IMG/VR virus record: IMGVR_UViG_3300025120_014919
Span: 32,001 to 96,000 of that record
Source: a virus
Length of the DNA: 64,000 bases
Reading direction: 5' to 3' (one strand)
Made by a program: the position numbers and the translations under genes
Notes under the pieces: generated by a model
What the model saw: the letters and a program-made list of their open reading frames with translations, nothing else
Told to the model about the DNA's origin: nothing
The model's database searches: none
In this document: positions 1-64,000 of the stretch, piece by piece
Position numbering within the stretch: position 1 is the first letter of the stretch
Layout of the letters: the number at the start of each line of letters is the position of its first letter

Positions 1-1
1 A

Positions 2-1630
2 CTAAAATATACAGAACTAATTAAGATGTTAGCTTACGTTGGCTTGACTACCTTCGAAGCTGCTATGGGATCCCTTTCGGTGATCAACGGTGCAACAGCT
101 GTTATATCAAGGAAGCGTGGTCAGTGTGTACCTTCGTTTATTAGGAATGCTGATACCGGTAAGAACCCTGGAGCATTTGTTGGAGAGCCTTTGAAAGGTT
201 TTCAAGAAAATATTATATCGTTTGATGCTAATTCTCTATACCCGAATGTGATGATATCTCTTAATATGTCTCCAGAAACGAAAGTGGGTAAAATTGAAGA
301 TAAAAATAATAATGAAATAGTCATACGACACGCAAATGGTAAAGTGTTTACTTTAACCCATGAAAAGTTTTTAAAGTTCTGTAAAAAGGAAGAGATAGCT
401 ATTAGTAAAGCTAACGTGTTATTTACACAAAGGTTTAAAGGTGTAATGCCTGAAATTTTAGATTATTATTATGATAAAAGAGTCGTTGTTAAAACTAAAC
501 TTGGTAAACTTAAAAGAGAATATTCAAAGAGTAAGGTTAAGAGTAAGGATCTTAAATTTGAAATCGATCAATTAGATGCTAAGCAATTATGTATTAAAGT
601 TTTAATTAATTCAATTTATGGTTATTTTGGTAATAAGCATGCACCTTTTGGGGATGATGATATTGCAGCTTCAATTACTTTAACCGGTCAGGCAGTTATT
701 AAACAATCTAACGAATTGCTTAAAAGGTACATTAAAGAAAAAGCTAATATTGAAGATGAAAAAACTCTTAATGATTGTATCATATATAATGATACTGATA
801 GTAGTTATATTTCAGTTAAACCTTTAGTTAAAGCAGGTCTAACTTTTACCGATGAAAATGGTAAATTAACTCAAGCATTTCATGATGAGGTACAAAATAT
901 TGAAGACTTTTTAAATGATGAAATTAAAGTATGGGGTGGTAAAAACTTAAATTCTAAAGACTGTAGATTTATCTTTAAACGTGAAGTAATTGCTGATACA
1001 GGTATATTCTTACAGAAGAAACGTTACGTTATGCATATTTTAGATGATGAGGGTATACCGATGGATAAGTATAAGTATACCGGGGTAGAAGTTGTAAGAA
1101 GTACAATGCCAGATGCTATTAAACCCCATGTTAAAGATATTATTGAAACGATGTTATCTACTCAAAGTCTTGCTGAAACGAATGCCGTGTTAGATAAAGT
1201 TTATAAAATATTCATTGACTTACCAGTTGAAGATATAACGTTTGTTTCCGGGTTAAAAGGTTATGAAAAATATGCTGGTCAATGTGATGATTGGAAGACT
1301 GCAAAAGGCATGCCTATCCACGTTAAAGCTGCTTATTATCATAATATGTTACTTAAAAAATTTAATATTGAAAAGGAATATGAAACTATTAGTTCTGGTG
1401 ATAAGGTTAGATACTTTTATTTACAGCAGCCTAACCCTTACAACCTACCAAGTTTAGCATACAAGTATTATTACCCGGAAGAGTTTAAAAAGATATTTCA
1501 CGTTGACTATGATAAAATGTTTGAAAAAAATCTTTATGCAGTTATTGAGAGATTTTATGATAATGTTAAATGGGCTATTCAAAAGCCTGGTAATGCGGTT
1601 CAAACAAACTTATTTGATCTTTTATGTTGA
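2..1630 (+). CDS. 43: Family B DNA polymerase (T4 gp43-like), 5'-truncated by window edge
   Basis: PolB motifs SFDANSLYP, KVLINSIYG, YNDTDS, KKRY; frame is open from base 2, so the real start lies upstream of the window. Confidence 0.96.
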   Translation, partial: LKYTELIKMLAYVGLTTFEAAMGSLSVINGATAVISRKRGQCVPSFIRNADTGKNPGAFVGEPLKGFQENIISFDANSLYPNVMISLNMSPETKVGKIEDKNNNEIVIRHANGKVFTLTHEKFLKFCKKEEIAISKANVLFTQRFKGVMPEILDYYYDKRVVVKTKLGKLKREYSKSKVKSKDLKFEIDQLDAKQLCIKVLINSIYGYFGNKHAPFGDDDIAASITLTGQAVIKQSNELLKRYIKEKANIEDEKTLNDCIIYNDTDSSYISVKPLVKAGLTFTDENGKLTQAFHDEVQNIEDFLNDEIKVWGGKNLNSKDCRFIFKREVIADTGIFLQKKRYVMHILDDEGIPMDKYKYTGVEVVRSTMPDAIKPHVKDIIETMLSTQSLAETNAVLDKVYKIFIDLPVEDITFVSGLKGYEKYAGQCDDWKTAKGMPIHVKAAYYHNMLLKKFNIEKEYETISSGDKVRYFYLQQPNPYNLPSLAYKYYYPEEFKKIFHVDYDKMFEKNLYAVIERFYDNVKWAIQKPGNAVQTNLFDLLC

Positions 1631-1654
1631 TTTATACGGTCATTAACTCATAAT
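1627..1654 (+). promoter_or_regulatory. Sigma70-like early/middle promoter
   Basis: TTGATT-N16-CATAAT, 5 nt before ATG 1660; same geometry as seven other sites. Confidence 0.6.
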
Positions 1655-1659
1655 AAGAT

Positions 1660-2085
1660 ATGAAAATATTAATTTTTGGGTTACCTGGAAGCGGGAAATC
1701 TACATTAGCTGAACAACTATGTAGACATTTAAATGGAGTATGGCTTAACGCTGATAAAATTCGTGAGGAATATAATGATTGGGACTTCTCAATGGATGGT
1801 AGAATTAGACAAGCAAACCGAATGAGATTTTTATCTGACGGAGTTGTAAAAGCTGGTAAAATTTCATTAGCTGATTTTGTTTGTCCGACTGAAAGAGCAC
1901 GTACTGAATTTGATGCTGATTTTACTATATGGATGCAAACAATAAAAGAAGGTCGATTTGAAGACACAAATAGAATATTTGAAATTCCTACTAGCTATGA
2001 TTATGTGGTTAAAGAGTGGTCAAAAGATACCCATGCAAAAATTGTACCTTTAATAAATGAATGGATAGAAAAAAATAATGTTTAA
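1660..2085 (+). CDS. Adenylylsulfate (APS) kinase-like P-loop kinase
   Basis: GLPGSGKSTLA P-loop, LNADKIR, DWDFSMDGRIRQA resemble the CysC family. Confidence 0.75.
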   Translation: MKILIFGLPGSGKSTLAEQLCRHLNGVWLNADKIREEYNDWDFSMDGRIRQANRMRFLSDGVVKAGKISLADFVCPTERARTEFDADFTIWMQTIKEGRFEDTNRIFEIPTSYDYVVKEWSKDTHAKIVPLINEWIEKNNV

Positions 2086-2449
2086 TAATCAAAAACCAAC
2101 AGTACAAATGTTAGGTAGGTGGCAACCTTGGCATAAAGGTCACACAGAATTATTTAAAAGAGCTTTGCAAAAAACTGGTCAAGTTGCTATAATGGTTAGG
2201 GATTTAGATGGAGAAGATAACCCATTCGACCATGCTAATGTATATGAAAATATTATTCAAGGTTTATCTAAAGAAGGCTTTACACATAAAAGAGAATATA
2301 CTATTATTACAGTACCAAATATAGTTGATATAAGCTATGGTAGAGGGGTAGGTTATACTTTTACTGAGCATGATTTAGGAAAAGATGTACATAACATTAG
2401 TGCTACGAAAATAAGAAAAAAATTAAGAGAAGAAGGTAAATTAAGTTGA
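2078..2449 (+). CDS. Small HxGH nucleotidyltransferase (cytidylyltransferase / ATP-sulfurylase-like fold)
   Basis: GRWQPWHKGH and C-terminal ISATKIR motifs; overlaps the kinase stop. Confidence 0.75.
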   Translation: MFNNQKPTVQMLGRWQPWHKGHTELFKRALQKTGQVAIMVRDLDGEDNPFDHANVYENIIQGLSKEGFTHKREYTIITVPNIVDISYGRGVGYTFTEHDLGKDVHNISATKIRKKLREEGKLS

Positions 2450-2473
2450 TTTACGTTTAACAGTTATTAAAAT
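2446..2473 (+). promoter_or_regulatory. Sigma70-like promoter
   Basis: TTGATT-N16-TAAAAT, 6 nt before ATG 2480. Confidence 0.6.
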
Positions 2474-2479
2474 ATATGT

Positions 2480-2860
2480 ATGTCAGATATAAATTATACT
2501 ACGTTCATCGATAATGCAGGCCGTGCCATTTTTGGAGCGGTAGAAGAAGAAACACAGGATACAATTAAGGTAAAAAACCCCGTAATGATTGCTGTTAACC
2601 AACAACAAAATGGTCAAATGGCGGTACAGCTATTTCCAATCTTTTTTCAAGAATTTGTTGTTGAAAGTGATAATACGAATCGTTCTAACTTCTTTACATA
2701 TACAAAGAATAATATTGCTTTAGGTTCAAATTTTGAAGTTGAACCTCGTATTGTAGATCAATACCAACGTATTGTTAATCCACAATTAGTTGCAGCTGAT
2801 AGCGGAGATTCTTCTGAGGAACCAGAAGTTATAAAGTTATTCGACGAAGAAGAAAAGTAA
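2480..2860 (+). CDS. Hypothetical protein
   Basis: 126-aa ORF with typical codon usage and its own promoter motif. Confidence 0.8.
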   Translation: MSDINYTTFIDNAGRAIFGAVEEETQDTIKVKNPVMIAVNQQQNGQMAVQLFPIFFQEFVVESDNTNRSNFFTYTKNNIALGSNFEVEPRIVDQYQRIVNPQLVAADSGDSSEEPEVIKLFDEEEK

Positions 2861-2881
2861 AAATATAAAAACCAAAAAAAT

Positions 2882-2915
2882 AACCTCTCATATATTTTGT
2901 TATATATGAGAGGTT
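2882..2915. terminator. Stem-loop, probable intrinsic terminator
   Basis: 14-bp inverted repeat AACCTCTCATATAT/ATATATGAGAGGTT with a 6-nt loop, preceded by an A-run. Confidence 0.6.
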
Positions 2916-2922
2916 CCTATGT

Positions 2923-3147
2923 ATGACGCCGCAAGAAATATTTGATTATAAATTAGGATGGAAATCTTATTCATTCTCTGTACCGTTTCATTCAGACTGG
3001 GAAATGGAGTATGTAGATTATTGCAAAAAAAATTTTAATAAATGGCAATGGGATACACTTAAGTGGTCAAATGTATATGAGCATACAATGCTATTTGAAA
3101 AAATAAAAGATGCTGATAAGTTTAAAGAATTTATTGATAAACGATAA
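2923..3147 (+). CDS. Hypothetical protein
   Basis: 74-aa aromatic-rich ORF filling the intergenic space. Confidence 0.65.
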   Translation: MTPQEIFDYKLGWKSYSFSVPFHSDWEMEYVDYCKKNFNKWQWDTLKWSNVYEHTMLFEKIKDADKFKEFIDKR

Positions 3148-3161
3148 TCATATACTATAAT
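3134..3161 (+). promoter_or_regulatory. Sigma70-like promoter
   Basis: TTGATA-N16-TATAAT, 7 nt before ATG 3169. Confidence 0.7.
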
Positions 3162-3168
3162 AGTATAT

Positions 3169-4269
3169 ATGAGTAAAGAAATTGATGATATTTTATCTGT
3201 AATTGATAAATCTAATCCATATGCATCTTTCTTAAATGAAAGTGCTATTAGTAATGTAGATGGTTGGTTAGATACTGGGTCGATGGTACTTAATGGTATT
3301 GTATCTGGTTCATTATTCGGTGGTATACCGAGAAATAGAATGACCTTATTGGCTGGTCCAAGTATGACCGGTAAGAGTTTTATTTTGCAGAAGATTCTAG
3401 CTAATGCTCAAAAGGAAGGTTTAATACCAGTTATATTTGATAGTGAAAATGCTATTGATAAAGATGGGGCTGAAGCTTTAGGTTTAGATGTTAGTAAAGT
3501 AAAATATGTACCTGTTTTCAGTATTGAAGAATGTCGTAATACTATTTTTGACTTCTTAACTAAAGTAAAGGAAAATGGTCAAGAAGGTAAATTTATTATA
3601 GCTATTGATTCATTAGGTAATATGGAAAGTCAATTGCAGATTAATCGTCAGACAAAGGGGAATGTTAGTGCTGATATGGGTAGTAGAGCTAAAGCTATGA
3701 AATCTTTATTACGTACTTTAACTCAATTATCAGGATTAACTAAAACTACTATTTTAGCTACTAATCATATCTATGAAGATCCAGCTGCATTATTTCCTTC
3801 TTTAGTTAAAGCAATGCCAGGTGGTACTGCTACTGTTTATTTACCTTCAGTTACTATTCAATTAGCTCGTAAGCCAGTTAAAGAAGATAAAAATACGGAT
3901 GGTAAGTTAGCTGTAGGTCAGAAGAATTATTCAGGTGTTATTCTTAGAGCATTAACGGTAAAAAATAGATTCGTTAAGCAATATTTACAAGGTGAAATGT
4001 ATCTATCTTTTGATAAAGGTTTAAACAAATATTATGGGTTATTAGATCTTGCAGTAGGTTTAGGAGCAGTAATACAAACTGGTTCTACTTATACATTACC
4101 AGATGGTAAGAAACTTGGTTATTATAGTAAATGGAAAGACGATACAGAATTGTGGGATAATACTATTATACCCGTAGTAGAAGAGAAAATTAAACAAGAA
4201 TGGAAGTATAGTAATAAATCTGATGAAGATGAAATTATACCAGACGAAGTAGTAGAAGAAGATGAATAA
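3169..4269 (+). CDS. uvsX: RecA-like recombinase UvsX
   Basis: DTGSMVLNGIVSG, Walker A GPSMTGKS, FDSENA, IDSLG, TNH, KNRF. Confidence 0.93.
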   Translation: MSKEIDDILSVIDKSNPYASFLNESAISNVDGWLDTGSMVLNGIVSGSLFGGIPRNRMTLLAGPSMTGKSFILQKILANAQKEGLIPVIFDSENAIDKDGAEALGLDVSKVKYVPVFSIEECRNTIFDFLTKVKENGQEGKFIIAIDSLGNMESQLQINRQTKGNVSADMGSRAKAMKSLLRTLTQLSGLTKTTILATNHIYEDPAALFPSLVKAMPGGTATVYLPSVTIQLARKPVKEDKNTDGKLAVGQKNYSGVILRALTVKNRFVKQYLQGEMYLSFDKGLNKYYGLLDLAVGLGAVIQTGSTYTLPDGKKLGYYSKWKDDTELWDNTIIPVVEEKIKQEWKYSNKSDEDEIIPDEVVEEDE

Positions 4270-4477
4270 AATTATAACAGCCCAATGGTGCGGGCCATGT
4301 AACGCATTAAAAGATGAAATAAAAAATGCTAAAATTGAAGTAGAGTATATCGATGCTGATGACAATATGGATTTTTGTAACAAGCTTGGTATTAAATCTA
4401 TACCAACTTTAATCACTAGTGAAAAAGAAATTATTACTTCTTATCCAGAGATTCTCAAAAAATTGAATATATTATAA
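4262..4477 (+). CDS. Thioredoxin/glutaredoxin-like protein
   Basis: WCGPC active site and cis-Pro SIPTL motif. Confidence 0.85.
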   Translation: MNKIITAQWCGPCNALKDEIKNAKIEVEYIDADDNMDFCNKLGIKSIPTLITSEKEIITSYPEILKKLNIL

Positions 4478-4481
4478 TAAT

Positions 4482-5231
4482 ATGGTTAAAAAGAATAAAA
4501 TAGTAATTACGCTTAGCGGTGGTATGGATTCATCTGTTTTACTTTATAAAGCAGCTGAACAATATAAAGAAGTACACACCGTAACTTTCAATTATGGTCA
4601 ACGTCATAGTAAAGAGTTAGAAGCAGCTGAAAAGCAATTAGTAAATGCTAAGCATGACTTCCCTAACGTTACATTTACCAATAAATTATTAGACGTTACT
4701 TATATTAAGGATATAGCTGATACATCTTCCCTTACTAATGATAATATAGATACACCTGATGTAAAAGATATAATGGGTGAGGCTCAACCTAAATCATATG
4801 TACCATTCCGTAATTTAATGTTTTTGAGCATATTATTATCATATGCAGAAAAAATGGAAGCCGATGAAGTATGGTACGGTGCAGCAGAAGCAGATAGTTT
4901 AGCAGGTTATTGGGATGGTTCAGTACAGTTTGTCGATAAGATGAATCAGATTTGCTTGCTAAACCGTGAAGTAGATGTTAGAGTAAGGGCTCCCCTACTA
5001 AAAATGAGTAAAAAAGAGATTATTTTGAATGGAGTAGAGATTGGAGTCAATTTTGCTGATACATATACTTGTTATTCTGGGGAATATCCATGCGATGCAA
5101 ATAGCGCAAGTAGTGCTCTAAGATTAAAAGGGTTTGTAGACGCGGGACTACAAGATCCATTACGTTATAAACAGCAAGATAAGTTAGATTCAGTTTATAG
5201 AGATAATAATTGTAAATCTATATTAGATTAA
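4482..5231 (+). CDS. queC: QueC-like (7-cyano-7-deazaguanine synthase family) PP-loop enzyme with degenerate Zn motif
   Basis: SGGMDSS PP-loop, FNYGQRH, YVPFRN, APLL..SK; C-terminal TCY..CDANSASS..R in place of CGxCxxC. Confidence 0.88.
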   Translation: MVKKNKIVITLSGGMDSSVLLYKAAEQYKEVHTVTFNYGQRHSKELEAAEKQLVNAKHDFPNVTFTNKLLDVTYIKDIADTSSLTNDNIDTPDVKDIMGEAQPKSYVPFRNLMFLSILLSYAEKMEADEVWYGAAEADSLAGYWDGSVQFVDKMNQICLLNREVDVRVRAPLLKMSKKEIILNGVEIGVNFADTYTCYSGEYPCDANSASSALRLKGFVDAGLQDPLRYKQQDKLDSVYRDNNCKSILD

Positions 5232-6535
5232 TAACCCCATCTATTCATTCTTTCTTGAGAATGAGCATTTTGCATTTTTTGTCTATGCTGTGTTACTAGT
5301 TGCCGGTTAACTTCTTGTTGTGACATTGCAACTTGCTCTTCTTCTTCTGATTCAGACTTCTTTTTTCTAAGCTTACCTGTTACTGGGCATCTTTCTTCTT
5401 CTTCATCGTCTAAAGGTTCCATTTCACCCATTGTATCATCAGGGGCTGCGTCAGCAGGTGCATATTGATCATTAGCATCTTCATCTTTAGGTTCAATATC
5501 ATCATCATAATGATCTGCAACTGCTCTTGCATGATCCTGACCTGCTCTTTCTCGTTCTTTCTTCATTTCATCCTTTTCTTCGTTTTCTTCATCGTCACCT
5601 CCAAATGCAGCTTCTGCACGAGCTTTTTCATAGTCAGAAAGTTTACCATCGTTATCTAGATCAGCTTTCTTAAGATCGATTTCATCTTCTGATTTAGCTT
5701 GTATATTTCTACCATAACGATCAAATTTACCTTCTTCCCCTTCTGGAAAATCAGCAACTAATTTTTCTCTTTGACCCATTTCTATTTCACCACCAAATTT
5801 ATCAACTTGTTCCGTTTCACTAGGCTTAACGATAACAACTGATACAACATCGTCTTGTGATATATCGTCTAAATTAATTTTTTGACCTTTAAAAGAATTA
5901 AGTGTAACTCTATATTTTAATCCATCACTTACTACTGTGTATAAATCATTTTCACCAACTCCACCCTCGGAGTTTAAAGTCGTATCACTACCAAGATTCA
6001 ATTGTAAGGTTTCAAAACCTGTATCACCTTTCTTAAGACCTGCTTTTGCTGCTCCTCTTTCTCTTGTTGTAATTTTGACATCTGGTCTAGAAGCTAATGG
6101 TTTTGAAACATTAGCCATAATATTAATAGCATTTTGAATATCATCATCAGATAAATTTTCTAAATCTAATTCAGGATTTTCTTTTTGTAAATATCTAATT
6201 ACCTTAGTAGCAAAATATCTAGGGGTCATTGTACCTTTAAGATCTCTAATATCTTCCATACCCATTAGTTTTGCTCTAAGAGGATCAACAATCTTTTTAC
6301 CCCTTGCTTCTTCAACAATATGGTGCTGCCGGTCAGCATGCCCGAAGTTTGTATCGTCCATATATGTCGATGTACTCTCAGCGATAATTTCTGTATTTGA
6401 ACTCGGTTCAGCTATTGAAGGGTCCGTTATTTTTTTATTCTTTACTTCTTGTACAATATCGAAGTCTAGGTTATCCATGTAACTTGATGTGTTCTCGACG
6501 ATAATTTTTTTATTTGACCAGTTATGTAAACTCAT
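5228..6535 (-). CDS. Acidic late protein, candidate internal head/core protein
   Basis: 435 aa, D/E-rich, N-terminal duplication, DLDNDGKLSDYE EF-hand-like loop; TAAATA 5 nt before ATG. Confidence 0.75.
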   Translation of the reverse strand: MSLHNWSNKKIIVENTSSYMDNLDFDIVQEVKNKKITDPSIAEPSSNTEIIAESTSTYMDDTNFGHADRQHHIVEEARGKKIVDPLRAKLMGMEDIRDLKGTMTPRYFATKVIRYLQKENPELDLENLSDDDIQNAINIMANVSKPLASRPDVKITTRERGAAKAGLKKGDTGFETLQLNLGSDTTLNSEGGVGENDLYTVVSDGLKYRVTLNSFKGQKINLDDISQDDVVSVVIVKPSETEQVDKFGGEIEMGQREKLVADFPEGEEGKFDRYGRNIQAKSEDEIDLKKADLDNDGKLSDYEKARAEAAFGGDDEENEEKDEMKKERERAGQDHARAVADHYDDDIEPKDEDANDQYAPADAAPDDTMGEMEPLDDEEEERCPVTGKLRKKKSESEEEEQVAMSQQEVNRQLVTQHRQKMQNAHSQERMNRWGY

Positions 6536-6540
6536 ATTAT

Positions 6541-6574
6541 TATTTATTGATCTTTTCCATTTTTATACTATAAT
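6541..6574. promoter_or_regulatory. Back-to-back divergent promoters (late on - strand, sigma70-like on + strand)
   Basis: TAAATA on - at 6541-6546; TTGATC-N16-TATAAT on + at 6547-6574. Confidence 0.7.
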
Positions 6575-6582
6575 ATAGTTAT

Positions 6583-7254
6583 ATGTGTGGTATATATTGT
6601 AGCAATGATTTGACTTCTTTCGAAGTTTTACAAGAAGCTAATAAAAAGCGGGGTAATTTTTCAACTGGCATATTTTATTGCTATAATAAAGCTAATTATA
6701 GAGTACTCAAGGAAAAGAATAATATAAACTGGAATAAAACTAAAATACCAAATCAAAAAGGGCATTTATATCTCGGCCATAACCAAGCCCCTACTGAAAC
6801 CGGTAGAGAATGGAATGAAGAAACGTCACACCCGTTTTGGGTTGGTGATTGGATAGTAGCTCATAATGGAGTGTTAACTAATTATGAGGAATTAATAGAT
6901 GAATATATACCAATGCATGATAACCCGGTAGATAGTAGCATAATACCAGCATTATTAGATGAATTTGAATATACACACGGTCCTTGTGAAGATGCTGAAA
7001 CTGAAGTACAAAATATATTATACACAATAGAAAAACTTAAAGGTACATTTGCTTTATGGATAGTGAACATAAAAACGATGAACATTTATATAGCAAGACA
7101 AGGTAGTACGTTGTTTTACAAAGACGCTAATATATCATCAATTAAGGGTCAAGGTTATAAAGAAGTATCACAAGGAGTACTTTACAACTATTCATATGAA
7201 GGTCTAACAGAGTTAGACGGATTTGTATATGACTCACCATTTTTAACATTATGA
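6583..7254 (+). CDS. Class II (Ntn) glutamine amidotransferase domain protein
   Basis: N-terminal MCGI nucleophile, RG, GHNQAPT, HPF, AHNGVLTN, VDS, GTFAL. Confidence 0.9.
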   Translation: MCGIYCSNDLTSFEVLQEANKKRGNFSTGIFYCYNKANYRVLKEKNNINWNKTKIPNQKGHLYLGHNQAPTETGREWNEETSHPFWVGDWIVAHNGVLTNYEELIDEYIPMHDNPVDSSIIPALLDEFEYTHGPCEDAETEVQNILYTIEKLKGTFALWIVNIKTMNIYIARQGSTLFYKDANISSIKGQGYKEVSQGVLYNYSYEGLTELDGFVYDSPFLTL

Positions 7255-7724
7255 ACATAAATTACGTAACAATTAACGAATGTAACGATTTAGATAAACT
7301 TAGATTTATTAAATTTATTTACGATAATACGGATTCATTTATATTGAATACGTTCGGCCATACTTGGTCAGGTAGAAACTGGTGGGAAAAATTTCCTATT
7401 GAAGTATGTGTAGACGATGCCGGCCAAGTTTTAGGTTTACATGCTTATACCACTAATGATAAGGCAAAAGGTACAATGAAAACATATTATATAGTTACCT
7501 CGAAGGAAGTAAGAGGTAAAGGTGTAGCAAAACTTTTAATTCTAAATGCAATTTACAAACATAAAGATAAAATTAAAAATTATTATGTTAATACAGATGT
7601 TAGAAGTAATGGTGTACAATTTTTTAAAAAATTATTAGGTGATAATTTTACTATTGAAAGTAACGATTTCAATTCCCAAGATATAATTTTTGAGGAACCT
7701 ATTTATAATATAATAGATGAGTAA
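7251..7724 (+). CDS. GNAT-family acetyltransferase
   Basis: Acetyl-CoA binding motif EVRGKGVAKLL; overlaps the upstream stop. Confidence 0.7.
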   Translation: MNINYVTINECNDLDKLRFIKFIYDNTDSFILNTFGHTWSGRNWWEKFPIEVCVDDAGQVLGLHAYTTNDKAKGTMKTYYIVTSKEVRGKGVAKLLILNAIYKHKDKIKNYYVNTDVRSNGVQFFKKLLGDNFTIESNDFNSQDIIFEEPIYNIIDE

Positions 7725-8055
7725 ACTGAAGACAACTGGTAAACCTCGTCAGTTTTCAACTGGCGCACAACGAGATAATGCTGATGGTAAATTGCGTATG
7801 AGTTTATTACCTCATAATGCTTTAAATGGAGTAATGATGAGATATTTACAAGGAGCTGATACATACGGTGAAAATAATTGGAAGAAGGGTATGAAACATT
7901 CAGTTTTATATGATAGTGCAATGAGACATTTAATGCAAGATTTTACAGGTGATGATAGTGAAGATCATTTAGGAGCTGCTTTATGGAATATTATGGGTAT
8001 GATGTGGAATAGAGATAATAATCTTCATATGGATGATAGAAAAGAATATGAGTAG
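7717..8055 (+). CDS. dATP/dGTP diphosphohydrolase N-terminal (DUF5664-like) protein
   Basis: FSTGAQRD..GKLRMSLLP, GADTYGENNWKKG, DSAMRHL, EDHLGAALWN. Confidence 0.82.
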   Translation: MSKLKTTGKPRQFSTGAQRDNADGKLRMSLLPHNALNGVMMRYLQGADTYGENNWKKGMKHSVLYDSAMRHLMQDFTGDDSEDHLGAALWNIMGMMWNRDNNLHMDDRKEYE

Positions 8056-8707
8056 ATTTAAAATATATACTGCTACTAAGGATAAAAAAGAAGATACCTT
8101 ACTATATAAATCCCTTAATAAAAAATATCGCGATTTATCTGTACATTATGAAGAAAAAAATACTAAAAGTTTGCAAAGTTGTTATAACAGCTTTTTGGAA
8201 GACGCTCGTAGTAATAACGTTGATATCTGTGTGTTTATCCATGACGACGTTTCTATTAATTGCGACGATTTGTTGCATAGGTTGGACGATTATGGAAAAA
8301 TGTATACAGTTTTTGGTCTCGCAGGGGCTAGTACATGCAAGGTTAAAGAACCTGCTTTATGGCATCTTATGTCAGAAAGAAAGGACCAAAGAGGAAATGT
8401 TGCTCACGGACATCCTGACCAATATCAGTACACTTCGTTTGGTCCTATTCCAGGCCGTGTTTTGGTTGTTGATGGGGTCTTTATCGGTATTAATGTACAA
8501 ACTTTACCTACTAATGTAAAGTTTGATGAATCTTACCCATCTAAGTTTCATTATTATGATTTAGATTTTAGTCTAGAATGCAATAAAAATAATGTAAAAA
8601 TAGGGGTAGTTGATATACCAATAATACATTCAAGTCCTGGTTTGACTAACCCTAATAAAGAATTTTATGAAGGGCAAAAATATTTTATAAACAAATGGAA
8701 ACGGTAG
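8033..8707 (+). CDS. GT-A fold glycosyltransferase-like protein
   Basis: YN..L, VFIHDDV (DxD-like), GLAG, VDGVFIG, FDE..FHYYDLDFSL; real start probably at the second Met (8048). Confidence 0.75.
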   Translation: MIEKNMSRFKIYTATKDKKEDTLLYKSLNKKYRDLSVHYEEKNTKSLQSCYNSFLEDARSNNVDICVFIHDDVSINCDDLLHRLDDYGKMYTVFGLAGASTCKVKEPALWHLMSERKDQRGNVAHGHPDQYQYTSFGPIPGRVLVVDGVFIGINVQTLPTNVKFDESYPSKFHYYDLDFSLECNKNNVKIGVVDIPIIHSSPGLTNPNKEFYEGQKYFINKWKR

Positions 8708-9132
8708 TATTGGTTACAGGTGGATTTGACCCACTGCATTCCGGTCATTTAGCATATCTTAAAGCAGCTCGTAGGCTGGGAGATAAACTAATTGTTGGGG
8801 TTAATTCTGATTCTTGGTTGGAACGAAAAAAAGGTAAAAACTTTTTACCGTTAGCTGAACGTTTTGAAATAGTATCTGCTTTAAAATATGCAGATAATTG
8901 TATACTGTTTAATGATGATGATAATACTGCTATAGAGGCTATTAGAAATGTTATGATGTTATTTCCTTTTGATCGAATTATATTTGCAAATGGAGGGGAT
9001 AGAAAACAAGGTAATGTACCGGAGGAAGACCCTAATTTATTTCCAGAAAGAGAAATAATTTTTCAGTATGGTGTAGGTGGAGCAGATAAAAAAAATAGTA
9101 GTAGTTGGATATTGCAAAGATGGGAAAAATAA
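8695..9132 (+). CDS. Cytidylyltransferase-family protein
   Basis: TGGFDPLHSGH, VGVNSD, FANGGDR, KNSSS. Confidence 0.88.
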   Translation: METVVLVTGGFDPLHSGHLAYLKAARRLGDKLIVGVNSDSWLERKKGKNFLPLAERFEIVSALKYADNCILFNDDDNTAIEAIRNVMMLFPFDRIIFANGGDRKQGNVPEEDPNLFPEREIIFQYGVGGADKKNSSSWILQRWEK

Positions 9133-9431
9133 CAGAAACGAGGTGGGGTAGCTACAATGTTTTATTTGATCGTAATGGTTATAAAATAAAAACTTTACAT
9201 ATTAGTCCAGGTAAATCTTTAAGCGATCAACGTCATTTTAAAAGAAGTGAGCATTGGTTTATATTAGAAGGTGAATTATGCATTAACGGTGACCTATATC
9301 ATAAAAATGATTTTATCAATATACCAGTTGAGAATTGGCATAAACCAGCTAATATTAGTAATAAAGAATGCATTATTTGTGAAATACAATACGGTGAAGA
9401 GTGCATTGAAGAAGATATTGAAAGAAGATAA
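9105..9431 (+). CDS. Cupin (mannose-6-phosphate isomerase type II C-terminal-like)
   Basis: RWGSY, PGKSLSDQRHFKRSEHW, EIQYG..EEDIER. Confidence 0.85.
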   Translation: MDIAKMGKITETRWGSYNVLFDRNGYKIKTLHISPGKSLSDQRHFKRSEHWFILEGELCINGDLYHKNDFINIPVENWHKPANISNKECIICEIQYGEECIEEDIERR

Positions 9432-10771
9432 TGGAAGATATAGGTAGATTAAATTTAGATTATTATGAGCAGGTTATAGTTTATAAGAGCTTGACTAACG
9501 AAAGTTATTTAACTCAAATTATAGACCATATAAAGCCGGATTATTTTAATGATAAAAATATTAAGACTGTCTTTAGTTTAATAACCAATTTTTATATTAA
9601 AAGGCAAAGTATACCTACTATTACTGAATTAAAGTCATACTTAATTAATGATGAACTTAAGGAAAGTTTTAGATCTGTTGTAAAGAATTTTCCTAATATT
9701 GATAAGAACTTTAATGATGAAGAGTTAACTTCTAATACTGAACGGTTCTTAAAAGAAAGAGCAATATATAATACAATGTTATCTGTTGCCGAGGACGTTA
9801 GTAAAGGTGAAGTTAATACAAGTTTTATTTTAGATAGTTTCGAAAAAAGCTGTAACGTTAATTTAAAGGAAGAGATAGGTTTAGATTTATTTGAAAATAT
9901 TGATAAGGTTGTAGATGATCTAAACGTAGACCAACCTACAATATCTTCTGGTTGGAAATGGTTAGATGATAAGATAGAGGGAGGCTTCTTACAAAATGGT
10001 AGATCGTTGTACGTATTTGCTGGTGAAGCTAATGTTGGTAAATCTATATTTTTAGGTAATATAGCTTGTAATATAGCTTCTAAAGGCAAGACGGTTTTAG
10101 TTATAAGCCTTGAAATGTCAGAGATGATATACGCAAGAAGGTTATCATCTAATATAACTAGAATACCAATGAGAGAATTAAAAGGTGCTGGTCAATCTTT
10201 ATCATCTCAAATAAAGAGTTATAATAATGGTAAACCTAATAGTAAGATTTTAATTAAAGAGTTTCCACCTAGTACTGTTACGCCGCAGAATATACAAGGC
10301 TATATTACAGAATTAAAAAATAGAGGTATTAAAGTTGATGCAGTGGTACTTGATTATTTAAATTTGTTAAAAAGTCCTCTTGGTGATAACTCTTATGAAA
10401 GGGTTAAGCATGTTGCAGAAGGTATTCGTGCTTTAAGTTATGTTTTTGAATGCCCGTTTATTTCTGCTACTCAGTTAAATAGATCTGGTTACGATGAAGC
10501 AAACCCTGGTTTAGATACGATATCAGAATCGATTGGAATGGCTGCTACTGCTGACTGTATTTTCAGTATATTCCAAGACGATGAAGATAAAGAATTAGGT
10601 ATAGTTAAAATGGGTATGATGAAAAATAGATATGGTGCTAATTATGGTCATACAGCATTACGGTTAGATTATGATACCTTAACTATTTCTGAAGATGAGA
10701 CACTAAACGTTGATGATGAAGGTAGTGAGATGTCTGATTTAACTAATACTCTTAACATGTTGAGTAATTAA
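9431..10771 (+). CDS. 41: Replicative DNA helicase (T4 gp41-like)
   Basis: Walker A GEANVGKS, SLEMSE, IKEFP, LDYLNL, SATQLNR, MKNRYG. Confidence 0.94.
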   Translation: MEDIGRLNLDYYEQVIVYKSLTNESYLTQIIDHIKPDYFNDKNIKTVFSLITNFYIKRQSIPTITELKSYLINDELKESFRSVVKNFPNIDKNFNDEELTSNTERFLKERAIYNTMLSVAEDVSKGEVNTSFILDSFEKSCNVNLKEEIGLDLFENIDKVVDDLNVDQPTISSGWKWLDDKIEGGFLQNGRSLYVFAGEANVGKSIFLGNIACNIASKGKTVLVISLEMSEMIYARRLSSNITRIPMRELKGAGQSLSSQIKSYNNGKPNSKILIKEFPPSTVTPQNIQGYITELKNRGIKVDAVVLDYLNLLKSPLGDNSYERVKHVAEGIRALSYVFECPFISATQLNRSGYDEANPGLDTISESIGMAATADCIFSIFQDDEDKELGIVKMGMMKNRYGANYGHTALRLDYDTLTISEDETLNVDDEGSEMSDLTNTLNMLSN

Positions 10772-10793
10772 AAAGAGGAACTAAATAAAATAA

Positions 10794-11669
10794 ATGCCTA
10801 AGATCCATATAATTACAGATGCAGATCTCGATGGAGCTGGTTCGTATCTTTGTTTAAAGCAAGCATATAAAGATACTACATTAACATACTCCGTTACAAC
10901 TGAAAAAAAGTTTATTAATGATATAGCCTATTTTAAATTTGAAGATTATGATTTAGTAATTATTAGTGATTTAAATCTAAAAGAAAGTGAAATTAGACTT
11001 TGTGATTTAAAAAACGTCATTGTAATTGATCATCACGCTGAGCATATAGAACTAATTCATAATTATAAAAATGCTAAACCAATAATAAAGGATTATCCTT
11101 CATGTACTAAGTTAATATATGATACTTTTAAGTTAGAAGATAAGCTTAATAAAAATCAAAAATTATTGGTTAAACTAATAGATGATTATGATAGTTATAC
11201 ATTAAAATTACCGTTTAGTAAACCATTGAATCAAGTATTTTGGTCTTATACAGGTGACAGAGTTAATAAATTTGAAAATGATTTTAAAGATGGTTTCTTC
11301 GGTTTTAATCAGTTTCAAAAAAATGCTTTAAAAATTATTGAAAATAAAATTGAAAGATTTTTTAAAGAAGAAACAATTCATAGGGGTAATTTAAAAATAG
11401 GCGATAAAAATTATAATGTTGCAGGTGTTGTGGTGACTTTTAGCCCTAATGAAATAGCAGAACGTATAATTAGTACATATGGAGTAGATTTTGTAATAAT
11501 GATTAATCTAATCGGTAAGAGTGTTTATATGAGACGTAGTACAGATTGTACGTTAAATATGGGTAAAATAGCTGCAAAACTAATGAACGGTGGTGGTCAT
11601 GAAGATGCCGCTGGTGGAACTTTAAACGATTCAGTCATTAATATTACTAAATTACTAAAACCCCTATAA
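10794..11669 (+). CDS. DHH/DHHA1 phosphoesterase
   Basis: DADLDG, ISDL, IDHH, GGGHEDAAGG. Confidence 0.88.
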   Translation: MPKIHIITDADLDGAGSYLCLKQAYKDTTLTYSVTTEKKFINDIAYFKFEDYDLVIISDLNLKESEIRLCDLKNVIVIDHHAEHIELIHNYKNAKPIIKDYPSCTKLIYDTFKLEDKLNKNQKLLVKLIDDYDSYTLKLPFSKPLNQVFWSYTGDRVNKFENDFKDGFFGFNQFQKNALKIIENKIERFFKEETIHRGNLKIGDKNYNVAGVVVTFSPNEIAERIISTYGVDFVIMINLIGKSVYMRRSTDCTLNMGKIAAKLMNGGGHEDAAGGTLNDSVINITKLLKPL

Positions 11670-11670
11670 T

Positions 11671-11961
11671 ATGTCAAAAAATATACCATACGAATCTCTA
11701 TTAGAAGAAGAATTTAATAAAATCTTTTATTCATTCTGTACATTTGTGGCTTTAAATTGTGATAAAAAAATGAATTTCGCAACAGTTTTTTTAAAGATAC
11801 TAGAAAATAAAGCATTCCGAGATATTTTTATTAGTGTTTTAGAAGAGGAAAACGAATTTACAGCAATTAAAAAATTTATACAGACTGAACCTTCAGTTAC
11901 AAAAAGTAAATACGTTACGAAGTTTTTAAACAAGTTTGGTGGTCTAGATGAACAATTTTGA
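11671..11961 (+). CDS. Hypothetical protein
   Basis: 96-aa ORF in operon. Confidence 0.7.
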   Translation: MSKNIPYESLLEEEFNKIFYSFCTFVALNCDKKMNFATVFLKILENKAFRDIFISVLEEENEFTAIKKFIQTEPSVTKSKYVTKFLNKFGGLDEQF

Positions 11962-12580
11962 AAAAATAATTTATAACAATTTTTTAGAAGTAAGTAAAAA
12001 AATAAATAACAAGCCAGTCAAGTATAGAAAGAATTTTGAAAACTTTCCGGATACTAATTATATTATAATAAACAAATTAAGTAACTTCTTTAAAAAATTT
12101 AACCATTTAAAAGTAAAAGACTTTTTTGAAGCCCCATATTTTGTTTATAATGAGAACTATTTTGATTTAAAATTTTACTTAAGTCCTAAAGCTATTAAAG
12201 CTTATACACTTTATAATGATAAGTTTTTACTTAATAATCCTGATGATGGTAAAACGTTATTAAAAATGCAGGATTCGATAAAATTTATTTATAATTACTG
12301 TAAAGATAAAGGTATCAATATAAATGAATACTTAAACATAAACGAAGGTGAATATAATGTTTTTCTGAAACATATTAAAAATAGAGATGTTATAATTTTT
12401 GTTTTGTTTGCTTTCAATAATTTCGAAAAAACTTTATCATTAATTGACGGTGATATTAAAAATATGTATAGTTCTAATTTTTCAAAACTTAACTATATTA
12501 GGACCAAATATTATTCGAGTTCGAAGGCAAAAAAAATAATTAATAATTTTAAAATATTCGTTGAAAACCAAAAAGTATAG
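11948..12580 (+). CDS. Hypothetical protein, possibly gp59-like helicase loader
   Basis: 210-aa K/F/Y-rich ORF directly upstream of gp32, the position gp59 occupies in T4; function from synteny only. Confidence 0.45.
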   Translation: MNNFEKIIYNNFLEVSKKINNKPVKYRKNFENFPDTNYIIINKLSNFFKKFNHLKVKDFFEAPYFVYNENYFDLKFYLSPKAIKAYTLYNDKFLLNNPDDGKTLLKMQDSIKFIYNYCKDKGININEYLNINEGEYNVFLKHIKNRDVIIFVLFAFNNFEKTLSLIDGDIKNMYSSNFSKLNYIRTKYYSSSKAKKIINNFKIFVENQKV

Positions 12581-12588
12581 TCTATAAT
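12561..12588 (+). promoter_or_regulatory. Sigma70-like promoter
   Basis: TTGAAA-N16-TATAAT, 6 nt before ATG 12595. Confidence 0.7.
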
Positions 12589-12594
12589 AAGAGT

Positions 12595-13452
12595 ATGAGT
12601 AATATAACGAGTTCAATGTTTGATAGTATTAAGTCTGCATTAGCAGCAGATAACGATAATAATAAGAGTGCAATAGGTGATATCTTAAAGACACCTCCTG
12701 GTAATACCTTTACTGTAAGGTTGTTACCTTATGCTAAAGATCCTTCTAAGACGTTCTTTCATTATTATCAGCATGGTTGGAATAGTTTTGCTACTGGTCA
12801 ATATACTAGTGCAATCTCTCTTCAAACCTTTGGTGAGAGAGATCCTATTGCTGAAGAGCGATATAAGATCCTTCGTACTGGTAATGAAGAAGAAAAGGAG
12901 AAGGCTAAGGCGATCGTACGTTCTGAGAAATGGTTAGTTAATGTATATGTTGTTAATGATCCTGTTAATCCTGAAAATAATGGTAAGGTTAAAATGCTTC
13001 GTTATGGTAAGCAAATTCATAATATTATTACTGATGCAATTGAAGGTGATGATGCAGCTGAATTAGGTCCTCGTATATTTGATCTAGGTCCTGATGGTGT
13101 TAACTTTAGAGTTAAAGTTGAGAAGCAAGGAGATTTTCCGACTTATGTATCATCTAAGTTTGGTATGCCTAGTGCAATCGATAATCTGGATGAAGATCGT
13201 CATAATGCAATTTATGAAAATGTATTTGAACTATCTAGTGTATTTAGCGTTAAGAGTGTAAATGAACTTAAAACGATGATGGATGAACATTATTACGTAA
13301 GAGATACGTCAGCTAATAATAGCGTTGTTGAGAATGTAATTGTAGATACGCCTATTGAGGAAGCAACCCCTGTTGTTGCTCCGGTAACTGAAACTAAAAA
13401 AGATGATGAAGATGAAGTTCTAAAAGAACTACTTGAAGGTTTGGATGTATAA
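12595..13452 (+). CDS. 32: Single-stranded DNA-binding protein (T4 gp32-like)
   Basis: VRLLP, NVYVVNDPVNPENNGKV..YGKQI, G.NFRVKV, Y.SSKF, acidic C-terminal tail. Confidence 0.88.
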   Translation: MSNITSSMFDSIKSALAADNDNNKSAIGDILKTPPGNTFTVRLLPYAKDPSKTFFHYYQHGWNSFATGQYTSAISLQTFGERDPIAEERYKILRTGNEEEKEKAKAIVRSEKWLVNVYVVNDPVNPENNGKVKMLRYGKQIHNIITDAIEGDDAAELGPRIFDLGPDGVNFRVKVEKQGDFPTYVSSKFGMPSAIDNLDEDRHNAIYENVFELSSVFSVKSVNELKTMMDEHYYVRDTSANNSVVENVIVDTPIEEATPVVAPVTETKKDDEDEVLKELLEGLDV

Positions 13453-13456
13453 TTAA

Positions 13457-14023
13457 ATGAGTGATCAATTACCACCAATGATTCCTATGCCAGAATCTGG
13501 TCAACCAGGACAACCAGGTCCTACACCTGATCAGATTACTAGGCAATTAACTCCTAAGGAAGAGCAAGATGTATTGGTTAATTTTATGGGTAATATGTAT
13601 GGTGAGTCTAAAAAAATGGATAACCATATTATTGCACCTTCTAGTACTTTACAAAGAGGTAAAAGCGAAGAGATAAAGAAACATATTGAACAAGTTATCG
13701 CTCAACCTCAGCAGTCTGTACCTCAACAGGTGCAGGCTGCTCCTCTTCAACCAGAGCCTCAGCAGCCTCAAGTACAAGCACCGGTACAGGTGCCGATTAC
13801 ACCTATTGAACATCAATCAGTAGACAATAGTCAATTATCATTTAATTTTAATACTACTGAAAAAGATGAATTATTCATACTAATTGAAAAGGTGTCGACA
13901 CGTTTAGATCGTTTACATAAGAAGGTTGATGATTTAACTGAAATAGTAAAGAATTCTAAAGTGACTTCTTTACCTATAAAGAAGGCAAAAAAAAAATCAG
14001 TTGATAAAAAAGAGGAAGTTTAA
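13457..14023 (+). CDS. Pro/Gln-rich hypothetical protein with C-terminal coiled coil
   Basis: 188-aa ORF. Confidence 0.75.
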   Translation: MSDQLPPMIPMPESGQPGQPGPTPDQITRQLTPKEEQDVLVNFMGNMYGESKKMDNHIIAPSSTLQRGKSEEIKKHIEQVIAQPQQSVPQQVQAAPLQPEPQQPQVQAPVQVPITPIEHQSVDNSQLSFNFNTTEKDELFILIEKVSTRLDRLHKKVDDLTEIVKNSKVTSLPIKKAKKKSVDKKEEV

Positions 14024-14040
14024 TATAATAAACATAGTTT

Positions 14041-14772
14041 ATGAGTTATTTAAAAATAAAAAATAAAAAAGATTTTGTATCTAATTTTTTAGGACCTGTA
14101 TCTAATTTAAATGATGCTTGTATTTTATCTATAGAAGGTAATATTATAAGTTGTACTTTGGCATCCGCGGATGCTACTATTGTATGTAAATCGAAAATGG
14201 AAATAGATTCTGATATCGATAATGTAAAATTAAATTTACCAGATATTAAAAAATTAGTTCGAGTGTTAGATATTATACCTAGTACTGAAATTGAATTAAA
14301 AATTAATGAAAATAATATTTCGTATAATAAAGATGGCTATAAATTTAAATACCATTTATTAGATGATGGTATTATTAAGCAACCAGCATTAAATGTTGAT
14401 AAAATAAATAAACTTAATTTTAATACAAAGTTTACAGTCAAGGAAAATGATTTAAATACGTTGTTTAAAGGTAGTTCTTTTGCTACTGAAACTTCTAAAG
14501 TTTACTTATATGAAGAAGATGGTAAAATTTGCAGTGAATTAGGAGATCGTTCAAGACATAACTCAGACAATTTTGTATGCAGTCTAAGTGATAGTTTTGA
14601 AGGTAATATCGATAAACCATTACCGGTTAATTTTGATTCTTTTAGACTAGTTAGTTTTAATGGTAGTAGAGAAGTAAATTTCAATATTAATACTGAGATG
14701 GGTGTGATTACTTGTTTGTTTAAAAAGGGTGATGCAGAATTGATTTATATTATTTCAGCATTAATTAATTGA
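14041..14772 (+). CDS. 45: DNA sliding clamp (T4 gp45-like)
   Basis: Size 243 aa, two-domain clamp-like pattern, replication context; TTGATA-N17-TATAAT upstream. Confidence 0.7.
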   Translation: MSYLKIKNKKDFVSNFLGPVSNLNDACILSIEGNIISCTLASADATIVCKSKMEIDSDIDNVKLNLPDIKKLVRVLDIIPSTEIELKINENNISYNKDGYKFKYHLLDDGIIKQPALNVDKINKLNFNTKFTVKENDLNTLFKGSSFATETSKVYLYEEDGKICSELGDRSRHNSDNFVCSLSDSFEGNIDKPLPVNFDSFRLVSFNGSREVNFNINTEMGVITCLFKKGDAELIYIISALIN

Positions 14773-14773
14773 T

Positions 14774-15124
14774 ATGGTAGATTGGTCAGAACATAAAGTA
14801 AAAAATAAAATTAAAACCCCTGGTTATTTCATTAAGAGATTAAAGGATAACGGGTTTGTTGTATTAAAAATGTTTAATGCATATTCTAATGTAGATCCAA
14901 GAAGATGGACAGTTTTAGTCGACCCAGGTTACCATAGTGTATATATAACCTGTTATACAAATAAAGGTGAAAAAGGCGAGGTAATGTTTGAATTTGATGA
15001 CGGTGGTAATAATTTTAATAAAGGGTTTTATATTCAAACTAATAGTATTGAAAGCATAGTTAATAATCTAATTGAAAGGGGTGTTAATAATGACCCAAAA
15101 CAAAACCCTTTTGCAAAAGCTTAA
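14774..15124 (+). CDS. Hypothetical protein
   Basis: 116-aa ORF in operon. Confidence 0.75.
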   Translation: MVDWSEHKVKNKIKTPGYFIKRLKDNGFVVLKMFNAYSNVDPRRWTVLVDPGYHSVYITCYTNKGEKGEVMFEFDDGGNNFNKGFYIQTNSIESIVNNLIERGVNNDPKQNPFAKA

Positions 15125-15132
15125 ATAATTAT

Positions 15133-15438
15133 ATGGATGAAAAGGATAAAGGTAATGAAGTAGAAAAGAAATCTACTAGCAAAGCTGATATCCGGGCCGA
15201 AGAAGTTATTAGAGAAGCTTTAAAGAAATTTGTAACAGAAAATATTTCTGAACGAAATACTGATAACGATATTAATGCTATGGTTTCCACTTGTAGTGAA
15301 TTTATGAAATCTTTTATAATTATGGGATATGATTTTCAGGGTAATGCAATCAAACCTGTTTTTTATGCTAAAACTGATATAGAAGCTGATGCATTAGCAC
15401 AACATATGCAGAAGTTTTTTATATCACAAATGAATTGA
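15133..15438 (+). CDS. Hypothetical protein
   Basis: 101-aa ORF, TAAATA-N5-ATG. Confidence 0.75.
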   Translation: MDEKDKGNEVEKKSTSKADIRAEEVIREALKKFVTENISERNTDNDINAMVSTCSEFMKSFIIMGYDFQGNAIKPVFYAKTDIEADALAQHMQKFFISQMN

Positions 15439-15462
15439 TTTACTAAAAATAGTTCATAAAAT
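15435..15462 (+). promoter_or_regulatory. Sigma70-like promoter
   Basis: TTGATT-N16-TAAAAT, 6 nt before ATG 15469. Confidence 0.65.
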
Positions 15463-15468
15463 ATATAT

Positions 15469-16341
15469 ATGAATATTTTAATTCTTGGCAAAGGTTATGT
15501 AGGTAACCATCTCCAAAAATACCTATCTGAGCAACAGGTACCGTATAATGATATATTTTTTAAATCAAAAAAAGATTTAGACTATACAAATTCAGAAGTG
15601 TTATATAACTTTTGCCTTTCAGAAGATATTGACACTGTAATTAATACATCTGGTTATACAGGTGCACCTAATGTAGATGGTTGTGAAGATAATAAAGAAG
15701 ATTGTTTTTATTATAATGTCAATGTACCTGTAATTATTGAAGGTATTTGCAAATCTTTAGATATGGATTTTATTCATATTGGGTCTGGTTGTATATATGG
15801 GGGTTATGATAAAGAGTATACAGAAGATGATACACCTAACTTTGGTGTATTTGAAAAGCAATCAAGTTTTTATAGTAAAACTAAACATATATCTGAACTA
15901 ATGCTTGATACTAATTTTACTAATATTATTCGAATTAGAATGCCTATCGAAAGTAAATTAACTAAGAAAAATCTATTAACTAAACTTATCAATTACCCTA
16001 ATTTAATCGATTTCGTTAATAGTAAAACAGATATGGTAGTTCTATGCGAATTTATTGAAACTGTAATGAAAAACTTTAAAGCTGGTATATATAATGCAGT
16101 TCATCATAGATCATTAGGTACTGAAGAAGTTATTGACATTTTAAAAGAATATGGTATTAAAAATGATAATTGGAAGTTTATACCTTATGATGAATTAGAA
16201 ATAAAATGTAATAGAAGTAATTGCGTATTATCTAATCAAAAAGCAAAAGATGATTTTAACTTTGATTTCGGTACCGAAGAACATTATCTAAGATTGAACG
16301 CTTCACTTATAGGAAAGGAACTAAAATGGGAAAAGAAATAG
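15469..16341 (+). CDS. NDP-4-keto-6-deoxyglucose 3,5-epimerase/4-reductase (UER/RmlD-like SDR)
   Basis: GKGYVG, TGAPNVDGCE, SGCIY, PNFG..SFYSKTK, RIRMPI. Confidence 0.82.
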   Translation: MNILILGKGYVGNHLQKYLSEQQVPYNDIFFKSKKDLDYTNSEVLYNFCLSEDIDTVINTSGYTGAPNVDGCEDNKEDCFYYNVNVPVIIEGICKSLDMDFIHIGSGCIYGGYDKEYTEDDTPNFGVFEKQSSFYSKTKHISELMLDTNFTNIIRIRMPIESKLTKKNLLTKLINYPNLIDFVNSKTDMVVLCEFIETVMKNFKAGIYNAVHHRSLGTEEVIDILKEYGIKNDNWKFIPYDELEIKCNRSNCVLSNQKAKDDFNFDFGTEEHYLRLNASLIGKELKWEKK

Positions 16342-16778
16342 TAGGTTTTACTGCAGGTAATTTTGACTTGTTACACCCAGGGTATATATATACTTTTGAA
16401 GAGGCTAAAAGACATTGTGATAGATTTTTAGTATTTTTACAAAAAGATCCATCTGCCACGAGGTATACAAAATATAAACCTGTAATACCTTATTATGAAC
16501 GGTATAAAACTTTAATGGCAATACAATATATTGACGATGTTTATTTGTATCAAACAGAAGAAGAACTGATAGAGTTAATTAAATTTTTTAAACCTGATAT
16601 TAGAATATTAGGTGAAGACTATATTGGTAAATCATTTACAGGTGATGATCTTTCTCCTGAAGTTATATACACAACCCGTTCACATGAATGGTCGACGACA
16701 AAAATTAAAGATTTAATCACGGTACAGACAATAACACAAAACCCTGATATAGTAAAAAATATACGTACAAAAAAATGA
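16326..16778 (+). CDS. Cytidylyltransferase (TagD-like)
   Basis: AGNFDLLHPGY, GEDY, RSHEWSTT. Confidence 0.85.
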   Translation: MGKEIVGFTAGNFDLLHPGYIYTFEEAKRHCDRFLVFLQKDPSATRYTKYKPVIPYYERYKTLMAIQYIDDVYLYQTEEELIELIKFFKPDIRILGEDYIGKSFTGDDLSPEVIYTTRSHEWSTTKIKDLITVQTITQNPDIVKNIRTKK

Positions 16779-17632
16779 AAAATAAAAAAATATTAGTAAC
16801 TGGAGGAGCGGGATTTGTCGGTACAAATCTTATTAAAAAATTATTAAATGAAGGTCATACGGTAATATCAATTGATAATTATTCAACCGGATATGAAACA
16901 AATCATATAGATGGTTGTACTTATATTTCTGGAGATATTACAAATAATAAAGTTATAAATTTATTACCGACGGACGTCGATGTAATGTTTCATTTAGCAG
17001 CTCTTGCAAGAATCCAACCTTCATTAGTTAACCCTAAAAATACAATAGAGAATAATTTCAACGGTACTCTAAACGTACTAGAATATGCTAAAGTAAATAA
17101 TATTCAGGTCATATATGCTGGTTCAAGTTCAATGCATCATGGATTATATGGTAGCCCATATGCATGGTCAAAGTTTGGTGGGGAGGAATTATGTAAATTG
17201 TACAGTTCAGTATTCGACTTAAATACCACTATTTGCCGCTTTTATAATGTATATGGCCCACATCAATTAAAGACAGGTACATACGCTACCGTCATAGGTA
17301 TATTTTTAGATCAATTTAATAATAAACAACCTTTAACTATTACAGGGGACGGAGAACAACGAAGAGATTTTACACATGTTTTTGATATAGTAGATGCATT
17401 ATATCTTTGTATAGGTAAAGATTTTAGAGGTGAATTTTTTGAATTGGGTCGTGGGGTAAATTATTCAATTAATGAATTAGCTAATATGTGGGGAGAGTAT
17501 CCAAATGTACATATACCAGCTAGACCTGGTGAGTATCCATTTACTCTATGTGAAGATAAAAATGCATATAACAAGCTTGGGTGGCAACCTAAAATAGATT
17601 TAGAATATTATATTAAAAAGGAGATATTATAA
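16775..17632 (+). CDS. NAD-dependent nucleotide-sugar epimerase/dehydratase
   Basis: TGGAGFVG, HLAA, YAGSSS, YAWSK, RFYNVYGP, GDGEQRRDF. Confidence 0.92.
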   Translation: MKNKKILVTGGAGFVGTNLIKKLLNEGHTVISIDNYSTGYETNHIDGCTYISGDITNNKVINLLPTDVDVMFHLAALARIQPSLVNPKNTIENNFNGTLNVLEYAKVNNIQVIYAGSSSMHHGLYGSPYAWSKFGGEELCKLYSSVFDLNTTICRFYNVYGPHQLKTGTYATVIGIFLDQFNNKQPLTITGDGEQRRDFTHVFDIVDALYLCIGKDFRGEFFELGRGVNYSINELANMWGEYPNVHIPARPGEYPFTLCEDKNAYNKLGWQPKIDLEYYIKKEIL

Positions 17633-17634
17633 TA

Positions 17635-18564
17635 ATGGAAAATAAAAATATATTAGTTACCGGTGGCTGCGGGTTTATAGGTGGTAATTTTATAAGGTTT
17701 TTAAGAGATAACTTTCCTAAAAATACTATAACATGTTTAGATAAATGCGGATATGCATCAAATTTTGAATACATAAAAGACTATATCGATGTGATGATTA
17801 CTAAAGATATTTCTGAGGATATATCATCTGTATTTGCTATAAAATATGACTATATTTTTCATTTTGCAGCTGAAAGTCATGTCGATAATAGTATAGCGGA
17901 TCCTACTATTTTTGTTAAATCTAACGTATTAGGTACACAAAATTTACTTGAAGGTTTTCGTGAAGCTAATTACGGAAAATTTATACATATTAGTACCGAT
18001 GAGGTTTACGGACACTTAGGGTTCGATGATCCCTCATTTACTGAGTTAACCCCTATTGCACCTCGTTCTCCATATGCTGCAAGTAAAGCAGCAAGCGATC
18101 TCTTATGTTTATCATATATTAATACTTTTAATTGTAATATTAGTATTACTCGCTGTTGTAATAATTATGGTCCTAATCAACACGATGAAAAATTTATACC
18201 TACTATAATTAAATCATTGAAAAATGGTAAAAAAGTTCCAGTATATGGGGAAGGTATGAATATAAGAGAGTGGATTCATGTACATGATCATAATTTAGCA
18301 GTTTGGGCAGTTGCAAGGGAAGGTAAACAAGGGGTTTATAATATTGGATCTGGTTTAGAATTAACAAATATCGAACTTGTAGATAAAATATGTTGTGTAT
18401 TAGGTAAAGACCTAGATGAAAGTGTTATTTTTGTAAAAGATAGATTAGGTCATGATTTCAGATATAGTATTGATAGTACAAAAATAAAAGATGAACTATG
18501 TTTTGAACCGGTATATAATGATTTTGATAATCAATTAGAAGAATTGGTAAAAAATTATGGCTAA
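17635..18564 (+). CDS. rmlB: dTDP-glucose 4,6-dehydratase
   Basis: TGGCGFIG, HFAAESHVDNSI, HISTDEVYG, SPYAASK, NNYGP.Q..EK.IP, DRLGHDFRY. Confidence 0.93.
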   Translation: MENKNILVTGGCGFIGGNFIRFLRDNFPKNTITCLDKCGYASNFEYIKDYIDVMITKDISEDISSVFAIKYDYIFHFAAESHVDNSIADPTIFVKSNVLGTQNLLEGFREANYGKFIHISTDEVYGHLGFDDPSFTELTPIAPRSPYAASKAASDLLCLSYINTFNCNISITRCCNNYGPNQHDEKFIPTIIKSLKNGKKVPVYGEGMNIREWIHVHDHNLAVWAVAREGKQGVYNIGSGLELTNIELVDKICCVLGKDLDESVIFVKDRLGHDFRYSIDSTKIKDELCFEPVYNDFDNQLEELVKNYG

Positions 18565-18835
18565 GATAAAAATTAAAGCTGGTAACATGTATGCATGTCA
18601 CCATGGTGAATATGCTGGTCAGTTATTTGCATTTATTTGCCGAGATAAAAAGGAACAGACGTATAATTTTCTTAGAATGCCAGATATGATAATAACCAAA
18701 ATGTCTCAAACCGATTTTGATAATGGTTTAGATAAAGAAATTATTAAATTTGTAGAAAAATGTCCAAAATACGTGTTTAAAGTTATCCAATCACAATATA
18801 AGAAAAATGAAAATACTGACAATAGACGGAAATAA
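18557..18835 (+). CDS. Hypothetical protein
   Basis: 92-aa ORF overlapping both neighbours. Confidence 0.7.
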   Translation: MAKIKIKAGNMYACHHGEYAGQLFAFICRDKKEQTYNFLRMPDMIITKMSQTDFDNGLDKEIIKFVEKCPKYVFKVIQSQYKKNENTDNRRK

Positions 18836-19691
18836 TTTAGTACATCGGGTATATTGGGTTGCTAACAATATAAAAAACGTATCTGAAAACTATCACGTTT
18901 ATATGTTTTTAAATAGCGTTAAAAGTTATGTAGAAATGTACCAACCTGATAAAGTTATATGTGTATGGGATGAAAAACCTGACTATAGACCTAATAAACG
19001 TAAGGAACTTCTAGATGATTATAAAGGTAATCGAGATCCAGAGTATGGTAAAGAAGTTCATAATAAAAATGAAATGATTAAAGAAATGCTTAATACACTA
19101 GGAATACCGTCAATTTTTCCTAGATCATATGAAGCAGATGACGTTATTAAGATAATTAACGATGCATACGATAAATTAAGTCAGACTAAATTTTATTTAA
19201 CAAAAAAATTGTTCAAACATATTATTATTACCGTAGATAAAGACCTATGCCAGTTAATATCACATAAAGTCTCTGTATATGACCCAATAAAAAAGGTTGA
19301 AATTAATAAAGAAAATTTTGAAGAGGTGTTAAACTACAGTATAAAGGATTTTATCAAAGTAAAGGCATTAACAGGTGATAAAAGTGACAATATACCCGGT
19401 TTAAAAGGTTTTGGTAAAGTTAAAGTAAAAAAGTTTCTAGCTGGAGATGTTGTTTTAACTGAAAAGGAAAATGATACATATAAAAGAAATTTAGAATTAG
19501 TTACATTGACTGATGATAAAGATGAAAAAGAATATGTGATTAATCAGTTATCTGAAATTAAAGATGAGACGGACTATGAACAGTTTAAAAAATTAAGTAA
19601 AGATTATAATTTAAGTCAAATTCTTAAAAATGATACAAAATGGTATACTACATTTTTCCAGAAAAATAGATTAATAGAATTACTATCTTAA
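18807..19691 (+). CDS. rnh: 5'-3' exonuclease / T4 RNase H (FEN-like)
   Basis: IDGNNL, YKGNR, YEADD, DKDLCQL, GDKSDNIPG..GFG. Confidence 0.92.
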   Translation: MKILTIDGNNLVHRVYWVANNIKNVSENYHVYMFLNSVKSYVEMYQPDKVICVWDEKPDYRPNKRKELLDDYKGNRDPEYGKEVHNKNEMIKEMLNTLGIPSIFPRSYEADDVIKIINDAYDKLSQTKFYLTKKLFKHIIITVDKDLCQLISHKVSVYDPIKKVEINKENFEEVLNYSIKDFIKVKALTGDKSDNIPGLKGFGKVKVKKFLAGDVVLTEKENDTYKRNLELVTLTDDKDEKEYVINQLSEIKDETDYEQFKKLSKDYNLSQILKNDTKWYTTFFQKNRLIELLS

Positions 19692-19699
19692 ATATTAAT

Positions 19700-19945
19700 A
19701 TGCAAGATCAATTTATTAACCCTCAGCAAATCCGTTCACCATATACCGGTGAAACAGTTAGACCTACATATAACACATATGATGCCAATGGCAAAACCTA
19801 TGAACAAGCAGTTATGTCTGACCCAGTTACAGGTCATATAATTAAAAAAGGTCTTGTTTCTATTAAAGATACAAAGACCGGGGAAGTAATACAAGATTAC
19901 CATTCAGCTTTATCTCAAAGTAATACAACACAAAGCAGAGGTTAG
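19700..19945 (+). CDS. Hypothetical protein
   Basis: 81-aa ORF, TAAATA-N5-ATG. Confidence 0.7.
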   Translation: MQDQFINPQQIRSPYTGETVRPTYNTYDANGKTYEQAVMSDPVTGHIIKKGLVSIKDTKTGEVIQDYHSALSQSNTTQSRG

Positions 19946-19947
19946 AC

Positions 19948-19975
19948 TTGAAATATAGTATATTGCATTTATAAT
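19948..19975 (+). promoter_or_regulatory. Sigma70-like promoter
   Basis: TTGAAA-N16-TATAAT, 6 nt before GTG 19982. Confidence 0.7.
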
Positions 19976-19981
19976 TATAAT

Positions 19982-21013
19982 GTGATAGTTATACCAGAGC
20001 AATACGTTGTAAACGTTTTATATGAGAATATCTATAAGATCTCATATAATAAATACAATAAATCGTATAACGGTTGTTGCCCTATTTGTAAAGAAGGTAA
20101 CTCGTGGGGTAAGAAAAAACGATTCTATTATATACCTGATAAAGAGTTAGCATATTGTCATAACTGCGGATATAGTAAAAAGGCTCTTACATTTATAACT
20201 GAAGTAACTAATAAATCTTTACATCAAATTATAAATGAAGTTAAAGAGTTTGATGTAGAGATTTTACCTATAGAAGAACCAATAGAAGTAAAAAAGGTAA
20301 TAGATAAAAGTCTTCCGGAAGATTGTATTAACTTATCTGATATAAGTCAAATAGAGTACTATAAAGATAATGCAGTTGTAAAAACAGCTTTACAATTAAT
20401 TAAAGATAGAAAACTTGATAAAGGTATTAATAAACCTAAAACGTTTTATATATCACTAAAAGATGTAGTGCATAAAAATAGATTAATATTACCGTTTTAC
20501 GATGAAAATGATGATATAATATTTTATCAATCTAGAGGATTAACTAAAAAGGATCTATTTGAAAGACCGAAATACCTTAGTAAGGTAGGAGCAGAGAGAA
20601 GCTTATACGGTATGCAAAATATAAATTCTAATTTAGATAACGTGTTTATATTTGAAGGTCCGATTGATAGTTATTTTGTTGAAAACGGTTTAGCTACTTG
20701 TGGTATTACCGAAAGAAGTGATAAGATGTTTACTTCTCTACAGAAGGAGCAGATCAATAAACTAAACTTATATGAAAAAATTTATGTGTTAGATAATCAG
20801 TACTGCGATAAAGCAGCTTTAAGTAAAAGTATTATATTGGCTGATAATAATGAAAAGGTTTTTATATGGCCTAAAGAATTAAAACGCTTTAAAGACTTTA
20901 ATGATATATGCGTGGCTGGTAATAAAGACAAAATAAAACCTGAATTTATATTAAAAAATACTCATTCAGGTCTTAAAGCTAAATTATTATTAACTGAGAT
21001 TAAAAATAGTTAG
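19982..21013 (+). CDS. 61: DNA primase (T4 gp61-like)
   Basis: Zn ribbon CPIC..CHNCG, RLILPF, YQSR, TOPRIM EGPIDS, KDFND. Confidence 0.92.
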   Translation: MIVIPEQYVVNVLYENIYKISYNKYNKSYNGCCPICKEGNSWGKKKRFYYIPDKELAYCHNCGYSKKALTFITEVTNKSLHQIINEVKEFDVEILPIEEPIEVKKVIDKSLPEDCINLSDISQIEYYKDNAVVKTALQLIKDRKLDKGINKPKTFYISLKDVVHKNRLILPFYDENDDIIFYQSRGLTKKDLFERPKYLSKVGAERSLYGMQNINSNLDNVFIFEGPIDSYFVENGLATCGITERSDKMFTSLQKEQINKLNLYEKIYVLDNQYCDKAALSKSIILADNNEKVFIWPKELKRFKDFNDICVAGNKDKIKPEFILKNTHSGLKAKLLLTEIKNS

Positions 21014-21558
21014 TTACGTTTATATTGACCAAGATCACGGTAACCCATTTGATCTTGCAAAAATCCTTTTAATATCTCAAATTCTTCTCCACTTAGATTA
21101 ACTAAGTATTCTAACTCAATATCTCCAATAGAATCAGCGAACTTTTCAGCCTTATCTTCAAAATTAGAAGAATCGCCTACTGATTCATCTTCTTCATTAC
21201 TTTTTCTAACGTATTCATCTTCATCATCATCATAATCCCAATCATTGGCATCAAAATTTTTAAAGTTTTGTACCATTTCATACTCTTCAGGAGATAAAAT
21301 AGACAATTCTTCAAGAGATGTATTATCTAAGTTATCTTCTTCCATTTCACCGTGAGTCTTATTAGATTGAGCACTTGGAGGTCGAGTTTTTCTATATCTA
21401 CCACCTGAACCATCTCTTGCAGCGTCCACATTACTTGGAGCACCACCACGTGACATATCATATGATTTACCTTTTGGAGCTTTAGAAGTGCCAGCTTCCC
21501 AATCTTCAGTTAAAGTTTGTGTATAAGCTTCGAAAATTAAATTTTGATCTGTATTCAT
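21010..21558 (-). CDS. Acidic late protein, candidate internal head protein
   Basis: N-terminus MNTDQNLIFEAY..LTE; TAAATA upstream. Confidence 0.7.
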   Translation of the reverse strand: MNTDQNLIFEAYTQTLTEDWEAGTSKAPKGKSYDMSRGGAPSNVDAARDGSGGRYRKTRPPSAQSNKTHGEMEEDNLDNTSLEELSILSPEEYEMVQNFKNFDANDWDYDDDEDEYVRKSNEEDESVGDSSNFEDKAEKFADSIGDIELEYLVNLSGEEFEILKGFLQDQMGYRDLGQYKRN

Positions 21559-21573
21559 TATTATTTAAATAAG

Positions 21574-21990
21574 TTAGTTAAACTTATATTTAGGATCATT
21601 AGCACCTGCTAAATAACCTTTTAAGATTTCACTAAGTGAAGAAACTTCCATCGCAACTCTAGCAATCTTCTTTGTTTCGGCATTTGAAATACTATCAAAA
21701 ATTGTATCTCCTTCAGCTGAATTAAGCGAAGTTTGGATACTATCTGAAGTACCATTCAAGTAATCAGAAAATTCATCCATTTTTTGGATCCAACTATTTA
21801 ACTCCTCGAACATTTGTTTTGATTGAGAGCTTATTGGGCTATCTCCTTCAGGTACATCGACATCAAACTCATCAATCGATGTGTCGGGATCTAATGTAGA
21901 AGCCATTGCTTCTTGATCAGTTAATTCATCAGTATTTTCATCATCTTGCTCTCTTAAAAACTTAGAGAATCTTTTTTGGTATAAGCTCAT
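21574..21990 (-). CDS. Late hypothetical protein (start corrected to 21990)
   Basis: MSLYQKRFSKFLREQ start sits 5 nt after TATAAATA; the longer 22035 start overlaps the divergent gene. Confidence 0.75.
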   Translation of the reverse strand: MSLYQKRFSKFLREQDDENTDELTDQEAMASTLDPDTSIDEFDVDVPEGDSPISSQSKQMFEELNSWIQKMDEFSDYLNGTSDSIQTSLNSAEGDTIFDSISNAETKKIARVAMEVSSLSEILKGYLAGANDPKYKFN

Positions 21991-21995
21991 ACAAT

Positions 21996-22007
21996 TATTT
22001 ATAAATA
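21996..22007. promoter_or_regulatory. Palindromic bidirectional T4-type late promoter
   Basis: TATTTATAAATA is self-complementary, giving TATAAATA on both strands, each 5 nt from an ATG. Confidence 0.8.
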
Positions 22008-22012
22008 TTAAT

Positions 22013-22384
22013 ATGAGATATACAGGAAAATTCAATGATTTTGTAAGATTACTTGAAGAACAAGATATGATACCAGATTCTAACAGGCAGGTATCCGGGA
22101 TGGCAACTGAAAATGAGCCATTAGCAACTAATGTTAATGACTTTTTTTCAAGTATTCAGAGGAAAGATGTATCACCAGAAAACATACCATATCCGTTGAA
22201 TGAATTTGATAGCGTAGCTAGTGACGCATACATAGCAATACAAAATTTAGAAAATATATTAAAAATAGCTGAAACTAATGCAGTTATAAAAAATAAAAAT
22301 TCTATAAGACCGATAATGGGTGAACTTATGGATTTAAAAAAAGAAATAGTTGATATTACGAATAAAGTCGGTAAAATAAAATAA
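22013..22384 (+). CDS. Late hypothetical protein
   Basis: 123 aa, N-terminus KFNDFVRLLEE. Confidence 0.75.
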   Translation: MRYTGKFNDFVRLLEEQDMIPDSNRQVSGMATENEPLATNVNDFFSSIQRKDVSPENIPYPLNEFDSVASDAYIAIQNLENILKIAETNAVIKNKNSIRPIMGELMDLKKEIVDITNKVGKIK

Positions 22385-22746
22385 TGAAGAAGATACTAAC
22401 CTCTTTAACTCTTACCATTTTAGTAGGTTGTCTATTTGGTATATTATTTAAAAGTTTTTCAGTATTTGCAATTGCAATTATTTTACAATTTTTGTTTTTC
22501 TATTTCTTCAATTCAGCATATGAAAATCTACTCGTACAAAGAGTAGTAACTGCAAATATTGAGTTAGAAAAATCAAAAATAATAAATACCCTTGAAGTAA
22601 AATGCCCTTGCGGTGGTAAACAGGATGTTTTACTTTCATTTAGTGAAGATACTATATACAGGTGTAATGAATGTAAAAATGAGGTAAGAGTAGCAGTTAA
22701 TATCGGTACAGCTTTAGTAACTAACCCTATATTTACGGAAAAATGA
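22384..22746 (+). CDS. Membrane protein with C-terminal zinc ribbon
   Basis: Two N-terminal hydrophobic segments; CPCG and CNEC. Confidence 0.7.
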   Translation: MKKILTSLTLTILVGCLFGILFKSFSVFAIAIILQFLFFYFFNSAYENLLVQRVVTANIELEKSKIINTLEVKCPCGGKQDVLLSFSEDTIYRCNECKNEVRVAVNIGTALVTNPIFTEK

Positions 22747-23141
22747 ACGAATTAGAAAAACTTACCAAAGAAGTTAATCAAGACGGGTTTATTAAAAATA
22801 AAGAGGTTAACAAAATTGATATAGACGATATCGTTAATTTTTTTACAGATGACAATTTTGATAATAAAAGTAGGGTCATTGCCGGTAGAGTGTTTCAAAA
22901 AAATAAAAAAAACGATACCATCGAAACGTTTTTTAAATTAATTGAAGGGGAAATTAAAAAAATAGAATCTAAAAATAATAAAGATCCTGACAATTCATTT
23001 TTTAATCTTAATAAAAAGATTTTATCTAATAATATATACAACCTTAAAGAGATTATAAGAACATACGATATTGATAACGAAAAAATATTATATTTTTTAA
23101 TAGGAACTTTGATACAATATGTATATGAGTCAAAACGTTGA
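22743..23141 (+). CDS. Hypothetical protein
   Basis: 132-aa ORF, ATGA overlap. Confidence 0.7.
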   Translation: MNELEKLTKEVNQDGFIKNKEVNKIDIDDIVNFFTDDNFDNKSRVIAGRVFQKNKKNDTIETFFKLIEGEIKKIESKNNKDPDNSFFNLNKKILSNNIYNLKEIIRTYDIDNEKILYFLIGTLIQYVYESKR

Positions 23142-23382
23142 TATAATAGAAGAATATGGTATAGATTTTGTAGCTAGATTTGCATGCCTCTATGAGGGTG
23201 TAAATACAGCATGTGATAGAGCTGAAAGGCTAGGTTACGATACCCAGACGAGTAATGTTTGGTGTAAACCTACTGCTTTACAAAAATATGTAAGTGAAAG
23301 GTATTTAGATATGAAACATGAAATACAATTACACCAGAAAGGTATTAATACAGATGAAATTTATCCCTGGAGCAAAGTTTAG
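23119..23382 (+). CDS. Hypothetical protein
   Basis: 87-aa ORF in operon. Confidence 0.7.
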   Translation: MYMSQNVDIIEEYGIDFVARFACLYEGVNTACDRAERLGYDTQTSNVWCKPTALQKYVSERYLDMKHEIQLHQKGINTDEIYPWSKV

Positions 23383-23560
23383 TAATAGTACAATGAAAAA
23401 TACAAAACTCTTTAAACCAGGAGTTTTGTATATACTAAAAAACATTAATAAAACTGAAGAAGGCTATACATATACCTTTACAGTTAATGGTGAGTCTAAA
23501 GACATTAAGTTCAATAGTGTACAGCAAGCTGATGAGTGGTTGAATACTATTATTTTTTAA
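23354..23560 (+). CDS. Hypothetical protein (probable start MKFIPG)
   Basis: ORF 23318-23560; the internal ATG at 23354 gives a smaller overlap. Confidence 0.55.
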   Translation: MKFIPGAKFSNSTMKNTKLFKPGVLYILKNINKTEEGYTYTFTVNGESKDIKFNSVQQADEWLNTIIF

Positions 23561-24360
23561 TAATAATCACCATATACATCAGTATTGTTCTGAGACATAT
23601 CAAATATATCATTTTTACTAACGTTATCTACATTGTAATCGTCGTACCCTGGCTTCTTAGTTTGTGATTCTGGGTTTGTACCTCCGCTTAATCTACCACT
23701 AAATGAATCTTCAAATACTTGATTATTACCTGAAATACCTTCAAACCTATTACTTGCGTTTTTATTATTGAAAGGTATATTAGGTTCGAAACTATAATCT
23801 AGACGTTTAGCTTTTAATAAAAATACGTAATGACCTCCTAATTGATTCATTGCTAATATATCTTGATCTAATTTTTGTGTAATTTCAAAATATTTACCTT
23901 GTCTATCATTCGGTCTATCGTTACCATATTCACTTAATTGGAATATATCACCTGCTTTAGGCTCAACTATACTGTATTGATTTTCAAAGGCACCACTTAA
24001 AGTAAAAAAGGTATCGAAAAAACTAGATATATGAATATATGCAGTAATTTCATCATCACTTTCAAAACCATATTGTGAAAGAGTAATTGCATTTTCATTT
24101 AAGGTTGCTGCTAAAATTAATTTTCTAGGCTCAGCAAATACTTTATTAGGGTCTTCACCGTAAAAATTATCTGCACTTAATACGTTATATGTATTGACGA
24201 AATAATCTACCTTTGTACCATATAAATTAATTTGTTCTCTCCACCAATTACTAAACAAAGTTCTTTCATTTTCCTGAATAGATTTATCAGAAAATCTGAA
24301 ACAAGTTTCATCGGTTTGTACTAAACCTGGGAAATCACAATTATAATCTGGTTGGCTCAT
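23557..24360 (-). CDS. 14: Neck / head-closure protein (T4 gp14-like)
   Basis: YGTKVDY, YGEDP..F, LSQYGFESDDEIT, EPKAGDIF, YFEIT pattern. Confidence 0.72.
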   Translation of the reverse strand: MSQPDYNCDFPGLVQTDETCFRFSDKSIQENERTLFSNWWREQINLYGTKVDYFVNTYNVLSADNFYGEDPNKVFAEPRKLILAATLNENAITLSQYGFESDDEITAYIHISSFFDTFFTLSGAFENQYSIVEPKAGDIFQLSEYGNDRPNDRQGKYFEITQKLDQDILAMNQLGGHYVFLLKAKRLDYSFEPNIPFNNKNASNRFEGISGNNQVFEDSFSGRLSGGTNPESQTKKPGYDDYNVDNVSKNDIFDMSQNNTDVYGDYY

Positions 24361-24686
24361 CTTTCAATTACAAATTTATTTAAGTTAGAATCAAAATACA
24401 ATTTAATACCAGTACTACCTAATTTTTTAACTTCACCTTTATAGGGTATTACCTTATACTGGCTTTTTATATAATCTAAATCAACAGGAAAGCATACTTT
24501 CTTACCATGACCGTCTCTTAATTGTTCAATTTTTTGATTTTTAGATGGATCAGTTTTTAAGTAATCAGCCATTATGTTACCTTTTTTACGACTATTACTA
24601 TTTGGTATAACTTTTCTATGCCAGTGTTCAACCCCTGGTTTAGGCTTCTGATATTTATTCTCAAAAAACTTATCAAATCTTAACAT
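24357..24686 (-). CDS. Basic late hypothetical protein
   Basis: 109 aa, MLRFDKFFE start, TAAATA-N5-ATG. Confidence 0.7.
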   Translation of the reverse strand: MLRFDKFFENKYQKPKPGVEHWHRKVIPNSNSRKKGNIMADYLKTDPSKNQKIEQLRDGHGKKVCFPVDLDYIKSQYKVIPYKGEVKKLGSTGIKLYFDSNLNKFVIER

Positions 24687-24700
24687 ATTTATATTTATGG

Positions 24701-24729
24701 AAAAAAAAGCACAACCAAATGGTTGTGCT
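24701..24729 (-). terminator. Intrinsic terminator
   Basis: AGCACAACC/GGTTGTGCT hairpin with an 8-nt U-tract on the - strand downstream of the 24751-25623 gene. Confidence 0.75.
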
Positions 24730-24750
24730 CTCTTTAATTATGTATTTTTT

Positions 24751-25623
24751 TTATTCGAAGAAATCTTGTCCGGTATGTAACCCAACTTTATTATTTTTAC
24801 CTTGTAAATGAGCTTTCTTATCTCCTAATTCCTTAGGTTCTGCTTCAACATACTTTTTAGTTGAATCAGATGCTTTATTACCTTTTGCTTTAATTGAACC
24901 TACTTTATTATTCTTTGACATTAATGATTGACCTGCAGAACTTGGAACTTCTTTCATCTCAACTGCTTCTTGATGAGTATCGTCTTCCTCTTCTTCTGTA
25001 TCTTCTTCTGCCTCTTCCATTTCCATTGAATAATCTTCATCAGCATCTGCTTCTTCACTATCATCATCTTCATCTCCCATTGCTGCTTGCAACATGTCGC
25101 AAAGTGACTTAGCCATATCACGATCAATCGTGATTGTAACTTCGTCTGATTCGGTTTCACCCACTTCGGTATCGATACCGAGTGCGTCCAATTCTTGTTC
25201 TTGGTCTGAGTGACCCATTTCTTCACCCATCACATTTTCAAATAATTTATCAAAAGTAGATTTCATAAAAATATTTATACTCTCTTTTACTTTTTTCTCG
25301 ATTTTTTTATCTTTTTTATCCTTTTTATTATAATTTTCTGCAGAATACTTATCACTATCATATAATTCGTCTTCCTTCTTGCTATGTTTAGGATCTATAG
25401 GTTTATTTAAACCATCAATTTCATAAACCGGTTCCGTGGTTCTTGGTCCTTTAGAATGCTGTTTATTTTTAGATTTATTAGAGTTTAAATCAACAGCACC
25501 GGGTCCTGGTTTCATTCCCATATTTTTAGTACCACCTTCAATAGGTCTACCTGCTTTACCTTCGCTGATAATATTATTATTATATGTATCCCATATTTCG
25601 GTTAGAGTATTTGCTCTTGTCAT
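24751..25623 (-). CDS. Charged late protein, candidate prohead core / internal protein
   Basis: 290 aa with basic and very acidic blocks; TATAAATA-N5-ATG; internal second promoter and start. Confidence 0.75.
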   Translation of the reverse strand: MTRANTLTEIWDTYNNNIISEGKAGRPIEGGTKNMGMKPGPGAVDLNSNKSKNKQHSKGPRTTEPVYEIDGLNKPIDPKHSKKEDELYDSDKYSAENYNKKDKKDKKIEKKVKESINIFMKSTFDKLFENVMGEEMGHSDQEQELDALGIDTEVGETESDEVTITIDRDMAKSLCDMLQAAMGDEDDDSEEADADEDYSMEMEEAEEDTEEEEDDTHQEAVEMKEVPSSAGQSLMSKNNKVGSIKAKGNKASDSTKKYVEAEPKELGDKKAHLQGKNNKVGLHTGQDFFE

Positions 25624-25641
25624 TTAAATATTTATACGTCA

Positions 25642-27327
25642 ATGGTAAAAAATAAACAAAACTATATGAATAACCCTAATTTACCTGTGGTTGGGGCCGA
25701 ATTCGAGTATACTCCTGAAATGGTAACAGATTTAAAGAAATGTCAAAAAAATATTTTATATTTTGCAGAAAGATTTTTTTATATAATATCTCTAGATGAA
25801 GGTAAACAAACTATAGACTTACATTACTGTCAAAAAAGAGCTTTACGTAAAATGAGAGATAATCGTTTTTTTATATTATTAGCGAGTAGACAGATTGGTA
25901 AAACTACTATGATGACAATTTATGCTTTATGGGTTGCTTGTTTTAACTCAGATCAAAGAATATTAATTGTAGCAAATAAAGAAGGAACTGCTTTAGAAAT
26001 AATGAGCAGAATAAGAATGGCATATGAAGAATTGCCTAATTGGTTAAAACCTGGAGTTAAAGAATATGGTAAAACCGCTATAACGTTAGCCAACGGTACA
26101 CGAATAGGTATATCAACAACCACTGGCACTGCTGCTCGTGGTCAATCAGTTAATTGTCTTATATTAGATGAGCTTGCCTTTATTGAACCACATTTGGTTG
26201 ACGATTTTTGGAAATCAGTATATCCTATTGTTTCTGCATCTAAAAAATCTAAAATCTTTATAGCTTCGACTGCTAACGGTACAGATAACCTCTTTTATAA
26301 ACTCTATTCAACTGCTGATAATGGGGAATCTAATTGGGCTAGTGATAGAATATTGTGGGATGAAATACCAGGTAGAGACGAACGTTGGAAAAACGATACT
26401 ATATCATCGATTGGTTCGATGGAAGCATTTAATCAAGAATTTAACTGTGAATTTATATCTAGCGGTGAAAGTTCAGTTAACGATGAATTATTCCAAAAAC
26501 TTGCTACAAAAACGTCTGAACCGTTATTCGTATTTGATGATGGTAAGTATTTACTGTGGGATGAACCTAAAGAAGATAGAATATATGTTGCTAGCGTCGA
26601 TACAGGGGAAGGATTAGGTAAAGATTCATCTGTAGTGCAAGTTTTAGATTATACAGACTTAACTAATATTAACCAAGTAGCTGTTTATAGTAATAATGAA
26701 ATCGGTCCATATAATTTCTGCGAAAAAGTATTTGAAATATTACAGCATTGGGGTAACCCTTTAGTCTGTGTTGAAAGAAACAATAGTGGGGGTCAAATAG
26801 TCGATATATTAAAAAATACCCATAATTACGATAATATAGTATCATGGGGTAGTAAAGTAGCTGGTAGAAATAAAAGTCAATTAGGTATAGTTTCTCATAC
26901 TAATACAAAATATAAAGCAGTTACTAATATGAGATATTGGGTTAACGAATTAGAGTCAGTTAATATAAATGATTTAAGAACTATAAAGGAATTGAAAAAC
27001 TATGTAAAAGCAGCTAACGGTACATGGAATGCGAAGAAGGGATATCACGATGATTTAGTCACCTCACTAATGTGGAATCTTATTATATTAGCTGATGAGT
27101 TAGTTGAAACGTATTTTGAGGTGGTAAAAAGAGACTCAAATAATAAACCTTTACAACTACAGCAAATGGAGTTTGGTATTAAATACTTTTTAGACCCAAC
27201 TTCATTATATACTAATGAAAAACATGGTCAAGTAAATGCTTTACCAATTGTTATAGGGAATACAACTAAAACTGATAATGACATACAACAATTAGAAGCA
27301 CAAGGATATAAAATATGGCAACAATAA
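25642..27327 (+). CDS. 17: Terminase large subunit (T4 gp17-like)
   Basis: SRQIGKTT Walker A, ANK, LILDELAF, ASTANG, VDTGEG..DSS, ERNN, HDDLV. Confidence 0.96.
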   Translation: MVKNKQNYMNNPNLPVVGAEFEYTPEMVTDLKKCQKNILYFAERFFYIISLDEGKQTIDLHYCQKRALRKMRDNRFFILLASRQIGKTTMMTIYALWVACFNSDQRILIVANKEGTALEIMSRIRMAYEELPNWLKPGVKEYGKTAITLANGTRIGISTTTGTAARGQSVNCLILDELAFIEPHLVDDFWKSVYPIVSASKKSKIFIASTANGTDNLFYKLYSTADNGESNWASDRILWDEIPGRDERWKNDTISSIGSMEAFNQEFNCEFISSGESSVNDELFQKLATKTSEPLFVFDDGKYLLWDEPKEDRIYVASVDTGEGLGKDSSVVQVLDYTDLTNINQVAVYSNNEIGPYNFCEKVFEILQHWGNPLVCVERNNSGGQIVDILKNTHNYDNIVSWGSKVAGRNKSQLGIVSHTNTKYKAVTNMRYWVNELESVNINDLRTIKELKNYVKAANGTWNAKKGYHDDLVTSLMWNLIILADELVETYFEVVKRDSNNKPLQLQQMEFGIKYFLDPTSLYTNEKHGQVNALPIVIGNTTKTDNDIQQLEAQGYKIWQQ

Positions 27328-27899
27328 ATCAATCACAGTTAAATAAAGGAAGGTTAGATAAGTTTTTACTTGTTTTAAATTTACCAACCGCTATGCGAGC
27401 TGATACAAAAAAGACTTTAACTGGTAGAAGTAATAAAAATACAATACAAGATAGTTTACAATTTTCAGTATACGGTTCTATAGTGCCAAAAGTCGTAGTC
27501 CCGGAAGAAACATTAGGATATGCAGGTCAATCATTTAAAAAATCGACACATACAAGACCTCCATATGAAAATATTACTGTTAACTTTACAATTGATAGTG
27601 AATTTAATAATTATTGGGTAATTTATAAATGGCTAGATTTAATGAATGATGAAAAGACGTCACATTTTAATTCTAAAAAAGCCGCCGGTACAAATAAATC
27701 ATTTAAATCTCCTGACTTATACCAAACAAATTTTTCTATTTTTGCTAAAGATGAATTTGAAAAAAATAAAGTAAAGTTTACTTATACTAATGCTTTCCCA
27801 GTAAGTTTAGGTCAAATAAGTTATAATTATAGGCAATCGGGTGAAATTGAAACTACCTTTGAATTCGCCTTTTCTCAAATGATAGTCGAATTATTGTAA
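27315..27899 (+). CDS. Tail completion / tube terminator (T4 gp3-like)
   Basis: YENITVNFTIDSEFNNYWVIYKWL, AFPVSLGQI tube-fold pattern. Confidence 0.65.
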   Translation: MATINQSQLNKGRLDKFLLVLNLPTAMRADTKKTLTGRSNKNTIQDSLQFSVYGSIVPKVVVPEETLGYAGQSFKKSTHTRPPYENITVNFTIDSEFNNYWVIYKWLDLMNDEKTSHFNSKKAAGTNKSFKSPDLYQTNFSIFAKDEFEKNKVKFTYTNAFPVSLGQISYNYRQSGEIETTFEFAFSQMIVELL

Positions 27900-27919
27900 A
27901 TTTTTAACTCGGGAAGCCA

Positions 27920-27925
27920 TAAATA
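27920..27925 (+). promoter_or_regulatory. T4-type late promoter core
   Basis: TAAATA-N5-ATG before the sheath gene; one of more than 20 such sites. Confidence 0.7.
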
Positions 27926-27930
27926 ATTTT

Positions 27931-30900
27931 ATGGCACGTACAATACAATCTCCCGGAGTAGAAATAAAAGAAATTGATTTAAGTTTGAGAGCAAACTTAC
28001 CAATAGGTACTAATATTTTAGTACCAGGGTTTGCTGATGAAGGACCAACAGATCAAATTATTCAAGTTACATCAAGAAGTGAGTTTGAAACTATTTTTGG
28101 TCTACCTAAGACACCAGCTGAAAGATATTTTTACCATACAGTTACACCATTATTTGATTCACCAGCAAAGGTAAGCGTATATAGATTACCTTATGGTTCT
28201 AATAAAGGTGAAGGCTTTTCTTCAAACTATAGTGCATTAGCATATCCTGCTAAAGGTATTAGTATTAGTACAGAAGGAGCTGGTGCATCAGCAAAAGCTT
28301 CAGTTCATGAAGTTGCATTACAGACAAGAACATCTGATAATACATATTTTGGAGCTGCATCAGCTAGTTTAAGTGCATTCCAAGTTACGACACCTGATGG
28401 TACAGTTGCAGAAGCACCAGCATTAACACTTAACGATCCGTCAAACAAATTTGTATTTAGACAATATGATGGTTCAAATGCAGGTATAACAGTTACTGGT
28501 GGTTCTAATGCAATACCATTTGGTTTTACAACAGCCCTTTCAGGTGGTACTGATTTTACAACCAATGTAAAGTATTTCTCAGGTGGGTTTGATAAAGCAT
28601 CAGGATTTCCTCTAGATACAGCTGAGGAAGTGACCTTAGACTTTTATAGAAACACAGTATTACCTACAGTTTCAGGTGCAGTAGTAGCATTTACAGCATC
28701 AGGATCAGTATCAGGTAGTAATAAAGCACCATTCGTACAAGTTACTGCAGCAGATGGTGATAATTTAAGTCTTTTCTATACCGCTGCATCTTCGGTTAAG
28801 ACTAAAGTATTAGGAGGAGTTACCCAAACAGTAACTCGTACAAATGGTTACCCTGACGGAGGCGCTGGTTTCTTTGGTAATACAGTTAATCTTGATTTTA
28901 ATGAAAATAGCGAAATACAAGGTTCAAATTATGGTCAAGGTTTAACCACATATAATGAGCAAGCTTCAGGTAACTTGTTTGTTCTAGGTAAGCCAATACA
29001 TTTCCAACTTACTGAAGACCAATACAACAATATCCTACAAAAGAAGACATTTGATTGGGAAAATAGTATTGCAACATCTGCTACTTTAAGTAGTTTTGGT
29101 GAATTAGGTAAATCAGCAATGATTGTTCTAAATAAAGGTCAAACATCAATTGATGATAAGTTCCAAGGTTTTTATGTTGGTGCTCTTGATAATACAAATC
29201 TTAACCCAGCGACTAATTTTGATGGATTATTAACTGTTGAATCAGTAGCTCAATCAGCTAATATAACATCCACATATACCACACTACCAGTACAAAGACT
29301 TGATTTCTCATTATCTTCGATATCTGATAATAATACCGATACATTCGGTCAAGTTACTGATAGTCTTTCAGAAATAATGGAGAATGTGCAGTCATTTGAT
29401 ATATCTGATAAAGAATTCGATGATACGATTTCAGTAGGATTGTTTAGATTAAATCGTTCTAATTACTCACCAGACACCATTAAGTTAGCAGCTGGTTTAG
29501 GTGAAAAATATGTAGGTACATTCGATTATCATCGTCAAGTTAATAATCCTAATGGAGGTACACCAGAAAGCTTCTCATTGGAAACAAAAGAAGATGGTTC
29601 ACCTAATGTTCAAATTATTGTTAATGAGTTCTTAAGTCATAAAGATGGTAGTTCATATTTAGATATTAACGGTAATCCGACAACTAAGATAAGATTAGGT
29701 TCATCTAAGATTGATAGTAATGCATCTTCATTTGCAGATAGAATAACTTATTTCCAACAATTATCTACAGAATATGGAGCTACGACTCGTACGCAAGCAA
29801 CAATTCTATCAGGAGCGGTTGAATCAGCAGTTACAAGTGATATATTCCCAGCAGATTCGTTGTTTCCTTTAGGTAGCTACCAAAATAGTAGTAATGCTAA
29901 AGTTAAGAATTTAGGGTCTATACCTAAGAAGTTGAATAGATTAACTGATCTAGCAGAAGATCGCGATTTATTTGATATCGATCTTACAGTAGATGGTGGT
30001 TTAACTACTATTAATGCAGTTTCTGAATACTTAGAACGAGGTGGTAAAGGTAAATACTTTGATGATACGGTATCGGTTTCAGCTATTGAAGGTTTTTATG
30101 AATCAAATATATTAGATATATCACCTGAAGCAGTAGCATTTAGAAGCGACTGGAAGACAGTATTTGATGTATTTGCTAATTTTGCAGAATTCCGCAGAAA
30201 AGATCATATGTTTATTGCTGACTTACCGAGACATATATTCGTTCAAGGTAAAAACTTTAAGACATTAAATGATGATACTAAGAGCTTTTCATTTAACTTG
30301 ATGAACCCACTACGAGCAATGGTATCAGTAGTCAATACAAGTTACGCAGCAACGTATGCTAATTGGGCTCAAGTTTATGACCCAGTTTTAGATGACCAAG
30401 TTTGGGCACCAATCTCAGGCAATATAGCGAAAACGATGGCTAATTCGGATAGTAATTTCCAACCATGGTTTGCACCAGCTGGATTCACTAGAGGTATTAT
30501 TACCGGGGTTAATGACTTGGCACTATATCCAAAGCAGTCACAGAGAGATCAATTATACAATCGTTCAATTAATCCTATAGCATTCTTTCCGAATGAAGGT
30601 TTTGTAACATTTGGTCAAAAGACATTGCTTAAGAAGCCAAGTGCTTTCGATAGAATTAATGTAAGAAGACTATTCTTAAATCTAGAAAAAGCAACTAGAC
30701 GTACAGTTAAGTTCTTCGTATTTGATCCGAATACGTTAGTTACCAGAACAAGGTTAACAAATGTAATTCAACCTATATTTGAGAATGCTAAAAATACTGA
30801 AGGCTTATATGATTTCTTAATTGTATGTGATGAAAGAAATAATACACCAGAAGTAATCGATCAAAATGAGTTAAAGGTAGATATATACCTGAAACCAGTA

Positions 30901-30972
30901 AGAGCAGCAGAATTTATATTAGTTAATTTCTTTGCTACCAGAACTGGTGTTGATTTCAACGAACTTATTTAA
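27931..30972 (+). CDS. 18: Tail sheath protein (T4 gp18-like), enlarged
   Basis: SPGVEIKEIDLS, PWFAPAGFTRG, GQKTL..SAFDRINVRRLFL, VCDERNNT, KPVRAAEFI. Confidence 0.96.
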   Translation: MARTIQSPGVEIKEIDLSLRANLPIGTNILVPGFADEGPTDQIIQVTSRSEFETIFGLPKTPAERYFYHTVTPLFDSPAKVSVYRLPYGSNKGEGFSSNYSALAYPAKGISISTEGAGASAKASVHEVALQTRTSDNTYFGAASASLSAFQVTTPDGTVAEAPALTLNDPSNKFVFRQYDGSNAGITVTGGSNAIPFGFTTALSGGTDFTTNVKYFSGGFDKASGFPLDTAEEVTLDFYRNTVLPTVSGAVVAFTASGSVSGSNKAPFVQVTAADGDNLSLFYTAASSVKTKVLGGVTQTVTRTNGYPDGGAGFFGNTVNLDFNENSEIQGSNYGQGLTTYNEQASGNLFVLGKPIHFQLTEDQYNNILQKKTFDWENSIATSATLSSFGELGKSAMIVLNKGQTSIDDKFQGFYVGALDNTNLNPATNFDGLLTVESVAQSANITSTYTTLPVQRLDFSLSSISDNNTDTFGQVTDSLSEIMENVQSFDISDKEFDDTISVGLFRLNRSNYSPDTIKLAAGLGEKYVGTFDYHRQVNNPNGGTPESFSLETKEDGSPNVQIIVNEFLSHKDGSSYLDINGNPTTKIRLGSSKIDSNASSFADRITYFQQLSTEYGATTRTQATILSGAVESAVTSDIFPADSLFPLGSYQNSSNAKVKNLGSIPKKLNRLTDLAEDRDLFDIDLTVDGGLTTINAVSEYLERGGKGKYFDDTVSVSAIEGFYESNILDISPEAVAFRSDWKTVFDVFANFAEFRRKDHMFIADLPRHIFVQGKNFKTLNDDTKSFSFNLMNPLRAMVSVVNTSYAATYANWAQVYDPVLDDQVWAPISGNIAKTMANSDSNFQPWFAPAGFTRGIITGVNDLALYPKQSQRDQLYNRSINPIAFFPNEGFVTFGQKTLLKKPSAFDRINVRRLFLNLEKATRRTVKFFVFDPNTLVTRTRLTNVIQPIFENAKNTEGLYDFLIVCDERNNTPEVIDQNELKVDIYLKPVRAAEFILVNFFATRTGVDFNELI

Positions 30973-30991
30973 AAAAATAATTATCAATAAT

Positions 30992-31034
30992 AAAAAAAAG
31001 ACCGGACTAATTAATTTTAGTTCGGTCTTTCTTT
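30992..31034. terminator. Intrinsic terminator after sheath gene, possibly bidirectional
   Basis: AAAGACCGGACTAA...TTAGTTCGGTCTTT hairpin flanked by A and T tracts. Confidence 0.75.
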
Positions 31035-31064
31035 ATATTTTACTTTTTGTAAATAAATATTAAT

Positions 31065-32129
31065 ATGGCTGACAGTAGACTTACAGATTTACCAAACTTT
31101 ACAGAAATAGACAATAATGATATTTTATATATTGTTGATGTGTCACAGGATACATCCAATAAAATAACTTATGGTAATTTAATAGGTAATAGAATAGACA
31201 CAATAAGTAATACAATAGACAGTTTAGGTATACCTAATATTGCATCTCTAACCACTAAGGTTGCAACTCTTTCGGTCATACAAAGAGACAAAGCAGACCA
31301 AAGTTCTCTTAATGCTACTGATGTAAGGGTAGAAGACTTAGAAATCGATAATACAGCAAATAAAAATAACATTGCCCAACTTCAAATAGATACAGGGTCA
31401 TTATCAGGTACAGGTATTGCTGGTAAAGCACCTTTATCCGCTATACAATTAATTAATAGTACTACTAGTTTCTTATCTACTCAAATTGATACAAAAGCAA
31501 CTCTTGTAGAAGATAGTTTAAAAGTTAATCAAACACAATTTGATAGTTTATCAAGTATAACATTTAATTTATCATCAGGTATTACCTTTAACGAGCAAGA
31601 TATAGATTTATTGCAAGCAGCTAATAATACACTTGATTCTGAATTTCAGGTGTTGAGTACTAATGTAACAACTTTATCTACAATAATACCGAATTTAGTA
31701 TCTAACACAGTAGCATTTGAATTAACTGCAGGTGTGCTAGACTTAGAAGACGCTGTCGATGATATAGAAACTGGTCTTAGTTTATCAGCTACAGTTATAA
31801 AGGTACCATTTGATATTAACATTCAAAGTAATACTAATGTATTATGTACATATACAGGGTTAACAGGTGCTCAAGGGTTATCATCAATTCCAATCGAACC
31901 TAATATATTAGGTACTGTAGTAACTGCATATATTAGTTCAGGTAATATGAACAGATATTTAAGTATGGAAGGTTTAATAACGCAGACGGTAGTAGTTAGT
32001 AGTGGTGCTATTGAATTTAATGCTTTTAACCCTACAGGTAGTACTATAACCTTTGATGATGAAACTTTAATCTTTTATGTAGACAACGCTCTCAAGTATA
32101 CAAGATATATTGAAAGAGGTAGTGAATAA
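31065..32129 (+). CDS. Virion structural protein, fibre/whisker-like
   Basis: N-terminal RLTDLP..DILYIVD..SNKIT attachment-like motif, coiled-coil middle, late promoter. Confidence 0.65.
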   Translation: MADSRLTDLPNFTEIDNNDILYIVDVSQDTSNKITYGNLIGNRIDTISNTIDSLGIPNIASLTTKVATLSVIQRDKADQSSLNATDVRVEDLEIDNTANKNNIAQLQIDTGSLSGTGIAGKAPLSAIQLINSTTSFLSTQIDTKATLVEDSLKVNQTQFDSLSSITFNLSSGITFNEQDIDLLQAANNTLDSEFQVLSTNVTTLSTIIPNLVSNTVAFELTAGVLDLEDAVDDIETGLSLSATVIKVPFDINIQSNTNVLCTYTGLTGAQGLSSIPIEPNILGTVVTAYISSGNMNRYLSMEGLITQTVVVSSGAIEFNAFNPTGSTITFDDETLIFYVDNALKYTRYIERGSE

Positions 32130-32180
32130 TAAAGTAATAGATTAGTACATAAATCTTTAACAAATTTAATAAATAATTAT

Positions 32181-32723
32181 ATGGCAGACACAACACAAAC
32201 AATTCAAGGTTTTTATACCCAAGCACAAGCTAAAGACTTTGCAAGAACCAATTTATTCAGGGTGTTAAATATCCAAATAGGTAACACAGATGTAAATTTT
32301 GGTGAAGAAGATTTAGTATATGCGACAACAGCTACATTACCTGGTAAAACAATAGGTAACATAGCAGTACCATACATGGGATTAAACTTCAATGTACCTG
32401 GTAATGTAACGTATCCTAATAGTGAAAATTACCAAATTACATTTAGATCAGATGAAAGTTATGACCTAAGAAATAAATTTTTACAAGCTTTAGATGATAC
32501 ATTTGACGATGCAGATTCAACAGGTAATTATTTTACACCTACTGCTGATTCGGTAATCGATTTAGTTTTACTTGATAAAGAATTAAACAAGACTGATCAA
32601 TATCAATTAGTAGGTTGCGCAGTTAAAGATGTACAACCTATTACATATAATATTTCAAATGCTGGTACACAGGTTGATTTTCAGGTAGGTATTTCATATC
32701 ATTACTTTAGAAGAACAACTTAA
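32181..32723 (+). CDS. 19: Tail tube protein (T4 gp19-like)
   Basis: ARTNLFRV, TLPGKTIGNIAVPYMG..VPG, size 180 aa, follows sheath. Confidence 0.85.
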   Translation: MADTTQTIQGFYTQAQAKDFARTNLFRVLNIQIGNTDVNFGEEDLVYATTATLPGKTIGNIAVPYMGLNFNVPGNVTYPNSENYQITFRSDESYDLRNKFLQALDDTFDDADSTGNYFTPTADSVIDLVLLDKELNKTDQYQLVGCAVKDVQPITYNISNAGTQVDFQVGISYHYFRRTT

Positions 32724-32748
32724 TAGATTTACAAAAGAATTTCTAATT

Positions 32749-32777
32749 AGCTCTCATATATATGAGAGCTTTTTTTT
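32749..32777 (+). terminator. Intrinsic terminator (perfect 22-bp palindrome plus U-tract)
   Basis: AGCTCTCATATATATGAGAGCT followed by a T-run. Confidence 0.8.
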
Positions 32778-32794
32778 GCATAAATATAATTATA

Positions 32795-33643
32795 GTGAGT
32801 ATTCTAAATTCAATTAATAACGCTGTTCAAGGTATATCTAACTCTGCAAATAGTTTATTTGGTGGGTCAGTTGCTATGCCTGGTTTATCTCTTTTAGGTA
32901 CAAATTTACCATTTAAACCTTTAATTAGTTTAAGAGATAATTTTTTAGATAATCTTTCTCAGTGGACTAATAGTATACCTAACGATACTCAATTTATTAT
33001 TATATTTGATAGATTTCCATCCGGTGTTTCTACGAATGTAATACAAAATTTGGAACCCATTGTACATAATACAGGTTTTGATATAACATTACCTAAAGAA
33101 ATAACAACTAATTTTAAAAATCAAGGTATTGTTGGTTGTATATTTGCGACAGGCTTTGATATAGGTGGAGAAGAATTAGATTACGGTAGTGCGGAAATAG
33201 AAAATAATAGAGGATTTATATCTGGTACAATTTTAAAGGATAGAAAAGCATTTTCAAGTAATGAGTTAACTATGGAGTTTAGAGAAACTAATACATCATT
33301 TACAGATTTCGTATTAAGACCCTGGCTTGTAGCTGCAGCTCATTTCGGTTATGTAGCAAGGGATCTAAGTGACCCAGTTGAAAATTTAAAAAATGTTAAA
33401 ACTAATGTTTCTATAATACAGTATTCAAGATCCGATAAAAACTTATCTCAAATACCGAGAAAGATTTTTAGATTTTATAATTGTGTACCTGTAAGAATTA
33501 ATAATAGAGATGGTAATTTTAGTAATACCGATGTATCAAAAACTATTGACACTACATGGGTTTACGATAAATATGAAATACAGTCTAATTTATATTTAGA
33601 TATACCTGGCCTCTTAAAATCTTTAAACCCTTTTTCTTTTTAA
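32795..33643 (+). CDS. Tube-fold baseplate protein (gp54/gp19-like)
   Basis: LTMEFRETN..F..RPW, FYNCVP pattern; start set to GTG 32795 after TAAATA because ATG 32762 lies inside the terminator. Confidence 0.6.
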   Translation: MSILNSINNAVQGISNSANSLFGGSVAMPGLSLLGTNLPFKPLISLRDNFLDNLSQWTNSIPNDTQFIIIFDRFPSGVSTNVIQNLEPIVHNTGFDITLPKEITTNFKNQGIVGCIFATGFDIGGEELDYGSAEIENNRGFISGTILKDRKAFSSNELTMEFRETNTSFTDFVLRPWLVAAAHFGYVARDLSDPVENLKNVKTNVSIIQYSRSDKNLSQIPRKIFRFYNCVPVRINNRDGNFSNTDVSKTIDTTWVYDKYEIQSNLYLDIPGLLKSLNPFSF

Positions 33644-33646
33644 ACT

Positions 33647-35632
33647 ATGAATATCGCTGACGAAGGTTTCAATTTATTTACCAGAATATCATCTTCTACA
33701 TTAAGTAGAATGAAAAAGTTAGAAAGTGGTTTGTCTACGTCCACTCCATCTAATGGTCGTAACGGTGTGACAGGTCAAGTGGCAAATAAAGCTCGTAATG
33801 TCAATTTAAAAGCCATACAACCAGCTCTCAAATCTAATGAAGTAAAAACTACTTTAGAGAAACCAAAACCAGTAAGTTTAGTAAATGTTTCTAAAGAAGC
33901 TTTAAACGATCTTAAAAGTATAATTTCTAAACAAGCAGTTGATAGCGCTGTAGCAATTTCACCTAAAGGTAAAAAACCTATTTCTACAGTTGCAAAATAT
34001 TTAGCAGCTGCAGCAGCAACTTATGGTATTCTTTCAAACTTTAAATTAGAAAATATCCCCGGGTTAATACAAGGGTTACAAGGTGCTAGAAGACAAGTAT
34101 TAAAATTAAAAAGAAGGATGCGACGCGTATTTAATGGATTAAAAAATGCAGCAAAAAGATTAATACCAAAAAATTTAAGAGCTACTTTAAGAGCTAATAT
34201 TAGCAAATTTAGAAAATCTGCAATCGATGCAGTAAAATCTGCAAAAAAAAGTATAGTTAATGGAGTTAAAAATATGGGTACTAGAATAGTTACCATGTCT
34301 AAAGATTTAGGTAAAATAGCTTTAGAAAAATTAACGAAAAATTTTAATTCATTTAGAACTGCAGCGATGGGTGCATTAAGATCTGCAAAGGGTTTGCTAA
34401 CTAGTACGATTGATAATATGGCCACATCTGTAACACGCATGCGGTCTTCGATACCTAGGGCTAATCCAGCTTCGGCGACGCGACCACAGATGTCAATGCC
34501 GAGGTCTAGTCCAAGCGTGAGTGGATCATCAGCATCGGGCGGCTTTTTAAGCTCCATGACCCCGAATTGGATGAAAAATGCCTACAAAACTAGCGCTAAT
34601 TTTGTATCTACACAAGCTGATAATTTGACTACAGGTGCTAGAAATCTAGGTAATAGTGCACTGGAGGTGGTTGGTGATGCTGGTAAAGCTCTCAAAAATA
34701 AAGGTGGTCAAGTGCTCGACGCCACGGTTGATGCTGGTAAATACGTCGGTGGTAAAGTACGACAGGGGGCAGCTGTTGTTGCTGATACCACAGTAGACGC
34801 TGCCAAATATACTTTTAAGCAAGGAGTGAGGGCTCTAGGAGGTGTAAAATACGTTGCAAAAGCAATATTAAAATCACCACTTTTAGCTCCATTAGTTGAA
34901 AGTATATTTACATATATAGACATTAATAAAGCTATTAAGGAATATAATAAAGGAGAATTAAAAAGAGAAGAATTAGATAAAAGAGTAGGTAAAAGAGCTA
35001 TTCAAGGGGTAGGGGGTTTAGCAGGTGGTCTACTAGGAGCTGGTTTAGGTGTTGCTACTCTTGGTAGTTTATCATTTGGATTAGCTGCTCCGTTAGGAGC
35101 AATAATAGGTGGTGTTGGTGGGGATATGGCTGGCAGATTCTTAGGAGGGGTAGTTGCTGATGTTATGGGGGATAAAACAGGTGGTTTAGGTAGTGGTATA
35201 ATAGACTCTAAATTCTTTAAGAATAAATTACTAGAAAATCAATCAAAAGAAAACGCATCAGGAGAAAGTAAGGCTAAAAAAGAAAAACCAGTAGAAATAG
35301 AAGATGGTATTATTACCAAGACTGGTCAATTAATAAAACCTCATGCACAAGATTTTATTTATGCTATGAAAGAAGGGGGACCTTTAACAAATGCAATGGA
35401 TAATGACAATATAATTGCTAAGAAAACGCATGTTTTATTAGATGAAGCCAATAAAGCCAGCCAAAACATAATGAATAGTCAAACAAAAATACTTAACGAA
35501 AATACAAAATTATTAAAACAGTTTTTAGATAAGGAAGCATCTAATAACAATATTGTATCATCAAATAGTAATACTACAAATATAAATTATAAAAGTTCAG
35601 GATTACGTGAACTTCAATTAAAGTATGTGTAA
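33647..35632 (+). CDS. Tape-measure-like / baseplate hub protein (gp29-like)
   Basis: 661 aa, helical Ala/Lys-rich repeats, glycine-zipper hydrophobic segment, tail-module position. Confidence 0.6.
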   Translation: MNIADEGFNLFTRISSSTLSRMKKLESGLSTSTPSNGRNGVTGQVANKARNVNLKAIQPALKSNEVKTTLEKPKPVSLVNVSKEALNDLKSIISKQAVDSAVAISPKGKKPISTVAKYLAAAAATYGILSNFKLENIPGLIQGLQGARRQVLKLKRRMRRVFNGLKNAAKRLIPKNLRATLRANISKFRKSAIDAVKSAKKSIVNGVKNMGTRIVTMSKDLGKIALEKLTKNFNSFRTAAMGALRSAKGLLTSTIDNMATSVTRMRSSIPRANPASATRPQMSMPRSSPSVSGSSASGGFLSSMTPNWMKNAYKTSANFVSTQADNLTTGARNLGNSALEVVGDAGKALKNKGGQVLDATVDAGKYVGGKVRQGAAVVADTTVDAAKYTFKQGVRALGGVKYVAKAILKSPLLAPLVESIFTYIDINKAIKEYNKGELKREELDKRVGKRAIQGVGGLAGGLLGAGLGVATLGSLSFGLAAPLGAIIGGVGGDMAGRFLGGVVADVMGDKTGGLGSGIIDSKFFKNKLLENQSKENASGESKAKKEKPVEIEDGIITKTGQLIKPHAQDFIYAMKEGGPLTNAMDNDNIIAKKTHVLLDEANKASQNIMNSQTKILNENTKLLKQFLDKEASNNNIVSSNSNTTNINYKSSGLRELQLKYV

Positions 35633-36377
35633 TTTAGATTATTATAAATATAGTTTTTTTAATAAAGATTTTTTAGTTAAGGAGGTTTCATTTTATGAAA
35701 CGAGATTATTATTAAAAAAAATTAACTCTCCGGATTTAGAACAAGTGTTTGATAATTTACTATCTATTTGTGTTAAAAATAAAAATTTAAATGTATTAGA
35801 AAAAATTATTTTACTTTTTTATGTAAGAGGTTTTATTTTCGGTAATGAGATTACCTTCATGAAGGATGGTAAAGAAGTTACAGTTGATTTAAACGATATA
35901 GTTGGTGAATTTACCAAAGAACAATCAACTTTAACTATTAAAATAGGTGGTTTAAATTATGATTTTAGTTATGTTAATAATTTTGATAATTTTGATGATA
36001 AGCTTTCACTTATTGAAAGTAGTCTTGTAAGTGTTAATGGTTTAAATATACAAAATATTGAAGATAAATTAGGATATTTACCCGCTGTAAATATTAATGA
36101 TATTTATACTCAAATATTTGAGCATTTTTATTCTTTTAATTATGAGTTAAAAATATTAGATTATGATTTAAATATTAATAATATTCTTATTTTTATGAAA
36201 ACTATCTTTACTTGTGAATTAATGGATTTATATGAAATAGAATATAAACTAAGAAGATTGTTAAATTTTACTACTGAAGATTTAAAAAATAACTCTTTAC
36301 CTGAATGTAGAATACTTATGAATTTATATGTTAAGGAAAATAAGGAAAGTGAAGTTGAACAACAGATGAACCAATAA
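35625..36377 (+). CDS. Baseplate hub assembly protein (gp26/gp51-like)
   Basis: C-terminal YKL..LNFT.EDL....E..I.MNL resembles the gp51 pattern; context. Confidence 0.45.
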   Translation: MCNLDYYKYSFFNKDFLVKEVSFYETRLLLKKINSPDLEQVFDNLLSICVKNKNLNVLEKIILLFYVRGFIFGNEITFMKDGKEVTVDLNDIVGEFTKEQSTLTIKIGGLNYDFSYVNNFDNFDDKLSLIESSLVSVNGLNIQNIEDKLGYLPAVNINDIYTQIFEHFYSFNYELKILDYDLNINNILIFMKTIFTCELMDLYEIEYKLRRLLNFTTEDLKNNSLPECRILMNLYVKENKESEVEQQMNQ

Positions 36378-36388
36378 TAAATAATGTA

Positions 36389-37102
36389 ATGGCCGAAAGT
36401 TTAAATGATATTTTAGAAAACCTTAATTCGTTAAAAAAGAATAGTAATATTTTTATACCATCGTTAAAAAAGAACGTTGATTTTAAAGGTATTACTTTAA
36501 AACAACAAAAAGAAATAATTGATAGTGTCCTTTCGGGGGATTCAGTTGAAATATTAAACTTTTTCGATGTTTGTTTTAATATATTAAAGGAAAATATACA
36601 AGGTAATAGTATAGAACAAATTAATATAGTAGATAGACCAAATTTATTATTAAATTTAAGATTTAATATTGATTCAAAATATGAAGGAATTAATATCGAA
36701 GAGCTTATTGAAACAAATAAAAAAATTAAATTACCTGAATTGCAAACTACTATTGAAACTGATGATTTTATTTTTACAGTTGAGTCACCGAATATAAAGA
36801 AAGATGCAAATGTAAATAATTATATAGTAAAAACTTTTTTAGATCGAGAAAAAATATTAGGTAATTTATATGCTGGCGAGCTAATAAAATTTATCACTAC
36901 TGTAAAGTTTAAAGAGAGTGAAAATGTAATCAATTTTGACGATCAATCTAACAAAAATAAATTTACAATTATTCAAAGCATAGATACAAAACATTTTAAA
37001 GAAATTTTTGCTTTTATCAATAGTATAAGAGATATTGAAACTGAATTCCTAACCGTACAAGATAAACAAATTGATATAACGCCTGATTTTTTCATATTTT
37101 AG
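36389..37102 (+). CDS. Baseplate hub subunit (gp26-like)
   Basis: IPSLKKNVDFKGITLKQQK, DR..LLLNLR, C-terminal DFF. Confidence 0.6.
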   Translation: MAESLNDILENLNSLKKNSNIFIPSLKKNVDFKGITLKQQKEIIDSVLSGDSVEILNFFDVCFNILKENIQGNSIEQINIVDRPNLLLNLRFNIDSKYEGINIEELIETNKKIKLPELQTTIETDDFIFTVESPNIKKDANVNNYIVKTFLDREKILGNLYAGELIKFITTVKFKESENVINFDDQSNKNKFTIIQSIDTKHFKEIFAFINSIRDIETEFLTVQDKQIDITPDFFIF

Positions 37103-37123
37103 TATTGCCATTAAATATAATTA

Positions 37124-38287
37124 ATGGCAAGTAATTTGTGGAGCTTAGTTTTTGGACAAGATGGTACCCTACCAGTTTTGGTTAGGGAAGGTTCTGACGT
37201 CGATGTCAATAATATCAACTATATAACCAATACAGTTTATGGTAATTTAGATACTTATGGTGATGATATTGACGTGATTAATGATTTTCAATGGACGAAG
37301 AGTCCTAAAACTAGTAGATCTGATGTACCTAGACTAATATTAAAAGAGAAGAGGTTAAAAACTAATAGCACAGTTTCGAACGCAGCATATTCTTTAAATA
37401 CTTTACTAGATGTGGCGCCTGCTGCAGAGGCTGCAGCTACTAGTTTTAGTAAAAAAATAACCGGTAATAGTATAATAACTAAATCTGTTGAATCTGTAGG
37501 TAAAGGTGTTTCCAAAGTTACCGAAACATTAGCTAGTGTTTCTAAAGAAATAATAGAAAATGTAGTTGGTGAGTATGAAACGTTTGGTGAAGATAGCGTT
37601 TTAACCCCTTATAATGGTTTATATAGGCTAGAAAAAACAGGTTTTAAATATGTTTTACCTTATTTACAAGATGGTTACAATTCATTAGAAAATACAATGG
37701 ATACAAGTGTAGGTTCTTCAATAATATCTAAACTTACTGAAGGAGTGGGTGAAATAGCTTCCCAGGCAGCAGGGTTAGCTTTTGCATTAAGACCAGGGGT
37801 TTATATAGAAGAAAGTCAGCAATATAATATGCCTCAAGAAGGTAGAAAGGTTAATATATCTTTCCCATTACTAAATACAGGTAACTATGCAGATATATTA
37901 CAAAATTGGCAATTATTATTTGGTTTAATTTACCAAAATAGACCTGGTAGGATAACTAAAACGTTAGTTGATATACCAGTCTTATATGAATCTATAGTTG
38001 AAGGGCAATTATATATGCCATATTCTTATATAACTAATTTAGAAATAAAACATGCAGGTAATAGGAGATCGATGAAAATTAATGTACCTAAAGTTGAAAA
38101 TAATAAAGATACAAATCCAAGTAATTTAGAAATAACCGCTGTAATTCCAGATGCGTATATGGTTGATATAACTTTAACTAGTTTAAATGAAGAAACGAGA
38201 AATTTCTTATTTGAAAGTATTAAACCTGGTTTAGTTACATCAAGAAAAGTTAATACACCAGAATCAATTACCACTGAAATAGCGTAG
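37124..38287 (+). CDS. Baseplate tail-tube cap-like protein (gp48-like)
   Basis: Tube-fold-like C-terminal half; position before gp53. Confidence 0.45.
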   Translation: MASNLWSLVFGQDGTLPVLVREGSDVDVNNINYITNTVYGNLDTYGDDIDVINDFQWTKSPKTSRSDVPRLILKEKRLKTNSTVSNAAYSLNTLLDVAPAAEAAATSFSKKITGNSIITKSVESVGKGVSKVTETLASVSKEIIENVVGEYETFGEDSVLTPYNGLYRLEKTGFKYVLPYLQDGYNSLENTMDTSVGSSIISKLTEGVGEIASQAAGLAFALRPGVYIEESQQYNMPQEGRKVNISFPLLNTGNYADILQNWQLLFGLIYQNRPGRITKTLVDIPVLYESIVEGQLYMPYSYITNLEIKHAGNRRSMKINVPKVENNKDTNPSNLEITAVIPDAYMVDITLTSLNEETRNFLFESIKPGLVTSRKVNTPESITTEIA

Positions 38288-38297
38288 AAAGGATTAT

Positions 38298-38663
38298 ATG
38301 GAAGGTAAATATCAAAATCAAATTAACGAACTACCAGGTTTAGAATCCTTTAGATATGAAAACATATTTAAAGTCTATAATACTGGCGATAAAGACTTTT
38401 TTTACTATAATATATTAAAAAAAGTATCCTTACCTGATAATATTAACGGAGCGTTATTAGATACGGTAATTATGAACAACCAAACACCATTAACTACTTT
38501 ATCTTACCAACTTTACGGTACGATGCATTTATGGTGGTTAATATGCGTGGTAAATAATATACAAAATCCTGTGACTCAATTACCTGTAGGAGAGGAAATA
38601 AAATATGTAAAAAAAATATTTTTGAAAGAAGTTATTAACAGTATAATGGACCAGTTACAATGA
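38298..38663 (+). CDS. 53: Baseplate wedge protein (gp53-like, LysM-like)
   Basis: LSYQLYGTMHLWWLICVVNNIQNP. Confidence 0.82.
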   Translation: MEGKYQNQINELPGLESFRYENIFKVYNTGDKDFFYYNILKKVSLPDNINGALLDTVIMNNQTPLTTLSYQLYGTMHLWWLICVVNNIQNPVTQLPVGEEIKYVKKIFLKEVINSIMDQLQ

Positions 38664-40207
38664 GATATCGTAAAACTATAGAAAAGGTATTTCCAAAAAA
38701 TGAAGATTTTTTAAATAGGGTTGACCAACAAAATTACATAATTAGAAATGTAATTTTCAATCCTGATAAAAATATAGTTTCAATACCCCAACAAAGTATT
38801 ATATCTTTACAAATAGAAGATAGTTTATTCGACCCTTTTGATAAAGGTCAAATTATATTTAAAGACAATCAATTTGCTTTAGAAAGAAATAGTACCCAAG
38901 AAAATGCTTTCAACGGTATTAATTTTAGAGGGGATGGTAAAGATCTATATCATTTAGATATGTTACCGGTAGAAAAGGAAGAAGAATTATTGGACGATGA
39001 TTTCTATAACGTATTTGGATACAGTAAAACTTTTAGTGTTTACGATGTTGAAAACTTATTAGATGATCCGAATAATATTATAAAAAAGTTAAGTTTTTAC
39101 GATTATGATAAACAATTGCTTTTAGATAAAACTATTTTCTTTTCTACATCAAAAATAGGTAAAGTAGAAGAATTAAAAAATTTAATTTTTTTAAATAATC
39201 AAGAAAGAGGATCGTTAACCGGTATTGCTTTAAGAGATATTTTAAAAAATGGTATGAACGTTGATGATGATACTTTAATTTTCGATAAAGATGACGAGGG
39301 TAATTATGTAGATTTTGAAGATGGTAAATCATTTATGTTCTATACATCGCCTCCAAACAATAAAGCTTATGAGGATTTATTGTATTTTTGCGATAATCAT
39401 GTAAGTGATTCAACTGGTGGAGATTTTTCATTTTTAAAGAAAAACAATTATAACGGTAAATATGGTCTTCAAAGTTTAAGTGAAATTTATAAACAAAACT
39501 ATCGAGAAGGTCAAGACGAACCTGGAAGCTTATTCTTTGAAAAAATAATTATTTCAAATTCTGGAGAGTTTAATGATGATCCGATCGGAAGTGATTTAAA
39601 AACACCAAAAAATTCACCATCTTTTGGTGAAAAAAGCTCTGCAATAAATTATAATTTCTTTAATATTAATACCGTACTAAATGTAGAAAATGTTAATTCA
39701 AAAATTGTACATTCTTATAATCACGATAACAAATCATTCCAGTTTGATGTTGAAAAGGGTAATATCGAGAATGCAAAGGATTCTTTTAATTTTTTATACG
39801 TAGCCGGTAAAGTAAAAGGAAAAGATAAAAGTCCATTTTCGTCTTTTTTAATTAATAATACGAAAAAATTAAATTTAAATTATGAAAATGTTTATTCTTT
39901 ATATGGTCAAAATGAAAATGTAAGATTGAATAAAGGTTTAAACAAATTATTAAAAAATAATTTTTTAACCAATATAGGTGTTGAAATTTATATAAAGGGC
40001 CAGGTTTTTAGAAAATCAGGTACTTTTTTTGCTTTAGAAAGAGCAGAAAATTACGTTGAAAATGATTTTGATAATAAATTACTCGGATCTTATTTAATTT
40101 TAAAGGTAGAGCATATTTTGGATGATAAAAATAAGTATTATAATAAACTAGTTGGGGTAAAAACACACTTTTACCGAGACCCTATAATAAACGAAGATAT
40201 ATTATGA
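38660..40207 (+). CDS. Baseplate hub protein (gp27-like)
   Basis: LQIEDSLFDPF.KG.I, G...RKSG, GSYLILKVEH; follows gp53. Confidence 0.55.
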   Translation: MRYRKTIEKVFPKNEDFLNRVDQQNYIIRNVIFNPDKNIVSIPQQSIISLQIEDSLFDPFDKGQIIFKDNQFALERNSTQENAFNGINFRGDGKDLYHLDMLPVEKEEELLDDDFYNVFGYSKTFSVYDVENLLDDPNNIIKKLSFYDYDKQLLLDKTIFFSTSKIGKVEELKNLIFLNNQERGSLTGIALRDILKNGMNVDDDTLIFDKDDEGNYVDFEDGKSFMFYTSPPNNKAYEDLLYFCDNHVSDSTGGDFSFLKKNNYNGKYGLQSLSEIYKQNYREGQDEPGSLFFEKIIISNSGEFNDDPIGSDLKTPKNSPSFGEKSSAINYNFFNINTVLNVENVNSKIVHSYNHDNKSFQFDVEKGNIENAKDSFNFLYVAGKVKGKDKSPFSSFLINNTKKLNLNYENVYSLYGQNENVRLNKGLNKLLKNNFLTNIGVEIYIKGQVFRKSGTFFALERAENYVENDFDNKLLGSYLILKVEHILDDKNKYYNKLVGVKTHFYRDPIINEDIL

Positions 40208-41064
40208 GTTTTAAAATTACAGCTTTACCAGACTATCTAGACACTATAGTTTTTCAATCTACTGATTTCTATGAGCAAAATAGTAATTTATTAGATATTT
40301 TTAGTGATTATTTAACTGAATTAAATTTAAATATAGGCTATGAAAAAGGAAAATCTTCAGGTGATATTTTAAAAAATAATAATGATTTTTTTAAAAAATT
40401 AAATGACGAAAATTTTATTATAGATGGTGTTCAAATCGATGAAATTAATAAAAACTATTATATCGAAAAATATAATAGTTTGTTTTCAACTATTAAAGAT
40501 TCTGTAAGTACAGTTATAAGTGATAGCAATATATATTTTAAAAATTATTCAGACGATGTCGGTACATTAACTGATTCCTCTTGTATATTAGATGATAGTA
40601 TTATACCATGGTATGATATTTTTAATGAAGATATAGAAATGCCTAATAATTTAAATAGTACCATTTTCAATAAAACGTCAAATAATAATAAAACATTACA
40701 ATTAAAATTTACTAAATTTAATAATGCAATACTTAAAAATAATATGAAAGGTATAGTTGATTACACAAATGTAGAAATTAGTAAGTCTAAAAAAGCACAT
40801 GGTAGTAATTTAGTTACCGACTATTATTACTATAAGAGATTATTCTTATATAAAGAATTAATTGCACAAAGTATTGGTCAATTGTTAAAAGGTTTAGGGG
40901 ACTATATTTTTTATATTAAAAATTTAAATATGAGGCAAAATTCATATAAAGCTACTCTTTTTAAGTATACTGCTAAAATAGAAAATGTAGAACAACAAAT
41001 AGATATACTTAAAAATAGAATATCTAGCACAGCATATCTTACTGACGCAATTATTAAAAATTAA
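40204..41064 (+). CDS. Hypothetical protein
   Basis: 286-aa ORF, ATGA overlap. Confidence 0.7.
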   Translation: MSFKITALPDYLDTIVFQSTDFYEQNSNLLDIFSDYLTELNLNIGYEKGKSSGDILKNNNDFFKKLNDENFIIDGVQIDEINKNYYIEKYNSLFSTIKDSVSTVISDSNIYFKNYSDDVGTLTDSSCILDDSIIPWYDIFNEDIEMPNNLNSTIFNKTSNNNKTLQLKFTKFNNAILKNNMKGIVDYTNVEISKSKKAHGSNLVTDYYYYKRLFLYKELIAQSIGQLLKGLGDYIFYIKNLNMRQNSYKATLFKYTAKIENVEQQIDILKNRISSTAYLTDAIIKN

Positions 41065-41513
41065 TCACTTTGAACGTTTATAAGTTTAGCATCATCAATT
41101 AACTTATTCAATAATTCTTCTCTATTAATTGTAATGCCAATACGTTCGTTATTTTTTTCTTGCAATTCTTTCTTACTCTCAATATCCATTTGTTTTACCT
41201 GAATTTTAGCTTCATTGGCTTTATCTTGCAAAAGTATTTTATTTAAACTTTCAATCGCTGAAGCAGATGCCCCTACTAATTTACTTAGAGCATCAACATC
41301 TCTTGAATCAGGAGCAGATGTAATAAATTGTTTTACTTCTTCTACATAATCTACAGTACCTTTAATCAATTTACCGGAATAGTTTAATAAAAAATTTTCT
41401 AATTCTTCTTTATCTAGATTAAATTCATCTTTTTGTAGTTCTCTTGAAACTTTTGCAGACCCCTTTAATTGAGAAAGCAAATCATCAACAACTATATCTA
41501 CATCATGGTCCAT
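41061..41513 (-). CDS. Possible terminase small subunit (gp16-like)
   Basis: Helical SRDVDALSKLV..AIESLNK and terminal ITINREELLNKL resemble T4-like small terminases; late promoter. Confidence 0.45.
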   Translation of the reverse strand: MDHDVDIVVDDLLSQLKGSAKVSRELQKDEFNLDKEELENFLLNYSGKLIKGTVDYVEEVKQFITSAPDSRDVDALSKLVGASASAIESLNKILLQDKANEAKIQVKQMDIESKKELQEKNNERIGITINREELLNKLIDDAKLINVQSD

Positions 41514-41520
41514 ATAAAAA

Positions 41521-41563
41521 TATTTAATAATAAAGTTGAATAATTAAACATATACGTTATAAT
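41521..41563. promoter_or_regulatory. Divergent late (-) and sigma70-like (+) promoters
   Basis: TAAATA on - at 41521-41526; TTGAAT-N16-TATAAT on + at 41536-41563, 6 nt before ATG 41570. Confidence 0.7.
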
Positions 41564-41569
41564 AGGTTA

Positions 41570-42031
41570 ATGAGTAAAGTTAAAATTAAATTTATAAGAA
41601 CGCATGACGATGCTATTCTACCTACTAAAGCTCACGACGGTGATAATTGTTTTGACCTATATGCAGTTGAAGATACTGTTATACCCTGTAGTAGTTCTTG
41701 GATTGGCGATGTAACTGTTGGTAACGCTGTAATACCTATAGGTATTACTGTTGCTGATATTACTAAAGGTTATGGGTTTGTATTGAGACCTAAGTCTGGT
41801 TTAGGTTTCAAGGCCGGCTTACAACCGCATCTAGGGGAAATTGATAATGGTTATAGAGGTGATTGCGCAGTTAAAATGTATAACTTTAGCAGTAAGAATT
41901 ATACTTTTAAGAAAGGTGATAAAGTCGCCCAGATTAAAATTGAAAAAATTTACGATACAAGTGTTGAGTGGGCTAAAAAGACATCTAAAGCAAAACGTGG
42001 AGATGCAGGGTTTGGGTCCTCAGGTAAGTAA
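41570..42031 (+). CDS. dut: Trimeric dUTPase
   Basis: FDLYA, RPKSGLG, GEIDNGYRG, GDKVAQ, RGDAGFGSSG. Confidence 0.95.
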   Translation: MSKVKIKFIRTHDDAILPTKAHDGDNCFDLYAVEDTVIPCSSSWIGDVTVGNAVIPIGITVADITKGYGFVLRPKSGLGFKAGLQPHLGEIDNGYRGDCAVKMYNFSSKNYTFKKGDKVAQIKIEKIYDTSVEWAKKTSKAKRGDAGFGSSGK

Positions 42032-42033
42032 TT

Positions 42034-42228
42034 ATGGGAACTAAAGGATGTAAAGAGCGGGAAGGTGTAAATCATGCAAAATATAGAGATAATTATGACT
42101 CTATATTTGGTAAAAAAACTAATGGGAACTCAGATATAATTAGTAGTAAGGAAAGTTCTAAACAAATTATTAGAAAAGGTAAATGTTCTACGAATAGAAC
42201 AACTAGTCGATATTATACAGATATTTAA
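42034..42228 (+). CDS. Small basic hypothetical protein
   Basis: 64-aa ORF in operon, YRDNYDSIFGKK. Confidence 0.55.
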   Translation: MGTKGCKEREGVNHAKYRDNYDSIFGKKTNGNSDIISSKESSKQIIRKGKCSTNRTTSRYYTDI

Positions 42229-42230
42229 TT

Positions 42231-42338
42231 ATGGGAAAAGTAACAAGACAAAAGATAACCGAAAGAAAAGTCGGTAATGCGAAGGTGAGAAAGACGGTAA
42301 CAGTAACTGTTACAAAGCCATCAAAAAGAAAAAAATAA
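42231..42338 (+). CDS. Small Lys/Arg-rich peptide (35 aa), not in ORF track
   Basis: MGKVTRQKITERKVGNAKVRKTVTVTVTKPSKRKK*; TAATG coupling to the clamp loader start. Confidence 0.6.
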   Translation: MGKVTRQKITERKVGNAKVRKTVTVTVTKPSKRKK

Positions 42339-43255
42339 TGTTTAATAACTTATACGTAGAAAAGTATAGACCTAAAACGTTAACAGATTTGGTATTATCT
42401 GATAGTAATAGAAAGTATTTCGAATCTATTACCGAGGAAATACCAAATCTGCTTTTCGTCGGTACACCTGGGTTAGGTAAGACTACATTAGCTAGGATAT
42501 TGGTAAATGATATATTAGAATGCCAATACCTTTATATTAATGCCTCAGATGAGAATGGTATCGATACAATACGCTCTAAGGTAGTTGGCTTTAGTCAGAC
42601 TAAGTCTCTCAATGGTAAACATAAAGTAGTCATACTTGATGAAGCCGACGGTATCACCATTGACGGGCAACGCGCACTACGTAATACAATGGAGGAATAT
42701 AGTAGTATGACTCGTTTTATACTTACAGCTAATTATAAACATAAAATTATACCTGCTATTCAAAGTAGAACTCAATTTTTTGATTTAACTCCTCCGTTTG
42801 ATGATGTAGTTAAAAGAGTAGTCGATATTGTAAAGCAAGAAGGTATAAAAATAGAAACTGATCAGAAATCTAATTTTGTTAATGTAATTAAGCAAAGTTA
42901 CCCGGATATCCGTAAGGTATTAAATAGTATTCAAAAAGCTACTATAGGTAATATTTTTACAGTAGACCATAGCGTTGATAGTAAAGAGATAGTTAATGTT
43001 ATCCATAAGCATATGACATCTAAAGATTCTCTAAAGCTAAGAAAGTATCTAATTGAAAACGAAAATGAGTTTCAAGGGGATTACCATAATTTAATGAAAC
43101 AGTACTTAAATTATGTATACACTTGTAGTATAGACGATAATAAAAAACGTCAATATATAGTAACTATTTCAGATCATATGTATAAAGACGTATTTGTCTT
43201 GGATAAGGAAATTAATGCTTTTGCCTGCTGGGTTAATTTAGAAAAACTTGATTAA
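42338..43255 (+). CDS. 44: Clamp loader ATPase subunit (T4 gp44 / RFC-like)
   Basis: EKYRP, GTPGLGKTT, INASDENGID, ILDEAD, QRALRNTME, IQSR. Confidence 0.95.
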   Translation: MFNNLYVEKYRPKTLTDLVLSDSNRKYFESITEEIPNLLFVGTPGLGKTTLARILVNDILECQYLYINASDENGIDTIRSKVVGFSQTKSLNGKHKVVILDEADGITIDGQRALRNTMEEYSSMTRFILTANYKHKIIPAIQSRTQFFDLTPPFDDVVKRVVDIVKQEGIKIETDQKSNFVNVIKQSYPDIRKVLNSIQKATIGNIFTVDHSVDSKEIVNVIHKHMTSKDSLKLRKYLIENENEFQGDYHNLMKQYLNYVYTCSIDDNKKRQYIVTISDHMYKDVFVLDKEINAFACWVNLEKLD

Positions 43256-43263
43256 ATAGTTAA

Positions 43264-43716
43264 ATGAAAGATGATCTATATCTAATTGCTGAACAATATA
43301 ATGTAGTTTTAACTGAAGAACAGGAAAAAGAAGAAGAAAAAAATAAAGCTATCGATAAACTTCAAATAGCTTTAGATATAGCTGGTTTCGAACCTACATT
43401 TGGAAGTATAGCAGATGCAATAAATGTTGTGATATCTACTTTAAGAACAGGGTTATCTTTAGCGCGACTAGAAGGTGATAAGGCAAAGGAACATGCTATT
43501 AATGCTGGTATATCTGCTATTTCTTTATTACCATTCGCAGATGTAATTAAAGTATTAAAACTACGTAAATTAGGTAAAGTTAAACGTCCGGCGACAAAGT
43601 TAGCTGTAAAAGGTGGTAGAGCCATCAAAGGGTATGGGAAGAGGCAAAAGCAAAAAAGAATTGATGATTATCGTCAATCTCAGGAATTAGATCAAGATAA
43701 TATCGAGCTAGCTTAA
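43264..43716 (+). CDS. Late protein with pre-toxin (PT-TG-like) motif
   Basis: LDIAGFEPTFGSIADAIN...NAGISAISLLPF; N-terminal DLYLIAEQY; TAAATA-N5-ATG. Confidence 0.6.
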   Translation: MKDDLYLIAEQYNVVLTEEQEKEEEKNKAIDKLQIALDIAGFEPTFGSIADAINVVISTLRTGLSLARLEGDKAKEHAINAGISAISLLPFADVIKVLKLRKLGKVKRPATKLAVKGGRAIKGYGKRQKQKRIDDYRQSQELDQDNIELA

Positions 43717-43723
43717 TTTACAA

Positions 43724-44044
43724 CTATGCAATTGGTTTACCAATTATTTTTTCCATGGCTTGTTTTTGACCCATTTCTTCGTCACTAATCTTCATTTTAC
43801 CAGCTTTTTTCATTGCAGCGTCGCCAAGATCTTTAAGCTGTTCAGCTGTAAGGTAATTTAAAGCATCAAATAATTTTTCTAGAGTCATTCCAGTACCTTT
43901 TACCACAGCGCCGGTTGCTGCTAACCCAACTTTACCAGCAGTGCGACCTGTTAATTTAGCAGCTCCTTTGGCAAAGTCACCAAAACTCTCCTCATGTACC
44001 TGGGTATATGCTTCTTCTAATAATTTTGTATCGTTATTTTTCAT
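43724..44044 (-). CDS. Small late protein, candidate internal head protein
   Basis: MKNNDTKLLEEAY start, Gly/Ala-rich amphipathic middle. Confidence 0.7.
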   Translation of the reverse strand: MKNNDTKLLEEAYTQVHEESFGDFAKGAAKLTGRTAGKVGLAATGAVVKGTGMTLEKLFDALNYLTAEQLKDLGDAAMKKAGKMKISDEEMGQKQAMEKIIGKPIA

Positions 44045-44048
44045 AAAT

Positions 44049-44633
44049 TTAACCGTTTATTGGCATATACTGTGATGTATAGTTTTCATTAACTGCGGGT
44101 GATGGTGTTGCTGGAGATGAAGGAATCTTTGTATTTTTTGTTGCATTAGTAAGATTCGTCTTTTTAAGACTATCTCCTTGTTGGGTCATCCTTGTTATTT
44201 CAATTTCATCTTCTTCGCTAACTTCTCTTGGATCGATCTGAACTTTATTATCACCACGTGTTTTAGGGTCTACTGGGTGTCTATTAATACCTAAATCAAT
44301 GGTATCCAGCATATCACTAGTAAGCTTTACTTGACCCTTTTCATCATGCAAACCCGGTGCTATTTCTCTTGCTACTGTTATATAGAAGAAATTTTGTCTA
44401 TTATCATCATTACCAGGTTGTCTCGATGGGTACTTATTAACTACATTAGTTATAATGTAATTGCTATCCGTATCAAAATAATCATCAATATATTTTTTCT
44501 GTTCACTATTTTGTTCTTTATAGCCATCTTTGGATTTATAATCACTAGCTAATTTAACTAACCCTCCAGGTTGAAACCCGCTATTCATTTTATCTGTAAT
44601 TTGCTCAATTAATTTTAAAAACTTACGCTTCAT
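44049..44633 (-). CDS. Late hypothetical protein
   Basis: 194 aa, MKRKFLKLIE start, TAAATA-N5-ATG. Confidence 0.75.
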   Translation of the reverse strand: MKRKFLKLIEQITDKMNSGFQPGGLVKLASDYKSKDGYKEQNSEQKKYIDDYFDTDSNYIITNVVNKYPSRQPGNDDNRQNFFYITVAREIAPGLHDEKGQVKLTSDMLDTIDLGINRHPVDPKTRGDNKVQIDPREVSEEDEIEITRMTQQGDSLKKTNLTNATKNTKIPSSPATPSPAVNENYTSQYMPING

Positions 44634-44679
44634 ATTATTATTTATTTACATCTACACTATTTTAAATTAAATATTAGAA

Positions 44680-45159
44680 ATGGCTAAAATTACTTTAGAT
44701 ATTCTTAAAAAAACTGAAGAAAGACAACCTGGTGACCTGTTTAGAGATCTAAATTTAAGTTATCTATTCGGTAAGGATGTTGATGGCGAACTTGAAAAGC
44801 AATATCAATTAATAGATATATTTACTGATACGAACTTAAATGCTATAGCTAATTCATTTGTATCAATTTTAACCACAAGCCCTGGTAGTAAGATACTAAA
44901 TCCTAGATTCGGAGTTAATCTAGGAAATCTTTTATTTTTACCGGTTACAACAGGTAGAGGTCAAAGTATAGGTGAAGGGGTTGTACAAGCTTTACAAAAA
45001 TATGAACCGAGAATTTTAGTTCAAGGTTTGGAAGTCTTAGCAGACCCGGAAAACAATCAATATACATTAAATCTTAGATTTAAGGTACCTACTTTCAATA
45101 ATGAGGTATTTACCATAAAAGGTAGATTTAAAGAAGGAGGATTTTATATAGAAAAATAA
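44680..45159 (+). CDS. 25: Baseplate wedge subunit (gp25-like)
   Basis: AIANS..SILTTSPG....PRFGVNL..LLF.P, KYEPRI. Confidence 0.88.
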   Translation: MAKITLDILKKTEERQPGDLFRDLNLSYLFGKDVDGELEKQYQLIDIFTDTNLNAIANSFVSILTTSPGSKILNPRFGVNLGNLLFLPVTTGRGQSIGEGVVQALQKYEPRILVQGLEVLADPENNQYTLNLRFKVPTFNNEVFTIKGRFKEGGFYIEK

Positions 45160-45163
45160 TATT

Positions 45164-46984
45164 ATGGCAATAGAAACAGATTTCAATTTACAAAAAAATG
45201 CGTACACATCATTTGACGCTTCAACGTTAAAAGATTTAATACTAAAAAGATTAACTGATGATGGTAAGTTTACTGACCAATTATTTGAAGGTAGTAATAT
45301 TAATGCTGTCATTGATATAATATCGTATTCGTACCACACTCTATTATTTTATCTAAATCAAACTTCTTCTGAGTCTTTATTTTCAGAAGCTACTTTATAT
45401 GAAAATATGAATAGAATAGTTAAATTAATTGACTACAAGCCGACTGGTTTTAAAACGTCTCTTTTAGCATTCAAAGCAACTGGTTCAGCTAACCTACCAA
45501 ATAATTTATATACTATACCAAGATATTCATTTTTCATTGTCGATGGTGTTTATTATTCATTCAATCAAGATGTTTCGTTCGCTAAAACTACAAATGGTGT
45601 TGAAAAATTAACTTCCCTTTCAGAAAATAGTTTATTATACCAGGGTAGATATTTTGAATTTCCAGAACAGGTCGCAATAGGAGAAGAATTTGAAACAGTT
45701 ACTTTATCAATAAAAGATATAAATTCTAATAAATCTTTTTTAGTTGACCATGACTCAGTAGATGTATATGTTGAAAATATTAATACCGGTGCATTTACAA
45801 AATTTAATGAAACTAATTCATTATTTGCTGAAACCGCTCTACCGGTATATGAAAAAAGAATTAACGAAAATGGATTTTATGAAATAAAATTTGGGGATGG
45901 TATTTTTGGTAATAAATTAAACGAAGGTGATAAAATATATATTTTTTATCTAAAAAGTGATGGTCAATCAGGTGAAGTATCTTCAGGAAAATTAGATGGT
46001 AATGAAATAAACTTTTATACATCGGCATTATTTCAAAGAATACAAGAATTTATATATAAAGATGCTAATTTAACCTTTTTAACACCAACACAAGTATCTG
46101 AAATTGCCTTTTTAAATGAGGTACCATCAACTCAGTTTAAAGATAAAGAAAGTGTTGAAGAAATAGAAAAAAATTCACCTAAAATATTTTCTTCGCAAGA
46201 TAGATTGGTAGTAAACAATGATTTTACCAATTTTATCGAAAAACGTTATTCAAATATAGTTAGAGGTGTTAACGTTGTTAATAATAGAAACTATATTAAT
46301 GGTTATATGACATATTTTTATAATTTAGGTTTTAATCGTCCTAACGATGACCCAAGATTTTTACTCAATCAATTAAAATTTTCATCAAGTTCAGAAATCA
46401 ATAACATTTATATATTTTTAGTACCTAAATTTAACCAATATGACCAAGGTAACATTGAAAATAATTACTTAACAACGTCTCAAAAAAATACAATTATCAA
46501 TTCAATGGAGGATACGAAGTTAATATCGTTAGATTTAGTACCAGTTGATCCCATATATCAAGCATTTGGTATTGGCTTAGAAATAGATAATTTAGAAAAA
46601 ATAGATAGCACTTTGATAGAAGAATCATTTTTAGTAATAGAAAAAAATGAATCTTCACTTATAAATGATCAAAATATTATACAAGAAGTCAATAATATTT
46701 TTATAAATTATTTTAAAGGTTTAACTTTAGGTAAACCTGTTAGTATTTTAACTTTAAAGAGTAGTATATTGTCATTACAAGGTGTAGTAAATTTAAAAAC
46801 TAGACGGGTTCGGAATGGTAGTACCGTTTCTGAAGTTGATAACATTTCACTACTAAAATTTAATCCAGTATATCCAGATATTGATATAGAAATAGTTTCA
46901 AATGAATTTGCAACACAATATTTTCAATTCCCATTCTTGTATAACAATACTATAAAAAATCAAATTATTGTAGAAAATGCCTAG
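45164..46984 (+). CDS. 6: Baseplate wedge subunit (gp6-like)
   Basis: FTDQLFEGSN..IDIISY, ESLFSEA, YEIKFGDGIFG, ESVEEI..SQDRLV..DF. Confidence 0.9.
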   Translation: MAIETDFNLQKNAYTSFDASTLKDLILKRLTDDGKFTDQLFEGSNINAVIDIISYSYHTLLFYLNQTSSESLFSEATLYENMNRIVKLIDYKPTGFKTSLLAFKATGSANLPNNLYTIPRYSFFIVDGVYYSFNQDVSFAKTTNGVEKLTSLSENSLLYQGRYFEFPEQVAIGEEFETVTLSIKDINSNKSFLVDHDSVDVYVENINTGAFTKFNETNSLFAETALPVYEKRINENGFYEIKFGDGIFGNKLNEGDKIYIFYLKSDGQSGEVSSGKLDGNEINFYTSALFQRIQEFIYKDANLTFLTPTQVSEIAFLNEVPSTQFKDKESVEEIEKNSPKIFSSQDRLVVNNDFTNFIEKRYSNIVRGVNVVNNRNYINGYMTYFYNLGFNRPNDDPRFLLNQLKFSSSSEINNIYIFLVPKFNQYDQGNIENNYLTTSQKNTIINSMEDTKLISLDLVPVDPIYQAFGIGLEIDNLEKIDSTLIEESFLVIEKNESSLINDQNIIQEVNNIFINYFKGLTLGKPVSILTLKSSILSLQGVVNLKTRRVRNGSTVSEVDNISLLKFNPVYPDIDIEIVSNEFATQYFQFPFLYNNTIKNQIIVENA

Positions 46985-48218
46985 TTTAGATTATATTTTT
47001 AAAAATGATTATAATAATTTGCGTACAACTAACGTAGATGTACGGGTAACTGATTATAATGATGTAGAAACATTATCTGCATATTCAGGAGGTATTGGTA
47101 AAATAACTGTTACACCGAAATTTATAGATTTCTCAACAGGAGACACGCAGATAGCTAGTAGTAATAATTACATTATAGATCTTGGTGACGGTACAATAAC
47201 AAAAAGTTTATCAACTAAACATTTTTATAAAAATGCTGGAGAATATGAAATAAAAATTATAGTAGTAGATAAATCTGGTGCTTTATTAAGATCACCTATT
47301 ACTAAAAAAATTAAAGTAAATGATATAATACCAGATACTCTTTACCTTACATACGGTAATAATTATTATACACCTTTAGGCTATTCAGGTGGTTCTCAAC
47401 CTATATCAACAATGGCTCAAGAATTTTTCGTTACAAGGTATAATACTACAGTTTCATCTAAAATTTTAGAAAATAATGATTATAAAGTAAATTTAAGCGT
47501 AGATGGTAATGAAACTGAATTTTATGATGTAGAAAAATATAATAATGATAGGGATTTCCAATTGAAAAAAGTATCTTTTTTCTGCGATAGAAAGGACAAA
47601 TTTAAAATAATAGATTCAGTAACCACCACTAACGTTAATATTTACGCAGGTATAAAAATTAATGAAAATGCAGATAATGAAATTATAGTAAAACCTGAAG
47701 TATTGGTAACGAGAGATGAAAAATTATTTACTTCAATAGTAGGTACATCAGGGGTTGGTCAATTCTTTTACTATGAAGACCCAAAAGATGATTTTAAAAT
47801 TGATATTCCTAAAACTTTTTCATGCTTACCACCAATAAATTATTTTTTATACGATAATGATGGGTTCTATTTTAATAATATTACTACATTAGATTTAGGT
47901 GCTTCAAATGGTAACTATATTTTAAAAAATGTACCTAAAGAATATCCAATAACAATATTAAATGGTGGTAGTACCTATATACAAATTTTAACCGGTCTTA
48001 GTGAAACATATTATGGTAGTAAAACAGTTATAAATACTGAAAATGATGGTAAATATAACTTTTATTATGGCGATGTAGCTTTTAATATTAATGGTAATTT
48101 TGGATTTACTAGTTTTTATACATTTTTCAATGGTTACTTTGGAGGAAAGAATATATTACAGTATAAACATGAATGTATAATTGATCAATTGGAAAGTAAC
48201 TTTATAATACAAAATTAG
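46977..48218 (+). CDS. Structural protein with PKD/Ig-like domain
   Basis: IDLGDGT..KHFYKNAGEYEIKI PKD pattern. Confidence 0.65.
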   Translation: MPSLDYIFKNDYNNLRTTNVDVRVTDYNDVETLSAYSGGIGKITVTPKFIDFSTGDTQIASSNNYIIDLGDGTITKSLSTKHFYKNAGEYEIKIIVVDKSGALLRSPITKKIKVNDIIPDTLYLTYGNNYYTPLGYSGGSQPISTMAQEFFVTRYNTTVSSKILENNDYKVNLSVDGNETEFYDVEKYNNDRDFQLKKVSFFCDRKDKFKIIDSVTTTNVNIYAGIKINENADNEIIVKPEVLVTRDEKLFTSIVGTSGVGQFFYYEDPKDDFKIDIPKTFSCLPPINYFLYDNDGFYFNNITTLDLGASNGNYILKNVPKEYPITILNGGSTYIQILTGLSETYYGSKTVINTENDGKYNFYYGDVAFNINGNFGFTSFYTFFNGYFGGKNILQYKHECIIDQLESNFIIQN

Positions 48219-48232
48219 TTATAAATATTAGT

Positions 48233-49918
48233 ATGTCTGTACGTACCATTAATGCTAGTTTTGATTTAAGATTTAAGGATGATCCTGAATCAAAATTTTA
48301 CGAGACACCATTACCTGAAATTAATATTTTAAATACTGTTGGAGCGTCTATACCTCTAAGCCTTATAGGTGATCAAACCTTTTTAGAGAAAAAATTAGTA
48401 ATAACAACTAATGGAATGGATGGTATTGGTTATGAAGAAAATTTATTCGACTTAAATAAATTCTATTATACCGATCAAAAAATTTATTTTATTTGCAGGG
48501 TAAAAACATCTGACCTATTTCCAGTTAAAAATTTACCTAATTTTACGTTATCTAATGGTGGTTTCAATTTAAAAATAGATATATTTGATAAAAATAATAA
48601 TAAATTAGATATCAACCTAAACACCTTCGAAACTCCTGCATCTTCAATCGATAATTATAGCGGTGGTTATTTTAAAGGTTATTTTACAATTGATGAACCT
48701 ATAAATGATATAAAAATAAAATGTGCAGGTAATACTAAAGTCGGGTTATTAACAGGAGAATCTAATCTATTCAGTATATACAATAAAAAAGGAAAAAATC
48801 ATATTAGAAAAATAAACGAAGATTTTGATCAAAAAAATTATTATAAAAGTCTTAGATATCAAGAAGTGCTAAAAAATAAAGATAACTTTTTTGATAATTT
48901 CTTAGGTAAAATAGTTGGGGATAAAAATTCTGACCCAAATACTTTAGGTATTAAAACTTACGAAAAAATAAGTAATTTTGTTAGTAATACAGCTGATATT
49001 GATAAAAGTAATATACGAAGTTTTTATTCAATGCAGAACCTTATCAATTCTAATATAAGTATTAACAGTGTAGCTTTTCCTGCTAGTATTCAAAGATTAG
49101 TTGATATGTTTTCGATTAACTTAAGTTTATTAAAAGGTAGTATAAATTATTTTAACTTTGACTATGATGATAAAGGTTTATTTATAAGTAAAACTTTAGG
49201 TAAAAATAAAGGCGATTATTTGCCATTTACTGAAACCATATTAAGCACTGGTAGTAATTCAAAAAAAATAGTAGCTTATGAAAAATTTAGTGAAACTTAT
49301 TCTTTATTAGACACAAACATACTAAGTGCGAAAGAATTTAGATATTTAGATAGAAATACCCAAACATACGCTTTATCTGATTATAACAATACGTGGGGAT
49401 GGAAACTTGTTCTTCCGAAAGGTTTAGGATCAGTAGATACATTAATTATTGAAAATAGTACAGATAATACACGAAATGATGATTTATTTGGTTTAAATTT
49501 AAGTTTACAAGATAATTATAGTAGACTATTAAAGCAAACTGTTAATTTCGATAAAAATTATATTGGTAATATTAGTAATTTTTATGATTTTTATGAGTAT
49601 GTACCTACATATCAAGGTGACAATATACAAAAATTTATAGATTTCGATAATGGTAATACAGTTTTAAATAATTTATCATCTTATCGAGAATTTTATTCTG
49701 ACGATGGACCTGTTGATGAAATAATTTCAAATAATTTATTTAAAAATACCGTATTTTTAGATTCTTATACCGAAGATAATTTTAATGCTCATTACATGTA
49801 TGATAGTAGTGGTATTAGGATTTTGGTAAAAGATTACGATAAACATTTAGAATTATCTAATAAAGGCTATACTCATTATGACCCGTTAAATAATATTAAT
49901 AACAATAGCACCTATTAA
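48233..49918 (+). CDS. Baseplate-associated structural protein
   Basis: 561 aa, TATAAATA-N5-ATG, structural module. Confidence 0.65.
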   Translation: MSVRTINASFDLRFKDDPESKFYETPLPEINILNTVGASIPLSLIGDQTFLEKKLVITTNGMDGIGYEENLFDLNKFYYTDQKIYFICRVKTSDLFPVKNLPNFTLSNGGFNLKIDIFDKNNNKLDINLNTFETPASSIDNYSGGYFKGYFTIDEPINDIKIKCAGNTKVGLLTGESNLFSIYNKKGKNHIRKINEDFDQKNYYKSLRYQEVLKNKDNFFDNFLGKIVGDKNSDPNTLGIKTYEKISNFVSNTADIDKSNIRSFYSMQNLINSNISINSVAFPASIQRLVDMFSINLSLLKGSINYFNFDYDDKGLFISKTLGKNKGDYLPFTETILSTGSNSKKIVAYEKFSETYSLLDTNILSAKEFRYLDRNTQTYALSDYNNTWGWKLVLPKGLGSVDTLIIENSTDNTRNDDLFGLNLSLQDNYSRLLKQTVNFDKNYIGNISNFYDFYEYVPTYQGDNIQKFIDFDNGNTVLNNLSSYREFYSDDGPVDEIISNNLFKNTVFLDSYTEDNFNAHYMYDSSGIRILVKDYDKHLELSNKGYTHYDPLNNINNNSTY

Positions 49919-49920
49919 AA

Positions 49921-51681
49921 ATGTCTAACACTTTAAATCAACAATTAATTTTATCTGATGAAATTTTAAATACAGCCAGTACTAACCCAATTAGTGCTGA
50001 TAATTTCCTGAATTTAAATCAAGCATTATTAAATTTAATTAATGAAAAAAATATTACTTTAGAAGAACTTGGTGACAACAGCCCTGCAGTAACTTTTGAT
50101 ACTGTAAGTGCTGATTTGTTAAATGATTATGATTATATTAATTATGATAAATTAGAACCTAGTGAACTTAATATATTGTTTAATAATCAGTTAATCGAAA
50201 ATTTAATAGGTACAGATGTTTATTACTTATCAGCAAATGAAACTGAAAGATTATCTGGAGTTTTAGTAGACGCGAAACAAAATGTATTTAACTTTTTTAA
50301 CGTTAATAATGCAACTACTAATACGATACCAGTTACATCAAGTACATTTGAAAAGGAAATCGGAGGATTTTTTCTACCTAATAAACAAAGTATACTTAAA
50401 CTTACCGGTAAATACGATTATTACATAGATGAAAATTTAGAAAAAAATAAAATTTATACGTTTCCGAACCCTGATATACAAGGTAATGTTGCTGGTCTGA
50501 GTAAAAACCCTATTAAATCACCATTAAAATTTAGTTCTAAAAAATCAGAATTTAAAAATATTTCTTCATCTTACGGTAGACGTAATGTTAAAAGTAGTAA
50601 TTATAATCAAAATTTTTATGCGTATGACTCCTTAGAACAGAAAAGATTAAACAATAGTATTAATTTTTCTAGTAGATTTGATAGAGAAATAAGTAACTTA
50701 ATTAATTACGGTTTAATTACTAATATCAATTATGACATATACGGTAACGGTTTTGTTGAATTTTTAAAAGACTCAAGTATCGTTAATAACATTAGAGTAG
50801 ATTCAACTTTAAATTCCGGTGGTTTCAATAATTCAGAAACTGTTTCTGCTAAAGAAAATTTATTATACAGAAATAAAAATTTAAAATTTCCTAAAATTAT
50901 AGAAAGAGAAGAAAAAATTAAAAATACTTTTGTTATTAACAAATTTAACAGTACCTTTTTACCACTTAGCACTGAACTTTCAAATGCTTTTAGCGAATAT
51001 AAAGAATTTCCTATCTTATATAATGAATTGCAAGGTAAAATTGAAGATATTAAAATTTATAAAGACATATTTTCTATTAAGACAAAAAGTTATTATATTA
51101 TTGATAATTTAAATTATGAGGATGGTATATATAAAAGAGGTAATACAGGTTCGCTTATTTTAGATAATTCCCAACTTGAAGGTAAACAATTATTATTCGG
51201 TTTAAGTAATGACTATATAGTTAAAAATGTTATATATAAAGCTAGGGTTAAAAAACTTGAAGATGAAAGTAAAAGAAATGATATTTTTAATTATGAAATT
51301 TTCGGATATAACACTGCTACTAAAGAAGTTATTGAACTGTTGAATATAAAAAATACACCTACAGACTTTTTTTATGATAATTTCAATTTAAATTTAGATA
51401 GAATACCGCAAAGAATAATAAATGTTTCACTTTCATACAATACAAAATTAAGTATGTTTAATTTAGTTACTCAATATAATGATTTAAATGATAATATTTT
51501 TATACATAGTTTATCATTTAAAATAATGAAAAATAAAGTTACTTTTGAAGAAAATGATATATACACACCTAGTAATTATTTTAAAACAAGTAATTTTTAT
51601 AGATCCACTGAATTGAAAAATAATTATACATCTACAATTTCTTCATACCAAGACTTTTATCAAGGAGTAATATTACTATAA
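49921..51681 (+). CDS. Structural protein, function unknown
   Basis: 586-aa Asn-rich ORF in operon. Confidence 0.65.
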   Translation: MSNTLNQQLILSDEILNTASTNPISADNFLNLNQALLNLINEKNITLEELGDNSPAVTFDTVSADLLNDYDYINYDKLEPSELNILFNNQLIENLIGTDVYYLSANETERLSGVLVDAKQNVFNFFNVNNATTNTIPVTSSTFEKEIGGFFLPNKQSILKLTGKYDYYIDENLEKNKIYTFPNPDIQGNVAGLSKNPIKSPLKFSSKKSEFKNISSSYGRRNVKSSNYNQNFYAYDSLEQKRLNNSINFSSRFDREISNLINYGLITNINYDIYGNGFVEFLKDSSIVNNIRVDSTLNSGGFNNSETVSAKENLLYRNKNLKFPKIIEREEKIKNTFVINKFNSTFLPLSTELSNAFSEYKEFPILYNELQGKIEDIKIYKDIFSIKTKSYYIIDNLNYEDGIYKRGNTGSLILDNSQLEGKQLLFGLSNDYIVKNVIYKARVKKLEDESKRNDIFNYEIFGYNTATKEVIELLNIKNTPTDFFYDNFNLNLDRIPQRIINVSLSYNTKLSMFNLVTQYNDLNDNIFIHSLSFKIMKNKVTFEENDIYTPSNYFKTSNFYRSTELKNNYTSTISSYQDFYQGVILL

Positions 51682-52367
51682 TGAACTACGACACTAAGAC
51701 AATTATTTTAAGTAATGTGGCTCCTATAATAACTGTTACAGGGGATACATATGTAGAAAATAAATTTACTGTAAAAGGTGAGCAAAAAATTATTTTAGAT
51801 TTATCTAATATACATACTGAAACATCCGCAGGTGAGGTTTATTATATTTATAAAACAAGAGCCCAATGGGGGGATGGAACCGATGAATACTATGAAAGTA
51901 TATATAATTCAGAGACTTTAAAGATTGAACCTCCTAAAACAATTGAACACACCTATTCAATTACTACATCAGCTGATGTATTGCAAGGGTTAGTTTATTT
52001 TGAGTTTCAAAATGGGTTAACTAGTTTTTGCCAATTATGTGCTTTTTGTAGTAAAGCAAATTTAATTGATTTACAAATGAAGAATTTAGAGAATCAATTA
52101 TTTGTAGTAGAAGATATCAAAAAACTTACAACATATGTAGATAAAGATAACAATTTATATAACTTAGCTTTAACACCTCAGTTATTAACTAGGTATGATT
52201 CAAGTCAGCAAGATATTATAGAGATACCAGAAGACGAAAGGCTATTCTTACAAAGTTCTGAATTAGGAGATATGGTAAATGTTTTATCTGCTACCGATAT
52301 ACAAGCTAACGATTCTTCGGCCGGGGCACCTATTGATTATACAGGATCAAGATTTATCGTTTATTAA
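51681..52367 (+). CDS. Structural protein, PKD-like motif
   Basis: QWGDGT...IEHTY. Confidence 0.6.
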   Translation: MNYDTKTIILSNVAPIITVTGDTYVENKFTVKGEQKIILDLSNIHTETSAGEVYYIYKTRAQWGDGTDEYYESIYNSETLKIEPPKTIEHTYSITTSADVLQGLVYFEFQNGLTSFCQLCAFCSKANLIDLQMKNLENQLFVVEDIKKLTTYVDKDNNLYNLALTPQLLTRYDSSQQDIIEIPEDERLFLQSSELGDMVNVLSATDIQANDSSAGAPIDYTGSRFIVY

Positions 52368-53987
52368 TTTATTAAGCCTTTTTACTTCTTCGATTAAAAC
52401 CGGTATCAATTGAACATAATCTAAAGCTTTAGTACCATCTTCTCTTGTACATACTGCTGTTGGTAAGACCTCTTCAACCTCTTGAGCAATCAAACCTAAT
52501 TGGCTACCTTCTCTATCAGATTTTTTATTCCAATCAAAAGAATAACCACTAACTTTATTAATGATATTCTCTGTATCGCATATTTTAATTATATTATCTT
52601 TTAAATTCTTATCGGACGATGAAAATGCTATAATATCCCCAGTTGCACATACTTTTCCGTTGAATATATAATTGCTATCTCCACCGAAACTCATATTAGT
52701 ACCATCGGTGATAATACAAGCTGTAGTAGCACTCCCGGTAGCAGTGTGAAACTCTATTTCACTTCCAATGTGCATTTCACCAGCATCTTCTGTATGCACC
52801 ACAGCGCCGAATCTTTTAGTACTACATGTAAGTTGATGACTTTGTAAACAACATGCATTAAGATTAGGTAATCTAGCTGCAGCAATGGTACCTGTTAACC
52901 CTGCAGCTTTAAGTTCAGTAACCTCTATAGTTATATTTGCAGAACCATCGAAAGGTTGAGCAGTAGCAGCTACCTGACCATTTAAGTCTATATTTCTTGG
53001 AGTCGCTAATTTAGTGGCTTCGTCTGCAGAGGCAGAACTAAGTCCAGAAGGATCAATCCATTTAACCTTAGTACCGGTTGAACATAAAATATAGTTCTGA
53101 GTGGCACAACCGGCACAGTCTAGGATACCGTTATTAAATCTAGCATTTGCATTAAAAGTAGTGCCTCCATTTATTTGCGACGCCCCGGTTATCCTTATAC
53201 CAGCACAAGCTTTAATTTGATTAGTTGATTGTAATGCACCTCCTACAGTAAGGTCATTATCAGTTGATCGAGCGCCGCATATATTACCGCATAAATTACC
53301 TTTGAAACTTGTACCTGCAACGTTACCATTAACGTCTAATACTTCACTAGGTGCTTTATCGATACCTATTTTACTTGAAGTTTCTCGTATAATTGAATTT
53401 GATATACCACATGCTCCGTTAAACTTTACAATACAACCATTAGTACCACCATCGTTACTGATAGTATCCCCTACACAACCTTCACCTACAAGAGTGGTCC
53501 ATTGAAGAGCTGGTCGATTCGTACCCGGATCAGTGGCACCTAAGGTTTTTAAAACCTGACCATTGGTGCCTATTGTTTGACTACAATCTACTATATGTTT
53601 AGCGTACAAACAATTAGTTGCTGAAAGATTTCCGATAACTGTTAATTTTGCATTAGCACTAGAATCGCTTAATTCATCTCCACCTACCACTACTCTACAA
53701 GTAGCACCTGAATGGGCTGCAAATAAATTACCTCCGGTCTCAATACATGTAGTTGCAAGTAATATATCAGCAGCAAACGTTTGATCAACAGTTAAGTTAC
53801 CTGTAACTTGTGCAGGTCCACATATTTTAGCACCGCTAGCATCTTTACCTAAACTCAACGATGAAGCAATACCTGACCCATCAGTTATTCTCATTAATGA
53901 ACCATCAGCTGGTAAAGCACAATTGTCGCAAGTTTTTAATAAACTTTCATAAGTTGCTGCTATGGTATTATTTTCTAAAGTAGCCAT
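52347..53987 (-). CDS. Cys-rich tail fibre with C-terminal S74-type intramolecular chaperone
   Basis: GDIIAFSSSDKNLKDNI, GYSFDW, GLIAQEVEEVLP, LDYVQLIPVLIE; about 23 Cys. Confidence 0.85.
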   Translation of the reverse strand: MATLENNTIAATYESLLKTCDNCALPADGSLMRITDGSGIASSLSLGKDASGAKICGPAQVTGNLTVDQTFAADILLATTCIETGGNLFAAHSGATCRVVVGGDELSDSSANAKLTVIGNLSATNCLYAKHIVDCSQTIGTNGQVLKTLGATDPGTNRPALQWTTLVGEGCVGDTISNDGGTNGCIVKFNGACGISNSIIRETSSKIGIDKAPSEVLDVNGNVAGTSFKGNLCGNICGARSTDNDLTVGGALQSTNQIKACAGIRITGASQINGGTTFNANARFNNGILDCAGCATQNYILCSTGTKVKWIDPSGLSSASADEATKLATPRNIDLNGQVAATAQPFDGSANITIEVTELKAAGLTGTIAAARLPNLNACCLQSHQLTCSTKRFGAVVHTEDAGEMHIGSEIEFHTATGSATTACIITDGTNMSFGGDSNYIFNGKVCATGDIIAFSSSDKNLKDNIIKICDTENIINKVSGYSFDWNKKSDREGSQLGLIAQEVEEVLPTAVCTREDGTKALDYVQLIPVLIEEVKRLNKLINDKS

Positions 53988-53995
53988 ACTATTAT

Positions 53996-55996
53996 TTATT
54001 GTAAAGGTACGGTAGATAAAGGTGGTATTCTAGTACCAAATCTTTCCACAGCGTAAGCACTTAAAAGTAATTTTTGATAATCGTATATTTTACCTATTGT
54101 TCTATTAAAAACGTCAATATTAATAGTTTCATTATTACCAATAAAAATTTCATTTTGATCTAATAACTTAGTACTTTCAGCTACAGCAGGTAAGATATTA
54201 GAAAAAGAGTTAAATAATAGTTCTTGTTTTACATATTTTGTAGTTAAAAATTTATTAATATTTTTTGAAAGTAAATTACAATTATATAATATATTATAAA
54301 AACTACGATTTAACGAAAAAGCATTAAAATAATCATCATCAATTGTGATTTGATTTCTAGTAAAATATGGGATTGTAGAATTAGTTAAATTTACATAACC
54401 AGAATTTTCAGTTAACTCAAGAAAAACTTTATCAGTAATAAACCATAGTTTTTCGGAATTACCTTCCATACCTAAGTTAACCGCAGCAACCGGTTGAATA
54501 GTAGGATTTACCTGCCATTCGTTAATTTTATTCTCCCAATGGTCTTCTTCACCAGCATCTAATACATATTCTTCCCAGTGTAATACAAAAGCTAAATCAG
54601 GTTGTATAACTAATCTAGCTATTAAAGATGCTTCACCATCTTTCATCCTACTTACAAATCCTTTATATACACCGTTAGTAGTAAGCATATAATATATGTT
54701 ACTATCATTTTTCGAGAAAAAGATTCCTTTTGCAAATAGATTAGTCATTCTACTTGGTTTTACTGTATAATTTGCTATAACTTCAAATGTTATTGAATCT
54801 AAAACTAAAATTTTAAAATTTTCACTTAATATATACAGTTTTCTATTAAACGGGTTAATTTTATATTGAATAACTGGGTTATTTTTAAAATAACTCTCAT
54901 TTCTATATCTGTTTTTAAATACAAACTCTTTAGTAAACATTTTAAATTCTTTAAACCCGCTATCGTATGTATATAGATAATTATTAACAAACTCTATGTC
55001 GTCTAAATTATTGAAACTATAGTTATAATCTTTACCAGTTAATGCAGTCCCTCCCATACTGTCCAATAACTTAAATACCTTCTCCCCGGTCCTATCACTA
55101 CCTACAATACTACTAACATCAAATTTATATATAGTATTTTTTACATCATCTGCCACAAATAATATTTTATCACCGTCATCTGTTGTATTGTTAATATGGT
55201 CAAAAGTTAATTCATTAAAATTACCAAAATTAGTAGCGCTGAATACAAAATTGAAACTAGTATGAGGAGTATTTACTTTATTTCTATCTATGTCATAGGT
55301 AAATATAACATTTGAAACACTAGCAAATAAAGTAGCTGATGCTGAAAGATTATTATAAAATATATTTAGTGATTCATTTTGACCTGTAAATGCATGATTA
55401 TAATCAGTAAAGGGTCGTAAATCAGTTGATACATACTTTTCAGTAATGGTATTCTGTAACCATACTACCTGTGAGCTGTCCGTAGCACTTACAGTCGGGT
55501 TAGTAGAAGCTGCAGCATAATAAGTTTGATTTAGAGGTAATTTAGGTAAGGATAATACTGAAAATCTATATAATTCTAAAAAGTTATCGTATAGATGTTC
55601 AATCTTCGAATTTAAAGAATTTCTATTTATTAATTCATTAGGAGCAAATTGTATTTCATTGTCTGTATACGGTAATACGAGATCATCACCCAATGTTCTA
55701 TCAAAATATAAATTATTGTTAAGATAAATTTCACCTCTTACGTTATCATAAGGGGTTAAAATTTCATCTGTATCAAACTTTCCGGTATATACTGAACCAT
55801 TATCTCTAATATTAAAATAACCTGTATACTCTACACCGGATAATTTAAAGTCATTTAATGAATAACCCATTTTAGTTATTATATTTGATACTGCAGGACC
55901 ACTTGATTGGTTATTATTTGTATTACTTTCAATCGAAGTACTTGTTGTTGTACCAGGGGTGGTTGGGTTATTATAATTATTTGAATGGTAAGACAT
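53996..55996 (-). CDS. Structural protein, beta-propeller-like
   Basis: 666 aa, repeated LFVADD/LYTYD/LYIL strand patterns; TATAAATA-N6-ATG. Confidence 0.6.
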   Translation of the reverse strand: MSYHSNNYNNPTTPGTTTSTSIESNTNNNQSSGPAVSNIITKMGYSLNDFKLSGVEYTGYFNIRDNGSVYTGKFDTDEILTPYDNVRGEIYLNNNLYFDRTLGDDLVLPYTDNEIQFAPNELINRNSLNSKIEHLYDNFLELYRFSVLSLPKLPLNQTYYAAASTNPTVSATDSSQVVWLQNTITEKYVSTDLRPFTDYNHAFTGQNESLNIFYNNLSASATLFASVSNVIFTYDIDRNKVNTPHTSFNFVFSATNFGNFNELTFDHINNTTDDGDKILFVADDVKNTIYKFDVSSIVGSDRTGEKVFKLLDSMGGTALTGKDYNYSFNNLDDIEFVNNYLYTYDSGFKEFKMFTKEFVFKNRYRNESYFKNNPVIQYKINPFNRKLYILSENFKILVLDSITFEVIANYTVKPSRMTNLFAKGIFFSKNDSNIYYMLTTNGVYKGFVSRMKDGEASLIARLVIQPDLAFVLHWEEYVLDAGEEDHWENKINEWQVNPTIQPVAAVNLGMEGNSEKLWFITDKVFLELTENSGYVNLTNSTIPYFTRNQITIDDDYFNAFSLNRSFYNILYNCNLLSKNINKFLTTKYVKQELLFNSFSNILPAVAESTKLLDQNEIFIGNNETINIDVFNRTIGKIYDYQKLLLSAYAVERFGTRIPPLSTVPLQ

Positions 55997-55997
55997 C

Positions 55998-58900
55998 TTA
56001 TATATTTATATCAAAGTTGAAATCTACAAAATCCACGTTTGATGGGAGTTGCGTAGGAAGCGCTTCTTTTAAATATTTTTCAACTGTTTCTCGAGTTAAA
56101 CTATTCATGTAAGCATTTTTAATATATACCCTAATAGTATTATTTTTTCTACCAGGAAGTATATAGCTATATAAATTATCTACTTCTTCGATATTATTTC
56201 TCGTACCACAAGGTACGTCTAAGTTTAAAGAGTCAATTTTTTTATCTTTTAAGTATAAGTATTGAGCCAATGGTGAGTTAGCAAGTGTGTTATAAACTTT
56301 TAAGTTTGTTATACTACCACCTTTACCGTAAAATTGGTTTGATTCTATAAACTTTGATATTGTATCTCTAAATAAGTTAGGTATATTAATAAAAATATTT
56401 GGAAATAATATTCGAGTATTAGGAATTATGTTACTATCAAAAGTAAACTTTTTAACCATTTCACCATTTAAATATAAATTTATTATACCAGCAGGTATAT
56501 TAAAATCTATACTAATAGTATTATCTAAATTTATATAAGGTAAAGGAAATATTGTTTCTTCGACACTTTCTGCCTCAACATCTACTATTTGAGAATCCCA
56601 CGGAGCGTAAATCGGGTTATTACTACCGGGGTCGTTCCAACTATCCGGATTATTTTCTTGCCATTCAGGGTCTATTAACAAACTTTTTAGAAAATTATCA
56701 ATACAAAATTGGAAACATAATTTATTTTGAACGTCTTTATATTTGTTATGTACATATTGAAAATTAACCGGACTTATAAATTTATTATTAGTTAGTGGTG
56801 TATCAGCTCCTGATATATTTAAAAAATATGTTTCTTTAGAATAATTATCAAGACTTATTTTATCAATAACTAATTTTTTATCATTTTTTCTCGATACAGA
56901 TAATAGTTTTACTTCTCTTTCATCTTCAATAAAATCTAAATATTGACCAGATACAGATTCGGCTGATAGACTAAACGATGTAAGTAATTCTCGTTCTGAA
57001 GAATATACGCTAATTTTACCTTCATTAGTATGAGAAAAACTTTGGATATATAATTTTTTATCATACGCTGCAATAGAATATATTTTACCACTAAAAGCTC
57101 TAATAGGATTATACGTTTCAGTATTATCATCTATATTCGTGAATATGATAAGATCATTACCGGTATCAGCAAATTGAGTACTGATAGAAGCTACTATACT
57201 TCCATCTAATAAAACAGGGTTTATACCATTAACCCCGACAAAACCTTTATCTTTCGGTTTTAATATATTTTTAAATGAACTTAAAGCAGGAGCTTTTAAC
57301 TCAGAATCACCAAAAGCACTAACAGCCAAGGTATTCATATCCAATATAACAGGTGTATTACCTTTTGCAGGATCAAAATAATTATTAGCACTTAGATTAA
57401 AGACTACTTTATTATAATCATAAAAATATCTTGACTGATAACCACTTAATATATTACCGACATCAGTTAAAATGTCGGGATCCGTCACTTTATTTTCGTC
57501 TAATATTTCACCGGTGACAGAAGTTTTGACAATACTATCTTCAGTAACCAATACAAAATTACTTTGTTGTTCTAAGTATAGAACGTCTTTAATTCTATTA
57601 ATAGTAGGGTATATATTTTCTTGTATTAAATTAAAATTTGAATCATATGCATAAATTTTATTATCTTCATGCATTATAAAAAACGGAGTAAAGTAAAAAT
57701 TATTTCTTAATGAAAACCCGTCTTCGTATTTATTACCAATTATTTGGTAGCTATCCAACGAAGTCGGGCTGTCTAATTTTAAATCAAAAGTTATATTAAA
57801 AATATTAGAATCTAAATTTTCATCTATTTTTATATCATCGTAACAATATTCATCAAATACTAATTTATTTAAACCATCTATTTCTTCACCAGAAAATTTA
57901 TTAGTTAAAGTTGATTTTATCAAATGGTTATCAAAATTATTAATAGTATTTTGTATATAATTATTACCTATTCTTTGATAAAATAAAGTATTTTCAGGAG
58001 TAAAAACTAAATTACTTTCTACATCAAAAAATGTATTTACTATACCATTTTTTATAAAATAATTATTAGCATCTCTAAGATTATTAAAAATTTCATTTGG
58101 AGTACCTAATTTATGCTCCGTATACTCATTAGGGGTTGAAAAATAATATCTATCAAACCATCTACCTTTATTACCAATACCACCACTTAACCACGCACAT
58201 ACAAAGGAAGCATTATTATTAGGTTTAATAAATGTAGATTGCAATTTCAATAAATTATCATCATTTTGCAATGTAATAGGAAAACTATTTTGATCAACCA
58301 TTATATCTTCAAGTTCTAAAGACGAGGTTGTATTCCTATTTGAATCCATTTCCTTATAAATTTTATCACTAAAATATGGTGATAAAGATGCATATGATCC
58401 ATTGTTAGCTAAGTTAGTATCTTCAATATTAATTCTATTGTATGGGTATAAAGACCCAGGTAATTTAAACTTAGTAATTTTGTCTGGTGAAAAAAGATAT
58501 TCCTTAGTATAAAAATTATAATTAAAAAGTAAATTTTCTTTGCTTTCTGAAGTATTATTTTCGTTTAAAATGGTATTGTAATTTCTTTGTTTAGTAGGTA
58601 TATCAAAAGGTAAAGTAGAATTTACATAATTATTATTTGATATATGATTTTTTAAATCGAAATAATTAAGCACGTTAAATAGCTTTCTACCAGTAACCCT
58701 ACTACCTGAAAGGGTAGTAGCTTCATACGGGTAATATGTAAGTAAATTGCTCTTAATACCAGATACACTTGTATTACTTATATTGTAATCCCCACTCAAT
58801 ACTTCATAGAAATTAAAATTATTTAAATTATTTCTAGAGACCTTATTTAGACCGCTACTTAATTTTATTACACCTTTATCTAAATTATAACGAGTAGGTG

Positions 58901-59576
58901 GTTGAGCTGTTAACACTGGACCACTAGTTGCTGATAGGCCAGAAATTACGTGAAATTGTCTACCATTTGACATATGTACAAATTGATATAAAGTTAAAAA
59001 ATTATTTTGGTCATCATAGTTATATAAAAATTTATAACCACTAAATGCCTGCGCCGAAGTTCCTGGGGAAATAGTTTCAAAAGATAGTTGTCTATGATTA
59101 CCACTATTTATATCATTTTCAACATTTAAAAGTTTATTATATATACCATCGAAAAAACTAATTTGAACATATGAATCATCTACAAAATCAATATTAAAAT
59201 TTTGACCAATACCGCTAGTATAATTACTAAGAGAAGTTGGTGTACCCGCTGCAGAAGAGTTTTGTGTAGTAGTTACAGCTCTTGACGACGGATTAATATT
59301 TTTACCGTCCAAAAACAAATAACTGTTCAAATCTATTTTTGTTAAATTGTTATCAGAATCAAAATTTATTACTTCATTTAAGTTTTTTTCTTCAGTTAAA
59401 ATATTAACAGTATTATTTTTAATTTTTTTATCATTTATATTTTTAAATATACTATAACTTACAAGGTCCATCCCTTGAGCCGTGTTGAATTCGTTATAAA
59501 CTAACTTATTATCTTCGTTGGCTAGATCATAAAAAATTGGTTCAACCAAATCAAACGTTTTTTTTGTTGCAGGCAT
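55998..59576 (-). CDS. Large virion structural protein
   Basis: 1192 aa, beta-rich; TATAAATA-N5-ATG. Confidence 0.7.
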   Translation of the reverse strand: MPATKKTFDLVEPIFYDLANEDNKLVYNEFNTAQGMDLVSYSIFKNINDKKIKNNTVNILTEEKNLNEVINFDSDNNLTKIDLNSYLFLDGKNINPSSRAVTTTQNSSAAGTPTSLSNYTSGIGQNFNIDFVDDSYVQISFFDGIYNKLLNVENDINSGNHRQLSFETISPGTSAQAFSGYKFLYNYDDQNNFLTLYQFVHMSNGRQFHVISGLSATSGPVLTAQPPTRYNLDKGVIKLSSGLNKVSRNNLNNFNFYEVLSGDYNISNTSVSGIKSNLLTYYPYEATTLSGSRVTGRKLFNVLNYFDLKNHISNNNYVNSTLPFDIPTKQRNYNTILNENNTSESKENLLFNYNFYTKEYLFSPDKITKFKLPGSLYPYNRINIEDTNLANNGSYASLSPYFSDKIYKEMDSNRNTTSSLELEDIMVDQNSFPITLQNDDNLLKLQSTFIKPNNNASFVCAWLSGGIGNKGRWFDRYYFSTPNEYTEHKLGTPNEIFNNLRDANNYFIKNGIVNTFFDVESNLVFTPENTLFYQRIGNNYIQNTINNFDNHLIKSTLTNKFSGEEIDGLNKLVFDEYCYDDIKIDENLDSNIFNITFDLKLDSPTSLDSYQIIGNKYEDGFSLRNNFYFTPFFIMHEDNKIYAYDSNFNLIQENIYPTINRIKDVLYLEQQSNFVLVTEDSIVKTSVTGEILDENKVTDPDILTDVGNILSGYQSRYFYDYNKVVFNLSANNYFDPAKGNTPVILDMNTLAVSAFGDSELKAPALSSFKNILKPKDKGFVGVNGINPVLLDGSIVASISTQFADTGNDLIIFTNIDDNTETYNPIRAFSGKIYSIAAYDKKLYIQSFSHTNEGKISVYSSERELLTSFSLSAESVSGQYLDFIEDEREVKLLSVSRKNDKKLVIDKISLDNYSKETYFLNISGADTPLTNNKFISPVNFQYVHNKYKDVQNKLCFQFCIDNFLKSLLIDPEWQENNPDSWNDPGSNNPIYAPWDSQIVDVEAESVEETIFPLPYINLDNTISIDFNIPAGIINLYLNGEMVKKFTFDSNIIPNTRILFPNIFINIPNLFRDTISKFIESNQFYGKGGSITNLKVYNTLANSPLAQYLYLKDKKIDSLNLDVPCGTRNNIEEVDNLYSYILPGRKNNTIRVYIKNAYMNSLTRETVEKYLKEALPTQLPSNVDFVDFNFDINI

Positions 59577-59621
59577 ATTATTATTTATAACTAATTTGAG
59601 GAGTTAACATAAATATTATTA

Positions 59622-62021
59622 ATGGCAACAGGAATTCCAATAGATGATTTAGTTAAACTTCCGTTTAGTTTTGAAAATAATTGCAACGATGCAGTCTTCC
59701 CTTTAGTTTATGGTAATGGAGGAACATATAAGGTATCGGTTGATCAAATATTTTTCAACAATTCAATAGAAAATAGTTCTTTACAGGTTAATAGTGTAAC
59801 TACGGATAAAATAACTGATTTAAGTATAACGACAGACAAAATTGCTGAGCAAGCAATTATACCTGAAAAAATCCAAAATAATAGCATAACTTGTAATCAA
59901 ATAGCTATATGTGGTATTGGTAATGAAAACATGACACCGAGAACCATCCAAGGTGTTATATTACGTGAAAAAACTATTACTAATTTAGAGTTAGCAGATA
60001 ATAGTGTTAATACAGATAAAATTCAAAATAATTCTATTATTACAGATAAAATAAACGATGCTGCAGTAACTACAGATAAATTGAATAGTCAATCAGTTAC
60101 TAATGATAAGATTGCAAATAACACTATAGCATCAACAAAAATAGAGTTTATTGGTGATGATTTAACTAGAGCCCCGGGTGCAATATTAATACACAACCAG
60201 GGTAAATATAATAGCTCTATTATGAGCGGTGACGGCACTTTAAATAGTACTGGTGTATTTAATTTAAACCCCATACCGACTAATAAATTACTTGACGACG
60301 CTGTAACTACACCTAAAATCTTAGATAAAAATATAACAAAAGGAAAAATTGCAGATAAAACAATTACTAATGAGCAAATAGCTAATGCTACTATTACTAA
60401 TGAAAATATGATTCAAAGAAGTATACAAGGTCTTATACTTCAATGCAAAACAATTAACAATGAGGAATTAGCTGATAATTCAGTAGGTACTAGAAATATT
60501 CAAGAACAAAGTATTAGTCCAGGCAAAATACAAAATGGTACCATTGCTGCAAAACAAATAGCTAGCCAAGGTGTTAGTAATGATAATTTACAAGATAGAA
60601 GTATAGAAGGTGGTAAACTTATAACTAGTACTATTAGTAATGATGAGTTAGCAGATAATTCAGTTAATAATGCAAAAATTGACAATAGTGGGGATTATAC
60701 ATTTAATAGTATTACAAATACAACTGAAGATGTAGGTATAAATGGTATTGAATATAAATTTCCAAATACTTTAACTAACGACAGATTTCTTAAGCATTCA
60801 GTTGCAGGTAAGTTAGAGTGGGTAACCCCGACAGAATTTAGTCCAAGAGCACCGACAACGGTATTAGATAAAGTTCTTCCTATAGGTGCAATAATGTCTT
60901 ACGGTGCAAATACTCTACCAGCAGATGGTAAATTTTTACCTTGTGATGGTTCAGAGCAAAATACAGCTGATTACCCAGACTTAAGCAAATTAATAAAAGG
61001 GATATATGGAGCAGCTAGTTCTGCTTCAAAATTTGTATTACCTGATTTAAGAGGTAGAGTACCTGTCGGTTATAGTGCATCAGATAGTAATTTTAACAGT
61101 GTAGGAAAAGTAGGAGGTTCTAATGATCAACGTATATGTACAACAACTGACGGTCATAACCTATTAGAATCAGAATTACCAGCACACTCTCATTGTTATA
61201 GAAATGATTATTTCATGGAAGTTAATCGAAACTGTAAATGTGTAGATTATAAAGAAGATGTAGGTTCAGGTTTACATGGAAGTGGTGATTCAGATAATGA
61301 TAATACAACTGTATTTGGAAGATGCTCCAGAACTGCTAGTACAGGTGGTAGCGCTTCTCATTCCCATACCATATCATTTAATGGGGATAATAAAAATATT
61401 CAAAAGTATAATACTATTCCATATATTATTAAAGCTTTACCTGATAGAGTAGTTCAATTAGATGTTGAGTTGGGACCAGGATTAGTCGGTCAAAGAAGTA
61501 ATCCGGTCTCCACGACGAGTAATATTACTTTAGATAGTACGTGTCTAAATTTAGTAGTTAAGCCCTCTCAATTATGTTTTAATAATACAAATCAACTGGC
61601 CATAAGCGATAATTTTATAACAGATTTTGCTAATGATGGAGGTATTACCTCAGCTACAAGTACTGACAATACAATACCCACCACAAAAGCTGTTAAGACA
61701 TATGTAGATGGTCGTACAACTACTAAATATTTTACCGGTACAAGTACTAAATACTCTATCTCTCACGGGCAAAGTAGAGCCCCTGATGTATTCCAGATCT
61801 TTTTAGATTCCGTGCTCGGAAGAACAGATATTACTTCACTGCATATCGCAAATGGTACTGATGGGGGTCGAATACATGTAGGTATTCAAGCCGATGCAAC
61901 AAAAATTGAGGCATTTATAGCGACGGCCACAGGTGGTGTAGCGACATCGTCCTCGAGCCTGAACTTGGGCGTCGTGCCTGACGCGGCTACGAAATTGTAT
62001 ACTGCAATATGGTACGACTAA
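59622..62021 (+). CDS. Tail fibre protein with decapeptide repeats and tail-collar domain
   Basis: (S/T)(V/I)TxxKI-type 10-residue repeats; collar motif LPIGAIMSY..FLPCDG..YPDL..FVLPDLRGRVPVG; LPAHSH, SHSHT. Confidence 0.85.
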   Translation: MATGIPIDDLVKLPFSFENNCNDAVFPLVYGNGGTYKVSVDQIFFNNSIENSSLQVNSVTTDKITDLSITTDKIAEQAIIPEKIQNNSITCNQIAICGIGNENMTPRTIQGVILREKTITNLELADNSVNTDKIQNNSIITDKINDAAVTTDKLNSQSVTNDKIANNTIASTKIEFIGDDLTRAPGAILIHNQGKYNSSIMSGDGTLNSTGVFNLNPIPTNKLLDDAVTTPKILDKNITKGKIADKTITNEQIANATITNENMIQRSIQGLILQCKTINNEELADNSVGTRNIQEQSISPGKIQNGTIAAKQIASQGVSNDNLQDRSIEGGKLITSTISNDELADNSVNNAKIDNSGDYTFNSITNTTEDVGINGIEYKFPNTLTNDRFLKHSVAGKLEWVTPTEFSPRAPTTVLDKVLPIGAIMSYGANTLPADGKFLPCDGSEQNTADYPDLSKLIKGIYGAASSASKFVLPDLRGRVPVGYSASDSNFNSVGKVGGSNDQRICTTTDGHNLLESELPAHSHCYRNDYFMEVNRNCKCVDYKEDVGSGLHGSGDSDNDNTTVFGRCSRTASTGGSASHSHTISFNGDNKNIQKYNTIPYIIKALPDRVVQLDVELGPGLVGQRSNPVSTTSNITLDSTCLNLVVKPSQLCFNNTNQLAISDNFITDFANDGGITSATSTDNTIPTTKAVKTYVDGRTTTKYFTGTSTKYSISHGQSRAPDVFQIFLDSVLGRTDITSLHIANGTDGGRIHVGIQADATKIEAFIATATGGVATSSSSLNLGVVPDAATKLYTAIWYD

Positions 62022-62401
62022 ACATACACGACATAATAAAATATATAAAATCTTTGAATCGTGTTGGGTGCAGTGCTTTTAAGTTTATATCACAAACAGA
62101 GTTAATTAATCAATATAGAAATACTGACTTTACACTTGTAGAAGATTTAAGCTATGATTCAAAATTAGTTAATTGGGAAAATATAAAAGATTATTCACCC
62201 AATATTACGTTAAAAATAGATAGGAAAATAAAAGATAAAAAGTTAAATTTATATTATAAGAATGTTGTTTATAATGACGTATTAAAAAATCCGGTAGTTA
62301 TAGGCCACCAGGGGTTAGTAATTGATGGTTATCACAGATTAAAAAATATACAAATTAATAAATTAAGTTTTAATGCTTGGATAGCGACTAATTATAAATA
62401 A
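62009..62401 (+). CDS. ParB/sulfiredoxin-like domain protein
   Basis: NPVVI...VIDGYHRL. Confidence 0.55.
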   Translation: MVRLNIHDIIKYIKSLNRVGCSAFKFISQTELINQYRNTDFTLVEDLSYDSKLVNWENIKDYSPNITLKIDRKIKDKKLNLYYKNVVYNDVLKNPVVIGHQGLVIDGYHRLKNIQINKLSFNAWIATNYK

Positions 62402-62432
62402 CTAATATAGATAATATAGACTAAATAATAAT

Positions 62433-64000
62433 ATGGCCGTAGGATTAACAAATAAATGTATAAACGCAACTTACCAAGGTTTAATAAAAACATGCGATAA
62501 TCTAGTTTTACCCGCCGATGGGCAAGTACTTTTAACAGATGGACAAGGCACTGAGTCTAGCCTTAGTATTGGTAAAGCCAATAATGGTATTAGCGTACTT
62601 GGAGTTTCAACATTGTGCGGTAATATCACGCAAGAAGGTTCAAGCACCACAACGTTAAAAGCTACTACTATCACTGGTGCAGGTACAGTATGCGGTGCTA
62701 CACTTTTATGCAATAGTGCTGAAGTTTGCTGCGCGCTTACTACACATGCTAATAATACTTTTTGCGGAGAATGTACATTTGTAGAAAAAAGAGCTGCTAT
62801 AGGTTCTAATACTAATGCTGATGACTCTACAATTTTAACTGTAAAATCAACGTGTGAAGATTGTTCAGCTGTTACTTTAATAGGTAACGGTGTTAGCCCC
62901 CATATACGATTATTTGAGGAAGGGGCAGGAACATGTTTTGCAGTAGGGTTGGATAGTAATGATTCTAATAAATTTAAAATTGTTAATGGCCCGACAATGA
63001 GTCAAAATAATGCAATAGTTATAACAGCAGGTGGTAAAGTAGGTATTAATAACTCACCATTAGCAACTTCAGAAGAATTTAATGTTTGCGGTAATTCTTT
63101 ATTTTCAGGCAATACCACCATTTGCGATTCAGCTTTAAAATTAACTAGAGATTCATCTATAGAAGTTTCTAACGGTACAGGTAATGTCGGTGAATTTATA
63201 GGAAAAACGACAGCAGGTCGTTTAACATGGCAAAGCCCAGGTGGTGGTGCAAATTGCACTGGTAATATATGTAGCGGTACTACAGTATCTCCAAACATAT
63301 TACCGAAATTTCAAGACCCTGGAGGAGGAATCACAACTTCATGTACTTTAACAGATAGTAATATAAGTGATGATGGTACTACAGTCTTAGTACAACAACA
63401 ATTGAATGTAGGTGGCAACACTTCGTTTATAGGAAGTGCTCACTTTTTAAGTACTTTAAAAGATGAAACTGCTGGTAACGGGGTAAATGGTCAAGTTTTA
63501 ACTTCTACTGGAAGTGGAATAAAATGGACAAATTGCAATACTAGTGCAGGTTCATTAGAAGTTCAAAGTACTTTTAATGTAACAGGTGGTCTTACAGGTG
63601 TACCACAAAGTTTTAACGGTACACAAGACGTTAATATTCCTGTTAATGCAATAAATGCTGCATGTTTAAAATCAGGATTAGTACCACAAGCTAGATTACC
63701 TGACATTAATGCATGTCAATTACAAAGTCTAAATTTATCATCACCTGGTAATAGATTTAATGTTATCACGCATGTTGAAAATGACGGTTCAATGGAAATA
63801 GGAAGATTTATCGACTTTCATTTAGATACGACGAGCTCATCTAATTGCAACGCAAGTATACAATTATTCGATAACAATAGAATGCATTTTACCGGAGCGA
63901 ATGTTTCAGAATTCCAATTTGATGGTAACGTGTGCTCAACCAAAGATATTATAGCTTTTACAACATCTGATAAAAATCTTAAAAAGGATTTAAGTTGCAT
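62433..64000 (+). CDS. Second Cys-rich tail fibre (paralogue of 52347-53987), 3'-truncated; not in ORF track
   Basis: Starts MAVGLTNKCINATYQGLIKTCDNLVLPADG; the same frame at the window end reads DIIAFTTSDKNLKK (S74 cleavage site); TAAATA-N5-ATG. Confidence 0.85.
   Translation, partial: MAVGLTNKCINATYQGLIKTCDNLVLPADGQVLLTDGQGTESSLSIGKANNGISVLGVSTLCGNITQEGSSTTTLKATTITGAGTVCGATLLCNSAEVCCALTTHANNTFCGECTFVEKRAAIGSNTNADDSTILTVKSTCEDCSAVTLIGNGVSPHIRLFEEGAGTCFAVGLDSNDSNKFKIVNGPTMSQNNAIVITAGGKVGINNSPLATSEEFNVCGNSLFSGNTTICDSALKLTRDSSIEVSNGTGNVGEFIGKTTAGRLTWQSPGGGANCTGNICSGTTVSPNILPKFQDPGGGITTSCTLTDSNISDDGTTVLVQQQLNVGGNTSFIGSAHFLSTLKDETAGNGVNGQVLTSTGSGIKWTNCNTSAGSLEVQSTFNVTGGLTGVPQSFNGTQDVNIPVNAINAACLKSGLVPQARLPDINACQLQSLNLSSPGNRFNVITHVENDGSMEIGRFIDFHLDTTSSSNCNASIQLFDNNRMHFTGANVSEFQFDGNVCSTKDIIAFTTSDKNLKKDLSC

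Follow-up and report, generated by a model that had tools for sequence, protein, structure and literature searches.

A QueC, glutamine amidotransferase and glycosyltransferase locus of uncultured marine T4-like phages: probable arm of a DpdA3-type 7-deazaguanine DNA-modification system

Do the genes packed between UvsX and the DnaB-type helicase of a marine virus serve to modify the bases of its DNA, and if so, by which route and into what product? The window studied here is a stretch of 64,000 nucleotides (positions 32,001-96,000 of IMG/VR virus record IMGVR_UViG_3300025120_014919, contig G000) from an uncultured marine T4-like phage. The contig is about 50% complete and covers only the part matching 59.7-172 kb of the relative G001. 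The coordinates of the seven plus-strand ORFs and of the antisense ORF were confirmed (Table 1), and together with Pfam, NCBIfam and PHROG assignments they bore out the gene order of the original prediction: QueC, stand-alone Gat, GNAT, DUF5664, GT-A, nucleotidyltransferase and cupin. Consecutive genes from Gat to DnaB overlap by 1-28 bp, which indicates one operon. Promoter-like sites are not clearly enriched in the region (41 versus 29 ± 5.8 in shuffled sequences).

Table 1. Features of the locus and of related genes (positions in the window, except for QueE, which is given in positions of contig G000)
Feature	Position	Strand	Evidence or remark
APS-kinase-like and sulfurylase-like genes	1660-2449		
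UvsX	3169-4269		
QueC (7-cyano-7-deazaguanine synthase family)	4482..5231	+	PF06508 1e-52; TIGR00364 162.3 bits (cut-off 150.3)
Inserted late gene, 435-aa acidic low-complexity protein	5228..6535	-	TAAATA-N5-ATG late-promoter motif at start
Sigma-70-like promoter match	6547..6574	+	TTGATC-16-TATAAT; consensus match only; 9 nt before Gat start codon
Stand-alone class II (Ntn) glutamine amidotransferase, Gat	6583..7254	+	GATase_6 weak (28 bits); GlmS N-terminal model 5e-13
GNAT acyltransferase	7251..7724	+	Pfam GNAT, weak (24.9 bits)
DUF5664 stand-alone protein	7717..8055	+	PF18909 68.5 bits (cut-off 27)
Compact GT-A glycosyltransferase	8033..8707	+	Glyco_tranf_2_5 (PF13712) 42.7 bits; HDD (DXD) motif
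Nucleotidyltransferase (CTP_transf_like)	8695..9132	+	Nearest RfaE domain II model
Cupin (MannoseP_isomer; mannose-6-phosphate isomerase C-terminal type)	9105..9431	+	
DnaB/gp41-type replicative helicase, last gene of operon	9431..10771	+	PF03796; phrog_19 9.5e-78
RmlD-like gene	15469-16341		
Divergent QueE	G000 3990-4730	-	PDB QueE 4njg 6.5e-4

The gene order is not due to chance: it was found again on 25 closely related and about 60 more distantly related IMG/VR contigs. The arrangement DNApol-UvsX-QueC-[insert]-Gat-[GNAT or DpdN]-[DUF5664]-GT-DnaB is kept down to 40% Gat and about 50% polymerase identity. Conserved linkage in relatives, named beforehand as the observation on which the prediction would stand or fall, was found for QueC, Gat and GT. 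The antisense insert is a late gene unrelated to the deazaguanine pathway: its length and sequence differ strongly among relatives, and no match to it was found in Pfam, PHROG, NCBIfam or cultured phages.

The QueC of the window matches the PDB QueC structures 2pg3/3bl5, and its PP-loop motif SGG-x-DS is invariant. Its Zn site has lost three of four cysteines: only the first Cys of the C-terminal site aligns, and the CGxCxxC of the Zn site is replaced by D-A-N-S-A-S-S. The pattern C..CGEC..C is retained in the basal relatives L106 and L047 and lost in the window and most of the clade. Gat belongs to a family of 665 clusters, nearly all stand-alone proteins of about 205-235 aa. Its MCG start, Cys2, HNG (Asn95-Gly96) and Asp117 are invariant in 45 homologues; with a Cys1 after Met removal, the oxyanion Asn-Gly and the Asp all present, Gat is predicted to be a catalytically competent-type Ntn glutaminase.

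Gat and QueC had been predicted to form a split pair, and several observations support this. Each matches one half of the fused family phrog_10428; in the window they are encoded not as one Gat-QueC polypeptide but by two genes 1.35 kb apart, with the antisense late gene between them. Gat adjoins QueC in two unrelated lineages of cultured phages, the KVP40-like Vibrio phages and Vibrio phage 2.275.O; there a stand-alone class II Gat (PF00310, ~200 aa) comes right after QueC, and QueF and FolE lie nearby. Thus a split QueC/Gat already exists in cultured phages. KVP40 differs from the window in that its QueC keeps the Zn cysteines, and no GNAT, DpdN, DUF5664 or GT neighbours were found in the KVP40 and 2.275.O regions as read; for nt-1, a related phage, the literature gives a DpdA2-type enzyme and low modification levels. 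A prediction of the Gat-QueC complex lent weak support: the score was 0.48 (best of three controls 0.00), at least 94% of contacts were shared between runs, and the pLDDT of the partner was at least 87. Of 80 solved complexes, 58 reached the mark set for such predictions, as did 2 of 110 mismatched pairs; they did so with scores of 0.60 or under in only 7 of the 80 solved complexes and in both mismatched pairs. We propose Gat as the partner of QueC. The module resembles the Gat-QueC fusion of Enterobacteria phage 9g and Crenarchaeota, which serves dG+/G+ synthesis (PMC6884629), and by this analogy Gat could instead produce the amidine G+. It differs from the fusion in that the genes are separate and split by a late gene, the clade has QueF and DpdA3 rather than DpdA1, and the product probably belongs to the preQ1 branch, not to G+.

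FolE, QueD and QueE are not in the window, and two explanations had been offered, a non-canonical route or genes encoded elsewhere. The second proved right: about 28 kb upstream (G000 3990-8864) there are genes for FolE2, a QueD variant and a divergent QueE, so that these three and QueC are all on the window's own contig. FolE2 is recognized by PF02649 (8e-73) and NF010200 (277 bits). The QueD variant matches PF01242 (3e-19), scores below the curated equivalog cut-offs, and shares the motif HCxxxHGY with the QueD of the fdPreQ1 phage immuto_2-6A. For QueE, NCBIfam gave seven matches, of which the five best were to the five QueE models (4e-10 to 2e-6), with scores far below the curated cut-offs in every case; the protein is 50% identical to the QueE of L047, which there follows QueD. 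A non-canonical route was not borne out, the clade having a full FolE2-QueD-QueE-QueC-QueF-DpdA3 set.

The signature protein of 7-deazaguanine in DNA is DpdA, and the DNA of phages with DpdA3 is fully modified (PMC10516641). In the near-complete relatives G001 (88% complete), G006 and G007 (both 100%), a conserved trio of u268, an AAA_28 (P-loop) protein and QueF adjoins the gp23 major capsid gene. DpdA3 and QueF were not found on the window's contig, which ends before the syntenic region, and are expected in its genome from these three relatives. The protein u268 shares 51% identity with the enzyme annotated as DNA guanine transglycosylase in immuto_2-6A, 49% with that of the CP220 group and 29% with that of phiST. 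A Foldseek search with its AF2 model (pLDDT 84.7) gave tRNA-guanine transglycosylases for every one of the top 50 matches (probability 1.0), and its Atlas neighbours are named TGT/DpdA. The comparisons with the DpdA3 subfamily were made with the relatives' protein L037:3771-4577. u268 is a DpdA3 DNA-guanine transglycosylase with a TGT fold. QueF of the relatives has the ESKSIKLY, catalytic Cys and HFHE motifs and matches the immuto QueF at 1e-73. With pathway genes on the contig and DpdA3 in relatives, the assignment of the locus to a 7-deazaguanine base-modification system is supported; since the precursor genes are canonical and are joined by QueF and DpdA3 in relatives, the system is probably of a canonical, post-replicative DpdA3/preQ1 type. 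The clade that carries it is a large one and consists of uncultured marine T4-like phages.

Among known phages, immuto (PMC10516641) is similar not only in these proteins but also in having DpdN, whose homologues occur in a sister subclade, and in the gene order DpdA3 / (DpdN) / P-loop / QueF, as in the clade's relatives. It differs in that the window has GNAT where DpdN sits, FolE2 replaces FolE, and the genes are spread over three loci in a T4-like genome; moreover, the stand-alone Gat and the conserved GT-A of the window were both not found in immuto by tblastn. The Campylobacter phage CP220 group (dADG, DpdA3) is likewise T4-like; CP220 is reported in the literature to stop at CDG/ADG with complete dADG replacement, and tblastn detected no Gat homologue in it.

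In 74 related loci, the slot after Gat is occupied by GNAT in 47, by a homologue of DpdN, the preQ1/dPreQ1 formyltransferase, in 14, by neither in 13 and by both in none. The DpdN homologues of the 14 sister loci are 40-43% identical to the immuto DpdN. The slot of the window holds GNAT, and no PurN-like Formyl_trans_N homologue of immuto DpdN (YP_010114479) is there; GNAT orthologues in distant relatives likewise score as GNAT. Loci with DpdN form one clade in the DnaB tree, thus the GNAT/DpdN swap is a single evolutionary event, tied to a recombination break, and does not count several times over as independent evidence. In basal lineages QueC, Gat and GT are present and the acyltransferase is absent, which indicates that GNAT is a late add-on. 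Taking into account that GNAT occupies the slot filled by DpdN in sister phages, its proposed role as a base decorator is credible: GNAT is predicted to be an N-acylase of the preQ1 aminomethyl group, and the product would be acyl-dPreQ1, a DNA base not described so far.

The next gene of the operon, present in 50 of the 74 loci, probably encodes an accessory dNTP pyrophosphohydrolase, judging from its Pfam domain. The domain is shared with proteins of two Z-genome phages, Arthrobacter phage Wayne, in which it is stand-alone as in the window, and Acinetobacter phage SH-Ab 15497, in which it is a DUF5664-DUF550 fusion; the reaction dNTP -> dNMP + PPi is known only for these two proteins (PMC12884076). 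The Wayne enzyme hydrolyses dATP > dUTP > dGTP, and favours dATP about tenfold relative to dGTP (PMC12884076). The window differs in lacking PurZ, a Z-genome context and a DUF550 fusion.

GT is kept in 73 of the 74 loci, and L047, a rearranged relative, still has it after QueC-Gat. Its AF2 model has a GT-A fold (pLDDT 94), the best PDB match being UDP-binding majastridin (2qgi, TM 0.72) and the nearest folds generic UDP-sugar GT-A enzymes. H70-D71-D72 is invariant, and no homologue was found in 50,697 cultured-phage records. The cytidylyltransferase and the cupin, which had been counted with the modification set, were not upheld as members of it: one or the other is present in only 16 of the 74 loci (the nucleotidyltransferase is absent from G001), and they are variable sugar cargo.

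These results make it likely that the stretch forms the QueC and tailoring arm within a DpdA3-type 7-deazaguanine DNA-modification system that is complete but dispersed, with GNAT then acylating dPreQ1. In the envisaged pathway GTP would be converted to CPH4 by FolE2 and QueD, CPH4 to CDG by QueE and CDG to preQ0 by QueC, to which Gat would donate ammonia by glutamine hydrolysis, the two acting as separate subunits in place of the Gat-QueC fusion. QueF would reduce preQ0 to preQ1, and DpdA3 would swap guanine in replicated DNA for the deazaguanine. GNAT would acylate, most simply acetylate, the 7-aminomethyl group to yield acyl-dPreQ1, and DUF5664 may shape the nucleotide pools. The nearly always linked GT-A would use a UDP-sugar, the modified base being one speculative acceptor. 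A bolder version, in which guanine of these abundant marine phages is replaced by a doubly tailored 7-deazaguanine carrying a GNAT-made acetyl group (acetyl-dPreQ1) and/or a GT-A-glycosylated side chain, fed by the glutamine-dependent two-subunit QueC/Gat, appears doubtful. If true, GT-A glycosylation of the side chain would yield a glycosylated purine, the first in any DNA, and the doubly tailored base would be new to chemistry.

Other readings of the locus must be weighed against this one. The split Gat/QueC might make an archaeosine-type base (G+ or ADG) that is incorporated non-canonically during replication, with DUF5664 depleting dGTP and GNAT or GT decorating the base. This would fit the match of Gat and QueC to the halves of a fused family, the formation of dG+ by Gat-QueC fusions and DpdA in phage 9g (PMC6884629), and the presence of dGTP among the dNTPs hydrolysed by stand-alone DUF5664. 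It would also fit Vibrio phage nt-1, whose relative KVP40 has QueC beside a stand-alone Gat: the literature places nt-1 with the G+-type phages, with some dG+ and dADG in its DNA. However, true QueF in relatives and DpdN in one subclade both point to preQ1 chemistry, so the archaeosine-type product originally suggested is probably not made, and the canonical FolE2/QueD/QueE set is present. Nor was depletion of dGTP for base substitution upheld, since DpdA3 acts as a transglycosylase after replication (PMC10516641), 24 of the 74 loci lack DUF5664, and the characterised enzyme favours dATP. We consider this scheme as a whole quite unlikely. Still less credence can be given to the view that the deazaguanine genes supply tRNA, a preQ1/queuosine boost for tRNAs of host or phage tuning translation of the phage's AT-rich genes, with GNAT, GT and sugar genes unrelated. 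FolE-QueF does yield the tRNA queuosine precursor, and Pfam HMMs (PF01702, PF23859) detected no TGT or DpdA, but the same models also miss the CP220 DpdA3 and are thus uninformative. The transglycosylase of the clade shares 49-51% identity with DpdA3 proteins of fully modified phages (PMC10516641), and the locus is occupied by DpdN homologues, which makes a role confined to tRNA very improbable.

It is also conceivable that QueC, with or without Gat, is the only part of the locus serving the deazaguanine pathway and that GNAT, GT-A, nucleotidyltransferase and cupin are virion or host-surface glycan machinery in an insertion-tolerant UvsX-DnaB region. The genome is rich in glycan genes: besides the RmlD-like, APS-kinase-like and sulfurylase-like genes, glycosyltransferases and a variable sugar island lie upstream. 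The variability of the nucleotidyltransferase and cupin and the generic UDP-sugar folds nearest to GT agree with such a role, and GT, conceivably also GNAT, could serve glycan rather than DNA. As an account of the whole set, this reading seems unlikely. No clade-wide ThyA-type hydroxymethylase, which would give another DNA acceptor, was found; GNAT alternates with DpdN in one slot, and GT directly follows Gat/GNAT/DUF5664 in nearly all loci, even at the lowest Gat identity.

The locus in the window probably belongs to a phage 7-deazaguanine DNA modification system of a known kind, the DpdA3/preQ1 branch, named after the DpdA3 subfamily of DNA-guanine transglycosylases. The core idea of the original prediction, a locus for a 7-deazaguanine DNA base, is supported. 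The clade that carries the system is new, uncultured and very common in marine metagenomes, and what is also new is the tailoring set: a GNAT acyltransferase in place of the formyltransferase DpdN, together with a stand-alone class II glutamine amidotransferase (Gat) and a GT-A glycosyltransferase (GT). 7-Deazaguanine in DNA is known to shield phages from restriction. With DpdA3 systems every guanine can be replaced (PMC10516641).

The window covers bases 32001-96000 of an IMG/VR virus contig (105,613 bp, GC content ~30%, completeness ~50% by CheckV). The source is a marine T4-like phage, uncultured and deep-branching, whose DNA polymerase shows at best only ~31% identity to that of any cultured T4-like phage, and a blastn comparison of the locus with 50,697 cultured-phage records gave no nucleotide match. 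The predicted gene order and family matches were confirmed by ORF calls and family searches (see the table). Some further genes were also recorded: a DHH/DHHA1 phosphoesterase immediately 3' of DnaB (window 10794-11669), an RmlD/epimerase-like sugar enzyme within the replication module (15469-16341) and, between the DNA polymerase and UvsX (1660-2449), an APS-kinase-like (141 aa) and a CTP_transf/ATP-sulfurylase-like (123 aa) gene. The latter two were not found in the 88%-complete relative G001 and may constitute a variable sulfation cassette.

Features of the two deazaguanine loci; positions refer to the window unless the whole contig (G000) is named
Feature	Position	Strand	Remark
Candidate QueE, 246 aa	G000:C1:3990-4730	minus	NCBIfam, PDB match, L047 homologue
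PTPS/QueD protein	G000 5838-6518		
Antisense ORF, 390 aa	G000:C1:6606-7778	minus	low-complexity
FolE2	G000 7812-8864		
UvsX	3169-4269		directly upstream of QueC
QueC	4482-5231		family match
Antisense ORF, 435 aa	5228-6535	minus	
Class II Gat	6583-7254		first of overlapping run
GNAT	7251-7724		overlapping run
DUF5664	7717-8055		overlapping run
GT-A	8033-8707		overlapping run
Nucleotidyltransferase	8695-9132		overlapping run
Cupin	9105-9431		overlapping run
DnaB	9431-10771		closes overlapping run

It had been proposed that FolE, QueD and QueE might be encoded elsewhere, and FolE2, QueD and a probable QueE indeed lie ~28 kb upstream on the same contig. The QueD protein has the motif HCxxxHGY in place of CxxxHGH. 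DNA of Flavobacterium phage immuto_2-6A carries fdPreQ1, and because the QueD of this phage has the same variant motif, the variant is a working subtype. The QueE candidate was invisible to the Pfam Radical_SAM model, and a PF04055 search of the source genome for QueE was negative; it was located via its homologue in the related IMG/VR locus L047, a gene directly after QueD with which it shares 50% identity. The top five of its seven NCBIfam matches were the five QueE models (4e-10 to 2e-6, all far under the curated cut-offs), and comparison with the solved QueE 4njg gave 6.5e-4. These three results point to a divergent QueE; the cluster cysteines of the protein have the spacing C-x3-C-x11-C. 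G001 encodes three radical SAM proteins (330-369 aa), which were rejected as QueE because they are generic and lie with PIG-L and transketolase in a variable glycan island. This hypervariable island occupies equivalent positions in the two genomes: in G001 (G001:C1:72000-83500) it contains the three radical SAM proteins, PIG-L, a transketolase-like protein and GT2, whereas in the source contig (G000:C1:9500-17000) other glycosyltransferases and sugar enzymes are found.

HMM searches for the transglycosylase with PF01702 (TGT), PF20314 (DpdA4, DUF6610) and PF23859 (DpdA) detected nothing in the source genome or its relatives. In six-frame searches with a threshold as loose as E = 1, however, PF01702 and PF23859 also miss the DpdA3 of CP220 (record FN667788) and those of the near-complete relatives G001, G006 and G007. 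Since the same searches fail on CP220, a known DpdA3 carrier, the negative results are no evidence of absence, and surveys using the Pfam TGT/DpdA models, which miss DpdA3 entirely, under-count such systems. Comparison with G001 (185 kb, 88% complete), G006 (209 kb, terminal repeats, 100%) and G007 (221 kb, 100%) showed that all three keep, adjoining the major capsid gene, a trio consisting of a 268-aa protein, an AAA_28 P-loop protein and a bimodular QueF. The source contig is syntenic with the 59.7-172 kb region of G001, and the trio falls outside the region that it covers. Over 95% of its length, the 268-aa protein shares 51% identity with the immuto_2-6A protein annotated as DNA guanine transglycosylase; identity is 49% to the CP220-group protein and 29% to the phiST protein. 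The transglycosylases of immuto, the CP220 group and phiST constitute the DpdA3 family described by Cui et al. 2023 (PMC10516641). When the AlphaFold model of the 268-aa protein (pLDDT 84.7) was compared by Foldseek, the best 50 matches were all tRNA-guanine transglycosylases, its protein-atlas neighbours agree with this identity, and 3,825 homologues of the clade DpdA3 were found in a protein set clustered at 90% identity.

The order in immuto_2-6A (DpdA3, DpdN, P-loop protein, QueF) is the same as that of the clade trio. The AAA_28/thymidylate-kinase-like P-loop protein always lies between DpdA3 and QueF, in the clade (G001:C1:22233-22787; L131:10472-10996) as in immuto_2-6A. QueF has HFHE as well as the motifs for NADPH and the catalytic cysteine, and is thus a real nitrile reductase. 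The clade therefore encodes every step of the canonical path to preQ1, along with a post-replicative inserter of the kind tied to complete guanine replacement; the alternative of a non-canonical route was not borne out. For the source genome itself we infer DpdA3 and QueF from the relatives. A DUF366 (PF04017) protein (G001:C1:41544-42131), conserved at 75-79% over G001, G006 and G007, is encoded in the rearranged L047 (12082-12663) directly after the GT of a QueC-Gat-GT block, and may be a further member of the pathway.

In the clade, QueC has lost three of the four Zn-binding cysteines (CGECxxC changed to DA[EN][ST][AP]SS, alignment A4), which are retained in the basal loci L106 and L047; the remainder of the protein is strongly conserved and the C-terminal C244 is invariant. 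The Ntn glutaminase site of Gat is intact. It has 665 matching clusters at 50% identity, and the members of this large family are almost always stand-alone; Gat and QueC match different halves of one fused PHROG family. Sequence databases already contain the split arrangement, since KVP40 and Vibrio phage 2.275.O have a class II Gat of ~200 aa directly after QueC; no homologue of KVP40.0120 or KVP40.0122 was found in the clade. Prediction of a Gat-QueC complex gave a score of 0.48 (best of three controls, 0.00), with at least 94% contact agreement between runs and partner pLDDT of at least 87. Of 80 solved complexes, 58 reached the mark for a complex, as did 2 of 110 mismatched pairs; with scores of 0.60 or under, only 7 of the 80 and both mismatches did so, and the support for the pair is accordingly weak.

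Gat-QueC fusions produce the archaeosine-type base G+, and an archaeosine-type product had been considered for the locus. Whether a lineage carries DpdN, GNAT or neither makes no difference to the presence of Gat, which always accompanies QueC and, in the complete relatives, also QueF. The preferred role of Gat is therefore that of ammonia donor for both amidations carried out by QueC; synthesis of G+ is a less likely alternative, and an archaeosine-type product is not supported.

Searching IMG/VR with Gat yielded 25 close and ~60 more distant loci, in which the order DNApol-UvsX-QueC-[variable insert]-Gat-[GNAT]-[DUF5664]-GT-DnaB-...-gp32 was kept down to 40% Gat identity and ~50% polymerase identity. 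DnaB, DNA polymerase and UvsX matches were in some relatives split in two pieces 0.02-1.6 kb apart (L092:13822-16737; L102:1243-7040; L081:5015-6327), which suggests inteins, introns or homing-endonuclease insertions. Occupancy was determined for the 74 loci spanning Gat to DnaB. The position directly after Gat is taken by GNAT in 47 of these and by an ORF of ~180 aa in 14, and is empty in 13; the two genes never occur together (0/74). By sequence this ~180-aa ORF is homologous to DpdN, with 40-43% identity to immuto DpdN over the full length (phmmer 1e-35 to 1e-40) and, in locus L049, a Formyl_trans_N match above cut-off. DpdN is the proposed formylating enzyme for the aminomethyl group of preQ1 (PMC10516641). 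The most plausible reading is that the GNAT, found where DpdN would be, acylates this amine instead, and acetyl- (or other acyl-) dPreQ1 is predicted as the product. An important caveat weighs on this reading: in a maximum-likelihood tree of DnaB all DpdN loci fall into one clade (100/100) within the GNAT-bearing loci, so that the exchange is a single event; basal lineages have neither gene. In the DpdN loci UvsX is still 93-97% identical to that of the window but DnaB only ~56%, and the exchange is apparently tied to a recombination break.

Eight 7-deazaguanine DNA bases are known so far, and new ones have come via tailoring genes of this kind (DpdM, DpdN, DpdL). Acetyl-dPreQ1, +42 Da on dPreQ1, would be the ninth. 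Two more candidate enzymes of the pathway are the stand-alone Gat and the conserved GT-A. Should the DNA of such abundant ocean phages be heavily modified, virome methods based on sequencing or restriction would be biased as well.

GT was found in 73 of the 74 loci, and even the rearranged L047 keeps it by Gat (QueC-Gat-x-GT-DUF366); this near-universal position points to a function in the pathway. GT is a compact GT-A enzyme with an invariant HDD motif, and the structure closest to its model (pLDDT 94) is the UDP-binding majastridin; no homologue was found in cultured phages and no sequence match in PDB. Glucosylation of the hmC/hmU type was rejected, because among the complete and near-complete relatives a ThyA-family gene is present in G007 and not in G001 or G006, leaving no clade-wide hydroxymethylase for a pyrimidine acceptor. 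As the genome is full of glycan genes, GT could also act on an acceptor other than the modified base. A nucleotidyltransferase and/or a cupin was present in 16/74 loci.

DUF5664, which gave no sequence match in PDB, occurs in 50/74 loci. A reading of PF18909 as a non-catalytic N-terminal domain was dropped, as a 2026 paper shows that a stand-alone DUF5664 protein is an active dNTP pyrophosphohydrolase (dATP > dUTP > dGTP) and that such proteins are found also in phages with canonical DNA (PMC12884076). Because one locus in three lacks it and the inserter is post-replicative, DUF5664 is regarded as an accessory pool enzyme and not the engine of base substitution, contrary to the proposed depletion of dGTP.

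Each deazaguanine locus has one wedged-in antisense gene encoding a low-complexity protein, one acidic and one lysine-rich. Both proteins evolve very fast (30-60% identity vs ~90% for the neighbours). No homologue of the acidic 435-aa protein was found in any library searched, and a TAAATA late-promoter box lies five bases before its start (TAAATA-N5-ATG); the ORF is a late gene inserted in an early operon and not a pathway enzyme. The 435-aa and 390-aa ORFs were rejected as DpdA candidates on account of their low complexity, their lack of homologues and, for the former, the late-promoter motif.
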